This document shows positions 1 through 64,000 of a stretch of 64,000 bases of DNA, piece by piece. Numbering within the stretch: position 1 is the stretch's first letter; each line of letters opens with the position of its first letter. Source of the DNA: Promethearchaeota archaeon (GTDB taxonomy: Archaea; Asgardarchaeota; Lokiarchaeia; Sigyniarchaeales; SOKP01); contig JAHPZA010000001.1 of NCBI GenBank assembly GCA_019058445.1, forward strand, positions 1 to 64,000, read 5' to 3'. Below the pieces are notes generated by a model that made no database searches, was not told the origin of the DNA, and saw nothing but the letters and a program-made list of their open reading frames with translations. The position numbers were made by a program, and so were the translations under genes.

Positions 1-2
1 GT

Positions 3-269
3 CCAGGAGCAATTGTTGGACGTGTTGGCGTACCACATGAAGTGGAGATTGATGCCACCGATACTTTTTTCAGGAGTGTTGGCATACGCGGTGGCCCGGC
101 ACCTACCCGTGCCTATATAGAAAAACTACTTGACGCAGTGCTCAAAAATGAGATTAATCCAGGCAAAGTTTTTGATCTAAAGACGGATCTTGACCATATA
201 CAAGAAGCATACACCGCTATGGATGAACGACGAGCCATAAAATCTTTACTCAAAGTGAGTGACTTATAA
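3..269 (+). CDS. Zn-dependent alcohol dehydrogenase (MDR family), 5'-truncated by window edge
   Basis: Frame is open from base 3 (PGAIVGRVGVPH...). C-terminus GGPAP..AY...GKVFD....L..I.EAY.AMDERRAIK is typical of MDR dehydrogenases. Confidence 0.8.
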   Translation, partial: PGAIVGRVGVPHEVEIDATDTFFRSVGIRGGPAPTRAYIEKLLDAVLKNEINPGKVFDLKTDLDHIQEAYTAMDERRAIKSLLKVSDL

Positions 270-285
270 GAAAGAGGTGAAGGGA

Positions 286-810
286 ATGGATTTAAAAGAA
301 AAAAAATGTCTAATTGCATTTTATTCACGAAAAGGGAAGAATTATGTAAATGGAAGTATTGTAAATTTGGAGATTGGAAATACTGAAGTCATAACGAAGA
401 TGATAAATGAGATTATTGGAGGAGATATGTTTTATATCGATACTATAAAGCCATATCCAGAAAATTATGAGGAAACGACTAAAGTTGCAAAACAAGAATT
501 AAAAAACAATGCAAGACCGGAACTTTCAGATCATATTGCGGATATGGAAGCATACAATGTTATAATTTTAGGTTACCCTAATTGGTGGGGAACTACGCCT
601 ATGGCAGTCCGCACTTTCTTGGAATCTTATGATTTTTCAAATAAAACAATAATTCCTTTTTGTACGCATGAAGGTAGCGGACTAGGAAGTAGTGTGAAAG
701 ATATTGCACAAATTTGCCCAAAAGCAGAAATTAAAAACGCAATTTCTTTTCGTGGAGGAAACGTAAAGAATGTAAGAAGCGAAGTAGAAAATTGGCTTAA
801 TGATAATTAA
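286..810 (+). CDS. Flavodoxin (flavodoxin_4-like)
   Basis: YSR.G.N...GNT, GYPNWWGT.P, PFCTHEGSG motifs. ATG at 286 follows a GAGGTGA SD and is preferred over the track start at 259. Confidence 0.85.
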   Translation: MDLKEKKCLIAFYSRKGKNYVNGSIVNLEIGNTEVITKMINEIIGGDMFYIDTIKPYPENYEETTKVAKQELKNNARPELSDHIADMEAYNVIILGYPNWWGTTPMAVRTFLESYDFSNKTIIPFCTHEGSGLGSSVKDIAQICPKAEIKNAISFRGGNVKNVRSEVENWLNDN

Positions 811-867
811 AGAATAAGAAATATGAGGGCTCAACTTAAATTGAAATTTATTATAATATAAAATTAA

Positions 868-1878
<1,011 letters not shown>

Positions 1879-2151
1879 TTTTTTTAAATTCAATGAGATT
1901 ATGTCTTTAATTATTCAGCATGAATGGTACAAGGAATTTTTAAGTGAGAAATGGCTTGGCAGGGATAGAGAGCAGGATGCTATAGCCGCGGATCATCAAG
2001 AAGAGAAGCATTATGGATAAAAAATTTTACTCAACGTAAATGACAGGAAAACAATCCAAGATCAATTTGAAAGAGTAAATCCTTATCTAACTAATTATTT
2101 TTTTATGCCAAAAGTTTTAAAAATAAAATATTAAATTTTAATTTAAACCAT

Positions 2152-2742
2152 TTATTTGATTAATTCATAAAGAACTTGCTTGGCCCGATTAGTATTAAAA
2201 ATTCCACATACACAAGGTGCAGTTAACTTCTCAGCTGCTTTCTCTACTGAGATTTTACCTTTTTTAATCTGGTCTACATAATGTTCTACCGATTGGGAAG
2301 AAACGCAATGATGACCACACATTGTGGTGATTTCTAAGGTTTTTTCGGGAGGTAATAAACTTTTGTTACCAAATTCACCTATGGAAAGATTAATAGTATG
2401 CATCGTTAATCCTATTTCCTTACATAGTTCTTTAATTTCTGAAATCAATCCCGAAATGACGATAGAAATACCAAGATCTTCTTCTTTTATCGTTTTTATT
2501 ACATTTCGAACGTCTGAAATGTCAGAAAAGCAACCTTGCACAATAGAGGCTAATCTCCAACCTGCTTCAGCTAATAGATTCGTTGGGTTATTCTTTTTCA
2601 TTATTTCCCCCACACGAATTTGTCTCTCTTTGGCATCATCATACACACTTTTATCATTTACTCCTGCTGCTAACATTGCAATAATGACATAATCTTGATT
2701 TAAATTTTTAATAGTCCCTTTTCTGTATAAAGAATGAGTCAT
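2152..2742 (-). CDS. Uncharacterised Cys-rich protein, partner of adjacent 4Fe-4S protein
   Basis: THSLYRKG N-terminus; TMCGH and CVCGIFN..RA Cys motifs; co-oriented 21 bp downstream of the Fe-S gene. Confidence 0.6.
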   Translation of the reverse strand: MTHSLYRKGTIKNLNQDYVIIAMLAAGVNDKSVYDDAKERQIRVGEIMKKNNPTNLLAEAGWRLASIVQGCFSDISDVRNVIKTIKEEDLGISIVISGLISEIKELCKEIGLTMHTINLSIGEFGNKSLLPPEKTLEITTMCGHHCVSSQSVEHYVDQIKKGKISVEKAAEKLTAPCVCGIFNTNRAKQVLYELIK

Positions 2743-2763
2743 ATTTTTGAAACCTCCTTGTTA

Positions 2764-3474
2764 TTAGGCTCTACCTAAGCCTATATTTATTTTAGCATTA
2801 GGTCTTACTGAAAAACCTTTATCATTAAGCAGATCCATAACAGGGATCTCTCCATTCTCTGCAAATCGAGAAATTACTCCCACACTAAAAACGGTATCTA
2901 CTTCTTTATCTAATTTCTTAATTAGTTCTAAGATTTGTGTTGTTTTTTCATATGGGACTTTAAATTCTATAATCGCAGAAAGAACATGTTCATTTTTCAA
3001 ATCTTCTTGAAGATTTCCTTTATCGTCAGCTAATAATGCTGTCAGAGGACTTGCCGATTCGAACTCTACTCCAATCTTGGCCAGAGGTATGGTAAATTGT
3101 TCAGCAACGCTTAAACGAGCACCGATGCCGGGGCGACCTATTTCTATAGAGAAGCCAATCTCATTTTGTCTAATACGATTTGTTACATCGTTTGTTTTCA
3201 TTTCTTCGGTACCTCTCCCCGGTACTCCTGTTAATTTATGGGTGGCGATGACATCGCTAAAAGGATTTCTTACCAAACGGGGCATTCGTAACTTTTCTCT
3301 TTTAATCGCATTAGATGGACAATTTGCGGATCTTAAGCAAACAGAACATTCCACGCATAAATCTCTGTCAATAACTGCTTTATTATTAATTAATTGAATT
3401 GCTTGCACTGGACATACTATAACGCATTGCCCACAACCAATACAACGATCTTCCTTAATTTTCAAATTTCTCAC
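2764..3474 (-). CDS. 2x[4Fe-4S] ferredoxin-domain protein
   Basis: [12 protein letters not shown] and [14 protein letters not shown] motifs, followed by a [13 protein letters not shown] domain of unknown function. Confidence 0.8.
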
Positions 3475-3617
3475 TTAATTTAGGTATTCGAATGTAAATT
3501 CTATAATTATGGGGATTAAAATATTTGATGTAATTAATAATTGTTCGCTAAAAATCTTTAAATAGATTTATAGCATAGTCATAACTATAAAAATTACGAA
3601 TTTAAAATAAAAAACCG

Positions 3618-4859
3618 GTGGATATTATGAAACAAGAACATACTTTTAAAGTAATACTTTTAATAGTCTTTTTCTCTTCTGCTCTTATAAGCGCACTATC
3701 ACCGATGGCGATTGATATTGCGAATGCTCTACCGATAACACAGTCTCAAGTCCTTTTAATTGTTTCCATATATTTAGCAATTGGGGCGCTAACCTCGTTC
3801 ATTTGGGCGATTTTAGACATTAAATTTTCACGTAAAAAATTATTGATTGTTGCTACCTTAGATTGGACGCTGTTCACGTTTCTATCAATGTTTGCGACAG
3901 ATTTTTTCACATTGCTTGTATTTCAAATCTGCTCTGCAGTTGGCTTTGGTGCTATTTTACCCTTAAGTTATTCTACCATCGTCGATTTAATTGACCCTGA
4001 AAAAAGAGGGAAAGCATTTGGGATAAAAGAACTTTTTTACGTTTTGGGGATTGGTTTAAGCTTTCTTTTGGCAAGCTTCTTAGTACCCACATTTCCATGG
4101 ACTATTCCCTTATTGATAATCTCATTAGGCGGAGTTGTCTGCTTAATACTTTTATTCATAGTAGAAATTCCCGAGAGAGAGATTGTTGATGAAAGTGAGG
4201 CATGGATGAGTATGAAAGCTTTCAAAGAACTCTTACACAGTAAAGCAATCATGATAATTTTAGCTTTCAATCTAGTGCTGTTTCTATGGTATGGAGCAAT
4301 TACTCAATATTTTACAACACTGATGAGGAACGATTATGGATTTGTCCCTCAAATGGCATTTCTTATTTATTTAATAGTTACCTGCGGACAATTTTTTAGT
4401 GGTATCCTTTTTGGACATTTAGGAGATAAAAAATATAAAACTAATAAAAATGGACGAATAAAGGTTGTTCTACTGTGTGTTACTTGCGGTGCAATCTTAA
4501 ATTTCATAGGTTTTTCATTAATAATATCTCAAGACAACATTTTAAGCCTAATCTTATTCATTATTATAATATGGGTGGCCCTTACGTTTTTCGGGGGTGT
4601 TGATCCGCTTACCCAAGCAACTCTTTCTGATGTGACGACTGAATCCAATAGATCAACGACTTATGCTCTTAATAATTTATGCTACATTCTCGGAAGAAGT
4701 ATAAGTATATTTCTTTTGAGTATTTTTCTGCTAATGTTCAATAATTTATATAGACCAGGATATATGATATTGTCTATTTTGACGTTAATTGCGGTCATAT
4801 TTCTATTTCCCCTTATGAGAGTTTTACCAAAGGAGATAGAGAAAATGAATGAAGATTAA
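3618..4859 (+). CDS. MFS transporter
   Basis: About 12 hydrophobic segments; motif-A-like LDIKFSRK and GHLGDK; D...PEKRGKAFG. Confidence 0.85.
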   Translation: MDIMKQEHTFKVILLIVFFSSALISALSPMAIDIANALPITQSQVLLIVSIYLAIGALTSFIWAILDIKFSRKKLLIVATLDWTLFTFLSMFATDFFTLLVFQICSAVGFGAILPLSYSTIVDLIDPEKRGKAFGIKELFYVLGIGLSFLLASFLVPTFPWTIPLLIISLGGVVCLILLFIVEIPEREIVDESEAWMSMKAFKELLHSKAIMIILAFNLVLFLWYGAITQYFTTLMRNDYGFVPQMAFLIYLIVTCGQFFSGILFGHLGDKKYKTNKNGRIKVVLLCVTCGAILNFIGFSLIISQDNILSLILFIIIIWVALTFFGGVDPLTQATLSDVTTESNRSTTYALNNLCYILGRSISIFLLSIFLLMFNNLYRPGYMILSILTLIAVIFLFPLMRVLPKEIEKMNED

Positions 4860-4918
4860 ATTAAGTGAAAATGAGTAAAAGACTCGGATAAAAATTAACT
4901 AAAAGATTTTTTTCTTTA

Positions 4919-5653
4919 TTATTGTCTTTCATTTTCTTTTAAAAGAAACAATTTAATCTTTTCAGGTAGGATTAAACCGATATAAAATTCAATAGAACTT
5001 GAAATCAAAATTAATCGTGTTATAACAACTGTTAATGGTGTCAAGGGAATTAAAATTTCCATGATTTGACCAATTATAAAAGATAAGAAGGCTATTAAAA
5101 TAAATTTGCCTTTTAACAACATTTCAGGATTTTCTGATCTGAATGTTTCTCTAACGAATAACATCCCTAAAACAAAAAAAGTTCCTATCCAGATTAACAA
5201 GAATAAATCAATTAACGGATTGAATTCTACTTGAAATGGGGCTAAAAATATTCCAATCGTTTCTGTTGGGCTTAGAAAAAGATACCAGAAAATTATTTCA
5301 TAAATTATACATAAAATGATAAAAAAGATTATCCAAAACTGTTTTTTATTAATATGTAATACGTCCAAGAAACCAATTAGAGAACATATAAAATAAAAGG
5401 GGATAAAAGCAAATCCAATTATGAAATACAATGATTCACTAAGAGGGGAATTTAAAAATATGATCATTAAAAATGATATTGCGTCCGGAATATAGCCAGA
5501 TGTAATAGCTATCCATGCTAATCCAATCAATGCAATTTCTCTTCTCTTATATTTGAAATATCGTGAAATAATCTTTAATCCTAAAAAAACACTAATTAGA
5601 ACAAAAAGCAAACTAAAAAAACCTTGTAAAAAATCTATTGGACTTAATTGCAT
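4919..5653 (-). CDS. Multi-pass (~7 TM) membrane protein of unknown function
   Basis: About seven hydrophobic helices, no catalytic motif recognised. Confidence 0.6.
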   Translation of the reverse strand: MQLSPIDFLQGFFSLLFVLISVFLGLKIISRYFKYKRREIALIGLAWIAITSGYIPDAISFLMIIFLNSPLSESLYFIIGFAFIPFYFICSLIGFLDVLHINKKQFWIIFFIILCIIYEIIFWYLFLSPTETIGIFLAPFQVEFNPLIDLFLLIWIGTFFVLGMLFVRETFRSENPEMLLKGKFILIAFLSFIIGQIMEILIPLTPLTVVITRLILISSSIEFYIGLILPEKIKLFLLKENERQ

Positions 5654-5846
5654 TTCCTATCCCCAAAATTAACGTTTTCAATTTTAAATAGTAATAGTTT
5701 TTTTATTTATATATATTTACAAATTCGTTTTAACTATGTTTTTTAGAGATCTTACACTTCTCTTATTACAATTTAATATTGGATTAAAAAGGTTATATGA
5801 CATTATTCAGTTAAACAATTAAAATATTATTTTTAGGTAATAAATC

Positions 5847-7250
5847 ATGAAAAAAATTGAAGAACCATCAAAAATAATCCCTGTTATGACAGAAACAGAT
5901 GTTTTAGTCGTAGGTGGCGGACCTGCTGGTCTTTGTGCTGCTCTCGCAGCGGCAAGAGAAGGCGTGGATACTGTACTTGTTGAACGCTATGGCTGTTTTG
6001 GAGGAGTTATAACACAGGCGATAATAGGAACTATTGCATGGTATCGATATGCTAAGACAGTCGATGCTGGGGGAATTGGAGTAGAGTTTGAACGTCGAGC
6101 AAAAGAGATGGGAGCCACTATCAATATAATTGGTAATATCAAGAATCCAGAAATGGTTGAAGTTCTTGAACAAGAGGGATTGATGGTAAACGGAGAGCCA
6201 ACTTATGAGGTTCTGGAAACAGAGATATTCAAGTATGTAGCGGATGTGCTAATACAAGAAGCAAGAATTACCCCTATATTGCACTGTTCTGCCGTCGATG
6301 TGGTTATAGATAACAATACCATAAAAGGCGTCATCACAGAAAGCAAATCCGGAAGGCAGGCAATACTGGCTAAAAGGGTAATAGATGCCACAGGAGATGC
6401 GGATATTGCTTATCTTGCTGGTGCTCCATTCCGGAAAAGCCCAAAAAATGAATTAATGGAAGTGACTGTAAATTTTGGTTGCAGTGGGATTAATATTGGT
6501 AAATTTCTTATGTATATTTATCTAAACCGAGGTAGTATAGGAGATTGGGGGGAAACATCCGGTAAGGAAGAAGACACATTCAGCACTTACCTCGTGGAAC
6601 CGTTTAATAGAGCAAGGGAAGCAGGTGAGATTCCTGAGGATGTCACTATAGAAAGCTATTGGACCAATTATACGGATGCGGGTGAGATTACGTCCTTTAA
6701 TGGTATTCATATGACAGATATAGATTGCACAGATGTCTGGGATCTTACTAAGGCAGAAATTGAGGGAAGAAAACGAGTAATGTGGGCTGTTGAAGCCCTA
6801 AAAAAATACACCCCGGGTTTTAAAAAGGCACGACTTAGAACAATCGGATCATCATTGGGAACCAGAGAATCGAGAAAGATAATTGGTGAATATAATATTA
6901 CTGAACATGATGTAAGGAACGAGGCCCGATTTGAGGATTCAATCGGTATTTGTCCAGAGTTTATCGATGGCTATGGCATAGCAATTCTACCTACAACAGG
7001 GAGATATTTCCAAGTTCCTTTCGGGATTATCCTCCCTCAGAAGGTGGAAAACCTTCTTGTGGCCGGTCGTTGTGTTGCTGGAGATAGAATATCTCACGCC
7101 GCAACCCGTCAAATGGCGTGTTGTACGGTCACAGGTCAAGGTGCAGGAGTAGCTGCTGCCGTATCTCTAAAGGATAATGTTATTTGTAGGCAGGTTGATA
7201 TCTCAAAAGTTCAGAAGATCCTCAAAGAACAAGGAGTTAGAATTGAATAA
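5847..7250 (+). CDS. FAD-dependent oxidoreductase (FAD_oxidored family)
   Basis: VVGGGPAG dinucleotide motif, IDATGDAD, RESRKIIG, NLLVAGRC, GQGAG. Confidence 0.9.
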   Translation: MKKIEEPSKIIPVMTETDVLVVGGGPAGLCAALAAAREGVDTVLVERYGCFGGVITQAIIGTIAWYRYAKTVDAGGIGVEFERRAKEMGATINIIGNIKNPEMVEVLEQEGLMVNGEPTYEVLETEIFKYVADVLIQEARITPILHCSAVDVVIDNNTIKGVITESKSGRQAILAKRVIDATGDADIAYLAGAPFRKSPKNELMEVTVNFGCSGINIGKFLMYIYLNRGSIGDWGETSGKEEDTFSTYLVEPFNRAREAGEIPEDVTIESYWTNYTDAGEITSFNGIHMTDIDCTDVWDLTKAEIEGRKRVMWAVEALKKYTPGFKKARLRTIGSSLGTRESRKIIGEYNITEHDVRNEARFEDSIGICPEFIDGYGIAILPTTGRYFQVPFGIILPQKVENLLVAGRCVAGDRISHAATRQMACCTVTGQGAGVAAAVSLKDNVICRQVDISKVQKILKEQGVRIE

Positions 7251-7457
7251 GGATTTACAGCCATTGAAATTTCACACTTTAACTCCATAAAGATAGTTAT
7301 TAAAAGCTTTTTTTTAGAAACGATGATGCGTAAACGAACGATGTATATTCAATTTGATTTTAATATAGTAAATAAACATTTAATTGGTTATTATCAAGGT
7401 TCTGGACGAATGCAATCTTAGCTTTTTATATAAAAAGAATAAGTAAAAAAAAGCAGG

Positions 7458-8636
7458 TTAATTTTCCCTTGATTTATATCGGATTTTAACCATTAAATCT
7501 CTCAGTTCCAATTTATCACTATCAGGCTTAATATACTTCTTTTTCACTCCCTCTTTAAGAGGAAATGTAGTAATATCTGTACCTTGGAGAGAGACCATTT
7601 TTCCGAATTCTCCATCAAGCACGAGCTTCATTGCGGCTAATCCAAATCTAAGCCCTAAAATTCTATCAAATGAATTAGGTGTCCCTGCTCGCATCGTATG
7701 GCCGAGTACTACACTTCGGCATTCAAAATCCACACCGTTTTTTGCGAATACTTCTTTTAAATCATCTCGCAGATTTAATTCTTTCACTAGTATGTTTGAA
7801 ATGTTTAATGCAGGCAGTACCGGATTTCCAAAGACATCTTTTGGTAATTTATCAATGGTCTCCTGCGTGATAGTCTTAAAATCTCGCTTAAGCGATTCTT
7901 GATCAGGATAAGCACCTTCAGAACAAGCAATCATATGATATTTATGACCCGAATTTGCCCTTTTTTTAAGAACCTCGACCACATCTCTTTCAAAATCGAA
8001 TGGAGTTTCAGGGATAAGTATTATATCAGCCCCCGAAGAGATTCCACTATACATTGTTAAAAATCCGGCATCTCGCCCCATAACCTCCACGATAAAGACT
8101 CTTTGGTGAGATCTTGCGGTGGTAGTTAGATTATCCATAGCATTCGATGCTAGTTGGACAGCACTCCAGAATCCAAAGGTATAATGTGTTCCCGCTAAAT
8201 CATTATCAATGGTCTTTGGGCATCCAACAACTTTAGCGTTGGAATATTTATATAGCGCATCCGCTACTCCTAAGGTATCATCGCCTCCAATCGCAATTAA
8301 CGCGTCAATTCCTAACTCAGCAAACTTGCCAGCCATTTCTTTAGAAATTTTTTCTTTAAGAGATTCTTTTTCTTCGTCAGTTTTAGCTTTTTGGATTGAT
8401 TTAAAGGGATTTGTCCTGCTCGTATATAGGAAAGTTCCGCCTATTGTATGAAGATCATCGTGCTCAGCAATATTAAGGGGAATAGTTAAATTTTCTATAA
8501 ATCCCTTCCATCCTTTCTCTATTCCTACACATTCAACGCCTGCATCGAACGCTTTTAACATGATACCATACAATACACTATTAAGTCCAGGGCAATCGCC
8601 CCCACCGGTCAAGATTCCAACTTTTTTAATTGTCAT
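7458..8636 (-). CDS. pfkA: 6-phosphofructokinase, PfkA family, PPi-type signature
   Basis: TGGGDCPGLN, GGDDT, PKTIDND, EVMGR, LGHTMR motifs. Confidence 0.9.
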   Translation of the reverse strand: MTIKKVGILTGGGDCPGLNSVLYGIMLKAFDAGVECVGIEKGWKGFIENLTIPLNIAEHDDLHTIGGTFLYTSRTNPFKSIQKAKTDEEKESLKEKISKEMAGKFAELGIDALIAIGGDDTLGVADALYKYSNAKVVGCPKTIDNDLAGTHYTFGFWSAVQLASNAMDNLTTTARSHQRVFIVEVMGRDAGFLTMYSGISSGADIILIPETPFDFERDVVEVLKKRANSGHKYHMIACSEGAYPDQESLKRDFKTITQETIDKLPKDVFGNPVLPALNISNILVKELNLRDDLKEVFAKNGVDFECRSVVLGHTMRAGTPNSFDRILGLRFGLAAMKLVLDGEFGKMVSLQGTDITTFPLKEGVKKKYIKPDSDKLELRDLMVKIRYKSREN

Positions 8637-8724
8637 GTAATATCACTTAATTTAATACTTTTCAATATAGAATTTCTAAGTAAATTAAAATAAAAAAGTT
8701 ATTATATCCGAGAAAAAATCTTAG

Positions 8725-9300
8725 CTAATCCTTATCTGTTTCTATATTATTTAATTTCTCGAACGTATAATGAGAAGCATTTTGGGGAATAATGTAGCTT
8801 CCTCCACCAGAATCGGTTATTTTTAAAGTAAATTTTAATTCTCCCTCTATAGCTTTCTGTAAATCATTTAAAATTTCCTCAACTTCATCGAATTCAGAAT
8901 CATTTTTTTCAAGATTATTTTTGTAGATTAAGACTGCTTCTTCAAATCTAAAAAGGATACCTTGTACATTAGTATAATAAAAGTCGGCTCTTGGGCCTGG
9001 TTCAACGATAAGTTCCAATTCAGGAATTTCTAATTTTCCTGTAGGCGATCGATAAATCTTCGATTTCAGATCACTCTCATCCTCTATTTTTAAAGTCATA
9101 ATTCCTGGTTCCATTCTTGTGGTCATAGGAATAACGTCATTCTTACGATAATTACATTGATCGCAGGTGAAATTAATAATCAACATTTTGTCTCCATCGG
9201 GAAGATCGTAATCGATTGTATTAATTGTTATTACTCCCTTATCACAAGAGGGACATTTGAATGAAAACTGTTCTTCCTCATTGTTCTCTTTTCTAGACAT
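8725..9300 (-). CDS. ZPR1-type zinc-finger protein
   Basis: CPSC...CDQCNY, then IPELELIVEPG, TNVQG.L, ITDSGGGSYI (archaeal single-domain ZPR1). Confidence 0.85.
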   Translation of the reverse strand: MSRKENNEEEQFSFKCPSCDKGVITINTIDYDLPDGDKMLIINFTCDQCNYRKNDVIPMTTRMEPGIMTLKIEDESDLKSKIYRSPTGKLEIPELELIVEPGPRADFYYTNVQGILFRFEEAVLIYKNNLEKNDSEFDEVEEILNDLQKAIEGELKFTLKITDSGGGSYIIPQNASHYTFEKLNNIETDKD

Positions 9301-9509
9301 AATATAAAGTTATTTTGGTAGTATAATATGATGTATTTATACAGAAATATGATTTTTATCATTTCTACATATGAGAGCTAATCAATTTATAAGTCATTTA
9401 AAGAGCTACCTTAAAAAGTTTATGCAAAAATTTTTAATATAACCGATTTTTAAATCAGTTAATACTAGATTATTTTTCTACTAAAAAAATAATATAAAGT
9501 TGAGAATGG

Positions 9510-9605
9510 ATGCTTAATCTTGAATTAAAGGAATCACCAATTATTCTTAACTCTATATTAGTGTTAGTAATCTTAGTAATTCAAGTAGTAGTATTAATTC
9601 TATAA
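9510..9605 (+). CDS. Putative 31-aa single-TM microprotein
   Basis: Manual translation MLNLELKESPIILNSILVLVILVIQVVVLIL*; below the ORF-track cutoff. Confidence 0.35.
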   Translation: MLNLELKESPIILNSILVLVILVIQVVVLIL

Positions 9606-9695
9606 AGTAATCAATAAAAACTTCGGTTTCTGGGTTTTTATTGGTTGCTTAGATACTATCTATATAAAAATCAAAAAAGAAAATGTTGGAAAAAA

Positions 9696-10271
9696 TTGAA
9701 AGATAACGGAATAATAGAGATAACGTTCCACGGAAGAGGTGGTCAAACAGCAATCACAGCAAGTCAGTTGTTAGCTGAATGTGCGTTTGAAAAAGGCTTT
9801 AAAGACACAATTGCAATCCCAATCATTGGTGCTGAAAGGAGAGGTGCCCCAATTCAAGCGTTCACTAAAATATCTGAAAATAAAATGATAAGAACATATG
9901 ACAGCGTTAATAATCCAGATTATATATTAATTTTTGATACATCATTATTAGAGATTCCAAACATCAAGGATAGTATTAAAGAGGGGGTAACACTTATCGT
10001 GGACAGCGTTAATCCATTGAATAAGGCTAAATTACCTAAAAATATTAAAATATACATCGTTGATGCTACGGGTATTTGTATCAAACGAGGATTTATGCAT
10101 TCGAGTGGTCCCATTTTAAATATTCCTATGCTAGGGGCTTTTGGAAAGGTTACAGGATATTATGATCTAAAAACTATGGAGAAAGTCTTCAAGAAGGAAT
10201 TTGGAGAAGAAAGATTAGAAAAAAATATGAATGTAGCTCAAGATGCTTATGAGTCAGTTAAGGAGGTATAA
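9696..10271 (+). CDS. porG: Pyruvate/2-oxoacid:ferredoxin oxidoreductase gamma subunit
   Basis: EITFHGRGGQ, GAERRGAP, PDY, VDAT, N.PMLGA. TTG at 9696 is a more likely start than 9645. Confidence 0.9.
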   Translation: MKDNGIIEITFHGRGGQTAITASQLLAECAFEKGFKDTIAIPIIGAERRGAPIQAFTKISENKMIRTYDSVNNPDYILIFDTSLLEIPNIKDSIKEGVTLIVDSVNPLNKAKLPKNIKIYIVDATGICIKRGFMHSSGPILNIPMLGAFGKVTGYYDLKTMEKVFKKEFGEERLEKNMNVAQDAYESVKEV

Positions 10272-10273
10272 AA

Positions 10274-10621
10274 ATGGCAGATACTGAGAAATGGAAAAAA
10301 ATAAACAAATCAAGGTCCGAACGCCCAGAAGTTCAAGAATATTCATGTTGGGAAGAATTATCTCCAATCCCCATCTCATTACCGATTGACGGAGCTGGGG
10401 GTACCACGGGAGATTGGCGTACTTTCAGACCAATTATTAAAGAAGGATGTAATAAGTGCGGAATATGTTGGATGTATTGTCCCGAAGGAACAATTCATAA
10501 ACAAGAGGACGGTTCTTTTAAGATTGATTATATGTATTGCAAAGGATGTGGCATTTGTGCAAAAGAGTGTCCAACAAATAATATAGAAATGATAAGAGAG
10601 AGTGATGCAATAGATGATTAA
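10274..10621 (+). CDS. porD: Pyruvate/2-oxoacid:ferredoxin oxidoreductase delta subunit
   Basis: TGDWRTFRP, CNKCGICWMYCP, YCKGCGICAKECP. Confidence 0.92.
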   Translation: MADTEKWKKINKSRSERPEVQEYSCWEELSPIPISLPIDGAGGTTGDWRTFRPIIKEGCNKCGICWMYCPEGTIHKQEDGSFKIDYMYCKGCGICAKECPTNNIEMIRESDAIDD

Positions 10622-11873
10622 ACCGGAATTAAAAGATTTTTTACAAAGTGAGGAAACTAAAATTATTAAGGGAAATGTGGCGGCTGCATATGCGGCAAAA
10701 TCTGCAAGAGTCCAGGTGATAAGCGCCTATCCAATTACTCCGCAGACAACAGTCGTTGAAAAATTATCGGAGTTTGTTGATGGAGGTTTAATGCCCGGAA
10801 CCCAATATATTAAAGTGGAATCTGAACACTCAGTACTTGCTTCCCTTGTTGGGGCAAGTATGGCAGGTACAAGAACATTTACAGCTACATCAGGACAGGG
10901 ACTCTTCTATATGTATGAAATGGTTCATTGGACTGCTGGCGTAAGGTTACCTATAGTAATGGCTATAGCCTCCAGAGGTCCAGCACCTCCTTGGAATATT
11001 TGGGCAGATTTTACAGACGTAATTAGCTGTAGAGATACGGGATGGATGAGTGCCTTTTGCGCAAATCATCAAGAAATTTATGATGAGATATTAATGTCAT
11101 ATAAAGTCTGTGAAGACTATGATGTGTTATTGCCAAAATTTGTGGCTTATGGGGGATTTATTTTATCTCATACCTCAAAACCAGTTATAATTGAAGATCA
11201 AGATAAAGTTGATAACTTTTTACCACCATTGCCAGATGAAAAGGGTTGGCCCCATATATGGATCGACCCAAACAGACCACTAATGCATGGGAACCTTATA
11301 ATGCCTTCTGGGTTTTACAGCGAATTTAGAATGATAATTCATGATGCTCTGATAAAATCACAAGAAAAAATTAAAGCAGTTGCAAAGGAATTTGAAAAAA
11401 CATTCGGAAGAAGCTATGGAAATGGACTAATACAGGAATATAAAATGGATGACGCAGATGTTGCTATGCTTAATTATGGTGATTTAGCGTTGCAAATGGA
11501 AGAAGCTGTGGACGCCGTAAGGGATGAAGGATATAAGGTTGGAATGGTAAAATTAAGACATTTTAGACCATTCCCCGTAAAAGATATCGTCGAAATTTCC
11601 AAAAAAGTGAAGGTTTTGGGCGTTATGGACAGAGCCACTGCGTTTGGCTCGCAAACTGGGGGTCCAGTAAGTTCTGAAGTAAAAACAGCCTTACATGGAA
11701 CAAAAGGAACTGCTATGGTGTTTCCCATGATAAATGGAATTGGAGGGAGAGAAGTGACTTTGGAACAACAAAAAGAACAGTTAAAAATACTAATTAAAAT
11801 AAATGAAACTGGAGAATTACCAGAAGATTTACTTTATGGTACTCTCTGGCATGGAAAATTAGAGGTGGATTGA
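10614..11873 (+). CDS. porA: Pyruvate/2-oxoacid:ferredoxin oxidoreductase alpha subunit
   Basis: AYPITPQT, VESEHS, TATSGQG, FRPFP, GIGGR. Confidence 0.92.
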   Translation: MIKPELKDFLQSEETKIIKGNVAAAYAAKSARVQVISAYPITPQTTVVEKLSEFVDGGLMPGTQYIKVESEHSVLASLVGASMAGTRTFTATSGQGLFYMYEMVHWTAGVRLPIVMAIASRGPAPPWNIWADFTDVISCRDTGWMSAFCANHQEIYDEILMSYKVCEDYDVLLPKFVAYGGFILSHTSKPVIIEDQDKVDNFLPPLPDEKGWPHIWIDPNRPLMHGNLIMPSGFYSEFRMIIHDALIKSQEKIKAVAKEFEKTFGRSYGNGLIQEYKMDDADVAMLNYGDLALQMEEAVDAVRDEGYKVGMVKLRHFRPFPVKDIVEISKKVKVLGVMDRATAFGSQTGGPVSSEVKTALHGTKGTAMVFPMINGIGGREVTLEQQKEQLKILIKINETGELPEDLLYGTLWHGKLEVD

Positions 11874-11876
11874 GAA

Positions 11877-12824
11877 ATGGCATCATTAAAGAAAGTAATG
11901 GAAGATGAAATAGCCTGCAAAGAGTGGTTTTTACCTGGTAATGCTTGTTGCGCCGGATGCGGTCTTGAAGTTGCCCTTCGATGGGCTATGAAAGCTTTAG
12001 GACCAGAAGTCGCGATGGTTACTCCGGCCAGTTGTTTGAACGTGGTAATAGGATTATGGCCGAAAACTGCTCCAGACTTTCCTCAATTTAATATGGCATT
12101 TGCTGCAGGAGCAGCCGTGGCAACCGGTTTTGATGCTGCATTTAAAGCAAAGGCACATAAATTCCCAGGGAAAGGTTGGGATAAGATGACTTCAATTTGT
12201 TTTGCTGGAGATGGAGGTACTACAGATATAGGGATACAAGGACTCTCTGGAGCTGCAGAGCGTAATAGTGATATAATCTATGTATGTTACGATAATGAAG
12301 CATATATGAATACGGGGATCCAAAGATCATCAAGTACTCCTCACGGTGCGGTGACTACGACAACAACTTTTGGGAAGGAAAGATATAAAAAGAATCTACC
12401 CGCCATAATGAGAGCTCATGATATTCCTTATGTAGCAACCTGCAGTATCAGTGAACCTTTAGATATTTACGAAAAATTTAAAAAAGCAAAATCTATTAGA
12501 GGTACTAAGTATATCCATATTTTAGCACCTTGTGCTCCTGGGTGGGGTTTTCCTTCAGAGGATACCATTGAAATCGCAAGAATGGCAGTAAAAACCGGAT
12601 TTTGGATACTCTATGAAGTTGAAAATGGTGTGTTAACATTGTCCAAAAAGAGTAAAACTCTGTTGGATCCATCAAAAAGAGTGCCAATTATTGAATATGT
12701 TGCTAATCAAAAACGATTTGCAGGGATTTCTGAAAAAACTTTAATAGAACTTCAAGAACAAATTGACCAAGATTGGGAAAACATCAGTAAAGAAATATTT
12801 TGTCAACAAGAATATTCAAAATAA
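11877..12824 (+). CDS. porB: Pyruvate/2-oxoacid:ferredoxin oxidoreductase beta subunit
   Basis: CAGCG, GDGGTTDIG...YDNEAYMNTGIQRS TPP-binding motif, APC.PGW. Confidence 0.92.
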   Translation: MASLKKVMEDEIACKEWFLPGNACCAGCGLEVALRWAMKALGPEVAMVTPASCLNVVIGLWPKTAPDFPQFNMAFAAGAAVATGFDAAFKAKAHKFPGKGWDKMTSICFAGDGGTTDIGIQGLSGAAERNSDIIYVCYDNEAYMNTGIQRSSSTPHGAVTTTTTFGKERYKKNLPAIMRAHDIPYVATCSISEPLDIYEKFKKAKSIRGTKYIHILAPCAPGWGFPSEDTIEIARMAVKTGFWILYEVENGVLTLSKKSKTLLDPSKRVPIIEYVANQKRFAGISEKTLIELQEQIDQDWENISKEIFCQQEYSK

Positions 12825-12893
12825 TTTAGGAAGTAATATTTTTTTATATCTTTTTAATTTTATATTATATTTATTCTCAAAAAATGAACTTAC

Positions 12894-13547
12894 ATGGGCT
12901 TTTTAGTTAAACTATCCGGAAATTTAGATATGGATACGGAAATGTTCCTTGAGACCGCGGTAGAGTGGATAATGGAAGGCAAATTAATAGGCTTCCCCAC
13001 CAATTCCGTATATGGATTAGGGGGAGACCCTTTAAATCTTAACTTAGTAGAAAGATTATATAATATAAAATTCCGTGAACGCTCGAAGGGTTTTTTATTA
13101 TTAGTAGCTGGTTTTGAAGAAGCATCTAAAATAGCAGAATTTAACAGTACCGCTAAAAAATTAGCGAATCATTTTTGGCCAGGTCAATTGACATTGATCT
13201 TAAAAAGAAAAGAGCCAAACATAATTCCTTTAGAGGTAACTGCATTCCAAGATACTATAGGGCTAAGAGTGCCGGAAAATAAAGTTTTATTGAAGATATT
13301 AGAGATTTTGAAACAAAAAGGGCAATTTGGAGGGATTATAGGAACTTCAGCGAATTATTCTGGCGAACCTCCTTCTATAAGCGGTGCTGAAGTTGCAAAA
13401 AAATTTCTCGGGACTATAGATTATATTATCGATTCTGGAAATTCACAATCTCAGATTCCTACTACAATTGTAGATTGCACATCTGAAGAGTTGAAATTTT
13501 TGCGAATTGGAAAAATTACTGAAGAAGAAATTATAAGTGTTTTATGA
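12894..13547 (+). CDS. Threonylcarbamoyl-AMP synthase (TsaC/YrdC-type, no SUA5 C-domain)
   Basis: FPT.SVYGLG, K.R, FWPGQLT, GLRVP, TSAN.SG, PTTIVD. Confidence 0.9.
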   Translation: MGFLVKLSGNLDMDTEMFLETAVEWIMEGKLIGFPTNSVYGLGGDPLNLNLVERLYNIKFRERSKGFLLLVAGFEEASKIAEFNSTAKKLANHFWPGQLTLILKRKEPNIIPLEVTAFQDTIGLRVPENKVLLKILEILKQKGQFGGIIGTSANYSGEPPSISGAEVAKKFLGTIDYIIDSGNSQSQIPTTIVDCTSEELKFLRIGKITEEEIISVL

Positions 13548-13574
13548 GATATTAGATTTATCACATTTTATTAG

Positions 13575-14105
13575 GTGAGAGAAGCGAAAAACTTCAATTT
13601 ATTAGTATCGACATCAAGATATAATGAAACTAATGCAAGAGCCGAGTTATGGTTTACTTTATTTATAACAGGGGATTCATATCCGATAATTTCAAATTTA
13701 GAATTTTTAGGGTTATTAACAGCTTTATCTAATATCAATGCAAAAAATGTAATTACCAAAATTAAAGAAATTCTAAAAAGAGATCCTAATTTCTTTAAAT
13801 TTATTCTCAAAATTGTACCTATTGATTATGTTTGTGAAACAAATCTAAAAATTATTAGCCAGATTGTGGAGCGCCATTATAATCAGTTTATTGACAAAAC
13901 TGACACATTTAAAATTGATTTAAAGCGTAGAAATAATGATGTTATAGACAGAGACCGCCTTATTGAATATGTTGCGAAAAATATTAAGAATCAAGTGGAT
14001 CTTGAAAATCCGGACAAAATAATACGTATTGAACTTTTAGGCAATTCTTGTGGTATAGCTTTTCTTAGACCTGATGAGATTCTTAGATTAAAAAGTAAGA
14101 ATTAA
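13575..14105 (+). CDS. THUMP-domain RNA-binding protein (Tan1-like)
   Basis: FNLLVST, KIVPID, FKIDLKRR, VDLENPD.IIRIE. Confidence 0.85.
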   Translation: MREAKNFNLLVSTSRYNETNARAELWFTLFITGDSYPIISNLEFLGLLTALSNINAKNVITKIKEILKRDPNFFKFILKIVPIDYVCETNLKIISQIVERHYNQFIDKTDTFKIDLKRRNNDVIDRDRLIEYVAKNIKNQVDLENPDKIIRIELLGNSCGIAFLRPDEILRLKSKN

Positions 14106-14110
14106 ATCGG

Positions 14111-14800
14111 TTAATCTAATTTGATTTTTTCCAAACTAAGTAAGGCCATTTTTTCACAAATTAAATCATTTAAAGCAACATAGAGATCTCCTAGTTCATA
14201 GCTCAAGAGAAGGTTATTCTCACTACTTATTTCATAAGATTTTAAAACAGTTATAATTTGGTGATCTGTTAGCTCAAAAAAGTTTTGAATTTTGTTAAAT
14301 TTATCAAGTGATCTTACGTTCAGATTGAGATCTACCTCTTTAGCTTGAAGAATACGGATAATTTCTTTATTTATTTTATCTACATTATTCTCAGGTGTAA
14401 TGATACAATAGAGTACTTCTCCTTTTTTCACTTCTTCATCTTTTATACCAAATGCTTCAATACCAATTTTTATCTGTCGATTTGTAGCCATATAAAGTAA
14501 AAACTCGATATTTTTTTTATTTGAGATATTTAGATCATTACGAAATACTTTTTCCATAAAATAAGCAGCATTAAAAATATGATGTTGGTCTAAAACATAC
14601 TCTTGAGAAAAAAATTGAATAGTAGACTCTTTAAAGGTATCTTGAACTTTTTCAACTACCTCGAAAATTACATCTAATACTTGAACTTTATTTTCTGATT
14701 TCCGTTCATTTATTAATCTAGCTGCTTCAATAGATATTTGATTAATTCCTATAAAATACTTCAAATTTAAGTCTGTTATATTAAATTCTTTAACAATCAT
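14111..14800 (-). CDS. cgi121: KEOPS complex subunit Cgi121
   Basis: H...A, N.S....EFLLY....RQI..GI..FG, EKMAL at C-terminus. Confidence 0.85.
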   Translation of the reverse strand: MIVKEFNITDLNLKYFIGINQISIEAARLINERKSENKVQVLDVIFEVVEKVQDTFKESTIQFFSQEYVLDQHHIFNAAYFMEKVFRNDLNISNKKNIEFLLYMATNRQIKIGIEAFGIKDEEVKKGEVLYCIITPENNVDKINKEIIRILQAKEVDLNLNVRSLDKFNKIQNFFELTDHQIITVLKSYEISSENNLLLSYELGDLYVALNDLICEKMALLSLEKIKLD

Positions 14801-14833
14801 TTTAATTATTCTTTAGATATAATTATAAGAAAG

Positions 14834-15352
14834 TTATTGTAGCTTTAATTTTATGTGATGTTTTTTTTGAAAATCCAGAATTTTTTGCCTATATTTTTTA
14901 GTATATTGATTGCTTGGGGTATGTCCACATTTTCTGCATTTATCGTCGTAAGATGAGTTGATACTTCCGCAATTGGGACACGAATAATAATTTATCATCT
15001 CTATTATCCATTTTTTATATCCTAATTTTACAATTTGAGCTTGAAAATTCCACAAATCAAATCTATGAGCAGCACCAGCCTGAAATTTTTTTATTTCAGT
15101 ACATGGAAATTCAGCACATTCCCCACAAAAATCTATTCCCTTTTTTTGAGCGCAGGAATAAAGCTTGCATGAATCACAATAAGCAACTCGAGTATTTGAA
15201 CGGCAGCCTAAACACCTCATATCTTCAACTGGTGTATTAAATAAACTTGCCAATCTTTCGAGCCTTTTAGGATCTTCAGTGGTACCAATAAAGATAGTAC
15301 AGCTTGGGCAAAACAGACCGCAAACTGCCGCATGCTGTTTAGTATAATTCAT
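14834..15352 (-). CDS. DUF3795-like Cys-rich protein
   Basis: CGLFCPSC, CLGCR, C...KGIDFCGECAEFPC, plus a C-terminal Zn ribbon. Confidence 0.75.
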   Translation of the reverse strand: MNYTKQHAAVCGLFCPSCTIFIGTTEDPKRLERLASLFNTPVEDMRCLGCRSNTRVAYCDSCKLYSCAQKKGIDFCGECAEFPCTEIKKFQAGAAHRFDLWNFQAQIVKLGYKKWIIEMINYYSCPNCGSINSSYDDKCRKCGHTPSNQYTKKYRQKILDFQKKHHIKLKLQ

Positions 15353-15461
15353 AAATAAATTTTCTCCTTTTTAGTATTAATTCATTTTCAAATACTAAAA
15401 CTTTAGTTACAATAATTCATTAAAATTGCAATTTTTATGTTGAATGTTTTAGAATATAGTT

Positions 15462-16229
15462 TTAAACAGGTAAACTCCAAAGTAGCCAATCAGGCATGAT
15501 TGTAAATTGAATTCGCACATAAATTACCATAAGAAAGAAACAAAATAGAAAAAATGTAAAAATCCAATCTTTAAAGGTATATTTAATAGTATAGTAATAA
15601 GTGCGTTCATTAAGGCTCCCGAAAGCTCTCGACTCGAGGGCTTCAGCTACATTAAAGGCTCTTTTAATTGAACATATAATCAAAGGTACTAATAATGGGA
15701 AAAGATTTTTTATTTGATTTATCAATCCACTGGTTTTCATTTCATATCCTCTACTCTGTTGAGCATCCATAATATTTTGAGCTTCAATTGCTATGGTGGG
15801 TACAAATCTAAAAGCTAACGAAAAGGAGAAAGCATATGGATATGGTACTTTCATTGAGATTAAGGATAATGCTAAATCATTAGGATGCACAGTTAAAAAA
15901 AATATTGAAAACGCAGTAATCATAATGCTTATTCTGATTATCATAGCTACCGCATACCCTAAAGAAATAAATATGGTATTTAGTACGATGATCATTAATA
16001 CTAAAAATGAAAGCCCCCGGATACTTCTCATCCACTCTTTAACCATCTTCCCTAATAAAATCATAGGAATCAAGGTTAAAAAAATCAGAAATAAGGGTAC
16101 TATTTCTGTAAACATAAGTGCTGAAATGCTATAAATTATGGAAAACAATAACTTGGCTCTTGGATCTAAATTATGCACAAAGGTATTTTTCTTTTGGAAT
16201 TTAAAGGCGTTTAGAAATTCAAGAGACAC
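15462..16229 (-). CDS. ecfT: ECF transporter transmembrane component
   Basis: LDPRAK, RFVP, AQQSRG, ALESRAF motifs. Confidence 0.92.
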   Translation of the reverse strand: MSLEFLNAFKFQKKNTFVHNLDPRAKLLFSIIYSISALMFTEIVPLFLIFLTLIPMILLGKMVKEWMRSIRGLSFLVLMIIVLNTIFISLGYAVAMIIRISIMITAFSIFFLTVHPNDLALSLISMKVPYPYAFSFSLAFRFVPTIAIEAQNIMDAQQSRGYEMKTSGLINQIKNLFPLLVPLIICSIKRAFNVAEALESRAFGSLNERTYYYTIKYTFKDWIFTFFLFCFFLMVIYVRIQFTIMPDWLLWSLPV

Positions 16230-17098
16230 TAGGTATTTCCACCTCCCACTACATTGGATTTATTTTTTATATAATCCGCAAGAAATTCAGTCATTTTTTC
16301 CTTAGAATAGGTATTATTTGGGCATGGAATTCCTATTTCATTAAGTGCGGTAGTAAATTGACTAATTTGGGGTAAAATTAACGCAGATTTTTTAACTAAA
16401 AACTCATTGGTTATGAGCTTTTTCGTTGGACCATCAGCAATAATTTTTCCATCCGCCATTAAAATCGTTCGGGGGATATATTCCATCGCAAATTCTATAT
16501 TATGTGTTATGATAATAATGGTTTTTCCATTATTCATCTCGTTTTTTATCAATTCGATAAAGAATCTGATTTCTTTCGCATCTTGTCCTAAAGTGGGCTC
16601 ATCAAACACGAGTATATCCGGATCTCTACAAAATATTGACGCTACAGCTAATTTTTTTGTTTCTCCTCCTGAAAGATTCAAAGGTGAGCGCTCCCTGTAT
16701 TTATCTAAATCAAATTTTTTTAAAATTTCATCCGTTTTAGTTTGAGTTTCTTGTTTGCTAAGATTGAGACTTTTTAATGAATATTTAATTTCTTCTTCCA
16801 CAGTGTTGGAAAACACTTGATGTTGAGGATTTTGAAAAATTATACCCACTTTTTGAGAGAGGGTACCTGTTGTTTTGGATTTAATATTTTCCCCATTTAT
16901 ATAAACATTACCGTTTGTTGGCCGTATTAGACCGTTAAACGTTCTAATTAATGTAGTTTTACCCGCCCCATTTTTACCCATAATCCCTACTAGTTCCCCT
17001 TTGTAAATTTTTAAATTGATTTTTCTTAGCGCAACAGTACCATTAAGATATTTATAATCTACATCGTGCACTACAATTAAAGGGTAATTTTGGGACAT
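16229..17098 (-). CDS. ecfA: ECF transporter ATPase
   Basis: GKNGAGKT, FQNPQHQ, LSGGE, FDEPT.GQD, ITH. Confidence 0.92.
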   Translation of the reverse strand: MSQNYPLIVVHDVDYKYLNGTVALRKINLKIYKGELVGIMGKNGAGKTTLIRTFNGLIRPTNGNVYINGENIKSKTTGTLSQKVGIIFQNPQHQVFSNTVEEEIKYSLKSLNLSKQETQTKTDEILKKFDLDKYRERSPLNLSGGETKKLAVASIFCRDPDILVFDEPTLGQDAKEIRFFIELIKNEMNNGKTIIIITHNIEFAMEYIPRTILMADGKIIADGPTKKLITNEFLVKKSALILPQISQFTTALNEIGIPCPNNTYSKEKMTEFLADYIKNKSNVVGGGNT

Positions 17099-17117
17099 AT
17101 TCTCTCATTTTTTAAGT

Positions 17118-17963
17118 TTATTTTTGAAAATACCTTATCGCGTCATCAATAGAAGCGGGAATATTCTCCTTGAACAAATTTTTACTTTTTAATTTAGAAT
17201 ATACAGAATAAATGACAGGCTTATTAATGTTTAAATTCTGGAAGTTTTCACTATTTAGTACCTCGTCGCGTTTTCCATGTTCAAGGATTCTTGCGTTATC
17301 TAATAATACTATCTCGTTTGCATAAGGAACTACTAAATCCATTCTATGCTCACTAATTATAATCGTCATGTTTTTTTCTGTCTGGATTTTTTTCAAAAGT
17401 TTAATTATTTTTTCAGCCATACTTGGATCGAGCAAAGCAGTGGGCTCATCTAACACTAATACTCTTGGTTCCAACACTAAAATTGAAGCAATGGCAACAC
17501 GTTGTTGCTCTCCACCACTCAGCTCAAATGGAGCCTTATCGACTAAATGTTCAATTTCAGTTAGTTTAATAACGTCTTTAATTCTCCTCTCCATTTCTTC
17601 ACGGGAAACTCCAAGATTTTCCATACCAAAAGCAATTTCATGCTCTACGTTCATTGATATTAATTGATTCTCAGGATTTTGGAAGACAATGCCAATTTCT
17701 GTAGATAACTCAGCAATAGGGATTTCAGCGGTATCTTTTCCTAGAACCTCAACATACCCTCTATAGAATCCAGGATAAAATTGTGGTATTAATCCATTCA
17801 TACAACGAATCAAGGTCGTTTTTCCTGAACCAGTTTGACCACATAATAAAATAAATTTGTTTTCGTCGATCTTCAGATTTATTTCATTTAATTGATATTC
17901 CTTATTTTTTTTATACCGAAAATAAAAATTATGAAATTCAATTAAATGCATAACAAACGCCAA
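17118..17963 (-). CDS. ecfA: ECF transporter ATPase (second copy)
   Basis: GQTGSGKT, FQNPENQ, LSGGEQQR, LDEPT, SEH. Confidence 0.92.
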   Translation of the reverse strand: MAFVMHLIEFHNFYFRYKKNKEYQLNEINLKIDENKFILLCGQTGSGKTTLIRCMNGLIPQFYPGFYRGYVEVLGKDTAEIPIAELSTEIGIVFQNPENQLISMNVEHEIAFGMENLGVSREEMERRIKDVIKLTEIEHLVDKAPFELSGGEQQRVAIASILVLEPRVLVLDEPTALLDPSMAEKIIKLLKKIQTEKNMTIIISEHRMDLVVPYANEIVLLDNARILEHGKRDEVLNSENFQNLNINKPVIYSVYSKLKSKNLFKENIPASIDDAIRYFQK

Positions 17964-17992
17964 TCAATAATATTGTTTTATAAAAATTTTTA

Positions 17993-19012
17993 CTAATTTA
18001 AAATTTGTTTTATTTTCTCAATGATTTTGTTTAGAACCTTTTTTAACTCATTGGCTCCATTTAAAGAGGCTGCACCATCATGACCACCACCACTTCCCTC
18101 ATACTCCTCAGCAACTTCTTTTAAAATCTTTCCTAAATGCAAACCTGTTTTTAAACAAACACTTTTTTTTGCTCTGGTACTAATTCGAAATGTCCTCTTT
18201 TTTTCCGAATATACGATGCTCACATCTAAGCCTAAATTAATCAATAAAGATGCAACACCTGCTTCAAAACTACTTACGTGTGTCGTTCCTATCAACCAAT
18301 CCTTTGAACGGATTAGTTTGAGTCGCTGTAATGCTTTTATTCTTGCAATTTTTTCAGAGATCTCTTGTTCAAACTCAAGTGTTGAAAGAATTTCTTGCAA
18401 ATCTAACTTTTCATCTAATAATCTCGATATCCGCATTATAGTATCATTATTGCCATATTTGAAAAATCCAGAATCAGTCAAAATTGCTGAGATTAATAGA
18501 AATTTATATGGAAGTTCCAATGCAAAATTAAAGAATTCACACATATCATATATTATTTCAGAAGTAGAAGAGATTTCGTCATTTATGATATTTAAGGAAG
18601 TGAGATTATTTTTGTAATCGTTTTTAAGATTTAAATGATGATCAATGAAAATGAAAGGAATCTGGGCACTTGTAATATTCAATTTATCAAAAACACTTAC
18701 TTGCGCCAAGTTATTTGTATCTAGAATAAAAATTAAATCTAATTTTGAAATATCCACATTCTCATTAAAAGAAAAATCTAGTTCTCTAAATTTTTGTGAA
18801 ACCTTTTGTAAATATTCTCTTGTAGTTTTGGAGAATTCTGATAAATATAAAGTAGTTTTAGTGTTAAAATAATTAGTGAAAAAAATTTTTAAAATATAAC
18901 AAGAAACAAACCCATCGAGATCTACAGACTCGTGAGTTGTTATTAAAACACTTTTTCCTTTTAAGTATGCTTTTAAATCTTCAAACTTAGAGGTTAACAT
19001 ACAATTAAGCAC
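17993..19012 (-). CDS. DHH/DHHA1 phosphoesterase
   Basis: H.SVDLD, IDHH, TDSG.F, GGGH..AA; usual member of the exosome superoperon. Confidence 0.9.
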   Translation of the reverse strand: MLNCMLTSKFEDLKAYLKGKSVLITTHESVDLDGFVSCYILKIFFTNYFNTKTTLYLSEFSKTTREYLQKVSQKFRELDFSFNENVDISKLDLIFILDTNNLAQVSVFDKLNITSAQIPFIFIDHHLNLKNDYKNNLTSLNIINDEISSTSEIIYDMCEFFNFALELPYKFLLISAILTDSGFFKYGNNDTIMRISRLLDEKLDLQEILSTLEFEQEISEKIARIKALQRLKLIRSKDWLIGTTHVSSFEAGVASLLINLGLDVSIVYSEKKRTFRISTRAKKSVCLKTGLHLGKILKEVAEEYEGSGGGHDGAASLNGANELKKVLNKIIEKIKQILN

Positions 19013-19367
19013 TTTTACTTTGAAGATCTGCTTGAATTGAATTTCTCATTGTTTCGATTTGACCTTTCGTCCTATCGAGTTTTTGAGCTATTGTTTTGGA
19101 ACGCATCTCTAAGGTAACTTTCAATGATTTTTTTTCATCAAGCAGTTTGTTTTTTTCACTTTTGACTAAAATTCCGCCAATGGATTTATAGACAGTATCA
19201 TCTGGGTTAATTTTTTCGAGCTCTTCAATGGCTAATTCCGTATCTCTTAAGCTTGTTTCAATTTGTAGCTTCTGTTGTGATAAATATTCCATAGTGGTGG
19301 AAAGATTCTGCAAGTTTATAACTTTTTTCCTTACTTCCTCATCAAGACTATTTAAATCTATACTCAT
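19005..19367 (-). CDS. pfdB: Prefoldin beta subunit
   Basis: Coiled coils flanking VYKSIGGILV hairpin; superoperon context. Confidence 0.92.
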   Translation of the reverse strand: MSIDLNSLDEEVRKKVINLQNLSTTMEYLSQQKLQIETSLRDTELAIEELEKINPDDTVYKSIGGILVKSEKNKLLDEKKSLKVTLEMRSKTIAQKLDRTKGQIETMRNSIQADLQSKSA

Positions 19368-19420
19368 AATTCTTCACAGTATTTTGTATAAAAAAGGTAA
19401 TATAAGAAGCTATAAATCTT

Positions 19421-19684
19421 TTACTCGCATAATTTTAAAGTACTTTCTATAATTTTTCCAAAACTAATAATATCACTGATAGAGGCTCTAAAAGCAGTAA
19501 TATCAGCACTTTCAATGGTAAACACTAACACATGCTTCTTTATTTCCATTAAAATTCTGGATCTATGAGATTTTGCCTTTTTTAACTCAGGTAAGAACGA
19601 GTTATAGGCCAAATTACAAGTGTTTGAATCTTTAAAAGTTAGTTCTATTGTGGAATTTATTGAAAAGTAATTAATACTGCTCAT
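19421..19684 (-). CDS. pcc1: KEOPS subunit Pcc1
   Basis: PE...RS, I.S.DITAFRAS; located between rpl37ae and pfdB. Confidence 0.85.
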   Translation of the reverse strand: MSSINYFSINSTIELTFKDSNTCNLAYNSFLPELKKAKSHRSRILMEIKKHVLVFTIESADITAFRASISDIISFGKIIESTLKLCE

Positions 19685-19974
19685 TATTCTTCAATTACTT
19701 CTAATTCACGTTGCTTTCTCTTTGCAATTCGGAAAGATTCTGCGCCTCGCGGAGTCACAATATTATATGCCCCCCCAGTGAATTTAGCATCACATTTTTT
19801 ACAGTGCCAAATCCCAGTTGAGACTCGATACACTGAACCTACAGTTTCGCAACGAGGGCATTTTATTTTCCCCCCCTTCATTCTTTCCATTATTGAAAGA
19901 ACTCTTTTGCGCACGGTCGAACCATATCTTGCTCCGTAACGACCTGTCCAGCCGACTTTTTTAGTCTTTCCCAT
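19684..19974 (-). CDS. rpl37ae: Ribosomal protein eL43 (L37Ae)
   Basis: TKKVG..GRYGARYG, CPRC...GIWHCKKC...GGAY. Confidence 0.95.
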   Translation of the reverse strand: MGKTKKVGWTGRYGARYGSTVRKRVLSIMERMKGGKIKCPRCETVGSVYRVSTGIWHCKKCDAKFTGGAYNIVTPRGAESFRIAKRKQRELEVIEE

Positions 19975-20087
19975 GCTATTACACGTTTTAATTAAAATAT
20001 TAGATATTTCATTAAAAGTATTATAAAATAAAAATTTTCGTGAAAAAAGTTAAAAATAGTAAAAAAACAATGATATAACACAATTTA

Positions 20088-20915
20088 TTATTCAATTTTT
20101 ACCTTGTATTGCCATAAGTCTAATTTATTTCTCAATTCTTTCCCAATTTCGATTGATTTTTTGCCTAACATCTGGATTTCATCCATAGAGAATGTAGCTG
20201 ATCCGCTTTTTTGGATTGACGTTATCTTATCTTCAGTAACTGAAATCGATAATCTACCATCGCAAACTAATTCTTCAGGCAGACAGGGGTCTAAGAAGAC
20301 CATATCTTCTATTTTTCCATAAGTCAAGACTAAAGGCAGTTCATTAACGATATCCTCACCCATTAAATAATTCCCTGTCCATTCTATACCATTTTCAGTA
20401 TATTTTCCTTCAGGAACATGAGCTGAAATCAATGTTGCTAAGGCACTTACACCACCGCAATCAATTAGATTGCCTCCATGATTTATCACATACATATCTA
20501 CAAATAAAATGTAGACTGCCTCTTTTTCCTTAATGCAAAGCTTTTTAGTTTGAACGCAATCAGCATGTCGAATTCCTCGATCTACTACTCGAGCTAACTC
20601 TATCGATTGTTCATCTGGAGGCCCCCTTTCAAATAAAGGGGATGCCAATGGTAATAACTCTGCCATGATGGTACAAACACCTTCATCGGGTAAATCAGGA
20701 AAGGGCTCGCCAATATCGTATTTTAACCCGGTAATTATTCGACTTTCTCCTAGGGATACATCAGCAGAACCTTCCGCAGATGCGACCATATCTGTACTTA
20801 TTTGAAATTCACGAAATTCCCATAAGCCCCTTCCATCAATCCTTTCTTCTTTTTTCAAATTATTAACAATATATTTTCGTTCGATTGTAGAAATTACTCT
20901 TTTAACATCCATCAT
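20088..20915 (-). CDS. rrp42: Exosome subunit Rrp42
   Basis: R.DGR, AEGSA, FERGPP, ELARVVDRGIR, GNL.D, QKSG. Confidence 0.95.
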   Translation of the reverse strand: MMDVKRVISTIERKYIVNNLKKEERIDGRGLWEFREFQISTDMVASAEGSADVSLGESRIITGLKYDIGEPFPDLPDEGVCTIMAELLPLASPLFERGPPDEQSIELARVVDRGIRHADCVQTKKLCIKEKEAVYILFVDMYVINHGGNLIDCGGVSALATLISAHVPEGKYTENGIEWTGNYLMGEDIVNELPLVLTYGKIEDMVFLDPCLPEELVCDGRLSISVTEDKITSIQKSGSATFSMDEIQMLGKKSIEIGKELRNKLDLWQYKVKIE

Positions 20916-20917
20916 AT

Positions 20918-21697
20918 CTATTCATCCCCTCCACTTGTATTTGAAGATTGATTTACACTTTCTTGAATTGAGATATATTTACTTCTTAACGCATCTAACT
21001 GAATTTGATATATTTTTTCGGCAGCTTCCTTTCCAAGCTTTAAGCATGTATCAAATTCATCAGCATCCATAGAACCATCAAATTGCAATAATGAAAGCTC
21101 ATCATTAAACCACGTTATTGCTAAAGGAAGATCAGCATCCCCCGCTTTATCTTCTATACCCGAAAGGTCCACTACAATCTCCCCATCAATTTTACCAACT
21201 GCTACGGCAGTGACTAAGCTTTTCATAGGCACACCAGCATCAGCTAATGCTAAAGACGCAACAGTTGTACTTGCGCACCTAGTTCCTCCATCCGCGTCAA
21301 TAACTTCTATAAATACTTCAAAAGCAGTACCCGGGTAAAGTTCAAGAAATAAAACGGGCTCTATACAATCAGATATAATCATAGAGATCTCTTTTTCACG
21401 ACGCCCTGGGGCAGGTCGTTTTCTATCAAATACAGAATAGGTGGCCATTCTATAAAAAATGCGTAAAACACCACGATCTGGCTTTGCGAGGTGATGAGGA
21501 TGCACTTCTCGAGGTCCGTACACCGCCGCAAATATTTTATTATTACCCCATTCAAGATATGCAGAACCATCTGCGTTTTTTATCACACCCACTTCCATCT
21601 TAAGCGGACGCAATTCAGTCTTCTCACGTCCATCCAGCCTTTTACCATCTTCTCTAAATAGCTTATCTGGATATTCGTCTTTTATTATTAATACCAT
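20918..21697 (-). CDS. rrp41: Exosome subunit Rrp41
   Basis: RLDGR, ADGSAY, VYGPRE, ADGGTRCA, EDK.GDAD. Confidence 0.95.
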   Translation of the reverse strand: MVLIIKDEYPDKLFREDGKRLDGREKTELRPLKMEVGVIKNADGSAYLEWGNNKIFAAVYGPREVHPHHLAKPDRGVLRIFYRMATYSVFDRKRPAPGRREKEISMIISDCIEPVLFLELYPGTAFEVFIEVIDADGGTRCASTTVASLALADAGVPMKSLVTAVAVGKIDGEIVVDLSGIEDKAGDADLPLAITWFNDELSLLQFDGSMDADEFDTCLKLGKEAAEKIYQIQLDALRSKYISIQESVNQSSNTSGGDE

Positions 21698-21699
21698 CT

Positions 21700-22485
21700 T
21701 TATTTAATACCTCTTTTTGTTTTCTCATTTTCTACAAATGCTTGAATTCTATCAGTTAACCCTGATGTATGTGCTTCTCTCTCGATCTTATAAATTGCAT
21801 CAATGAGTAAGCGCTCATATGCGATATTATCACCCCTTAACCATATTCGCCCATTTTGAGTTACAAATATATTGCAATTGGTTAAAGATTTAAGCATCTT
21901 TATCATCGATCCGCTACGTCCAATTACTCGAGGGATTTTGGGGGGATCAATTGAAATAACAATACCCCCATTTTTCTTCCCGAGATACTTACCAACTGTC
22001 GTTAATTCGGGTTTATTTAAGCGATCTGCTGAAAGGACTTTTACTATCAAAATATCACCAATATCAAACGTTTCGGTGTTGGAATCATCTCGTTGATTTC
22101 GTGAAAAATCTTTTCCTCTTCCAAATCGTGGTCTGCCTCTTCTTGCTGTATTCTTTGGTTTCAGTTGAGCATCATCCTTAGCATTTATATCACATCTATA
22201 TTTAACAGGATTTTTATCAACAACTATTGCGATAACTTTATCGCCTGGTTGAGGTGTATAGATTCCTCTAAGTGGAATCACATTAATATAATTCTTGTTT
22301 ATTTGCTTCAATCCAATATGAAGTGAGATGATTTTATCTCTTGTATCATTTAATATTGTCCCCCGTCCTGGTAAGAAATTATTAACATCTTCAGTCAATA
22401 CTTCTCCGGGAACTACGAGTTCTCGGGTTGTTTCCTCATCTTCAAATTCGTCATCCTCTTGGACTTCACTTTCATCTTCTTCCAT
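21700..22485 (-). CDS. rrp4: Exosome RNA-binding subunit Rrp4
   Basis: VVPGE, S1 domain, PRVIGRSGSM KH motif, NGRIW, AHTSGLT. Confidence 0.95.
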   Translation of the reverse strand: MEEDESEVQEDDEFEDEETTRELVVPGEVLTEDVNNFLPGRGTILNDTRDKIISLHIGLKQINKNYINVIPLRGIYTPQPGDKVIAIVVDKNPVKYRCDINAKDDAQLKPKNTARRGRPRFGRGKDFSRNQRDDSNTETFDIGDILIVKVLSADRLNKPELTTVGKYLGKKNGGIVISIDPPKIPRVIGRSGSMIKMLKSLTNCNIFVTQNGRIWLRGDNIAYERLLIDAIYKIEREAHTSGLTDRIQAFVENEKTKRGIK

Positions 22486-22566
22486 TTGTTTTTACTCACT
22501 CTTTTTTTTAATTAACCTAACTTATCAAAAAAATAATGTATTCAGAACAAATTAAAAATGTTTAAG

Positions 22567-23358
22567 TTAGGATTTTAAGAGTTTAGTTTGAACTCTTCCA
22601 TGGGTTAATTTATTTAATTTATCAATCAATTCCATCTGTAATCCTGCTGGTAAACTTACCACAGCAACCCATGAACCATCTGATTGCCATTCTTCTTTCT
22701 TAATTTGAGATAATTGAGCAACGACATTGTATCCTTTAGCAGTAAAACTTGTAGGGATTTTAATTGCAAGTTCCGCCTGTTCCATACGAATAGGGATAAT
22801 ACTTTGGATTTTTTTAACAACATCATCGACTTGTTCTTCAGCATTTTTCATTAAATCAATTTTAATGTTGCCCTCATCAATTGCTTTTTCGATTCTTTGG
22901 TAAGGGTGTGGCTTTTTATTTTGAGGGTTTATTGCGTTTTTGCTTATGATGGTAATGATTTGTTTCAATTTTTTATTTCTTTCCTCTTCTCTCTGAGCTT
23001 TCGTCCATTGAATTTCTCCATCTAAAAGGATATACCCGCTTATCGTTTTCCCATCAGTTGTATTGAAAATCGCTTCCATATCACCATCAGTTGCTTTTTT
23101 ACCTCGTCTTAAGTCTTCGAAAACACTAAAACTTTCAAAGATCATTTCTAAGTTGATTTTAGGGTCATTTATTAATTCTTCAACAGAGACCCGAGATTTC
23201 GCGCTCCCCGCTTTTAATCGTTTATTGATCTCTTCTCGAATAATTTTCTTTGCTTCCCAGGCTTGTTCAGGATCAATAAGCATTTCAAAAGTTCGACCCC
23301 CTTTTTCAATGCGTCCTATTATATAACCGCCTAAATCTATTCTTGCCCTATCAATCAT
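22567..23358 (-). CDS. sdo1: Ribosome maturation factor SBDS/Sdo1
   Basis: FE.LIDP, NPQ...PHP..RIEKA, IPIR.E, EEW..DGSW, PAG.Q. Confidence 0.93.
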   Translation of the reverse strand: MIDRARIDLGGYIIGRIEKGGRTFEMLIDPEQAWEAKKIIREEINKRLKAGSAKSRVSVEELINDPKINLEMIFESFSVFEDLRRGKKATDGDMEAIFNTTDGKTISGYILLDGEIQWTKAQREEERNKKLKQIITIISKNAINPQNKKPHPYQRIEKAIDEGNIKIDLMKNAEEQVDDVVKKIQSIIPIRMEQAELAIKIPTSFTAKGYNVVAQLSQIKKEEWQSDGSWVAVVSLPAGLQMELIDKLNKLTHGRVQTKLLKS

Positions 23359-23515
23359 AAGAGATTTTACCCTATCTAATAAAAAATTTACCTACTCTTT
23401 ACCTTTCTCCTATGTTGTCTATCTATTTGAATTATGAAGGAATAAGTAGATAAGTTTAATTTTTAATGATGTATTTTTAATTTTTTTTGGATCTTTTTAT
23501 TTTTTAATTATTATA

Positions 23516-24229
23516 TTAAATTTTTTTTAACAAATCTTCCTTCTCTTCATTACTTAACAATTTAAATTTAACATCATCTTTCAATATAAAGGCTATATCA
23601 TAGGTATTTTTATTCAAATTATCTCCCATCAATTCTTTCAAAGTTTTTAAGGGTAATAATTTTAAATCTTCATCATTAATATCATCTTTATAGTGTTCTT
23701 CGAGATAAGTTCTTGCTTCATTCGCACCAGAACCTATCGCAAAAGCTTTATACCCCCACATAGCCCCAGATGGATCCGTTAGATATAAGGAAGGTCCATT
23801 TGAATCAATTCCAGCAACCAAGAATGAAACTCCAAACGGACGAACTCCCGCATTCTGAGTAAATGCCTGCTTATATTCGCAAATGTGTAGAGTTGCGTCC
23901 TTCACAGAGATTTTTTCATCGTAACTTAGCAAGTTAATCTGGGCTTGAATCCTAGCCCTATCAATAAGCACACGAGCATCAGCAGTTAAACCTGCAATGG
24001 CTACTCCAATATGGTCGTCAATTTTAAAGATTTTTTCTGAACCAATACTTAAAGCGAGTTCAGAGCTTTTTTTCTCAACAGCAAATACCACAGAATTTTT
24101 ATTTCTACATACAATAGCTGTTGTGCCTCTTCTCACGGCTTCTATCGCATATTCGACCTGAAATAGCCTACCCTCAGGCGAAAACTGAGTAATAGCCATA
24201 TCATACCCTCTTCCTGCTTGCTGAAACAT
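23516..24229 (-). CDS. psmA: Proteasome alpha subunit
   Basis: GYD..IT.FSPEGRLFQVEYA, RPFGVS, TDPSG, AIGSG. Confidence 0.97.
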   Translation of the reverse strand: MFQQAGRGYDMAITQFSPEGRLFQVEYAIEAVRRGTTAIVCRNKNSVVFAVEKKSSELALSIGSEKIFKIDDHIGVAIAGLTADARVLIDRARIQAQINLLSYDEKISVKDATLHICEYKQAFTQNAGVRPFGVSFLVAGIDSNGPSLYLTDPSGAMWGYKAFAIGSGANEARTYLEEHYKDDINDEDLKLLPLKTLKELMGDNLNKNTYDIAFILKDDVKFKLLSNEEKEDLLKKI

Positions 24230-24701
24230 TTTTAAAATCCCTTTAAATTTTTAATTATGTTCTTATTACATTATTTTTTTTATACTAAATTATAATGTTT
24301 TAATAATTACTCTAATTTATATTTTTTTTAAATATTCTATAAACCATGTAGGATTTCTTATGATAGGGACTAACTTCAAAAAGTGGTTTAGTTCAATAAC
24401 TGAGTAAAGAGCATTAAAATATTTTTCAATTTTTTTTTAAATAATTCAAAACCACCAAATCTTTTAGGCATTCAAATAGTATATTTTACATCTACCTAAC
24501 TCAATCTTTAAGAGATTTTCAAATTTATACTTCTTTAAAAATAATAGAAGATTGCCTATTCCTTGAGCAACTTTAAGAATATAATTTGAAATCAGAAAAT
24601 ATATAGCATAAATAATAAAAAAGTAGAAAATTATAAACATTTGAAATTGAAATGTGTACTTCAAGATTAAGATATTATAACTACCTATACCCTAAAAATT
24701 T

Positions 24702-25076
24702 CTACGACCAAGCTAATTTATTGACTAATATTGACCATTCTAATAAAATCAACCCAGTTTCAGGATCGGTATGAATTACAAGATAATCTCCCTCTTTCGT
24801 GATTGAACCGGCAACATTTCCTTTCCCTCCAGCGATATTTTTTGCGGCCAACTGGATATCATCATTTTTTAAAATCGCAAATCTGGAATTTTGATAGGTG
24901 AGGGAAGGTTCTTTCTCTTTCCATGCTTTAAGAAGTTGGGATCCCTCTTCATTTGACATTTGACTATTACCAGATTTAAAAATAACTTCTCCTTGGTCAT
25001 TTAAAAGATATACGTCTGTAACTCCCTCATATTCGTTCAAACCATCTACTACTCTGTTAAATTTCTCTTGATCCAT
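24702..25076 (-). CDS. Profilin-like protein (Asgard eukaryotic signature protein)
   Basis: 124 aa; helix then LLNDQGEVI hairpin; SLTYQNSRFAILK..D..LAAKN..GKG resembles the profilin 'l.l.G.ky.il...i.g....G' pattern; C-terminal helix. Confidence 0.7.
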   Translation of the reverse strand: MDQEKFNRVVDGLNEYEGVTDVYLLNDQGEVIFKSGNSQMSNEEGSQLLKAWKEKEPSLTYQNSRFAILKNDDIQLAAKNIAGGKGNVAGSITKEGDYLVIHTDPETGLILLEWSILVNKLAWS

Positions 25077-25215
25077 GTTTTTTCCAACATTTAATTCTTA
25101 TTTTGTTATTATTACCAAATAAAAATTTTCTAATTTAAAATTTGTGAGAATAATAGTTTTTTAAATACGAAGAGAGGAAAAATTTTTTACAGTTATGATA
25201 TTCTAGAGCTTATTT

Positions 25216-25998
25216 ATGAAAACTTTGGTTCTTTCCGATAAAATATACAATATTTCCTCGAAATCACAAGAAAGAGAGGTATTTGTAAGATATTTAAAAT
25301 ATTTAAATGAAAAGGTAAAAGGCTTTTCTAAAACCTCTATACAAATCAAAAAATTAAGAAAGTTTGATAATCGATTCGAAATAGAAATAAACGGTCCTGA
25401 GGAAATATTCGTACTAAATTTACTGAAAAAAGAAATAGGCTCAATTAATGAATTTAAGGAAATTGAAATAGGAAGAAAATATAAAGGAACGCTCATTGAC
25501 GTGGGAAAATTTGGATTCGGTATTTTCGTTGATTGTGCGATATTGAATCCAAATGTAGATGTTTTGTTAAATTTAAACGTATTGAGGGAACAATTATGTT
25601 TAGGCAAAAAGAAATCAATAAGAGAGATTATTAAGGCATATAATTTAATTGACCATTTTCCCGTAGAAATTACAATTACGGAAGTTGATACTGAGAAGCA
25701 TCAGGTTCAAGGAAAATTAAGCGACTCATTTTTAAGCCTATATCATAAAATTACGAGTGAAAAATTAGAAGCAATTTTTTTGAGTGGTGCAACCAAAAAC
25801 CAATTTAAGAAGGCATTAATTAGGAGGGGACACTTAAGAGATATTGTCTCTGTTGAGCGACATGGATTTCTTGAAAATATCGCCATTTTAAAAGAAGGCA
25901 CCGACGCTCCTGGTATCATAGCTCATATCGGAAAATACCTAAGAAATTGTAAATTAAGTGCTATACGTTATGAAAGAATCCAAAAATTATTAGATTGA
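25216..25998 (+). CDS. DUF2110-like archaeal protein
   Basis: G.LIDVGKFGFGIFVD OB-like segment, GH.RDI..VER.G.LE, K.GTDAPGII..IG. Confidence 0.75.
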   Translation: MKTLVLSDKIYNISSKSQEREVFVRYLKYLNEKVKGFSKTSIQIKKLRKFDNRFEIEINGPEEIFVLNLLKKEIGSINEFKEIEIGRKYKGTLIDVGKFGFGIFVDCAILNPNVDVLLNLNVLREQLCLGKKKSIREIIKAYNLIDHFPVEITITEVDTEKHQVQGKLSDSFLSLYHKITSEKLEAIFLSGATKNQFKKALIRRGHLRDIVSVERHGFLENIAILKEGTDAPGIIAHIGKYLRNCKLSAIRYERIQKLLD

Positions 25999-26018
25999 AC
26001 CATTAAAAGATAGAAAAA

Positions 26019-26121
26019 TGAGCCCGGGGAGGTTCTCGCTATGTTCAGTGATCGAACACAATATCGAACTCCCGACCTATGCGGTGTAAGCGCATCGTCA
26101 TAACCACTAGACCACGGGCTC
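26019..26121 (-). tRNA. tRNA-Val(TAC) with 30-nt intron at 59/60 (26033-26062)
   Basis: Acceptor GAGCCCG/CGGGCTC, anticodon arm ATGCG-CTTACAC-CGCAT, T stem GGGAG/CTCCC interrupted by a strict BHB; 73 nt mature, CCA not encoded. Confidence 0.92.
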
Positions 26122-26153
26122 TTAACTCCAATGAATTACCGTTTCAAATCAAA

Positions 26154-26257
26154 CGCAAGCGGTGGGATTTGAACCCACGTATCCGTTCGGACACTGGATT
26201 AGCAATCCAGCGCTTTAGGCGCGTCTTTAACGCTCTACCAAGCTAAGCGACGCTTGC
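26154..26257 (-). tRNA. tRNA-Ser(GCT) with 20-nt intron at about 22/23 (26215-26234)
   Basis: Acceptor GCAAGCG/CGCTTGC, G73, CTGGA-TTGCTAA-TCCAG, long variable arm; removing the D-arm insertion restores GGTAGAGCG. Confidence 0.88.
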
Positions 26258-26379
26258 AAATTTTTGATAAAGGTTAATTACCTTATATTTTGAATATAAC
26301 AATTAAAAATTTTAATACTTTTTCATAAAAGTTTTGGATAAAATATAAAAGAAAATGAAATAAAACAATTTCAAAAAAA

Positions 26380-26865
26380 TTATTCAGAAATTATCTCAAA
26401 AACCATCTTTTCTATAATTGGTTTTTTTGTATAGCGTTTATCGTAATACCAGCCTACGAGATGAGCCTTCTGATCTCTATCGGGTATAGGAGGAATAACA
26501 ATAATCATCACCCCATTCGATAAATATTTTAAAATACGCTTATCGATGGCATGCAGTTTTTCATTTCCAGAGGGATGACTGTGCCACTGCCACACGATGT
26601 CTGGATAAGGTGGCTCCTGTTTAAATTTACGCATATTATAGATTTTAGATTTTTTATAGCGCATCCAACTTCTGGGTTTTACATGTGCTTTTGTTTTTCG
26701 TAAATCAGGATTCATGATAAAGTTATTTACTATTCCAAAATTCTCTTTTCGCTCTGCAAATAACCAACCATGGATAATGTGAGGGATCTCTTCTTTCGCC
26801 TTCTCCGTAATCTCTTTAAATATCCTTTCTGGAATGAGATATCGAAAATCTTTCGCTGAACTCAT
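26380..26865 (-). CDS. JAB/MPN (JAMM-like) domain protein, divergent active site
   Basis: P...HGWL and WHSHP-x6-HAID motifs. Confidence 0.75.
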   Translation of the reverse strand: MSSAKDFRYLIPERIFKEITEKAKEEIPHIIHGWLFAERKENFGIVNNFIMNPDLRKTKAHVKPRSWMRYKKSKIYNMRKFKQEPPYPDIVWQWHSHPSGNEKLHAIDKRILKYLSNGVMIIVIPPIPDRDQKAHLVGWYYDKRYTKKPIIEKMVFEIISE

Positions 26866-27019
26866 ATTTTCGTGAATGAAGCAAAAAATTTATATTTTGT
26901 GTTAATTCATTTCAAACTTCATTAATGAGAAAGCTTAAATTCGTAAAAATAATATATCAAAATAGATTTTTTTAGATCATTACCATTAAGTATACTATTA
27001 ATAAAACCCTCACATAGTT

Positions 27020-27125
27020 GCAGATGTAGCCTAGTTGGTAAGACGCTGGCCTTGAGTGTATGTCCGCCATCTTCAAGAAAGCCAGTGCGCGTTAGCGCTC
27101 GGGGGTTCGAGTCCCTCCATCTGCG
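27020..27125 (+). tRNA. tRNA-Ser(TGA) with canonical 37/38 intron (27057-27079)
   Basis: GCAGATG/CATCTGC acceptor, G73, CTGGC-CTTGAG|intron|A-GCCAG, central helix CTTG/CAAG, long variable arm. Confidence 0.9.
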
Positions 27126-27163
27126 CTCCTTAATGGGTTGATAATTATAGAACACGACTATAT

Positions 27164-27237
27164 GGGCTATTGGCGCAGTCAGGTAGCGCAACCGGCTCTT
27201 AACCGGCAGGTCGGGGGTTCGATTCCCTCATAGCCCG
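27164..27237 (+). tRNA. tRNA-Lys(CTT)
   Basis: GGGCTAT/ATAGCCC acceptor, GCGC D stem, CT-CTT-AA loop, GGTTCGATTCC. Confidence 0.93.
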
Positions 27238-27384
27238 CTTTCTTTATTCTAAAAGACAATATCCTGATTTTATTAATAGTGCTCTTATCAAATGTAAGTC
27301 ATAAAAAAATAGGAAAAACTAAAATAAAATTTCCCCTTCCAAATCAATTTCAATGGAAATTCATGGGTTCAAGTTTCTCTTCTT

Positions 27385-27849
27385 TTACAGGTTCTGCTTC
27401 AGGTTCAGGGCAAACTCTTCCGCAAGTTTGAGGTCTTTTGCATTCGGTCTACCCTTATTCATTCCCCCAAAATATTTCATGAAGCTATTAGTGTTAAAAC
27501 CTTTACACGCAAATTCATCAACAATCACATAACCTTTCGACTGCAATTTTTCACGAAGTAGAGTGTGGTCTTTGGCGACTTTGGCTTTACCTATAAATGC
27601 ACTAGTTGAAAAAATGAATGCATTTCTGTTGGAAACTGAGGGGATGGTATCGGCAAGGTCAAGCAGAAGTTTATGGTGTTTTGCACCATATATCCCTGAC
27701 CCAAAACCTATTAGATCATACTCTTGAAGCTCTTTAGGGTTTATTTGTTGTGGCATTTTTATTTGAGCATCGAGAACTTTTGCAAAGACCTTGGCGACTT
27801 TCTCAGTATTCATGTGATGGTATGAATACAAAACTAAAAGAGATTTCAT
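27385..27849 (-). CDS. Flavodoxin family protein
   Basis: YSYHHMNTEKVA, GFGSGIY, FSTS, F.CKG.N, GRPN..D. Confidence 0.88.
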   Translation of the reverse strand: MKSLLVLYSYHHMNTEKVAKVFAKVLDAQIKMPQQINPKELQEYDLIGFGSGIYGAKHHKLLLDLADTIPSVSNRNAFIFSTSAFIGKAKVAKDHTLLREKLQSKGYVIVDEFACKGFNTNSFMKYFGGMNKGRPNAKDLKLAEEFALNLKQNL

Positions 27850-27963
27850 TGGTAATTAAACAATCTCTTATATTTAAGATTATCGAACCTAAAAATGTAT
27901 GTGCTAAAATGTTTATGTTAATTTTTGAGTGTTTAGAAAAAATAATTTAATTCAACGGAATTT

Positions 27964-28641
27964 TCATCTTGGTTTTCTTAACATACACCAAAGAGGTACA
28001 TCGGTTTTAGGAATTATTACATTTTCAAGAATTTCAAATCCATATTTCTGGTAAAATGACAAATTTTCTTCATTATTAGTTTCTAAATAAATGGATAACC
28101 CTTCACTTTCAATTTTTTTAATCATGGCTCTTAAGAGTAACCCTCCATATCCTTTTCTTTGTTCTTCTGGTTTAACAGCAATATTTTGAAGATACCAATG
28201 ATCAAAGGGTACAAGATGTTTATGTCTAATTTCAATATATTTAAATACTGCCATACTTCTTTTCATTGCGTTTATTTTAAAACCTGCTTTGCGCATTGCA
28301 CGAAAACCACCATATCTCATCATAGTCCAAGTAGAGGGGTAAATTTTATTAGAGGGTAGCCATATCACTATTCCTTCTAAATTATTAGATGTAGCATAAG
28401 CTTCTCCATTTCTTATTCCATACTTATAGATCACTTCAAATCCATATTGTAGTTTTTGCTTTCTTTCTCTCTCATCAGGATATACAAATATTGCAAAAGG
28501 ATCATCTTGAAAAGCACTCCCTGCCACTTTACATGCCTTTTCAATATAGTCTGGTGTTAATTTAAGAAGATTGTTTAAATCATTATTCATATTCATATTA
28601 GAATTTAAAGAAAATTCTATTATAAAAAATTGGTAGACCAA
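27964..28641 (-). CDS. GNAT family N-acetyltransferase
   Basis: AF.DDP, HWYL..IAV.PE.QRKGYG, YLET...N..FY..YGF. True start may be a downstream ATG. Confidence 0.9.
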   Translation of the reverse strand: MVYQFFIIEFSLNSNMNMNNDLNNLLKLTPDYIEKACKVAGSAFQDDPFAIFVYPDERERKQKLQYGFEVIYKYGIRNGEAYATSNNLEGIVIWLPSNKIYPSTWTMMRYGGFRAMRKAGFKINAMKRSMAVFKYIEIRHKHLVPFDHWYLQNIAVKPEEQRKGYGGLLLRAMIKKIESEGLSIYLETNNEENLSFYQKYGFEILENVIIPKTDVPLWCMLRKPR

Positions 28642-28685
28642 TATTTAGAATAAATTAAAAACAAATTAGTTAGAGGGGGATAGAT

Positions 28686-28747
28686 CCCTTCAGCACGATG
28701 TCAGCAACCATCATCTATGATCAGAATACGATATTTCATCATTAGGA
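28686..28747 (-). ncRNA. Box C/D guide sRNA
   Basis: Minus strand reads TCCT-A-ATGATGA(C)-AATATCGTATT-CTGA(D')-TCATAG-ATGATGG(C')-TTGCTGACATCGTG-CTGA(D)-AGGG: correct box order, spacing and terminal stem, in an intergenic region. Confidence 0.8.
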
Positions 28748-28940
28748 AAAATAGATCCCTAAATTAGGTAAAGCGTGGCCTAAAAAACCATTAGAAATGT
28801 TCGATACATTTTTCCACCCACTCCTATGTGTCTAATTCGTGATGAGTATTGTTTTTTATGCAGGATTGGATATAAATTTTACTTTTTTGTAAGAAAATTT
28901 CGCAAAGTTAATTGAGACAAAATTTGAAAATATCAAAATC

Positions 28941-29495
28941 TTAATATCTCAACCTTTCTTTGCCTATCGTAGAATAACCACCATGGCCAGGATATATTTT
29001 GAACTCATCCGAAATTTTTGGATAATATAAGATTTTTCTAATACTACTCATTAAATTAGTATAATTATTTAGTTGCCTTGGGATTCTACCACGCAATAAG
29101 GTATCTCCGGTAAAGATAAGCATGTTTTTATAATCTATCAGCATTATGTCATTTGAGGTGTGGCCTGGGGTTTCGATTATATGAAGACGCTCTGCTCCTA
29201 TCTCAATTACATCATTTTCTTCAATAAATTTTATATTTTCAATAAATTTTTTCCCAAAATTCTTGATCAATAATGGAATATTAAAATAATCCATGATATC
29301 AATGGCGCATTGAATATGGTCATGATGTGCATGTGTACCTATTACATAAATCGGTTTATATCCTTCTTTATTAATAAAGTTTTTAACATCGTTTGAATCA
29401 ATCCCAGGATCAATAATAGCAATTTCTTTTGTACTTTCATCCCCGTAAAGATAACAATTAGTTCTGAAGATACCACTCACCTTCAACCGCTTCAA
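28941..29495 (-). CDS. MBL-fold metallo-hydrolase (glyoxalase II-like)
   Basis: TNCY, IDPG, THAHHDH, TPGHT, FTGD, PGHG. Confidence 0.9.
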   Translation of the reverse strand: MKRLKVSGIFRTNCYLYGDESTKEIAIIDPGIDSNDVKNFINKEGYKPIYVIGTHAHHDHIQCAIDIMDYFNIPLLIKNFGKKFIENIKFIEENDVIEIGAERLHIIETPGHTSNDIMLIDYKNMLIFTGDTLLRGRIPRQLNNYTNLMSSIRKILYYPKISDEFKIYPGHGGYSTIGKERLRY

Positions 29496-29562
29496 AATAA
29501 TTATAATTCACCGATTCATTCGATATTTATAAGTTAAAGTGATAAAACTAATTTCCGATAAT

Positions 29563-30456
29563 TTAGGAAATCTGTAAACTCTTAAACACAATCTCAAAAT
29601 CAGAAAAATCAAACGGTTTTAGAATGTAGCCGTCAGCGCCCGTCTCTTCCAATTTCTTTTCTACCTCAGATTCAGGAATAGCCGTTAAAAAATAAAGCGG
29701 AATATCTTTATTTTCATCTTCTTCTTTAATTCGTTTGCAGAGATCATACCCGCTTACATCTGGAAGAATTATATCTAACAAAATCAGCTTTGGATGGGAG
29801 TTTTTTAATTCCTCATAGCCCTTTGTCCCACTGATGGCGCCTTTACAAATTACTCCTCTACTCTCGAAGAAACTCTTTATCAAGCGAATCGTAGGAAGAT
29901 CGTCCTCAATTAAGAGCACGTCGTAATCGGTTGCCTCAACTTTTATATCATCTAAAATATTGACAATCTTATTCTCAAGAAGGATACTCTGATCAAATAT
30001 GTTTTTAATTGTTGAGAGCACTTCATCATTAAGATCCTCTTTATAATTTTCAAGAAGCAACTGAGAAAATCCCTTTATCGTAGTAAGTGGTTCCTTTAAC
30101 GCATGTGAAATTTTGGTTACTGTTTGGGGATCCATTTTCAGTAAACTGTTACCTACTGTTCCGGAGGACTTATCGATAAACCTATTAACACTTTCTCTAA
30201 TAAGCTTTGAAATAGTGGAATAATCGTGCTTATCCTTAAAATCCTGCCATTTCTTTTTCGTGTCATCTGAGATATAAAGTGAAATTCTTTCTTTATCTCT
30301 ATCATAGACTTTTTCGCCATCTTTCCACTTCTTAAACCCTTCTGTTATAACTCCGCGCCATACGGCATATTTCCCTGTTTCAGCCTCGTATTCCTCCATC
30401 TCGGGCGTTTTTTCAATTTCTTCTGCATCAGGGTCGTAGCCGTTTGAGTTAGCCAT
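29563..30456 (-). CDS. RHH + HisKA + receiver-domain protein (no HATPase domain)
   Basis: RISLYISDDTKKKW...TISKLIRESV (RHH-like); SHALKEPLTTIKGFSQLL (H-box); IEDD, LLDIILPD, FLTA, KPF (REC). Confidence 0.8.
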   Translation of the reverse strand: MANSNGYDPDAEEIEKTPEMEEYEAETGKYAVWRGVITEGFKKWKDGEKVYDRDKERISLYISDDTKKKWQDFKDKHDYSTISKLIRESVNRFIDKSSGTVGNSLLKMDPQTVTKISHALKEPLTTIKGFSQLLLENYKEDLNDEVLSTIKNIFDQSILLENKIVNILDDIKVEATDYDVLLIEDDLPTIRLIKSFFESRGVICKGAISGTKGYEELKNSHPKLILLDIILPDVSGYDLCKRIKEEDENKDIPLYFLTAIPESEVEKKLEETGADGYILKPFDFSDFEIVFKSLQIS

Positions 30457-30667
30457 AATATCACCAAAATTCTATTGGATAATTTCAAAAAAAATTTTAT
30501 CAAAAAATCAAATTTTTATCAAAAATATGAACTTTCAAATTAATAGAATATTGAGTTGTTTTTAAATAATTGGTAATAAATCACTATTATAAACTTTATT
30601 GAGAAATTTAATAAGTTTCTAATAGCTAAAATTTTCAACTTGATGTGGAATTATTTGGGGTAAAAAA

Positions 30668-31615
30668 TCAGTTTTTCTTTACTAGAATGTCAAAAAGAAA
30701 ATCAAAATCAGAAAAATTAAATGGTTTCAAAATATACCCATTCGCTCCCGTCTCTTCTAAGCGACTCTCCACCTCAGAACCAGAAATCGCGGTTAAAAAA
30801 TACACTGGAATATCTTTATATAATTCATCTGATTTAAGCGTTTTACAAATATCATAGCCACTTATATCAGGTAAAATTATATCCAGTAGAATCAGCTGAG
30901 GTGTCCCATTTTTTAGCTCCTCTATACCTTTAAAGCCACTAGGAATTCCCTTACAATTAAAGCCTTTACTTTCAAAGAAACTCGAAATTAACTTTATAGT
31001 AGATACATCATCTTCGATCAGAAGAATGTCATATTCCGAGCCTTGTCCTTTAATATTGTCCAAAAAATTGATAATCTTATTCTCAAGATGTATGCTCTGT
31101 TCAAATATATTTCTAACAGTGGACAATATCTCTTCAGAAAGATTGTCCTTATGAGTTTCAAGAAGCAACTGAGAATACCCTTTTATCGACGTTAAGGGCT
31201 CCTTAAGAGCGTGTGAGATATTGGAAACCGTACCCGGACTAATTTTATTGTTGCTCTCCTCAATAAAATGGCTCACAGACTCCCTTATGAGCTTTGAAAT
31301 GGTCGTGTATTTACTATTCTCAAGAAATTCAGTCCATTTTGTTTTGGTCTCGTCTGAGACGTATAAAGAGATACGTTCTTTGTCCCGATTATATACTTTT
31401 TCTCCTTTCTGCCATCGTTTAAAACCTTCAGTTACGACGCCACGCCAGACAGAATAACGTCCTGTTTCCTGCTCATATTGTATCATCTCAGGTGTTTTTT
31501 CTATAGTTTCTTCCTCTGTTGCTTCCTCTGCGTTATTTATCAATTTGTTGTTTGGGTTGTTATCTGGATTTTCAATGAGCTTATCTTCAGGCATATCTTT
31601 CTTTATTTGAACCAC
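30668..31615 (-). CDS. RHH + HisKA + receiver-domain protein, tandem paralog
   Basis: Same architecture and near-identical motifs as 29563-30456. Confidence 0.8.
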   Translation of the reverse strand: MVQIKKDMPEDKLIENPDNNPNNKLINNAEEATEEETIEKTPEMIQYEQETGRYSVWRGVVTEGFKRWQKGEKVYNRDKERISLYVSDETKTKWTEFLENSKYTTISKLIRESVSHFIEESNNKISPGTVSNISHALKEPLTSIKGYSQLLLETHKDNLSEEILSTVRNIFEQSIHLENKIINFLDNIKGQGSEYDILLIEDDVSTIKLISSFFESKGFNCKGIPSGFKGIEELKNGTPQLILLDIILPDISGYDICKTLKSDELYKDIPVYFLTAISGSEVESRLEETGANGYILKPFNFSDFDFLFDILVKKN

Positions 31616-32023
31616 TTTTTTTTGGACCGTATTTTTTTTTTACATTTACATTTTTTTACAAAATTTTCGTTAGATAATTTTAAAAATTGTACCCGACCGA
31701 AAAAATACTCTTATCTTCAGAAACTTATTACGTACTCCTAGTAAGAGTTTTTAAATATAAATTTACTTATAACCAAAGAAAAATTTTGTGTGTTTATTTT
31801 TGATTTTTACATATTTATTTTTTTGTCGTTTTGGTTTCTTCTAGTTTGTTCACAAATTTAAAAAAAATTTGAACACTAAAAAATGGTAATAAATGCTAGT
31901 TTAACACATTTATTTAAAAAAAGTTGTTTGAAGAAATATTGTGTGTCACCAGTAGTAACAAATTTTGAACCAAAGCATTTAAATATGAAGCCATAATTTT
32001 TTATATTATCAAAAAAAGGTTTT

Positions 32024-32065
32024 GTGTGGTAAAAAAATTCTAGTTTTTACCAAAAAGTGTGGTAA
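32024..32065. promoter_or_regulatory. Inverted/direct repeat cluster upstream of tfb (candidate operator)
   Basis: TGGTAAAAA-8-TTTTTACCA perfect IR (32027-32052); GTGTGGTAA direct repeat at 32024 and 32057. Confidence 0.35.
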
Positions 32066-32150
32066 GAAAAAACGAATTGTTAAAAATTACCCAAAAAAAT
32101 CAAAATAATATTAATGAAATAATAATAATCTAATAACAGGGGTTTTAGGC

Positions 32151-33032
32151 ATGGTTGTAGAATATGATACGGTTTCAAATTTTTGTCCAGAATGTGGGGG
32201 TTTAACGCAAGTTTTTTACGAAAGAGGAGAGACAGTATGTAAGGCTTGCGGTCTGATAGTTGATGAGCGCGGTCTTGACTTATCTCATAGTGGGATAAGG
32301 GCATACACAAAGCAAGAAAAAGATAAGAAGGAAAGAACAGGATGTCCTATTTCAATTTTAATGCCTGACATTGGATTGAGTACGGTGATCGACCGAACCA
32401 AAATTAAGAATCCAGATTTACGAAGGGCGGCAAAGTGGAATACACATATGACATGGGAAAAGAGGAACATGCTAATCGCTATTACGGAGCTAAAGAGGAT
32501 TGGCAGCAACTTGAATTTTCCCGAGCGCGTAAAGAAGGCGGCAGTTCGGCTTTACAAGGAAGTGTTTAAAAGAAAACTATTGCGAGGCAGATCGATAAAT
32601 GGTATGGTTGCGGCTTGTGCGTATTTTGTGTGCAAGGAGGAGAAAGTACCCATTACGCTCCAAGAGATTTTAGACGAGGCATCCATAAACCAAAACATTG
32701 TAAAAAAGTGTTATAAAATTTTAGTAAGAGAGTTGAATTTAAAATCGCCTCATATCGATCCGGTTTCATTGATTCCAAGGTACTGCGCCGATTTAGGCCT
32801 GGGGATTGATGTAGAAAAAGAGACGATAACGGTATTACAGAAGTTTATCGCAAATTCATCCATCTGCGGAAAGGATCCAAAAGGATTATGTGCTGGGGCA
32901 ATTTATTTAGTTGCCAAGCTCAAAAACAGAAAAATCAGTCAAAAGGAAATCAGTCGGGTTATCAACGTCACGGAAGTGACCTTACGTTCCCGATATAAAG
33001 AGCTTTTAAATGGTATTAGTTTTAATTTCTAA
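32151..33032 (+). CDS. tfb: Transcription initiation factor IIB (TFB)
   Basis: CPECG...VCKACG Zn ribbon, RTG.P, two cyclin repeats (RGRSI..., GKDP.G..A, VTEVTLRSRYKEL). Confidence 0.93.
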   Translation: MVVEYDTVSNFCPECGGLTQVFYERGETVCKACGLIVDERGLDLSHSGIRAYTKQEKDKKERTGCPISILMPDIGLSTVIDRTKIKNPDLRRAAKWNTHMTWEKRNMLIAITELKRIGSNLNFPERVKKAAVRLYKEVFKRKLLRGRSINGMVAACAYFVCKEEKVPITLQEILDEASINQNIVKKCYKILVRELNLKSPHIDPVSLIPRYCADLGLGIDVEKETITVLQKFIANSSICGKDPKGLCAGAIYLVAKLKNRKISQKEISRVINVTEVTLRSRYKELLNGISFNF

Positions 33033-33293
33033 ATAAGGATTGTAGAAACTATTTTTCTTTCTTTCTTTTTTTAAAAATTTTTTTAAGAATTAATTAAAAA
33101 TCGTAATTATTTACTAATTTTTTATTGTTTTGAGTAAAATTTAGATTAAATTTTATCGTTTTTTAACAAAAGTTTTATATATAAGTTGATGATAATAGAC
33201 AAATTAATCAACATTTATTTCACAAATAAGTCCAATATATTAAATTATTTTTAAAAAAACAAGGAAACCAACATAAAATAAGATGAGATTAAA

Positions 33294-34694
33294 ATGAGTA
33301 CGGAATGGGAAGATGAAAAGGTATCGATTGGGAAAAGGACGTCATACTCGATGATATGGCTGTTTGATTATATTGTAATAGCAGGTCAATTGTTATTGCT
33401 ATTCCACTATTACCAGGTCGAGATCGGATTATCTACTGCTTTAGTGGGTCTTGCGTTTACAATCTTCGCAGTATGGAACATGATTAACGACCCTCTCATT
33501 GGGTTCCTGACCGATAAGCCCATGCGATGGTCGAAAAAATGGGGGTTGCGGATGCCGTGGATCATTATTGGAGGTGTTCTTACTACACTGTTTTATGTCC
33601 TTCTATTCACGGTGCCTAATGTTGACCCGAAGGAGAATCCTTGGCCGATATTTTGGTACGTTGTAATCATGACATGTCTTTATGACACCTTTTATACAAT
33701 TCTTACTTGTCATGCCTACGGAGGTTTTGCTAATGTATTTCGTACTAGAGAAGATCGCAGGAAGGGTGGTACAATAGGTCAGTTCATGGGTACAGCATCA
33801 CGATTTATTATGATGGGAATATTAATTCCTCTCATTCTTGTAACCGGGGATCCCAGCACATATATTACATGTTCATTATTCACAGCTATAGTGATAGGTG
33901 TTGCTCTTATCCTTTTTATTCCTGGTATCCATGAAAGCGAAGCGGTAAAAACGCGTTATCTTGCGGTGTGGGAGTATTTAAAGGAAAGAAGATTACCCTA
34001 CTTTAAGTTCCTTAAAATCGTATTTAAACAAAGAAATTATATGTTAACTCTTTTTTCTTTCGCTATGTTCACATTTTCATATGCCTTATATTACGCAACT
34101 ACATTATATCTTATTGAGGATGTTTTACGCGTGGGTTTGGAAGCAATGGCGCTTGCTGCTATATCATATACTATAGGTTTTCTAATATCAATTTGGCTAT
34201 GGTCTCGTTTCGTTGCAGATAGATTGGGACATTCGAATACATGGGCGCTAGGTTTGGCAGCTTTAGGTGTTGCATATTTAGCTGCTATGTGGTATACGAC
34301 TGTATTTGAATATGTTCTATGGCATTTTATAGCGGGAGTAGGATCAACTGGATTTTATGCCGTTTGGCAGTCAGTTTTTTCGGATGCATATGATGAGGTC
34401 ACTGACGCAGCTGGGGTTCACCAAGAGGCGTCGCTTGTCGGAATTAATAACTTTTTCTTTCGTTTTTGTTGGGCGATTATTGGTATGGTTATGGCAGGCA
34501 TTTTTATTCTAACGGGGTATGTCCCGGGTGCGTCCGTACAAAAGCCATCTGCCCAAATGGGGATTCGGATACTTGTAGGAGGTATACCTGCAGTCTGTTG
34601 TTTCATTGGAGCTTTAGTGATAGTTTTATTTTACAATCTAAAAGGAGAGAAAAGAGAACAATTAATGAAAAGTCTGCGCGAAAAAGGGCTTTAA
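33294..34694 (+). CDS. MFS transporter, glycoside-pentoside-hexuronide (MelB/GPH) family
   Basis: WNMINDPLIGFLTD, GLRMPW, D..DE.....G...E, TGYVPG...Q...A..GIR. Confidence 0.88.
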   Translation: MSTEWEDEKVSIGKRTSYSMIWLFDYIVIAGQLLLLFHYYQVEIGLSTALVGLAFTIFAVWNMINDPLIGFLTDKPMRWSKKWGLRMPWIIIGGVLTTLFYVLLFTVPNVDPKENPWPIFWYVVIMTCLYDTFYTILTCHAYGGFANVFRTREDRRKGGTIGQFMGTASRFIMMGILIPLILVTGDPSTYITCSLFTAIVIGVALILFIPGIHESEAVKTRYLAVWEYLKERRLPYFKFLKIVFKQRNYMLTLFSFAMFTFSYALYYATTLYLIEDVLRVGLEAMALAAISYTIGFLISIWLWSRFVADRLGHSNTWALGLAALGVAYLAAMWYTTVFEYVLWHFIAGVGSTGFYAVWQSVFSDAYDEVTDAAGVHQEASLVGINNFFFRFCWAIIGMVMAGIFILTGYVPGASVQKPSAQMGIRILVGGIPAVCCFIGALVIVLFYNLKGEKREQLMKSLREKGL

Positions 34695-34904
34695 AAAAGC
34701 CTTTTGATTTAAATTCTAATAAAAATCTTACTTTTTTTTTGATCTTTACTTTTTATAAAAAAATAAGAGAACTAAATATAACCCTTCTCAGTTAGAGCGA
34801 TTATTAAGAGAAAGGTTATTACGAAGTTTTGATATTACTTGAAAGATATAATCTATGAACTCTAAAATATCTTTAAAGCAAAAGAAGTTGTGTAATGAAA
34901 GAGT

Positions 34905-35627
34905 TTAATTTTGGTGTCCGGTCCTTCTGGCAGCAATTTGTCCTACTTTTCTGCCAGGAGGGGCATTTCTGCTGGTAGTAGTAGGTTTATGAGGTGATTG
35001 TTTTGCTCCTCCGCCATAGGGATGAGAAGCTGCGGTCATTGCGACTCCTCGGACGACCGGCCATTTTTTAGCTTTCGATTGCTTGTAGTAAAATTTATTG
35101 CCCGCTTTAACAAAAGGTTTATCGGTTCTTCCGCCACCGGCAACTACTCCTACGGTGCACAGGCAATTTTCGTGAAACCATTTTCGTTTTTTGGAGCGAA
35201 AAAGAAGTTCAACTTTATTACCAGAGCGATTTCTCACAATGGCTGCGACTCCTGAAGCTCGCGCAAATTTTCCGCCATCTTGAGGTTTTCCTTCGATATT
35301 ATATACTAAAGTTCCTAAGGGAATCTCTTTTAATGGTATAATCGTTCCCACTTCAATAGGTTGTCCGCTTTTGGCTTGAACGAACTCATCACCTTCATAA
35401 ATTCCTTCTGGAGGGAGCCATAATCCTTTTTGGCCGTCTTCATATTTTATTTTAGCTAAAGGTGCCCCTCTTCCTGGAGAGTGAATAAGTTCTATGACTT
35501 TAAATTTGAATAGTTCTTCTCCTTCTTTGAAGGGGCGATATTTTACAGCGCCGACATGTCGATGTGAGGGTGAACGCCAAGCTAAAGTTCCTCGTCCTTT
35601 CCGTTGCGCAAGAATTCTCTTTCCCAT
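34905..35627 (-). CDS. rpl2: Ribosomal protein uL2
   Basis: MGKRILAQRKGRG, H.PGRGAPLA, ARASG, VAGGGR..KP, WP.VRGVAM...HP.GGG, PPGRKVG. ATG at 35627 is the likely start. Confidence 0.97.
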   Translation of the reverse strand: MGKRILAQRKGRGTLAWRSPSHRHVGAVKYRPFKEGEELFKFKVIELIHSPGRGAPLAKIKYEDGQKGLWLPPEGIYEGDEFVQAKSGQPIEVGTIIPLKEIPLGTLVYNIEGKPQDGGKFARASGVAAIVRNRSGNKVELLFRSKKRKWFHENCLCTVGVVAGGGRTDKPFVKAGNKFYYKQSKAKKWPVVRGVAMTAASHPYGGGAKQSPHKPTTTSRNAPPGRKVGQIAARRTGHQN

Positions 35628-35768
35628 CTGAATCACGAAATATAGTAATTAGTATAATTTAATTAATAAAAGTTTAAATTTTTTATTATTTTGCGTAGTG
35701 GGTAATGAAAAATTAGGAAATTGAAATAAAAAAAAGAACACATGAGGAGTATTCATAAGTGCAAAAAA

Positions 35769-37127
35769 TTAGAGCTTTTTGTTTTTTAATAATTCGTCTA
35801 TGTTATAATTGAATGCAATGGGAATTTCTCTTTCGATAATCTCACCGGCTATATTTTTAAGGAGCATTTCTTTAACTTCTTGAGGATTAGTAGTTTGTCC
35901 TAATACCCATCCAAGTTTCACATAACCTACTTCGGGCAGCATATTTTTTCCGGGTATGACACCCATATTTTGTAATTCTCGTCCAGTGGAGTATACATTC
36001 ATTCCTACAAACCCATGCAAAGTTTGGGTGGTCATAAGAACAACGATTCCTTCCTGGACGGCTCTTTCAACAGATTCATAAATCGTAGTGCTTACATGCC
36101 CCAGCCCTGTACCGGCAAATACAATACCTTTATATCCTTTATCAATATAGAAATCAATTAGCTCTTTATCTAATCCGGGATAAGAATAGACCAGGGCAAC
36201 CTTTTTTTCGAATTGAGGCAACACGCTTGTTTGAGATTTTGATCTTTTATTATAATTGGTTTTGAACATTTTTATTGTTCTGTTTTGAACCATTCCTAAT
36301 GGGATATCGTCAATTGTTCTAAAGGTATTTCTAACTGAGGAGTGCATTTTTCTTACTAAGGTGCCTCTATGGATTAAGCCATACTCATGTGCAGTGGAAC
36401 CTAACATGGTAACTACCACTTCAGCGATATTTGAAGTTGCAACAATTGAAGCATTAATTAAATTCAATGCTGCATCAGAAGAGGGTCTGTCCGAACTCCT
36501 TTGGCTTCCCACAAGAACAACTGGGATTGATAAATCTTGTAGCATGAATGATAAAGCTGCTGAGGTGTAGCTCATTGTATCAGTTCCGTGCCCAATAATA
36601 ATCCCATCTTTTCCAGAAGTTGCTGCTTCTTCAATTTTTTTAGCTAATTGTTGCCAATAGTCAGGTCTCATATTTTCTGAGAGAATTTCAAAGACAATTT
36701 CCGTGTCAAGATTGCATATTTCAGCTAATTCGGGTACTGCGCTAAAAAGTTCTCCCGGGGTAAAAGAGGGAATAACAGCCCCTGTAGTATAATCTAATCT
36801 AGAAGCCACAGTTCCACCGGTTCCTAATAATTTAATGTTAGGGAGTTTTTTATTGATGGGAAATTGTTTTTCGGGAATTTTATAATGGGCTTCTCTTTTT
36901 CCTATTTTTTCAATAGTGAGGATTTGTGTGGCGTGAATTCCAATGTTATAATTATTTTCAAGCTTAATTTCAATATAATCTGGAGCGGAATATTCATTCC
37001 TAGGGAGCACAATGCCTTCATACTCACCCTCTTTGGTTTTTACTTTAATAATATCCCAAATAGCAACTTTATTTTTTTTTAGGATTTCTTTCCCTTTTCC
37101 TTTATATCCTTTTAAGTTTTCTGCCAT
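35769..37127 (-). CDS. gatD: Glu-tRNA(Gln) amidotransferase subunit D
   Basis: IKLENNYNIG, TGGTVASRLDYTTG, HGTDT, GSQRSSDRPSSD, RKMHSS. Confidence 0.96.
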   Translation of the reverse strand: MAENLKGYKGKGKEILKKNKVAIWDIIKVKTKEGEYEGIVLPRNEYSAPDYIEIKLENNYNIGIHATQILTIEKIGKREAHYKIPEKQFPINKKLPNIKLLGTGGTVASRLDYTTGAVIPSFTPGELFSAVPELAEICNLDTEIVFEILSENMRPDYWQQLAKKIEEAATSGKDGIIIGHGTDTMSYTSAALSFMLQDLSIPVVLVGSQRSSDRPSSDAALNLINASIVATSNIAEVVVTMLGSTAHEYGLIHRGTLVRKMHSSVRNTFRTIDDIPLGMVQNRTIKMFKTNYNKRSKSQTSVLPQFEKKVALVYSYPGLDKELIDFYIDKGYKGIVFAGTGLGHVSTTIYESVERAVQEGIVVLMTTQTLHGFVGMNVYSTGRELQNMGVIPGKNMLPEVGYVKLGWVLGQTTNPQEVKEMLLKNIAGEIIEREIPIAFNYNIDELLKNKKL

Positions 37128-39047
37128 TTATTTCAACTCCTTTAATTTTTGCTGTAACATAATTTTTAATTCATTAGAAACGATATTACCGTCAATTTTT
37201 CCCCTCACTTTTTTCATAACTTCTCCCATCAAGGGTCCCATAGCTCTCATTTCTTTTTCTTTTACCATGTCTTCATTCTTAGTTACAATATCTCGTATTA
37301 TTTTCTTTAAATCGTCTTCTGAAATTTTTTCAATTTTTAGCTCTTTTTTAAGTTCATTTATTGATAAATCAGGAGTTTCTGACTTTGCAATCATAAAATC
37401 TTCAATCGCTTCTTTGCCAATTTCGCCATTTTTTAAGAGGGAAAAAACATCGATAAAATCTTTTTCTGTAATATTTTCGACATCTTTCCCGTCTCTTCTC
37501 AACGCCGTGGTTGTCTCTAATAGAGTGGTTATTATAAGAGTAGGATTATCAGGAGTGATTTTGAGTAGCTCATTAAAAAGGTGTAAATTACCGGTAAAAA
37601 TTAATTCTTTAATTAATCGTTCTTCCATTTTATATTTTTGCGAGTATTGCTTGATTATAGTCCATGGATACTCAGGCAGGTTTTTTTGTATCTCTTTAAT
37701 TTCTTTTTCTGGGTTAATTATTGCCTGCGAGTCAGTATCTGGGTATAATCTTGCACCCCCATGTAATTCTCTTAAAAATTCTGTATTGCCATTTTCCAAT
37801 GCTCTACGTGTTTCAGGCGGGACTCCTTTAAAAGCATATTTAACCCGATTAATAATAACATTCATAGCCTTATTGATTTCATCCTGAGTTCCTAAGATTA
37901 ATATAAAACAATCATCTTGTTTTGAATTTAATTGCTTGTGAAGTTTTTTAATATCCTCATCAGAGAATTTATAATTTTTTAAATTTTCATCTGAATGAAT
38001 AATACCTTTCAATCCAGAAATAGATTTAACTTTGCTACTTACTTCGGTGCCAAATCTATAATCTTCCATCAATTCCATCCCAAAAATCCCTTTAAAACCT
38101 TTTATATTAATTCCGTAGAGTTTTTTTCCAGATTTTATTCCTTTGGAAATGAAATTTGACTTAGTATTTGCCATTATTTTTGATAAATCAATAGGCTTAC
38201 TTATGGTATTATCTTCTTTTACAGCTCGTTTCTCCAGTTCTCCTTTAATTTCAACTAATTTTAACTGTCTTGAGACTTCATGATTGATTAGGATTGGAAT
38301 CCAGTCTAATTTTTGGACACCTTTAATCTCGATTCTAGTTCCTTTTTTAATACTTACATTAACATCTTGTCGAATAGAACCTAGAACTTTTTTTACTTTA
38401 GAAGTCCATAGTAGTAATCCTAGTCGTTCGGCAGCTTCACGGCATTCATATGGATCGCTGATATCTGGTTTAGTCGTAACTTCTACTAAAGGAATACCTA
38501 ACCGATCTAGTCGAAAAAAGTTAGTTTTGTTTTCGGTTTTGATTTTTCTGGCGGCATCTTCTTCTAAACAAAGGATGTCTATGCCGATTTTTTTTCCATT
38601 TTCTAATTCCACATAGCCATCTTTCGCAAGAATCATTGTTCTTTGAAAGCCACAGGGGACGCTTCCGTCAAGGTAATTTTTTCTGCACACATGCATTTCT
38701 TCAATGATGTTAGCATTCAGAAGTAACGCAATTTCCATAGCAATTTTTCTCGCTTCATCATTACAGTCAAAAGGGGGAGTTTCATCTAATTCATATGTAC
38801 AAATTACGTCATTATAGCCTTCATAAGTAATGTCCATACCTTTTTCGTATTCCGTAAGCATGGCCTCATCATAGGTCCCCATTTCTCCTAGAACTGGTCT
38901 CATGAAGCGTTTTATCATAAAATCAGGTTCGCGCGTACCTTGTAATTTATTAGGGCATCTACAAAATAATTTTGTGTTAGAATCAAGTTGTTGATGAATT
39001 TCGAGACCACACATAAGACCTAATTTTTCATAATCAAACTCTTCCAT
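37128..39047 (-). CDS. gatE: Glu-tRNA(Gln) amidotransferase subunit E
   Basis: GLEIHQQL, KLFC.CP, DGS...GFQRT, LEEDAAR, LDRLGIPLVE, RQDVNVSI, GARLYP.TD. Confidence 0.96.
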   Translation of the reverse strand: MEEFDYEKLGLMCGLEIHQQLDSNTKLFCRCPNKLQGTREPDFMIKRFMRPVLGEMGTYDEAMLTEYEKGMDITYEGYNDVICTYELDETPPFDCNDEARKIAMEIALLLNANIIEEMHVCRKNYLDGSVPCGFQRTMILAKDGYVELENGKKIGIDILCLEEDAARKIKTENKTNFFRLDRLGIPLVEVTTKPDISDPYECREAAERLGLLLWTSKVKKVLGSIRQDVNVSIKKGTRIEIKGVQKLDWIPILINHEVSRQLKLVEIKGELEKRAVKEDNTISKPIDLSKIMANTKSNFISKGIKSGKKLYGINIKGFKGIFGMELMEDYRFGTEVSSKVKSISGLKGIIHSDENLKNYKFSDEDIKKLHKQLNSKQDDCFILILGTQDEINKAMNVIINRVKYAFKGVPPETRRALENGNTEFLRELHGGARLYPDTDSQAIINPEKEIKEIQKNLPEYPWTIIKQYSQKYKMEERLIKELIFTGNLHLFNELLKITPDNPTLIITTLLETTTALRRDGKDVENITEKDFIDVFSLLKNGEIGKEAIEDFMIAKSETPDLSINELKKELKIEKISEDDLKKIIRDIVTKNEDMVKEKEMRAMGPLMGEVMKKVRGKIDGNIVSNELKIMLQQKLKELK

Positions 39048-39160
39048 AGTTAATCAAGTTTTTAGTATAATTTATTATTTTTTCATAATTTCTAGTGTTT
39101 TTGTTGTTCCATCACATATAACGAGGATGAAAAGTAAGATATATCTAATTTAAGTTAAGG

Positions 39161-40252
39161 TTAAGTGAGTGTTTCTTCTAAATAAAATCTTCCATTCTCT
39201 TGAGTAATATTTGCATATTTTGAAAGATGGTTAAGTAAAAAATCATAGTCTTCTTTGTTTTTTTCTTTGGAGAGCCGAATTTGAAAAATTAAATCTGTTT
39301 CATTTTCTATTCGAATCCAGTGCAAATGTTCAAAATATTTTAATAAGCTTAGTAAAAATGTCCCATCTTCTCCGAACTCCTTTAAATCATTTTCAATAAT
39401 ATCAACCCATCTCTCTCTGGCTTTATTATTAATAAAATGTATGATAGCATCATTATCCTCAGCCATTTTACTCCATAAATAATAGGTTTCATCATTAATA
39501 ATACGATTAAAATTTATCATAAATCGAAGATTAGAGTCTACAAGTTTTTTTCTCTCTTTTAAAGCTAATTCTTTCTTATAGAATAAATCTGTCGGGGTAA
39601 GATCATAGCGAGCATAGATATCTTTATCAGAATAAATAAAATCTATTATTTCAGCTCCCATTAGAGCTATTATTGCCGCATTAAATTTGCAATTTTCAAA
39701 ATGTAAATTTCTATAACCTTTTTTAGCAGAATATTCAAAAATTATTGAGGGGTACTTAATATCTTTTTTAGTATAAAATTCTAGATGCGCATCTTTTAAC
39801 ATTTTATTAGAGAACCAGACCGTTTTCAATCGTTCCAAAGATAATTTTAAAGCTTCTAAGTGGTGAGGATCCATATTTTGGGTATAATATTTTCGCACTG
39901 TTAAAATAAAATTGAGCATCGAAAAGATATCAATATCGGTGTATCTATTCATTTTAGCGACCATCTCATGGAATGGAACTATAGCTTTAAATCCAAATTG
40001 ATCATATATTTCATCAATCTCACTGTCAATTACTTTACTAAAATCATCTAATGTTTTTCCTTTTTCAAGAATATTTAATACATTTTCCATTACATAACAA
40101 TAAAACGCAGAAACACTTTTATATCTCACATCATGTGGAAGTTTCTCATGCATAACGTTTACGTGTCTTTTTATCCAATCTTTAAGTGCTGGAGATATGG
40201 AAATTGCCTGCTGGGATATTTTTTTATTAGATAAATATTTTTTCGGAGTCAT
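39161..40252 (-). CDS. Hypothetical protein with possible N-terminal RHH-like DNA-binding segment
   Basis: QQAISISPALKDWIKR...KSVSAF resembles a strand-helix-helix fold; the remainder is unrecognised. Confidence 0.5.
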   Translation of the reverse strand: MTPKKYLSNKKISQQAISISPALKDWIKRHVNVMHEKLPHDVRYKSVSAFYCYVMENVLNILEKGKTLDDFSKVIDSEIDEIYDQFGFKAIVPFHEMVAKMNRYTDIDIFSMLNFILTVRKYYTQNMDPHHLEALKLSLERLKTVWFSNKMLKDAHLEFYTKKDIKYPSIIFEYSAKKGYRNLHFENCKFNAAIIALMGAEIIDFIYSDKDIYARYDLTPTDLFYKKELALKERKKLVDSNLRFMINFNRIINDETYYLWSKMAEDNDAIIHFINNKARERWVDIIENDLKEFGEDGTFLLSLLKYFEHLHWIRIENETDLIFQIRLSKEKNKEDYDFLLNHLSKYANITQENGRFYLEETLT

Positions 40253-40490
40253 AATATATCACGAGTACGAAGGGACTTATTAGTATATATTAGATAAAAT
40301 CTTATAAAAATATTTATTTTTTCATAAAGAAATAAGATTTATTGAATATTTTTTCTTTTATGTAATACATTTTATCCAAAATTATAAGTAACGATTAAGA
40401 TTTCTTAATAAATGTTTTTTTGGAGTGATTAAACAATAATACAAATTAAGAAAAACCTATTATATACATTTAAATAGGGGAATGAAATTT

Positions 40491-40604
40491 GTGACACGGA
40501 TAGATCAATCCATAATAATATATATTTAAATAAGGAGACTTTTGGATCCAGGACCTAAAACAAGCTAAGAAAGAGAGTAGAGGGAGAAGGGCAAAATCCG
40601 TGTC
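40491..40604 (+). ncRNA. Candidate end-paired structured RNA (copy 2 of GGAG(G/A)AGGGCAAAATC family)
   Basis: GACACGGAT (40493-40501) pairs with ATCCGTGTC (40596-40604); shared motif at 40579-40598; TATA-like TTATATA about 30 nt upstream. Confidence 0.4.
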
Positions 40605-42226
40605 TATAAATTCTTAGAAACAAAAGGTCCGTCTGGTGTATAGCCGAGAGAATAAAACCAATCTTTAGCTCCAATTCCACTTATGACAGCTAATTTGTGT
40701 GCGTCAAAATCTTCGCTTGATATTTTTTCTGCATTTTCCATTAATAATTTGCCATAACCTCTGTGCTGGATTTGAGTGAATCTATTAGGCTTTAAATCTT
40801 TAGGAACTAATTCTCCAACAACTTTAATTTCTCTGATGATCAAGGTTTTTCCATCATTTAATTCCTGTCTATGAGCAAAATCAGAAGGTTTTCTTAAGCG
40901 TAAATACCCCACTAAATAATGTTCTTTTTTATTTTCAAAGGATAAAAAGATCTCATTTCCTTGAGACGCCTCATAATCCTGGCGATATAATTGAATCTCA
41001 TCAAAAGAATGCTCACTTACGGGACTTTTTCTGTTGCTTATTCCATATTCGCGGCATCTAATACAATTACATGATTCATTCGTTATTTTCAACTTTTCTT
41101 GTACAAGTTGTCTTAAATTACTATTTTTACAACCTGCTTCAATCAAATAAGCTGGTATATCCCTCATTATTCTTTGAATTCTCACATAAGAGGGGAGATT
41201 CTTTTTCGCATTTGCTATTAGATCTATTAAATCTTCAGTGGAATAAGGAGTATACTTTCCTTGAATCCACCAGTCATACAATTCCGTTCCCTTAATTACT
41301 AAGCAAGGGTAGATTTTTAACATATCGGGTCGATAATCAGGATTTTCAAATAGAGAAGTGAACAAGTTAACATCCTTTACATAGCTAGAGCCGGGCAAGT
41401 TTGGCATGATATGAGCGTTAATCTTTAATCCAGCATCCTTGGCAATTCTTATTGCCTCGATACTATCAGAGGTTAAATGACCTCGCTTAACTAACTCATA
41501 TATCTCATTATATATAGTTTGAACCCCAATCTCCACGCGAGTTGTGCCATAATCGAGCATCCTATCTATATGAAATTCTTTGCAGTAATCTGGACGTGTT
41601 TCAATCGTTATTCCGATAACTCTTATCTTAGATTTCTCAGCAAAATGTTTTGCTTCTTCTAAAGTATTAACTCTTCTTTCAATAATTCCTTCCAAGGCTC
41701 CTTTAACGAATTCTTTTTGATAGTTTGGATCGGTTGATAAGAATGTACCACCCATGATAATAAGTTCTATTTTGTCGACAGTATGTCCAATGGCTTTTAA
41801 ATCAGTGATTCTACTTTGAACTTGTTCATAGGGATCATAATTGTTATGGATAGAACGTAGTGCCGCTGGTTCACGACCTGTATATGACTGTGCTACATTC
41901 TCTCCGGGTTGAGAAGATTCTCCTGGACAATAGATGCAAGTACCAGGACATGGGAGAGGTTTTGTCATTATAGCTACAACAGAAACACCAGATAAAGTTC
42001 TCGTGGATCTTCTTCTTAGAAGTTTTGTAATAACTTGTTTTTCACTTTCAGTCGCAAAATCTAATATGGTAGCATTCTTAATTACTTTTTTATAATTATA
42101 TTTTTTTCCAATCTGACCCTTTATGTTGGTAATTTTCTGTCGTGAAGTCTTAGGATATTTCATTAAGTATTCGATGATTTCTCTTGAGATTTTCTTTCGT
42201 AATTCAAAATCAGTGGCTTCATTCAT
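40604..42226 (-). CDS. elp3: Elongator-type tRNA U34 carboxymethyltransferase Elp3 (radical SAM + KAT)
   Basis: RTLSGV..VA.M..P..CP..C.YCP, QSYTG.EPA, ETRPD, KIYPCLV..GT, QH.G.G, ISG.G. ATG at 42226 is the likely start. Confidence 0.95.
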   Translation of the reverse strand: MNEATDFELRKKISREIIEYLMKYPKTSRQKITNIKGQIGKKYNYKKVIKNATILDFATESEKQVITKLLRRRSTRTLSGVSVVAIMTKPLPCPGTCIYCPGESSQPGENVAQSYTGREPAALRSIHNNYDPYEQVQSRITDLKAIGHTVDKIELIIMGGTFLSTDPNYQKEFVKGALEGIIERRVNTLEEAKHFAEKSKIRVIGITIETRPDYCKEFHIDRMLDYGTTRVEIGVQTIYNEIYELVKRGHLTSDSIEAIRIAKDAGLKINAHIMPNLPGSSYVKDVNLFTSLFENPDYRPDMLKIYPCLVIKGTELYDWWIQGKYTPYSTEDLIDLIANAKKNLPSYVRIQRIMRDIPAYLIEAGCKNSNLRQLVQEKLKITNESCNCIRCREYGISNRKSPVSEHSFDEIQLYRQDYEASQGNEIFLSFENKKEHYLVGYLRLRKPSDFAHRQELNDGKTLIIREIKVVGELVPKDLKPNRFTQIQHRGYGKLLMENAEKISSEDFDAHKLAVISGIGAKDWFYSLGYTPDGPFVSKNL

Positions 42227-42387
42227 TTTAGAATTGTTAACGAAAATAAAGTTAGGGCTAATAATTTGTATTGTATTTATATTTATATACTTTATAACGT
42301 AAATATTTTGGGATTTCAATCAAAATAGCTTAGATTTCATAGTATTAAAGGAAAAAATAAAAAAATGAGATTAAATTGTTAAATAGA

Positions 42388-43692
42388 TTAAATTTTTTCT
42401 ACTACAGTTGCGATACCTACGCCTCCCCCTCCGCACATCATTTGGAGGCCATATCGTTTATTGTAGTTATTTAGATAATGAATCATCTCAGTGAAATAAA
42501 TAACCCCTGAGGCACCAATAGGATGTCCGATGGCAATCGCACCTCCAGTGGGATTTTGCCTTGGATCATCAAATTCATAACCAAGATCTTTACAAAACGC
42601 GAGACATGGAGACGCAAAGGCCTCATTTGGTTCTATAACATCAAGATCATCAATGGTTATATCGGCACGTTTTAAGGCTTTTCTACTTGCTGGTATAGGA
42701 GCAGTTAACATAATCGTTACCTCATCTCCCGCAACAGCAGTGGATACTATTCGCGCCAATGGTTTTAATCCTAAAGACTCTGCTTTTTCTTCAGACATTA
42801 ATAACGTCGCAGCAGCTCCATCAACTATTTGCGATGAATTCCCTGCTGTAACCCTTCCATTCTTTTTACGGAATACAGGTTTCAGGGAACTTAACATTTG
42901 CCAAGCTTTATCAGGTTCATCTAAGTAGGCGGGTCGCACAGTTTGATCTTTTGTCACTGTAACCATTTCTTGTTTTTGTTTGCCCGTCTCCTCATCTTTG
43001 ATGGGTTTCATAGTTTCGTCAGTGTATTTCTTCAAGTAAGATACTGGAACAACTCGTTTATAATATTCATCCTCTTTTCGCATTGCTTGCGTTGCTTTCA
43101 CGTGGGACCACGCACCAAATCTATCTAAGTTTTCACGGTTAAATCCATAACGGTCGCAAATCATCTCAGCAGATACTCCTTGCGGTACAAAAATCTTCAT
43201 GAATTCTTGCATTTTATCAGACCAAATAACAGGATAATTTTTTATTTGAGTAACGATTTGAAAAGTAATTCCCATGCTATAATGAGTCATATTCTCTACT
43301 CCTGCCGCAATCATCATGTCGCCATCCCCCACTTTTATTGCATTTGCACATGTATTTATCGCTTGAAGCCCTGCATTACAATATCTATCAACAGTTGCTC
43401 CTGCAATTTCTATGGGCAAACCAGCCATTATAACTGCTACCCTCCCGATATTACCTCCTTGCTCACCTATTTGCGATAAACATCCCACATGACAATCTTC
43501 GATTTCACTTGGATCGAAGTCTGGACATTTTTCTTTGGTCCTTTCCATTAGTTTTTGTAGTACTGTTATTAATAGATCCTGAGCCGAACATTCTCTGAAT
43601 GCTCCACCTAGTTTTTTCATCTGAGCTCTACTAGATTTTCCCACTGGTGTTCTAATGGCATCAACTACAACACATTCTTTTAATTCTCTCAT
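42388..43692 (-). CDS. Thiolase (acetyl-CoA C-acyltransferase)
   Basis: RTP.G, R.CNAG catalytic Cys, TAGNSSQ..DGA, NEAFA, GHP.GASG, CGGGG. Confidence 0.93.
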   Translation of the reverse strand: MRELKECVVVDAIRTPVGKSSRAQMKKLGGAFRECSAQDLLITVLQKLMERTKEKCPDFDPSEIEDCHVGCLSQIGEQGGNIGRVAVIMAGLPIEIAGATVDRYCNAGLQAINTCANAIKVGDGDMMIAAGVENMTHYSMGITFQIVTQIKNYPVIWSDKMQEFMKIFVPQGVSAEMICDRYGFNRENLDRFGAWSHVKATQAMRKEDEYYKRVVPVSYLKKYTDETMKPIKDEETGKQKQEMVTVTKDQTVRPAYLDEPDKAWQMLSSLKPVFRKKNGRVTAGNSSQIVDGAAATLLMSEEKAESLGLKPLARIVSTAVAGDEVTIMLTAPIPASRKALKRADITIDDLDVIEPNEAFASPCLAFCKDLGYEFDDPRQNPTGGAIAIGHPIGASGVIYFTEMIHYLNNYNKRYGLQMMCGGGGVGIATVVEKI

Positions 43693-43791
43693 TTAAATCA
43701 TCATTAATTTTCAGATTTTTAATTAACCTCTAATTTTAAAAAAGATTTCAAAAAATTGTTAATTATTATATCTGCATTGGATATTAATAAA

Positions 43792-44664
43792 TTATTTTGT
43801 AAAATCAACTAATTCATCCATATTAATATTCAAATTTTTTAAAAGGCTTTCTGCCTCACTTATCATATGATTAATCAGTTCCTCTACAGAAATGAAATGG
43901 TCAATATTCGGAATTGCCATAGACATATCGGTATATTGCGGTCTGTTGGACTTAAAATGTAAGACTTTTTCAATGAATTCAGGATCAAAACAATTAGTGT
44001 TAATAATTTGCTTTTTCCACATTTCAGGAATTGGACTTTCAATGGTTGGGAGAAATGCTGTACACATGTGGACTGCTTGTGCTCCTAAGATCAGAGCCGC
44101 CAACATTCCTTTTCCATCACATATCCCTCCAGAGGCAATAATTGGTTTTTTTAAAAATTTATTTATATTAACCATATTTATTAAAAATGTGTTTTGTTGA
44201 GGATTTTTCAACCCACCTCCCTCAAGTCCGGTTAAGATAATTGCATCAGTCTTCATTTTTTCTGCAGAAATAGCATGTCGCATTGTAGTGGCCTTATGAA
44301 TCCATACCATATCTTTTTCTTTAATTCTATTTCCTAAGTCTTCAGCTTTGAAAGCAGCGGTTATTATGGTCTTTATCCCTTCTTCTTTTGCTATCTTTAA
44401 ATATCTATAATAAGGATGTCCTGGTTTCACTTTGGTATCAACAGAGAAATTAATCCCGAATGGATTATTTGTAATATTCTTTACATAATGAATTGCACTT
44501 CTAAATTCATTTTCCGTTTCATACGAAGATGCGGTGAGAACACCAACTCCTCCTGCTTTACTTATTGCTGCAGTCAATTCCTTATTATCATAGCCAGCAA
44601 AAGCACCTAGGATAATGGGATATTGGCAGCCAATCATTTCAGTTATTTTTGTTTTCCATCTCAA
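43792..44664 (-). CDS. Nitronate monooxygenase / FabK-like flavoenzyme
   Basis: YPII.G, PFGIN, G.EGGG, ASGGI.DG.G..AA..LGA. Confidence 0.85.
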   Translation of the reverse strand: MRWKTKITEMIGCQYPIILGAFAGYDNKELTAAISKAGGVGVLTASSYETENEFRSAIHYVKNITNNPFGINFSVDTKVKPGHPYYRYLKIAKEEGIKTIITAAFKAEDLGNRIKEKDMVWIHKATTMRHAISAEKMKTDAIILTGLEGGGLKNPQQNTFLINMVNINKFLKKPIIASGGICDGKGMLAALILGAQAVHMCTAFLPTIESPIPEMWKKQIINTNCFDPEFIEKVLHFKSNRPQYTDMSMAIPNIDHFISVEELINHMISEAESLLKNLNINMDELVDFTK

Positions 44665-44783
44665 TTATAACACGTCAAGTTTTTAAAAGTCAAAAAATTA
44701 AAACTTAGTTATACTTAGTTTTATCTTAATTCCCATTAAATGAAAGTTAAAAATAAAATTATTTGAAAATATATTTTCTAGAA

Positions 44784-45428
44784 ATGAAGTTAATATTTTG
44801 TGATATAAATGAACAAATGATTGAAGCTTGGAACAAATATTTTACTCAAGATTCCAATATCGAGATATATCATGGTTCTATTTTTTCTCTACATACGGAT
44901 GCGATTGTAAGTCCCGCAAATTCGTTTGGTTTCATGGATGGGGGTTTAGATCTCCAAATTTCGAGGTTTTTTGGATGGCATGTACAAGAACGCCTTCAAG
45001 AACTTATAAAACATAAGCATCATGGAGAATTACTAGTGGGAAATGCTGAAATTGTTCAAACTGACCATGATATAATCCCATTTGTTATTTCAGCCCCCAC
45101 AATGCGAGTTCCGATGATCCTAAAAAATTCAGTAAATGTTTATTTAGCTACAAGAGCATTATTGATGTTAGTAAGATATGGAGAATTTCCAAATGGTAAA
45201 TTAATCAGAGATTCTGTAAAAAAAATTGCGATTCCTGGTATGGGAACTGGAGTAGGCCGTGTAACTTTTGAGATTTGTGCCCTACAAATGAAAAAAGCAG
45301 TGGATGATTTTTATTATGAAAAATTAAAATTCCCAGGTTCTTGGTATGAAGCTCAGAAGAATCATCAGTTACTATATTCGAAAATTACCACTGATCTACA
45401 AATTGATAATAAAAACGAGCAGATTTGA
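44784..45428 (+). CDS. Macro domain (ADP-ribose-processing) protein
   Basis: DAIVSPANSFGFMDGGLD, APTMRVP, PGMGTGVG. ATG at 44784 preferred. Confidence 0.9.
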   Translation: MKLIFCDINEQMIEAWNKYFTQDSNIEIYHGSIFSLHTDAIVSPANSFGFMDGGLDLQISRFFGWHVQERLQELIKHKHHGELLVGNAEIVQTDHDIIPFVISAPTMRVPMILKNSVNVYLATRALLMLVRYGEFPNGKLIRDSVKKIAIPGMGTGVGRVTFEICALQMKKAVDDFYYEKLKFPGSWYEAQKNHQLLYSKITTDLQIDNKNEQI

Positions 45429-45447
45429 AAAGAATATAAGGAAATAA

Positions 45448-46302
45448 TTACTCAACAGGGATTTTTTTGCCCGAAAAATCACGTTTATGCTTGCCAAAAT
45501 CTTCAATTTTGCTAAGGGTTAATGAATCAAAAACAGGTCCATCCTTACAAACTAGTAATCCTAGTGGATCCATGGCGCAGAGCCCACATATTCCGCAACC
45601 ACATCTCATAATTCTTTCAAGACTCGCATACAATTCAATATTGTGTTTTTCACATATTTGAAATAGTTTATATAACATGAGTTCTGGACCACAGGCATAT
45701 ACAATTAGGTTAGAGATATCATTTTTATTATAATCCTTTATTATGTTTTCAAATATATCCGAAGCAAATCCTTTTACTCCATAACTCCCATCATCAGTAC
45801 AATAATGAAATTGAGAAATTTCCTCGTTATAGATTTGAAACTCATCCATATATATTAAATCGCTCTCTATTTTAGCCCCCTCGATAACGGTAAAGTTAAA
45901 TCTTCTATTTATCAGTTCAGTTGAGAGAGCTTTTAACGCAGCCATTCCAATCCCACCTCCGATCAAGAAGATTTGCTTAGAATTATCCTCCGGAAGTTTA
46001 AAATAAGTACCTAAGGGACCTCTCACCCCAATATAATCTCCAATTTTTAAATTATGAAGGGCATTTGTGCATTCACCAATATTTTTTACCGTAATAGACC
46101 AGTTTCCGTCTTCACCGTATCCAGATATTGACATGGGAATCTCATCCACTCCCGGAACCCATATCATCACAAATTGACCCGGTTTAGGATGAATATATTT
46201 GTTAGGGTTGTTTTCTTTCATATTAAAAATAATGGTCTTAACTCCATGGCATTCATTAATTATTCGTTTGATACTTACAGTTCTTATGGTATTTTCAGTC
46301 AA
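45448..46302 (-). CDS. pyrK: Dihydroorotate dehydrogenase electron transfer subunit
   Basis: PGQFVMIW, GPLG, GGGIG, TDDGS, CGPE, CGCGICGLC...CKDGPVF. Confidence 0.93.
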   Translation of the reverse strand: MTENTIRTVSIKRIINECHGVKTIIFNMKENNPNKYIHPKPGQFVMIWVPGVDEIPMSISGYGEDGNWSITVKNIGECTNALHNLKIGDYIGVRGPLGTYFKLPEDNSKQIFLIGGGIGMAALKALSTELINRRFNFTVIEGAKIESDLIYMDEFQIYNEEISQFHYCTDDGSYGVKGFASDIFENIIKDYNKNDISNLIVYACGPELMLYKLFQICEKHNIELYASLERIMRCGCGICGLCAMDPLGLLVCKDGPVFDSLTLSKIEDFGKHKRDFSGKKIPVE

Positions 46303-47221
46303 AATCTGGCACCTCTTGAGTTTTAAACTGATGAGCTAATCCTTTTATCTCGTTAATTGATGTAAATTCGTGTTCTTTAAGATACGTAATTAATCCTTTA
46401 TTAATTTCGCTAATTACTTCTAATCGCTTATATAATGCGGTACCTATCTGTACTGCTGAAGCTCCAGCTAAAAGAAATTCAACTACATCTTCCCAGGAGT
46501 CAATACCTCCACACCCAATAATGGGGATTTTTAAGCATTTAAACAGATCATACACTTTTTTGATGGCGATTGGATGAATAGCCTTTCCCGAAAGCCCTCC
46601 ACTACCATGAGATAAAACTGGTCTTTTAGTATTCACGTCTATTTTCATTGCTGCTAAGGTATTTATAGCAACAACAGCATCGGCACCACCTTTTTCAGCG
46701 GCTAAAGCTATTTCATTTAAATTTGTAACATTAGGGTTCAATTTTACAAAGACAGGAACAGAAATATTCTCTTTTAGATACTTTACGATATGATATGTTA
46801 AATTTTTATCAATCCCAATAGAAGAGACTTCAGCATGAGGGCAGGAGATATTTATTTCAATTGCATCCGCCCCAGCTTTTTCGGCTTTTTTAGCTACGTC
46901 TAGATAAATCTCATTAGTGTCTCCGAATACGCTCACTATAAGCGGGATATGTTGTTCCTTTATTTTTCTTATTTCTGATACAAATTCATCAATTCCAGGA
47001 TTTCCTAATCCAACGCTATTCATAAAAGTTCCGGGATATACTTCGATTATTGAAGGATTTTTATATCCTATTCGTGCTTTTGGGCCGATAGATTTGGTAG
47101 TTACCGCACCGGCACCGGCATTGATAACTCTCATCATCGAAGAATAAGATACTCCAAGAATACCCGAGGCTAAAATAATTGGAGATTTTAGGTTTAAACC
47201 AGAAATATTTGTTTCTAGCAT
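46295..47221 (-). CDS. pyrD: Dihydroorotate dehydrogenase class 1B catalytic subunit
   Basis: LASG, TKS, N.VGL.NPG, NISCP, KL.PN, INT, GGLSG, GGI. Confidence 0.95.
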   Translation of the reverse strand: MLETNISGLNLKSPIILASGILGVSYSSMMRVINAGAGAVTTKSIGPKARIGYKNPSIIEVYPGTFMNSVGLGNPGIDEFVSEIRKIKEQHIPLIVSVFGDTNEIYLDVAKKAEKAGADAIEINISCPHAEVSSIGIDKNLTYHIVKYLKENISVPVFVKLNPNVTNLNEIALAAEKGGADAVVAINTLAAMKIDVNTKRPVLSHGSGGLSGKAIHPIAIKKVYDLFKCLKIPIIGCGGIDSWEDVVEFLLAGASAVQIGTALYKRLEVISEINKGLITYLKEHEFTSINEIKGLAHQFKTQEVPDFD

Positions 47222-47307
47222 TTTTTAAAAGAAAAAATTACTTTCTATCTTATAATTATTTTTATTGGAGAATATTTAAATTCTTAATAATTAATAGAAT
47301 TAGGAAA

Positions 47308-48531
47308 ATGAAATGTTTCATTGTTGATACCTTCATAGGAGTTTTTGCATTTGATGAGACCGGTAATATTTTAAATTTCATAGATTTTGATGGAAATACT
47401 CAAACGATAATAGAGTTCTATAACTCAATTGATTTAGGAATAATTGAGAAAGAATATGAACAATTTCTTGGAGAATTAAAAACTTCTGGGTTTGATGAAT
47501 TTAAATTTGATAATAAAGAATTAAGAGAGATTAGTACTGAAAAATTAGGATATCAAACTGTTTTGGAACCTTATTCTTTAGAATTTAAAAACTTTAGATT
47601 AGATTTAGAAAATCAACTGAAAAAAGTTGGATTATCTATTTCACGAGAAGAATTATTGGAAAAATATAAGATAATCAATGAGGAACTCATTAAAAAGAAA
47701 GTAAGTCAGCTTGGTGGACAAAGTGATAATATTATTATTCAAATCATAGAAACACTTGATATGCTTAAAAAATCACTTAGTTTATTTTCAACTCGTTTAA
47801 GAGAATGGTATGGACTATATTTTCCCGAGTTAACAGATAAGATTATTGAAGATAATATTCAAGTGGCGCATTTAGTAACCACTTTAGGTGAAAGAGAAAA
47901 TTACACAGTTGATAATATAAAGAAAAACTTTGAATTTAACGATCATTTAGTAAAAAGTTTAGCTACAAAAGCCTCTGAATCAATGGGTGCAAATTTTGAT
48001 CTAGGAATGGTACAAAATTATGCACATCAAATCTTATCATTAGATTCTTATAGGAATGAGTTAGAACATTATTTAGATGAGTTGATGGAAAAATCAGCAC
48101 CTAATCTTAATGCGATTGTGGGTAATCTAATAGGAGCCAAGCTTATTGCGAAAGCAGGAAGTTTAAAAAAGCTTGCTTATATGCCTGCTTCAAGGATTCA
48201 ATTACTAGGAGCTGAAAGAGCACTCTATAGATTTCTTAAAAGTGGAGAGAAGAGGCCTAAACATGGATTAATCTTTCAGTGGAGACAGATAAGGAGCAGT
48301 AAATTCCATCAAAGAGGTAAAATCGCTCGAGTAATAGCTGGGAAAATAGGTATTGCTTCAAAGGTGGATTATTTCGGGGGGGAATTTATAGGAGATGTTT
48401 TGGCAAAAGATATTGAAGAAAAAATAAAAGAAATTGAAATAAAATATCCAAAACCTCCAAAAAAAAAGAGTGAACCCGCAAAGCCAATCAGGAAGAGACC
48501 TCGAAAGAAAAAAAAAAGAGTTCAACAGTGA
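47308..48531 (+). CDS. nop5: Box C/D RNP protein Nop5 (Nop56/58)
   Basis: LREWYG.YFPEL, APNL, PAS.IQLLGAE.AL, PKHG.IFQ, RGKIAR, Lys-rich tail. ATG at 47308 preferred. Confidence 0.95.
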   Translation: MKCFIVDTFIGVFAFDETGNILNFIDFDGNTQTIIEFYNSIDLGIIEKEYEQFLGELKTSGFDEFKFDNKELREISTEKLGYQTVLEPYSLEFKNFRLDLENQLKKVGLSISREELLEKYKIINEELIKKKVSQLGGQSDNIIIQIIETLDMLKKSLSLFSTRLREWYGLYFPELTDKIIEDNIQVAHLVTTLGERENYTVDNIKKNFEFNDHLVKSLATKASESMGANFDLGMVQNYAHQILSLDSYRNELEHYLDELMEKSAPNLNAIVGNLIGAKLIAKAGSLKKLAYMPASRIQLLGAERALYRFLKSGEKRPKHGLIFQWRQIRSSKFHQRGKIARVIAGKIGIASKVDYFGGEFIGDVLAKDIEEKIKEIEIKYPKPPKKKSEPAKPIRKRPRKKKKRVQQ

Positions 48532-48667
48532 AATTGTATAAGATAAATGAGTTAATTTTACGCTGAAATTACGATTTAATAGGCTAAATTATAAAGTATA
48601 CTAAAAGCGTTTAGAAAAAAATAGCTTTGAAAAGAATTCAAATTATATTAGAGATTAGTATAGAATA

Positions 48668-49525
48668 ATGAACGTCCCATTAAACATTGACTTAAAAGGA
48701 AAAACTGCTGTTGTAACGGGTGGTGGAGGTATTCTTTGTGGATCTTTTTCAGAGGCACTTGGGAAATGTGGAGCTAAAGTTGCAGTGTTAGATTTACGCA
48801 AAGATGCGGCAGATAAAGTTGCCAATAAAATTAAGGCAAGTGGGGGAATTGCTATGGGGATTAAGGCAAATGTATTGCAACTTACGAGTTTATTAGAAGC
48901 TGAAAGGACAATTTCAGAAAAATTTGGTCCTTGTAATATTTTAATTAATGGTGCGGGGGGAAATCATCCCAAAGGCACAACTTCAAACGAGTTTTTAACT
49001 GTGGAAGATTTAGAACGTAAAGAAGAGGGATTCAAAACGTTTTTTGATTTGGATCTCGAGGGTTTTAAGTTTGTATTTGATCTAAATCTTATTGGTACTC
49101 TTCTACCAACTCAGGTTTTTGCTAAAAAAATGATACATCAAAAAAACGCAGTTATTATAAACATCTCTTCGATGAATGCCTTTTTGCCACTCACTAAAAT
49201 TCCAGCATATAGTGGAGCCAAGGCAGCAGTGAGTAATTTTACAAAATGGTTAGCTGTACATTTTTCAAGAGTAGGAATTCGTGTAAATGCGATTGCTCCA
49301 GGATTCTTTTTAACAGATCAGAACCGACATTTGCTTATTGAAGATGATGGATCATACACACTTCGAGCAGAAAAAATAATGAGTCAAACACCTATGCAGC
49401 GTTTTGGTAAACCCGAAGATTTACTGGGAACTCTTCTCTGGCTTGTTGATGATCATGCATCTGGTTTTGTAAATGGAATTGTAGTCCCTGTAGATGGTGG
49501 TTTTTCTGCATATTCAGGAGTATAG
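48668..49525 (+). CDS. uxuB: SDR oxidoreductase, D-mannonate oxidoreductase (UxuB/YjmF-type)
   Basis: TGGGG.L, INGAGGNHP, ISSM, PLTKIPAYSGAK, APGFF...QNR; adjacent to uxuA. Confidence 0.82.
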   Translation: MNVPLNIDLKGKTAVVTGGGGILCGSFSEALGKCGAKVAVLDLRKDAADKVANKIKASGGIAMGIKANVLQLTSLLEAERTISEKFGPCNILINGAGGNHPKGTTSNEFLTVEDLERKEEGFKTFFDLDLEGFKFVFDLNLIGTLLPTQVFAKKMIHQKNAVIINISSMNAFLPLTKIPAYSGAKAAVSNFTKWLAVHFSRVGIRVNAIAPGFFLTDQNRHLLIEDDGSYTLRAEKIMSQTPMQRFGKPEDLLGTLLWLVDDHASGFVNGIVVPVDGGFSAYSGV

Positions 49526-49578
49526 TTAGATGTATAAAGAAAGGATAAGATCTATACTTACAATAAGGTGATAAAGAT

Positions 49579-50631
49579 ATGATAATGACTTTCCGATGGT
49601 ATGGGGTTGATGATCCAATCCCTCTTAAGTATATAAGGCAGATTCCAAGAGTATCGGGGATTGTGTCTGCGTTATATGATGTTCCTATAGGTGATGTGTG
49701 GCCTCTGGAAAAGTTGAAATTGCTCCAAAAGAATATTGAAGCTGCCGGATTAAAGTTGTCTGTAATTGAGAGTATACCTGTCCATGAAGATATTAAATTA
49801 GGACGTAGTAATAGAGATGAATTGATTGAAAATTATTGTCAAAGTATTCGAAATATGGGCTCTCTTGGTATAGAAATACTCTGTTATAATTTCATGCCGG
49901 TATTTGATTGGACTCGAACCGATTTAGCAATGGAGCATTCTGATGGATCAACATGTCTTTGTTATAATCAAGAAGAGTTAAAGAAAATAGATTTAAGAAA
50001 AGATTCTTTAGAACTTCCAGGGTGGGCAACGAATTATACGAAAAAAGAATTAGAGGTTCTTTTAGATGCATATCTTGAAGTTGATGATGATGCGCTATGG
50101 GCAAACTTAGAATATTTCTTAAAAAGAGTAATTCCTGTTGCTGAAGAATCTGGTGTTAAAATGGGTATTCATCCAGACGATCCCCCATGGTCTATCTTCA
50201 ATCTTCCCCGCATAATAACTGACGAAGCTGCGTTAGATCGTTTTATTCACATTGTAGAAAGTTCATCAAATGGAATAACGTTTTGTACGGGTTCGTTTGG
50301 TCCAAATTCAAAAATGGATTTAGTGAAATGTATTCGTAAATATGGTGCGATGGGGCGGATTCCGTTTACACATTTACGAAATATAAAGCGCACGGGGGAA
50401 TATAGTTTTCATGAAGTTGAGCATCCGACCGAGTTTGGTGATATCAACATGTATGAAGTTATAAAAGCGTATATAGAGATAGGATTCACTGGAGCTATAC
50501 GTCCAGATCATGGAAGAATGATCTGGGATGAAAAGGGTCGTCCGGGATATGGATTATATGATCGGGCATTAGGAGTAATGTATTTAACAGGTCTCTGGGA
50601 GGGAATTCAAAAGACCCTTCAAAATAAATAA
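49579..50631 (+). CDS. uxuA: Mannonate dehydratase
   Basis: FRWYG, ESIPVHEDIK, CYNFMPVFDWTRT, HPDDPP, H.RN, RPDHG, PGYGLYDRALG. Confidence 0.95.
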   Translation: MIMTFRWYGVDDPIPLKYIRQIPRVSGIVSALYDVPIGDVWPLEKLKLLQKNIEAAGLKLSVIESIPVHEDIKLGRSNRDELIENYCQSIRNMGSLGIEILCYNFMPVFDWTRTDLAMEHSDGSTCLCYNQEELKKIDLRKDSLELPGWATNYTKKELEVLLDAYLEVDDDALWANLEYFLKRVIPVAEESGVKMGIHPDDPPWSIFNLPRIITDEAALDRFIHIVESSSNGITFCTGSFGPNSKMDLVKCIRKYGAMGRIPFTHLRNIKRTGEYSFHEVEHPTEFGDINMYEVIKAYIEIGFTGAIRPDHGRMIWDEKGRPGYGLYDRALGVMYLTGLWEGIQKTLQNK

Positions 50632-50653
50632 ATAATAAATTGAGGTAATAAAG

Positions 50654-51349
50654 TTGAGTAAACTAGAAATTAGGAAGCACCCAAAACTTTTTGAAGTGTA
50701 TGTTTCAGGGCCGTCGGATAATCTAAGATTGTATTCAAAAAATTTGATACCCGGACATAAAGTCTATAGTGAAAGGTTAATTGACTATAAAGGGATTGAA
50801 TATAGAGAGTGGGATCCTTATAGAAGTAAATTAGCTGCTTTAATTCTGGAAAATCCCATGAGCAATTTTCTATCAAATACTCTAAATTGCCTCTATTTAG
50901 GGGCGTCATCAGGAACTACAATTTCTCACCTTTCTGATATTGTTAAGGATGGAATAATTTATGGAATTGAATTTGCAGAACGGAGCATACGGCAATTAAT
51001 TCAAAACACTTCTAATAGGAAAAATATCATACCTATATTAGGAGATGTGAGGTATCCTGCAAGTTATGCGAAATCAATTTTTAATGAAATAGATTTGATT
51101 TATCAAGATGTAGCACAGCCTAACCAAGCGGAAATTGCTGTATTAAATTCTGATTATTATCTTAAAAAAGATGGATTAATCATATTAGCTATAAAGTCTC
51201 AATCAATAGATAGTGTTTCAAAATCACAAGAAATTTATAAGAGAGAAAAGGAGATACTTGAAAATGCGGATTATGAAATTTTAGAAAGCATTAATATCCA
51301 TAAATATGCAGCTAATCATATCGTTTTAATAGTCAAAAAGGAAAATTAA
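50654..51349 (+). CDS. flpA: Fibrillarin-like rRNA/tRNA 2'-O-methyltransferase
   Basis: VYSER, YREWDPYRSKLAA, LYLGASSGTT.SH.SD, YQDVAQPNQ. Confidence 0.95.
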   Translation: MSKLEIRKHPKLFEVYVSGPSDNLRLYSKNLIPGHKVYSERLIDYKGIEYREWDPYRSKLAALILENPMSNFLSNTLNCLYLGASSGTTISHLSDIVKDGIIYGIEFAERSIRQLIQNTSNRKNIIPILGDVRYPASYAKSIFNEIDLIYQDVAQPNQAEIAVLNSDYYLKKDGLIILAIKSQSIDSVSKSQEIYKREKEILENADYEILESINIHKYAANHIVLIVKKEN

Positions 51350-52023
51350 TCAAAATAATCAGTTATTTTTTTACTTCCAACTTCTTCACGTAGGATTTTT
51401 TTTGTGGTTTCCCAGGTTGTTCTCACAAAGTATGGCACTTTTTTATTCTTTCTAATCCATTGCTTAAGAAAATCAGTAGTTCTTTTATCAGAGGGATATC
51501 CGGAGCCTATATCTCCATATTTCTGCTTTAACTTATCGATTATGGTGTCTCTAGTATCTTTAGCGATTATCGAAGCTGCAGAAACTATTGGATAAATATC
51601 ATCAGCTCTATGTTTAGAAATTATATTTGTTGGTTTATAGTGTAATAACATTTTTATAGCGTTTCCAAATCTTTTTTCATTTACATCTGCCGCATCTACA
51701 TAAATGACATCAGGTTGTAGTTTATTAATAATCTCTGCCATTTTTAATTCTTCTAATCGATTTAAGGTAATTTTATCTTTTTCTCGGTTATCAATTTCTT
51801 TCGCAGAAACTATTATAACCTCAAAAGAATGACAGTTCTGTTTAATTATTTGGGTTAACTGAGCCCTTTTTTTAGGGGAGAGTTTTTTAGAATCTCGTAC
51901 TCCAATTTCTTTTAAAATAGTAATTTTAGATTCATTAAAACAAACACCACATATAACGAGCGGTCCGATGACTGGTCCTCTGCCAGCCTCATCAATTCCG
52001 CATACAAGATTAGCTTTCTTCAA
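51346..52023 (-). CDS. rnhB: Ribonuclease HII
   Basis: GIDEAGRGPVIGP, DSKKL, D.AD, H.AD, SAASIIAK..RD, GSGYPSD. Confidence 0.95.
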   Translation of the reverse strand: MKKANLVCGIDEAGRGPVIGPLVICGVCFNESKITILKEIGVRDSKKLSPKKRAQLTQIIKQNCHSFEVIIVSAKEIDNREKDKITLNRLEELKMAEIINKLQPDVIYVDAADVNEKRFGNAIKMLLHYKPTNIISKHRADDIYPIVSAASIIAKDTRDTIIDKLKQKYGDIGSGYPSDKRTTDFLKQWIRKNKKVPYFVRTTWETTKKILREEVGSKKITDYFD

Positions 52024-53038
52024 ATAATTCCACGAAATCCTTTTCAGTATCCATCTTTTCTAAATCTTTTAATTTAATTACAGGAACTTTAATATTATCA
52101 CTGGTTAATCTTATTTTATGATTTGATAATTTAAAATCATCATTCACAATGAAAAACGCGTTTTTATGAAAAAATTTCGCAAACGATCTAAGATGATGAA
52201 GGTTTAATTTTGCAACTTTTGTAGTGTCTTGGGAAAGTCCAGATAACACCGGATAAAATTCATCACCGGTATTTAAAACGTAATTATTCGAAGAAATGGA
52301 AAATTCAAAAGGGAGTTGTCCTTTCTTATACCAAATGGTTGAAACTCCAATATCCTCAAAAATATCTTGAAGATGTGATTCAACATCAGTAAGGTCTCGT
52401 TTTTGGGATTTTTCTTCTTGAATGAAGTTCACCTTAATTTGCCATTCGAATACGTTAATTTTTCTAAAAATTGTTTTGTCATCAAGGATTTGGAGTATTT
52501 TCTCAGCAATTTTTTGAGAAGGACGCATCGTTTCATTTTCATAAGAACATAGAGTTCGTTTTGTGACTCCTAACTGTTCAGAGATTTCCTTTCGAGATAT
52601 ACTTTTTTGTTCTCTTATAGATTTCACTAAATTTCCATCAAGGAAAATAATTTTTCCTCCTTTTCTACTCAAGCATGTAGGGTAGATATTACTATTCAGA
52701 ATCATAGATATTGTTCTACTTGAGATAAATGGCAGATCTTCTCGTAGATATATAGTATTATCTTCTAGTTTATTGTAGCGATTCTTGATTCCAATTAGTA
52801 ATGGATGACAGTCCAATAACATACATAAATTCTTTAAATTTTCAATGACAGATTCATTTAAATTATCGATATTAGGAAAAACTTTTACTAAATAAATCAA
52901 GTTATTCTTTTTTATTAAAAAGTCAACACAAAACTTAGTTTTCTTATTTAGTATATCATGAAAAGTTAAAATTTCATAGTTATTTTTCTTAAATAAGGAC
53001 TCAAGACCTTGAAGAATATTATCTACCATTATTTCCAT
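52010..53038 (-). CDS. Archaeal XRE-type HTH transcriptional regulator (COG1395-like)
   Basis: KV..NID.L, PL.IG, LED..IY.R, then HTH DG...K..RE...SR......LGV..RT...YE. Confidence 0.8.
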   Translation of the reverse strand: MEIMVDNILQGLESLFKKNNYEILTFHDILNKKTKFCVDFLIKKNNLIYLVKVFPNIDNLNESVIENLKNLCMLLDCHPLLIGIKNRYNKLEDNTIYLREDLPFISSRTISMILNSNIYPTCLSRKGGKIIFLDGNLVKSIREQKSISRKEISEQLGVTKRTLCSYENETMRPSQKIAEKILQILDDKTIFRKINVFEWQIKVNFIQEEKSQKRDLTDVESHLQDIFEDIGVSTIWYKKGQLPFEFSISSNNYVLNTGDEFYPVLSGLSQDTTKVAKLNLHHLRSFAKFFHKNAFFIVNDDFKLSNHKIRLTSDNIKVPVIKLKDLEKMDTEKDFVELFEES

Positions 53039-53594
53039 TATGTGAATAACATAAATGAATAAAAAATTTTTCTATTTATTTCAAATTATTTTTTGAAATT
53101 GTTGTATATTTAAACTCTACAGATTTCAAATTTTTGAAATATTTCTTAAATTTCTAATTGTTAAATACACTCTTAAAATTAATATACAAAATAAATGCAT
53201 TAGACTAAGAGTAGAAGAAGTTTATAGCACAAATAAACACATCCTAAAAATTACCTATAAATTATTGCCTATTAATATTTTATGCATACTAAAATCAATT
53301 CATAGATGAATTAATCATATGATAAGGAATAATTAATAAATCTGTGAACAATTTAAAAAAACCAATTATACCTTTTCTTTGACATTCCTTCCAGATTCCA
53401 TAAGGTATCCCGTACATTGTGAAAAAACATATAGTAATGTATGGCTAAATCCCGAAGTGTGACCAAATCATCTAAGTTTGTAGTATCTACGAGCTTTTTG
53501 GAGATTTTCTAATTTTTTTTACAATAATCCTAGTAATATTTACAATGGGATTCCTAATTTTAAAAATATTTTACTATGAAAATTTGAAATATAA

Positions 53595-54701
53595 TTAATG
53601 ATTTATTACAAAATCAATGAAAAATTCCATTTGTTTTTTTATAATTTCTACAAACTTAGTTCTTATTAAATTTAGAGAATTAATATTATGAAGTACCTTG
53701 TTCCTCAGACCATAGGTCAAGAGAAAACTATTATGGATTGGGTCATTGGAACGATAATTATTGTTAAGAACATGTATTAATGTATTTTCCAGCTGAGATT
53801 CCTCAAAGTCGGCATTTATACCCCGTTCTGTATTCCAGAGATAAATATCATTACATAATTTAATGTAAATATTATATAATGTGGCATTATTGCTCAATGA
53901 ACCCCTTAATTTTAGCTTACAAGTCGATTCAATCAAAAGACAAATATCACCTATTATGCTTGCTAAAGTCAATTCACCTAAGGTTGAGTTGAAATAATCA
54001 CTCCGTATTTTAAAATATCGGTTTAACTTATACATTCTAGATGTAAAAAAACAAATGTGATCTAACCACTCCATATAATTTGAACTTATTGTAGAAGGAA
54101 TATCTAAGAAATTCGAATAGAAATCATCAAAAGAATGACTACCTAAAAATTGATTTTCTATGAACCTTACAATCGATAAAACAGCTGAATCTTGAAGAGA
54201 TCTATCTAAAGTAATTAATTGAAATGATGGGGTTCTAGGAAAATTATCTTGCCCTCTATGTTTGAGGTGATCTTCTTTTAAACTAAGGTGAATTTTTAAT
54301 AATCCATCTTCAAATTTCGCATGTTTCAATTCATATCTTCCCATATTGTAGTAAGCGGCTCCTTTATGCGTATGGACTCCTACATCATCTTCATATTTAA
54401 TAATTTTTGTTAAAAAATCAACTGTATTCCAATATAGTTTTTTACTGGGGGTTCTTTGGTAATTACAAATTAGAGAGTAAAGAATATCGTCAATTGGGGC
54501 ATAATTAACGCCAATATCGGGGAGAGGAGTTAATGCAGCTTCAAATTGCTCAACATCCCTCTTTATTGGGTGAGGAAATGAGTTATAAAGGGCATAAAAA
54601 TTGCTATCAGTTTGGTGATTTAAATATTGCTGCAAATTTTCTTTCAAATTTTCTGATTGAATATCATCTAATCCAAAACTTCTGAAATCAATATCAATCA
54701 T
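53595..54701 (-). CDS. Hypothetical protein with TPR-like segment and C-terminal HEPN-like RxxxxH motif
   Basis: HKGAAYYNMG TPR-like helix; LLIE helix; GLRNKVLH. Confidence 0.6.
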   Translation of the reverse strand: MIDIDFRSFGLDDIQSENLKENLQQYLNHQTDSNFYALYNSFPHPIKRDVEQFEAALTPLPDIGVNYAPIDDILYSLICNYQRTPSKKLYWNTVDFLTKIIKYEDDVGVHTHKGAAYYNMGRYELKHAKFEDGLLKIHLSLKEDHLKHRGQDNFPRTPSFQLITLDRSLQDSAVLSIVRFIENQFLGSHSFDDFYSNFLDIPSTISSNYMEWLDHICFFTSRMYKLNRYFKIRSDYFNSTLGELTLASIIGDICLLIESTCKLKLRGSLSNNATLYNIYIKLCNDIYLWNTERGINADFEESQLENTLIHVLNNNYRSNDPIHNSFLLTYGLRNKVLHNINSLNLIRTKFVEIIKKQMEFFIDFVINH

Positions 54702-55285
54702 TCTTAAATCTAGATTATAAATTATATCTTTTAATTAATATTTTACCTATTCATAATTTATACATTTGAGAAAAAGACCTTCAGTCTTTCGAATTGTTAA
54801 TTACCACAAAATCCATATTCCCCTTTATATGTAAAATATCACCTATCGCGGAATGAATAAGAAGATATTATGAAGTATAAATGGATCTATTAAACTGATG
54901 ATGGTAAAACAAAAAAAGCAAAAAGGAATCATAATATTTTGCAATTAATCATCGTATTTCTTTATTCATTACTAAATGGATATTCATTTATAATAGTATA
55001 AAATATTAAGGTCAAAATTGTTCATAGATGTATGAACTATTACAATAAAACATTTCATCCTTCTATGATTTATTGTATAATCTCATCCCACAAATTTATA
55101 TGCCTTACTTCTATTTAACATTTAAGAAAGAATCAAATAATTCAGTCTTACATTGGATTTCGCTCTGTTAAGACTTTTTTGGAAGCTTAACACTCTCTCT
55201 TTTTTGCATTTTGGATTGGATTTGGATTCCTTTCTTTTCCTATTTTTTAATTAGAATTTATTTAAATAATATTGGATTTTAAAAA

Positions 55286-55417
55286 GGGCGACTCCTTGCC
55301 ACGCAACCTCAATACAAGGTCAAAAAATAAATAGGGGGAGGAGGGCAAAATCAAAGTGTATTTTCATACACTAACCAAAAGACAAAAATCCAGGGTGTGG
55401 CAGGAGTCATAGTTTTT
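55286..55417 (+). ncRNA. Candidate end-paired structured RNA (copy 1)
   Basis: GACTCCTTGCCACGC pairs with GTGTGGCAGGAGTC (G-U pair favours + strand); internal hairpins ACCT/AGGT and AGTGTAT/ATACACT; TTTAAATA at 55261-55268; T5 run at 55413. Confidence 0.55.
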
Positions 55418-55759
55418 GGTCTAACAATAATAATCTACAATAGTATTTATAAACTCTTAAGTGAAAATATAATATGGATTGGCAATATTCATTCCTCAGG
55501 TAAAATATTCCTTCTTTTTATTTACTAAATGAGAAATAAAGCAATATCATTTTACAACTTAAAAGTTATTCAATAGATAATATTAAAGTTCTTATTTCCT
55601 TAATAGCTCTTATAATTTTGAATTAGAAAAGCAAAAAAATATTTATTTACTTAAATATAATTTTGTAAAGCCATTTATTATATGAATACATAAAAAAAAT
55701 CCATCCAATTTAAAAATATTGAAATCTATTGTAAACAATACAAATGAAGTGATATTATT

Positions 55760-56869
55760 ATGATATATCCAGAAACGATTGAAGTAAGCGATGTTAAAAG
55801 GATAGAGAGTCATGCTAATATAATATTATTGCCATCGGAGTTTTATAAATTTATAAATATTGAAGGTTTTAAAACTGTGTTTTTCAAGAACAGAGAACTA
55901 TTTGTGTTTAAAGATGGTGTATATATTGGGACACCGATATTAAATAATTATAAAACCTATGAGGAACTCGCAATAAAAATTGAATCGTTGCTGGAAAAAG
56001 GATTTAAAACACCCATTGAAATTTTAGAAGGATATCTTTTTGACTTAGAGGATTATAATTTATATTTAGAATTTAAGGAGAGTAGCTTTAAAAGATCGGT
56101 TTCACTTTCCGGAAATTTAAGAAATATAAACCGATCTGATTTTTCCCGTGAATATGAACTATTTTTAGAAGCTAAAAAATTTGGAAGTACTGAAAGAAGT
56201 ATTTTTCAAGAAGCTAAGAATGTTGGAATCCCCACATTTGAAGAATATACCAAATTCAAAGAGAGTGATTTTTACTATGGAACTCCTTCAAATTTTAATA
56301 GAAATAAAAATACTTATATTGAAAAGTATAGGGAATTCGTAGGAGCATCAAAAGGGGGTTTTATATCAAGAGATCAATATCTTGAAGCTAAAATGAAGGG
56401 ATTTAGCAATAAAGAAATTTATGATAAATTTATTAAAAGTGGTTGTAAAACTAAACAAGAATATGAAAATTATTTACCTTACATTGAAGATTTACCGAAA
56501 ATACTTGAACCAATGGGAGAAGATATCTTACATACTTTAAGAGAGGCAGATGAATTTTATAATAGTAAAAAATATGGAGAATTTTATAAAAAAAGGTATT
56601 TAATAATAGAAAACATTTCTAAAAGAGCTTGTGAAGAAATTCTTCAAAAAAGACCTAAAAATACAGTAATTGAGGAAATTTTGAATGAATTAGAATTAAC
56701 CACTAAGACTAAAATTGTAAATAAAGATAAAATGAAAAAGTATAGAGAATTGAGGAATGATGTAACTCATGAATTAAAGAATCCAATCACTAGAGAAATT
56801 GCAGATAATGCACGTACTTTTTTTGATGAATTATATACCAACTTAAAAGTCACACTTGAGAAAAATTAA
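55760..56869 (+). CDS. Repeat-containing protein with C-terminal HEPN-like domain
   Basis: Approximately 13-aa repeats EAxxxG(F/I)xxxxxY; LIIE helix; ELRNDVTH. Confidence 0.65.
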   Translation: MIYPETIEVSDVKRIESHANIILLPSEFYKFINIEGFKTVFFKNRELFVFKDGVYIGTPILNNYKTYEELAIKIESLLEKGFKTPIEILEGYLFDLEDYNLYLEFKESSFKRSVSLSGNLRNINRSDFSREYELFLEAKKFGSTERSIFQEAKNVGIPTFEEYTKFKESDFYYGTPSNFNRNKNTYIEKYREFVGASKGGFISRDQYLEAKMKGFSNKEIYDKFIKSGCKTKQEYENYLPYIEDLPKILEPMGEDILHTLREADEFYNSKKYGEFYKKRYLIIENISKRACEEILQKRPKNTVIEEILNELELTTKTKIVNKDKMKKYRELRNDVTHELKNPITREIADNARTFFDELYTNLKVTLEKN

Positions 56870-57029
56870 TATAAACAATCCTTTTTAAAAAAGAAAAACA
56901 GCTTTTATTCCATTCTCCTTGATAATTAAAGTCCCATCGTAGTCCCACTCTCATTTCTAACGGGATTAAGAAAAGAATAAAGAAAGTTTTTCTATTAAAA
57001 ATAGAAAGTCATAAAAAATAGTTAAAAAA

Positions 57030-57710
57030 TTACTGTCTAAAATTTATTTTTAGAATGTCTGAGAAATCTAATTTTTGGTTTAGATTTCCCCGAAAATATT
57101 TTCTTCTAGTGTAATTATGCTTCCAATATTTTCTAAGGTTCTCTAAAAATTTATCTATAATTTTAACTCCATTTTCAGGAATAATATGTCCTGGAAAAGC
57201 TCCAAATAAATCTGGTCGAAAAAATTCACCTTCTTTAAAAGAATGCTTTTCAAAATAACCTCTCTTATGCAGTATATATTTTTCTCCATTAATATAGAAA
57301 TTTACGTGAAAATGAGTTTTATTATTACTAAATAGTCCTAAAAATTTTCCACACTCACTATAATTTTGGACAAGAATATCACTATAAAAATATTTATCAA
57401 TTCGGTTCTTTTTAAGAACCTCAATTATTTTTACTCGCTCTGAATCATCAAAACTTTCATTCTTCAGTTTATGATTCGCTATTATAGTTTTATATTCATA
57501 AAAGATTAATTTTTCAATAATTTCATAATAATTCCTAACTCGTTTAGTTAAGAGCCGATCATCCATAAAATGATCCCAAAACACGATTCCTATGGCGATA
57601 ATACCAATAATTCCACTGATATAATATAACAAATTAAATAATATTCCTAAAACAATTGAACATATAACAAGTATTATAAGAAATAATGGAGAAACATTTT
57701 CTCTTTTAAT
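57030..57710 (-). CDS. 2TM membrane protein of unknown function (N-terminus extended beyond track ORF)
   Basis: Frame is open upstream of 57632 to ATT at 57710, adding a hydrophobic helix; GGGTGA SD-like sequence upstream. Confidence 0.5.
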   Translation of the reverse strand: MKRENVSPLFLIILVICSIVLGILFNLLYYISGIIGIIAIGIVFWDHFMDDRLLTKRVRNYYEIIEKLIFYEYKTIIANHKLKNESFDDSERVKIIEVLKKNRIDKYFYSDILVQNYSECGKFLGLFSNNKTHFHVNFYINGEKYILHKRGYFEKHSFKEGEFFRPDLFGAFPGHIIPENGVKIIDKFLENLRKYWKHNYTRRKYFRGNLNQKLDFSDILKINFRQ

Positions 57711-57930
57711 GAACCTTCACCCTTTTAGATACACAATTATATTTTCTAATTTTCAAGGATATAAAGAAAACACACCTATTTAAATGTAGTAAGAAGGATG
57801 TTTATTTGTATTGAAGTCTATTAATCAATAAATAAGTATATTAAATATTATTAACATGAAATTCTATTCTTGATATAATAAATGTTATTTTATCACAAAA
57901 TCATTTTTCACATGATAAAATCCAGAAATT

Positions 57931-60900
57931 ATGACTAATCCAACAATTTATGAAGTCGCCAGCAAATTAAAGCCATCATATAAGTATATTGATTTTAGAG
58001 CAGCATATTATAAAGATGAAAATAATAATTTGAAGCATATTGTTTCAGTTTTCAGATTTACTAATAAAGAGTGGGATGATATCGATTTAATCCATACTAA
58101 CTTAAAAGCAAATTTTGAGAATAGCGATTTATTTCATATTGAATTCGAGATTTTATCACTTGATCAATGGGAAAGCAAATGGAACGAAATTAATGATATG
58201 CTTTTAAGTATTCAGAAAAATTTTAATTTAAATCAATTAAAATTAGATAAAAATATAAGAAATAGGAGATATACTCCTTGGATTTCAGAAAATGATTTAG
58301 AATTTAACTCTATCCAATTTAATATATTGATAGAAAGTCCCCAAGCTCATCATAATAAATTCCAATTTCTATTAGGTCATGAAGATTTACGTAGTAAGGG
58401 ATATGAGTCTATATATCCAATTATTTCCAAAGAATTACAAATAAAAGAATACAATATAAACACTCCTTTATATTCAACCTTTATTTTTCCAATATATTCA
58501 AATATTTCTAATTTAAATTTTACAAATAGATATCTTGTAGGTGATATCGAATTTAATGAAATTTATCAAAACTCTCGTATTTTTATTGAATATTATCTTA
58601 GAGGGCAATCAATAGGAAGAATTGGAGAATTTTTAATAGAAGACCGTAAGGATGAGATCCAAGATGAAAACTCCATACTGAATAAGAAATTACATTTCAG
58701 AATATTTATAGATCAGAAAGAACTTGAAAATGAACCACTTAATTCTCTATTATTAATAAAATTTTATTTTCAGCCGTTAAACTTGAATGTATTAGAATAT
58801 GAATCCTATTATGATTCTATAAGAACACAGATTAAAAATATAGACATATTACCTCAAGATCTCCTAAAAGTTATAAATCCTATATTAGAATTCAACCTTA
58901 TAGAAAGAAGGGAGTTTCATGAAAAATCTAAGAAATATATAAAAGAATTAAACTTGGGAGAAATAAAACTAAAATTCCAAATTTTAAAGTCAAATATTGA
59001 ATGGCTTGAAAACAATGAAAATAAAAAGATACTCAATGATTTTTTTATAAGCGCTGCCAATCAAAATAATGTAGGATATTTCAATGTGTTCCGAGAATTA
59101 ATAATATTTATATTTGATAGCACCATTAAGCAGAAACTCATTGAAGATAATGATTTAATTTCGAGAATAAATGATTTTATCATCCAGTTTAATATTATTG
59201 CTTCATATGATTATAAATTATATTCCTATAATGAATCTTTAGAAAAGATTCATGATAAAATAAAATACATTTATGATAAATATTTTAGGAGAGAGCCAAA
59301 ATGTCACTCAATAGTAGATAACTATTTTTTAGAAACTTACAATATTGAATTTCCAAATTTATTTTTAGAATGTCATTATGCAATAACAGAAGATATGGAT
59401 TGTGTAGTACATCTGATTTACAATAATCCTAAACATTTCGATTATAATAATATTTATATACATTTTTGGATTTTTACAGGTAAAAATAAAGAAAACATCT
59501 GGGCAGATCTAGATAAAAATACACTTGGGAATATTAGTAGGTTTATTAATGAAATACTTAATTTACATTTGATTGAACTCAAATCAAAGATTGATATTCC
59601 CTATCAATTTAAAATTGGACCGTCTATTAAAAAAGAGCAATTGTCTGAGGAAGATTTATTATGGATAAAACAAGATCGATTTTCTCTTGTAAAATGGAAA
59701 TTTGAGGGAAAAGATTATGATTTTAAAAGGTTTAATATATTTGTTGGTAAAAACAATAGTGGCAAAACTTATGCCTTAGAAAAAATATATTTAGAAAGGG
59801 AATCATTAAAAATAGATAATCCTTCAATTAGAGATAATTTTAAGGACAATTACAGACCTCATGAATCAATTGAGTTTTTCTTTATTCCGAAATCTAGAGT
59901 TTTAGATAGTCATATAGGAAAAAGAAAGAATCCAATAAATGCTCTTATCAATTTTTTTCAATCATTAGATAAGCTAAAAAGCAATCCAATATATGAGAAT
60001 ACTCAAGCGAAAGAATTTAGCGAACAGTATGAAGATTATAGGATGAGTAACATTTGGAAAATCCCTAATTTTTTACAGTTAATTGATTTATGCTCTTACG
60101 ATTATAAAAATGATTCCCGACTAGAATCTGGGGATATTCAGCTAATTAACAGCAATCAGGGAGAGATTTTATTTAGGCATTTGGAAAAGACTTATCAAAA
60201 ATGGGTTGACAAAATTGAGCATTTTTTCCCAGATATTCGAATTAATCGTGTAAAAGATAAAGGGGTTGAGGGTGATATTCAAATAGAAATAGAAGATAAA
60301 GTTTTAAATCGCAAAATCTATAATTGGGAAGAATACGGTTCTGGAACCCACGAATTATTTAATTTGATTTTTCTTATTGAATTTTTAAAATGTGTTCCTG
60401 CGATTAATTCCAATCAATTCAAATTATTACTAGCAAATCAATTAGACTTAACAAATAAATCAGATTATTTTATTGCACCAGTCAGAAATAATCGTGTAAT
60501 ATTAATTGATGAACCTGAAATTAGCCTGCATCCTTCACTTCAAAAGGATTTTTTTCAGTATTTATATGACTCATCTCAATTAATTCAAATATTTATCGCA
60601 ACGCAATCGTCTCATTTCCTTGAGATTAGAGGATTTGAAGAAAAACTGAATAAAGATATAGCTGTTTTTTTATGCAAGAAAGAATCCAAATTATCCAACA
60701 AATTTTTAAAAATCCCAATAAATAAATTAAATTACATTAAAATAATTGATGAGATTTTTAATTATAATCCCCTAGATACAGCCTTTTACCTTTCTAAAAA
60801 TAATTATCAGCACCTTTTAAATGCAGATTTCGAAGTATTCGAATTGGATATGATAAAAAGATTACAAAGTAATAGATCAGATTACGACTCTAATTTTAAT

Positions 60901-61911
60901 AAATTGAAACAATTAGGGACTCTAAATGAAGTTTATGATATGAGATTAATACAGAATGTACTTCTATTGATATCAAATCCACTTGAAGTTGATTTAAATG
61001 ACAAAGACATAGAGATTAAATTACTTAAGCAAATCATTATTTGCCCAATGAACAAAAATAAAAAAATAATAGAGAATAAAAAGGAAAGATATTGGCATTT
61101 TATAGAGTCAAATTGGGATATTAATATTGCAAAGAAATACAGTGTATTAAAATATAATCAGGAACAGAAAGAAATCGTGAAGAATATAATAACTACGAAA
61201 CTTTCTAAAATTAAAGAAAATGGAATTGAAGAATATGGATCACTTCTTGTATTTCCTGAAAACTCAATTCCTTATGATAGTATTGAAGATTTAATTGATT
61301 ATGCTAAATCAAATAAAATTATAATTGTTGGTGGTATGGAGCATTCTAAAGTATCGGAAATTGAACTGAATTTAAATAAAATTAAGATAAAATATCCAAA
61401 TCGAATATTTACTGATAACTACAAAAAAATCGTTGCAGATCAAGAAATTAATGATGATATATTTATCAATCAAGCCATTATCATTAATGCTGATCAGTTC
61501 ATTTGCTTTCAAATTAAAAATGTGCCTTTTTATCATTTAAAATCTAACTCTCAGGAGGGCATTCCAATAATATTTAATCCTTACTTTAAGAAAATTAAGA
61601 CTGTTGTAGGGAATGTGTCGGTATTTATTTGTAAAGATTTTTTAGTAAATTATGAGATTATTGACAAATGGATGGATAAAAATAATATCAGAACAATTGT
61701 TATTCCCTCATTTACGGGATTGGTTAATCCTTTTAGAAATAAATTTGGAGATTTAATACACAACACCCAAAATACGGATAAATCTTTTATATTTGTTAAT
61801 ATGGCTGAATATGGAGGTTCTGGAATATATAATTATAAAAATGAAAGAGATTTTGAACCTGGAGAAGATGGTCCATTTAAATCTCAGGATGAAAAATGCC
61901 GTTTTTTTTAA
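57931..61911 (+). CDS. Large protein: unknown N-terminal region + ABC-type (AAA_15/AAA_21-like) ATPase + carbon-nitrogen hydrolase (nitrilase) domain
   Basis: Walker A GKNNSGKT (aa ~606), YGSG signature, ILIDEPEISLHP, IATQS; nitrilase triad FPE (E1110), QIK (K1196), ICKDF (C1234). Confidence 0.8.
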   Translation: MTNPTIYEVASKLKPSYKYIDFRAAYYKDENNNLKHIVSVFRFTNKEWDDIDLIHTNLKANFENSDLFHIEFEILSLDQWESKWNEINDMLLSIQKNFNLNQLKLDKNIRNRRYTPWISENDLEFNSIQFNILIESPQAHHNKFQFLLGHEDLRSKGYESIYPIISKELQIKEYNINTPLYSTFIFPIYSNISNLNFTNRYLVGDIEFNEIYQNSRIFIEYYLRGQSIGRIGEFLIEDRKDEIQDENSILNKKLHFRIFIDQKELENEPLNSLLLIKFYFQPLNLNVLEYESYYDSIRTQIKNIDILPQDLLKVINPILEFNLIERREFHEKSKKYIKELNLGEIKLKFQILKSNIEWLENNENKKILNDFFISAANQNNVGYFNVFRELIIFIFDSTIKQKLIEDNDLISRINDFIIQFNIIASYDYKLYSYNESLEKIHDKIKYIYDKYFRREPKCHSIVDNYFLETYNIEFPNLFLECHYAITEDMDCVVHLIYNNPKHFDYNNIYIHFWIFTGKNKENIWADLDKNTLGNISRFINEILNLHLIELKSKIDIPYQFKIGPSIKKEQLSEEDLLWIKQDRFSLVKWKFEGKDYDFKRFNIFVGKNNSGKTYALEKIYLERESLKIDNPSIRDNFKDNYRPHESIEFFFIPKSRVLDSHIGKRKNPINALINFFQSLDKLKSNPIYENTQAKEFSEQYEDYRMSNIWKIPNFLQLIDLCSYDYKNDSRLESGDIQLINSNQGEILFRHLEKTYQKWVDKIEHFFPDIRINRVKDKGVEGDIQIEIEDKVLNRKIYNWEEYGSGTHELFNLIFLIEFLKCVPAINSNQFKLLLANQLDLTNKSDYFIAPVRNNRVILIDEPEISLHPSLQKDFFQYLYDSSQLIQIFIATQSSHFLEIRGFEEKLNKDIAVFLCKKESKLSNKFLKIPINKLNYIKIIDEIFNYNPLDTAFYLSKNNYQHLLNADFEVFELDMIKRLQSNRSDYDSNFNKLKQLGTLNEVYDMRLIQNVLLLISNPLEVDLNDKDIEIKLLKQIIICPMNKNKKIIENKKERYWHFIESNWDINIAKKYSVLKYNQEQKEIVKNIITTKLSKIKENGIEEYGSLLVFPENSIPYDSIEDLIDYAKSNKIIIVGGMEHSKVSEIELNLNKIKIKYPNRIFTDNYKKIVADQEINDDIFINQAIIINADQFICFQIKNVPFYHLKSNSQEGIPIIFNPYFKKIKTVVGNVSVFICKDFLVNYEIIDKWMDKNNIRTIVIPSFTGLVNPFRNKFGDLIHNTQNTDKSFIFVNMAEYGGSGIYNYKNERDFEPGEDGPFKSQDEKCRFF

Positions 61912-62196
61912 TTAGTTATATAATAAGAATATATCATTATCATTAAACAACAAGAGTAAATATTTTATTAGGTCTTTCTAATATTCTTCTCTTATTTTAT
62001 AGTTAAATTATATTATGAATGCAAATCGGAGTTTTTCTAACGATATCAATATTTAACAATTTATATATCTATGAAGTATTTTTACCCTTGATAAAATTTT
62101 AATTATTAAGATTTTAACATAAAGACTTTACTTAATTTTTTAAATAAGAGTTAGATATTAATAAAACTGAAAATATTTGTATGTGGATGTAATACA

Positions 62197-63087
62197 ATGA
62201 AAATAATTCCGAAAATGGTTAATAGTCATGTGAACTTTCAAAATCTTGGAATTAGAGAAGATGAAATTGAAGATCTTAAGTATATGATCGAAAAACATGA
62301 GGAATTCAATGAAAATCTTGAGATTATTATAACTAAAAATTTAATACAAGATATAATTAAAGAAGATTTTAGAATTCGGGAAAAAATTCGTGAGAATATA
62401 AATTCTTTTCGCTTAGATATTGCTCTTGGGAGATCTATCTCTAAAGAAGAATTATATAGTGAATATCAAGATATAAAAATATGTTATTGTACACATAAAA
62501 ACAACTTTAATGCAACGATTCTCATAATTTTCCATGAATTATCTCATTTTAATGACTACTTTGATATTGATTATGATGATAAAAAGAAATGGATTAGTGG
62601 TACTATAAGTATATCAAAAAATTTACAATTATACGTAAAAACCATATTAAACGAATTTTATGCAGAATATAATGTTGTAAAATTAATCAATAACCTCTCG
62701 AGATATAAAAGATTTAAAAATGATTTAGAAAATCTGGCAAATTCTTTTCTTTATAATGCAAATAATCTTTATTTTGATAAATTAGTATACCAAAATAAGC
62801 TTTCAAATATGGAATTAATGAACCTTTATTTTGAAAAGGGTTTTAAAAACTTATTTCATTTTTTAGGTTTAATGCGAGGTTTCGATGATATCACAGAAGA
62901 TTTAAATTTACAGGATTCTTGGCAAGAATTTATTCAAAATAACAATCTTTTCAGTTCAAATTTTCTAAAATCTTTGAAGTCTGAATTATTTAAAAATTTT
63001 AATAAACAAAAGGAAATGATTGAAACCACTATACTCAATATGCTTAAAGAATATTTTAAGAGAAATCATAATATTGAATTTGGCTAA
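62197..63087 (+). CDS. Putative zincin-like metallopeptidase
   Basis: IFHELSHF (HExxH) with a downstream NEFYAE third-ligand motif. Confidence 0.6.
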   Translation: MKIIPKMVNSHVNFQNLGIREDEIEDLKYMIEKHEEFNENLEIIITKNLIQDIIKEDFRIREKIRENINSFRLDIALGRSISKEELYSEYQDIKICYCTHKNNFNATILIIFHELSHFNDYFDIDYDDKKKWISGTISISKNLQLYVKTILNEFYAEYNVVKLINNLSRYKRFKNDLENLANSFLYNANNLYFDKLVYQNKLSNMELMNLYFEKGFKNLFHFLGLMRGFDDITEDLNLQDSWQEFIQNNNLFSSNFLKSLKSELFKNFNKQKEMIETTILNMLKEYFKRNHNIEFG

Positions 63088-63472
63088 AAAACATATAGAT
63101 TATTGAGTAAAATATAATTAATTAATATCATGGAAGATTGAATGAACATTTAGATATACAACAATATTTCTTTTTAGGTAATATCTTCCTTTCTTTGCGA
63201 TTTTTCAATATCTAAAACAAAATTATTATCTTTTTTTATACTCATATTATTCATAATATCAACAGGGAGAAAAGCAAATAGTATTTTTTATAGTCAATAA
63301 GTAATTGAACAAGTCTAAACACAATTAATAAGTAATATAGGAATATACAAGGTTTTGTTTCTTTAAAATAACAATTATTGCATAATTATTATGTAATATT
63401 TAAATTTTTAAAACAACATACTATTAGCCCCACAAATAGATAAATCCAACTTAAATATAACAGCTTATATTC

Positions 63473-63649
63473 ATGAACGGTTACCGATGTCCACGCTGTA
63501 AAAATACCGAAATTATTGATTATGGAAATAGGTTTGACTGTCCGTTATGTGAGCTTGAATTTGAGGAAAAAGATACTGATGAGTTTAAGAATGAGGGTGT
63601 ATCCTTGCAATTAAAGAAAAGTTACGATTATAAAAGAACTAAAGAATGA
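63473..63649 (+). CDS. 58-aa C4 zinc-finger microprotein
   Basis: Manual translation MNGYRCPRCKNTEIIDYGNRFDCPLCELEF...; below the track cutoff. Confidence 0.65.
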   Translation: MNGYRCPRCKNTEIIDYGNRFDCPLCELEFEEKDTDEFKNEGVSLQLKKSYDYKRTKE

Positions 63650-63797
63650 AAATTGATTTAATAAGAAACATTCGATATCAAAATTATTGTATTTTTTAGG
63701 TAAATTTATTGAAGTTTCCAAAAGTTATAATCAATTGCAAATTTTTTTTAAAAATTTCAAATCTTAGTTCATTATTCATTCTCATGGATATAGAGAG

Positions 63798-63998
63798 TTA
63801 CCATTTAATTCTTAAAATCTTAAAGTCTCTTTCTCTTATAATAATACATTCAGAATTTTGTTCTTCATCATAAAATACATTTACCCCTGAAGATCCCTCT
63901 GGAAGCAAGTAAAAATTTTCTGTCTTTCGTTCCCCTCTATAATGGACTTCATAGATATAGTTTCTAGTTTTATTTTGAACATCTGGTCTTATTCTATC
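63798..63998 (-). CDS. 3' end of a gene with PD-(D/E)xK-like motif, truncated by window edge
   Basis: Manual translation DRIRPDVQNKTRNYIYEVHYRG...RIKW*. Confidence 0.4.
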   Translation of the reverse strand, partial: DRIRPDVQNKTRNYIYEVHYRGERKTENFYLLPEGSSGVNVFYDEEQNSECIIIRERDFKILRIKW

Positions 63999-64000
63999 CC

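Follow-up and report, generated by a model that had tools for sequence, protein, structure and literature searches.

Proteins of the kind considered here have been reported before. In their section on unfinished genomes, Galperin et al. (2018; PMC5847659) listed 'Arc-type RHH-HisKA-REC' proteins in Lokiarchaeum sp. GC14_75, in one sentence and with no analysis. These have a domain architecture identical to that of the two proteins described below and come from the same organism group, and the two proteins fall within that set of homologs; the architecture is therefore already published and is not a new find as such. New relative to that report are a small N-terminal module, a conserved tandem pair, linkage to a TFB gene (tfb), loss of the H-box His in paralogs, a derived residue at H+1 and a group of TGTGTG boxes. 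The same authors noted that recognisable DNA-binding outputs are mostly missing from archaeal two-component systems, so that the route by which signals reach archaeal transcription is largely unknown. They also described archaeal HisKA proteins without a CA domain, which retain the His and were suggested to dimerise, and REC-(PAS/GAF)n-HisKA regulators; compared with these, the present proteins have the reverse domain order (REC is C-terminal), contain no PAS or GAF domain and carry an explicit DNA-binding output.

The hybrid kinases (HisKA-HATPase_c-REC; ArcB, BarA, LuxQ and HrmK) share with the present pair, here called RHK-A and RHK-B, a canonical H-box (xHxLKxPLTxIxG) followed by a receiver, but the RHK proteins have neither a CA/ATPase domain nor a sensor, carry an N-terminal ribbon-helix-helix (RHH) domain and have a non-acidic H+1 and Glu instead of Thr/Asn at H+4. 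In NikR, PutA, AmrZ and omega, which gave the best structural matches to the RHH segment, an N-terminal RHH domain is likewise governed by a C-terminal dimerising or sensing module; in RHK this module is a two-component DHp-REC unit, and the signal would therefore be phosphorylation and not a metal or ligand. Omega also provides a precedent for the reading of short boxes, since its RHH dimer reads nonpalindromic heptad repeats (according to the entry title). Spo0B and ChpT resemble RHK in having a DHp-like four-helix bundle with a His and no autokinase activity and are placed in phosphorelays, but they own a degenerate CA-like domain and no receiver or DNA-binding domain, whereas the His is dispensable in many members of the RHK family. 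In bacteria, response regulators drive cascades of alternative sigma factors, as in the activation of sigma-factor genes by Spo0A. The RHK pair would be analogous in that the gene of an alternative promoter-recognition factor comes within reach of a phospho-controlled regulator, although TFB is no sigma factor and its regulation by the pair is one that we infer.

The window analysed (64 000 nucleotides of an archaeal contig) contained the pair on its minus strand, with the following genes and, for RHK-B, domains.

29563..30456, minus strand: RHK-A, the tfb-distal paralog (297 residues; ORF list, Pfam and the distal clade in the tree)
30668..31615, minus strand: RHK-B, the tfb-proximal paralog (315 residues; proximal clade, support 89/98)
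31388..31498, minus strand: N-module of RHK-B (residues 40–76; predicted helix, beta-hairpin, helix)
31256..31387, minus strand: ribbon-helix-helix domain of RHK-B (residues 77–120; fold model and structural matches)
31046..31237, minus strand: DHp/HisKA helical hairpin of RHK-B (residues 127–190; His135, codon 31211–31213)
30674..31027, minus strand: receiver domain of RHK-B (residues 197–314; phospho-acceptor Asp245, codon 30881–30883)

The start codon of RHK-B is ambiguous (GTG at 31615 or ATG at 31591, eight codons further in). RHK-A comprises the N-module, RHH, DHp with His118 (codon 30103–30105) and REC with Asp228 (codon 29773–29775), in that order, and is 65% identical to RHK-B across 272 residues. 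HisKA (PF00512) was matched at 31.3 and 34.5 bits in the two ORFs (Pfam cutoff 26.9 bits) and Response_reg (PF00072) at 74.5 and 76 bits (gathering score 30.2 bits); HATPase_c was found in neither protein by Pfam at E ≤ 1. In the AF2 model of RHK-B the DHp helices span residues 127–154 and 161–190 and strand 1 of the receiver starts at residue 197, and a CA domain cannot fit into the intervening six residues. The full-length model had a pTM of 0.42, which was counted against its packing of the domains. The top NCBIfam models matching the RHK proteins in two stretches were those of hybrid kinases (HrmK, ArcB, LuxQ and BarA). The preliminary description of both ORFs as RHH-DHp-REC proteins with no ATPase domain, which was made from the letters of the window, is upheld by these matches together with the fold model of the RHH. 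The shared small N-terminal module that it pointed out (YE.ETG.Y..WRG..TEGFK.W) is real and is kept in orthologs. This module belongs to no Pfam family, occurs separately in other proteins and gave no usable match as a query against the ESM Atlas. Its identification as a fragment of a WGR domain, raised by a PDB profile match to the WGR region of PARP1 (E = 0.26), was rejected because no member matches Pfam WGR; an RNase H1 N-terminal (Cauli_VI) hybrid-binding domain was also rejected, as it was matched by one distant protein at E = 0.0028, no stretch of which was significant, and by none of 23 members.

The segment preceding the DHp had been called RHH-like, and structure prediction now argues for a ribbon-helix-helix domain at this position. 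The N-terminal model that includes it had a pLDDT of 88, and almost all of the ∼50 best VIA-align matches were RHH proteins, among them NikR, CopA, TacA, ParD, PutA, omega, Arc and AmrZ (r.m.s.d. 1.4–2.5 Å over 42–49 residues; all rows cover model residues 38–87 only); the Z scores of up to 5.8 are, in absolute terms, modest for a domain of 45 residues. Rows 1, 2, 4, 6, 8 and 12 of the Foldseek output were RHH domains (PrpA, ParD2, NikR, ParD1 and ParD). In RHK-B the predicted layout is a strand (ERISLYVS), helix A and helix B starting from a TTIS N-cap, with the strand extended and unpaired in the monomer model. Profile methods gave less: Pfam RHH models had no match in the two window proteins at E ≤ 10, RHH_1 was matched by two of 23 family members (best E = 6e-4) and RHH_3, RHH_5 and RHH_6 gave one weak match each, while a PDB profile search returned ORF56 and ArtA weakly (E = 0.3–0.5) and one JGI annotation names CopG/Arc/MetJ. 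The strand, with its alternation of polar and hydrophobic residues, and the helix-B N-cap are invariant in the 34 tfb-linked orthologs. Among paralogs the strand varies (RIGILVS, RINILVS, RVSLYVP), a pattern that diversification of DNA specificity would produce.

The RHH-DHp-REC family occurs only in a single class of Asgard archaea, with nearly all members in a single order; it is present in 133 of the 134 genomes of one GTDB family, and the queries used here found no member in the three genomes of the sister family f2 that are each a single contig (4.4, 6.0 and 4.3 Mb). A wide spread through Asgard archaea suggested by NCBI names (Thor-, Hod- and Hermodarchaeota) was rejected: at least two such contigs belong to the window's own GTDB genus, so the NCBI taxon labels of family members are unreliable. 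In the tree the RHK-A and RHK-B clades predate the split of the genera: the tandem duplication is ancient, and the two paralogs have kept their positions ever since. The two clades differ at only four positions, none of which lies within the RHH. The source genome contains four further RHH-DHp-REC paralogs.

In HisKA proteins the acidic residue at H+1 acts as the autokinase base, and Thr or Asn at H+4 is the phosphatase residue. The H-box of both RHK-A and RHK-B reads SHALKEPL, and the Ala at H+1 pointed out in the preliminary description was confirmed. The 34 tfb-linked orthologs all share the His and the whole H-box, with H+1 always Ala, Thr or Ser; other paralogs retain Asp or Glu at that position, and Ala at H+1 is specific to the tfb-linked pair. 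H+4 is Glu throughout the family. The pair thus departs from a functional HisKA-HATPase_c kinase in its missing CA domain, its nonacidic H+1 and its lack of Thr/Asn at H+4. The receivers are intact, as described earlier: Glu201/Asp202/Asp203, Asp245, Thr275 and Lys297 are invariant in the 34 orthologs, and the Asp is kept in all 32 divergent family members in which it was assessed. The expected conservation of the His among homologs was found in every tfb-linked ortholog and fails beyond them, where it is replaced by Tyr, Phe, Leu, Arg, Val, Glu, Asn or Lys in about 11 of 30 divergent members, including a paralog of the source genome on contig C6. With the His lost in about one-third of the divergent members and the Asp universal, phosphotransfer through the His cannot be the core function of the family. 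The invariance of the H-box in the tfb-linked clade nevertheless exceeds the needs of dimerisation, so that His chemistry may matter there; the residue is perhaps an accessory of this subclade, serving reversible His-Asp transfer or docking of the receiver.

The gene divergent from the pair is as follows.

32151..33032, plus strand: divergent TFB paralog (Zn ribbon and two cyclin-like TFIIB repeats; Pfam)

It scored 246 bits against the archaeal TFB model (NF001658/PRK00423; curated cutoff 384 bits), which two other TFB copies in the source genome pass with 459 and 436 bits; with the repeats and Zn ribbon present and the score below the cutoff, it is a divergent, noncanonical TFB paralog, one of about a dozen. 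The earlier identification of a divergently transcribed TFB gene thus stands. Conservation of its linkage to the pair held in part. The pair adjoins tfb in 26 of the 33 assessable genomes of the GTDB family, where the linkage is accompanied by a locus-specific box; it does not extend beyond this family, as no RHK homolog in the sister families f29 and f2 lies beside any TFB gene, and one genus within it (g4) keeps the pair while the TFB ortholog is missing. The two genes are moreover part of a wider block, GatD-L2-TFB-RHK-RHK-JAB, that is syntenic across the family; an MFS gene and similar insertions occur elsewhere in this block and never between RHK-B and tfb (18 loci). A second RHK-TFB pair, on contig C9, was not accepted as independent proof of coupling, since the two genes are adjacent only in the source genome, lie ∼10 kb apart in two congeners and are absent from other genera; its support for coupling is weak.

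The intergenic region shared by RHK-B and tfb contains the following elements.

31616..32150, no strand: shared divergent control region (535 bp; boxes TGTGTG[TG] at 31787, 31940 and 32023)
31977..31985, plus strand: TATA element ATTTAAATA of the tfb promoter (conserved in an alignment of 18 orthologous upstream regions)
32023..32062, plus strand: promoter-proximal pair of boxes, GTGTGGTAA twice, 33 nt apart, a candidate operator

A fourth box (GTGTGG) lies at 32057, a BRE-like A-rich AACCAAAGC precedes the TATA element, and the first GTGTGGTAA of the pair begins 46 nt past the TATA start. The density of TGTGTG is 2.2 per kb in the 18 orthologous intergenic regions, 0.19 per kb in the window and 0.068 per kb in the noncoding DNA of the genome; the shared region is ∼80-fold enriched and heads the genome's 2,049 intergenic regions. 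Boxes occur on both its tfb and its RHK side, and in nine loci a box lies 41–47 nt downstream of the tfb TATA element. In genus g4, which has no linked tfb, each locus has a single TGTGTG box 179–186 bp upstream of the first RHK gene, and the RHK promoter repeats the TATA-plus-45-nt layout of the tfb promoter; in the absence of tfb, then, the box stays with the RHK genes. A strict regular expression for the extended box gave 20 matches in the whole genome and no obvious regulon. Other 'two-box' intergenic regions were discarded: in most of them a single TGTGTGTG, lacking the T-rich and A-rich flanks, had been scored as two boxes. No RNA family was recognised by Rfam in the intergenic regions.

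Each of the four other paralogs in the source genome lies within ∼3 kb of a complete PAS/GAF-HisKA-HATPase kinase, two of them directly adjacent, and MCP-signal proteins are also found around the paralogs. HATPase_c was matched 37 times in the genome, mostly in large PAS/GAF kinase ORFs; the 205-kb contig bearing the RHK pair has no kinase gene, and the RHK-tfb locus offers neither a linked Hpt nor a linked stand-alone receiver as a partner. In genus g4 the two RHK genes are separated by a full kinase gene or by what is left of one. A 109-residue HATPase_c ORF at this position, considered as the stand-alone CA domain of a split kinase, is a remnant of the full PAS kinase, which is intact in genome G040 and carries an internal stop in G129; it was treated as gene decay and not as design.

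Very probably, then, the RHK proteins are DNA-binding regulators controlled by phospho-Asp. The DHp-like hairpin may be the remnant of a hybrid histidine kinase whose ATPase domain was lost; it would form a four-helix bundle joining two chains, so bringing two RHH halves together as one DNA-reading beta-ribbon, with the C-terminal receiver attached where a kinase would have its CA domain, beside the H-box. Classical PAS/GAF histidine kinases would phosphorylate the receiver in trans, at Asp245 of RHK-B or Asp228 of RHK-A, and this could alter its packing on the DHp and thereby change how the RHH is arranged or oligomerises and how tightly it binds DNA. The likeliest targets are the TGTGTG(T/G) boxes in the control region of the RHK genes themselves, and the case for and against these boxes being RHK sites is evenly balanced. 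They could instead serve another factor or, because transcription would run through them, be an element of a 5'-leader RNA. One box is situated at about +10 to +20 of the tfb promoter, where a bound protein would block RNA polymerase; the pair would in this way autoregulate and gate the alternative TFB. That tfb is a direct target is slightly short of an even chance, and about an even chance is given to the whole reading of the pair as dimeric, phospho-Asp-controlled RHH regulators acting on themselves and on tfb. More tentative still is the fuller proposal in which phosphorylation of the pair frees or imposes binding at the boxes over the tfb start, so that an environmental signal sets the available TFB, the His perhaps serving as an internal phosphate relay.

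The preliminary description had seen in the pair phosphorelay proteins, phosphorylated in trans and possibly heterodimerising, that control tfb, and this interpretation is partly supported. If the DHp His were an obligatory station for transfer from Asp to His or from His to Asp, the invariance of the H-box in the tfb-linked orthologs, the receiver in the CA position beside the His and the fixed positions of both paralogs would be accounted for, the joint loss of the acidic H+1 and of Thr/Asn at H+4 would fit a site for transfer only, and phosphoacceptor or phosphotransfer roles have been raised for CA-less HisKA proteins (Galperin et al., 2018). An obligatory station is nevertheless improbable in view of the many divergent members that have replaced the His and kept the Asp and the lack of a linked Hpt or stand-alone receiver, and the four positions that separate the A and B clades give no sign of a specialised heterodimer interface. 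A role outside transcription, with the pair as phosphate sinks, phosphatases or adaptors whose DHp-REC part drains or dephosphorylates regulators or kinases and whose RHH-like segment makes protein contacts, is suggested by the kinases and MCP-signal proteins around the paralogs and by the possible phosphatase activity of HisKA on response regulators, which Galperin et al. (2018) proposed for CA-less HisKA. It is highly improbable, given the Glu at the phosphatase position, the conservation of the RHH strand and helix-B N-cap (DNA-contact elements that are among the best conserved parts), fold matches to DNA-binding RHH domains throughout and the existence of a locus-specific repeated box.

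It is also conceivable that the pair adjoins tfb by neutral synteny, regulating other genes or only itself, with the tfb-side boxes read by another factor or forming an RNA leader. The wider syntenic block, the f29 and f2 homologs that adjoin no TFB, the g4 pair that stands without a TFB ortholog and the restriction of the C9 adjacency to the source genome would all be explained in this way. We consider this unlikely: the tfb promoter and the g4 RHK promoter carry the same box at the same spacing from TATA, boxes stand on both sides of the shared region, that region is the foremost box-bearing one in the genome, and the insertions that interrupt the block elsewhere have spared the RHK-B–tfb interval. 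The RHK pair may well switch on or off both itself and the adjoining gene for a spare transcription-initiation factor.

Among archaeal two-component systems the RHK family is a clear exception in having an explicit RHH output, as judged from its predicted fold. It occurs in the prokaryotes most closely related to eukaryotes, and the pair stands head-to-head with tfb in most genomes of the GTDB family. If the link is real, it would offer a testable path from a kinase to the choice of general transcription factor in Asgard archaea and an instance of a transcription factor that has taken over the DHp domain of a kinase as its dimerisation scaffold. One family of Loki-type Asgard archaea would then have a two-component signal wired straight into its basal transcription machinery, an archaeal counterpart of the bacterial cascades from response regulator to sigma factor, with an RHH output and a dimerisation module derived from a kinase.

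The tandem RHH-DHp-REC proteins RHK-A (tfb-distal) and RHK-B (tfb-proximal) are encoded by ORFs on the same strand, separated by 211 bp, and lie divergently to a TFB gene.

29563-30456, minus strand: RHK-A, 297 aa
30668-31615, minus strand: RHK-B, 315 aa
32151-33032, plus strand: tfb, 535 bp upstream of RHK-B, encoding a TFIIB zinc ribbon and two TFIIB repeats (Pfam)

RHK-A and RHK-B share 65% identity. In both proteins HisKA and Response_reg scored above the Pfam gathering thresholds and HATPase_c (the CA domain) gave no match. Their best NCBIfam matches were response regulators, and those with two matched stretches were hybrid kinases, for example HrmK, ArcB, LuxQ and BarA. The DHp helices (127-154 and 161-190) of the RHK-B AlphaFold model lead directly into the receiver, with strand 1 at 197, so that the model leaves no room for a hidden ATPase domain. 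The preliminary description of two HisKA-REC proteins without an ATPase domain beside a divergent TFB-type gene was thus borne out by Pfam and by the model. The RHK proteins are unusual response regulators. RHH-HisKA-REC proteins were stated to occur in Lokiarchaeum sp. by Galperin et al. 2018 (PMC5847659), beyond which no further mention of the architecture was found in the literature searched; in a table from 2023, the accession of a Lokiarchaeum HisKA-REC protein is consecutive with that of a large PAS kinase, which suggests that the two genes are adjacent. The architecture is thus known, yet uncharacterised.

No Pfam RHH model was matched by RHK-A or RHK-B, even at E<=10, and RHH_1, RHH_3, RHH_5 or RHH_6 was matched by a few family members. 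A fold model of RHK-B residues 40-126, built with 23 homologs (pLDDT 88), gave the order helix, beta-hairpin, helix, extended segment over ERISLYVS and two helices. Structural comparison with ~48 000 PDB representatives returned almost exclusively RHH proteins (NikR, CopA, TacA, ParD, PutA, DinJ, TraM, omega, AmrZ, Arc and ParG), all on model residues 38-87 (Z <=5.8, r.m.s.d. 1.4-2.5 Å); RHH domains also occupied rows 1, 2, 4, 6, 8 and 12 of the Foldseek result, and a PDB profile search gave in-register alignments to two RHH proteins, ORF56 and ArtA, with non-significant E-values. The RHH, originally proposed from its likeness in sequence, was accepted as a predicted fold.

The N-module, a conserved segment of ~37 residues directly before the RHH, was assigned to no family; WGR and Cauli_VI were weak leads that did not hold. 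It gave only 96 matches among 1.8 billion representatives searched and is separable: it occurs twice without an RHH in the protein P0183, is flanked by two RHH copies in P0135 and, in P0186, which has neither RHH nor HisKA, has an Arf-like GTPase on one side and a receiver on the other. On the evidence of P0186 it is an independent, mobile unit linking Asgard GTPase and two-component signalling. P0186 (415 aa) joins the small GTPase, the N-module (YEEETGKYAIWRG..TEAFKKW) and the receiver in one protein.

Of 201 genomes sampled phylum-wide, only those of the window's GTDB family gave matches to the full-length proteins (37/40 genomes at E<=1e-40), and two copies nearly always lie side by side; the window's own genome contains six full-length copies. 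A search of 400 genomes with a combined profile for N-module and RHH matched 133/134 genomes of this family, 4/4 of a sister family, 7/14 of a third family of the order (patchy and mostly weak) and, as a single weak match, another family of the class. It gave zero matches in ~240 genomes of other Asgard classes and none in three single-contig genomes (4.4, 6.0 and 4.3 Mb; G276, G277 and G282) of sister family f2. Some homologs carry the NCBI names Thorarchaeota or Hodarchaeota; two such contigs (P0069 and P0073, loci L005 and L004) fall in the window's own GTDB genus, and the NCBI phylum labels of these MAGs are unreliable and inconsistent.

The H-box S-H-x-L-K-E-P-L-T-x-I-K-G and the catalytic residues of the receiver were invariant across 34 orthologs, all with A, T or S at H+1. 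The receiver Asp was kept in all 32 more divergent members, whereas the H-box His, which the preliminary description had expected to be conserved, was replaced in ~11/30 of these, including the paralog on contig C6 of the window's genome (SYEFKEPL); H+4 was Glu almost everywhere among them. The loss of the His amounts in part to the outcome that was to refute the preliminary interpretation. Thus the constant of the family appears to be a phospho-Asp switch, the His being optional. The Ala at H+1 holds for the pair but not for other paralogs, which keep an acidic residue (SHDLKEPL, SHELKEPL), and is a derived feature of the pair linked to tfb. In a gene tree built from 18 loci, copies proximal to tfb from all genera grouped together (support 89/98, in 91% of bootstrap trees), which places the duplication before the genera, both copies having stayed in place. 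The two clades differed at only four positions, Y/F147 in DHp helix 1 and 210, 300 and 310 in the receiver, and none in the RHH or N-module; RHK-A and RHK-B should read the same DNA.

The window's genome contains 13 TFB-like genes, a multiplicity on a scale resembling that of haloarchaea. Two copies passed the cut-off of the archaeal TFB model (459 and 436 bits) against 246 bits for the window copy, which on this score is a divergent paralog; it is one of five genes in a divergent subgroup and is conserved across the family at 75-97% identity. The proposed linkage held in 26/33 assessable genomes, in which the tfb ortholog directly adjoins the RHK pair in divergent orientation, but the block GatD-L2-TFB-RHK-RHK-JAB is syntenic as a whole. 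The ortholog lies 3 kb and 10 kb from the pair in two genomes, is carried by a different, small contig in another and is missing from the four genomes of genus g4, and in the sister families no TFB adjoins the RHK homologs and a close ortholog of the window TFB is also absent. The linkage is genuine, though phylogenetically shallow. RHK and TFB genes adjoin a second time on contig C9, flanked by two kinases, an arrangement specific to the window's genome. An MFS_2 transporter gene (33294-34694) separates tfb from rpl2 in the window and in its closest relative (L001) alone; the other syntenic loci reaching rpl2 lack it in this gap, which makes it a recent insertion.

Upstream of tfb a BRE/TATA element, …AAC(G/C)AAA..ATTTAAATA, was common to 16/18 aligned loci. 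In nine loci a box, TTGTGTG(T/G)(A/TC)AAAA, starts 41-47 nt downstream of the TATA start (window, 46 nt), which places it at about +10 to +20 of the predicted tfb promoter, where archaeal repressors commonly act. The TGTGTG core occurs at 2.2/kb in the 18 upstream regions versus 0.19/kb in the window, and the 7-mer TGTGTG[TG] at 0.068/kb in the non-coding DNA of the genome, where the control region (31616-32150) ranks first of 2049 intergenic regions. No Rfam family was matched in this region.

31787, 31940 and 32023: three separate TGTGTG[TG] boxes
32057: GTGTGG

Boxes are also present on the RHK side. In g4, without a linked tfb, each 6-10 kb locus has a single box. It is found 179-186 bp ahead of the first RHK gene and is preceded by a TATA element in the same 45-nt arrangement, so that the box accompanies the RHK genes. 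This is the best evidence, indirect as yet, for binding of the RHH proteins in the control region and for tfb sharing their candidate operator. A 36-nt direct repeat (31757-31792 and 31993-32028; copies 75% identical) was also observed, with TTTTGTGTG at the end of both copies. Since its downstream copy fills the interval from the tfb TATA to the box of that promoter, its upstream copy may constitute another promoter-operator module on the plus strand.

The genome yielded 37 HATPase_c matches, mostly within large PAS/GAF kinase ORFs and none on the 205 kb contig of the pair. Each of the four other paralogs has complete PAS/GAF kinases within ~3 kb, directly adjacent in two cases, and MCP-signal proteins adjoin two of the four. 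In g4 the two RHK genes flank a PAS-PAS-HisKA-HATPase kinase gene in one genome; in three others this has decayed to a CA remnant of 109 aa, and one of the three carries a stop codon (TGA, interrupting the kinase).

L036:3988-5994, minus strand: intact inter-RHK kinase, 668 aa
L035:3835-4164 (minus), L038:4022-4351 (plus), L037:~3755-4080: in two genomes a 109-aa ORF with only the N, G1, F and G2 boxes, in the other an interruption by TGA

The 109-aa ORF represents either ongoing kinase decay or a free CA domain. RHK phosphorylation would most naturally come from classical kinases acting in trans. The C9 locus (L021, C9:664000-678000) is a compact signalling island of a 1299-aa PASx5-GAF kinase, a 247-aa RHH-DHp-REC protein without the N-module, a divergent 296-aa TFB paralog and, immediately following the latter in the same orientation, a 546-aa GAF-PAS kinase, with which it may form a TFB-kinase operon. 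PAP2-family phosphatase genes adjoin two different RHK paralogs [L022:5187-5831(+) and L023:6995-7945(-)], MCP-signal-domain genes [L022:6945-9243(-) and L024:5399-6244(-)] lie beside two, and a 435-aa Gtr1/RagA-like GTPase gene [L035:5308-6615(+)] is directly downstream of a g4 RHK pair.

The sequence observation was confirmed and the phosphorelay interpretation built on it is supported in part; obligatory His phosphotransfer and heterodimer function, although possible in the tfb-linked subclade, are unsupported as features of the family. The RHK protein is most likely a dimeric RHH regulator controlled by phospho-Asp, in which the kinase-derived DHp would serve as a scaffold; the pair would autoregulate and probably gates the divergent TFB paralog in most genomes of its family.
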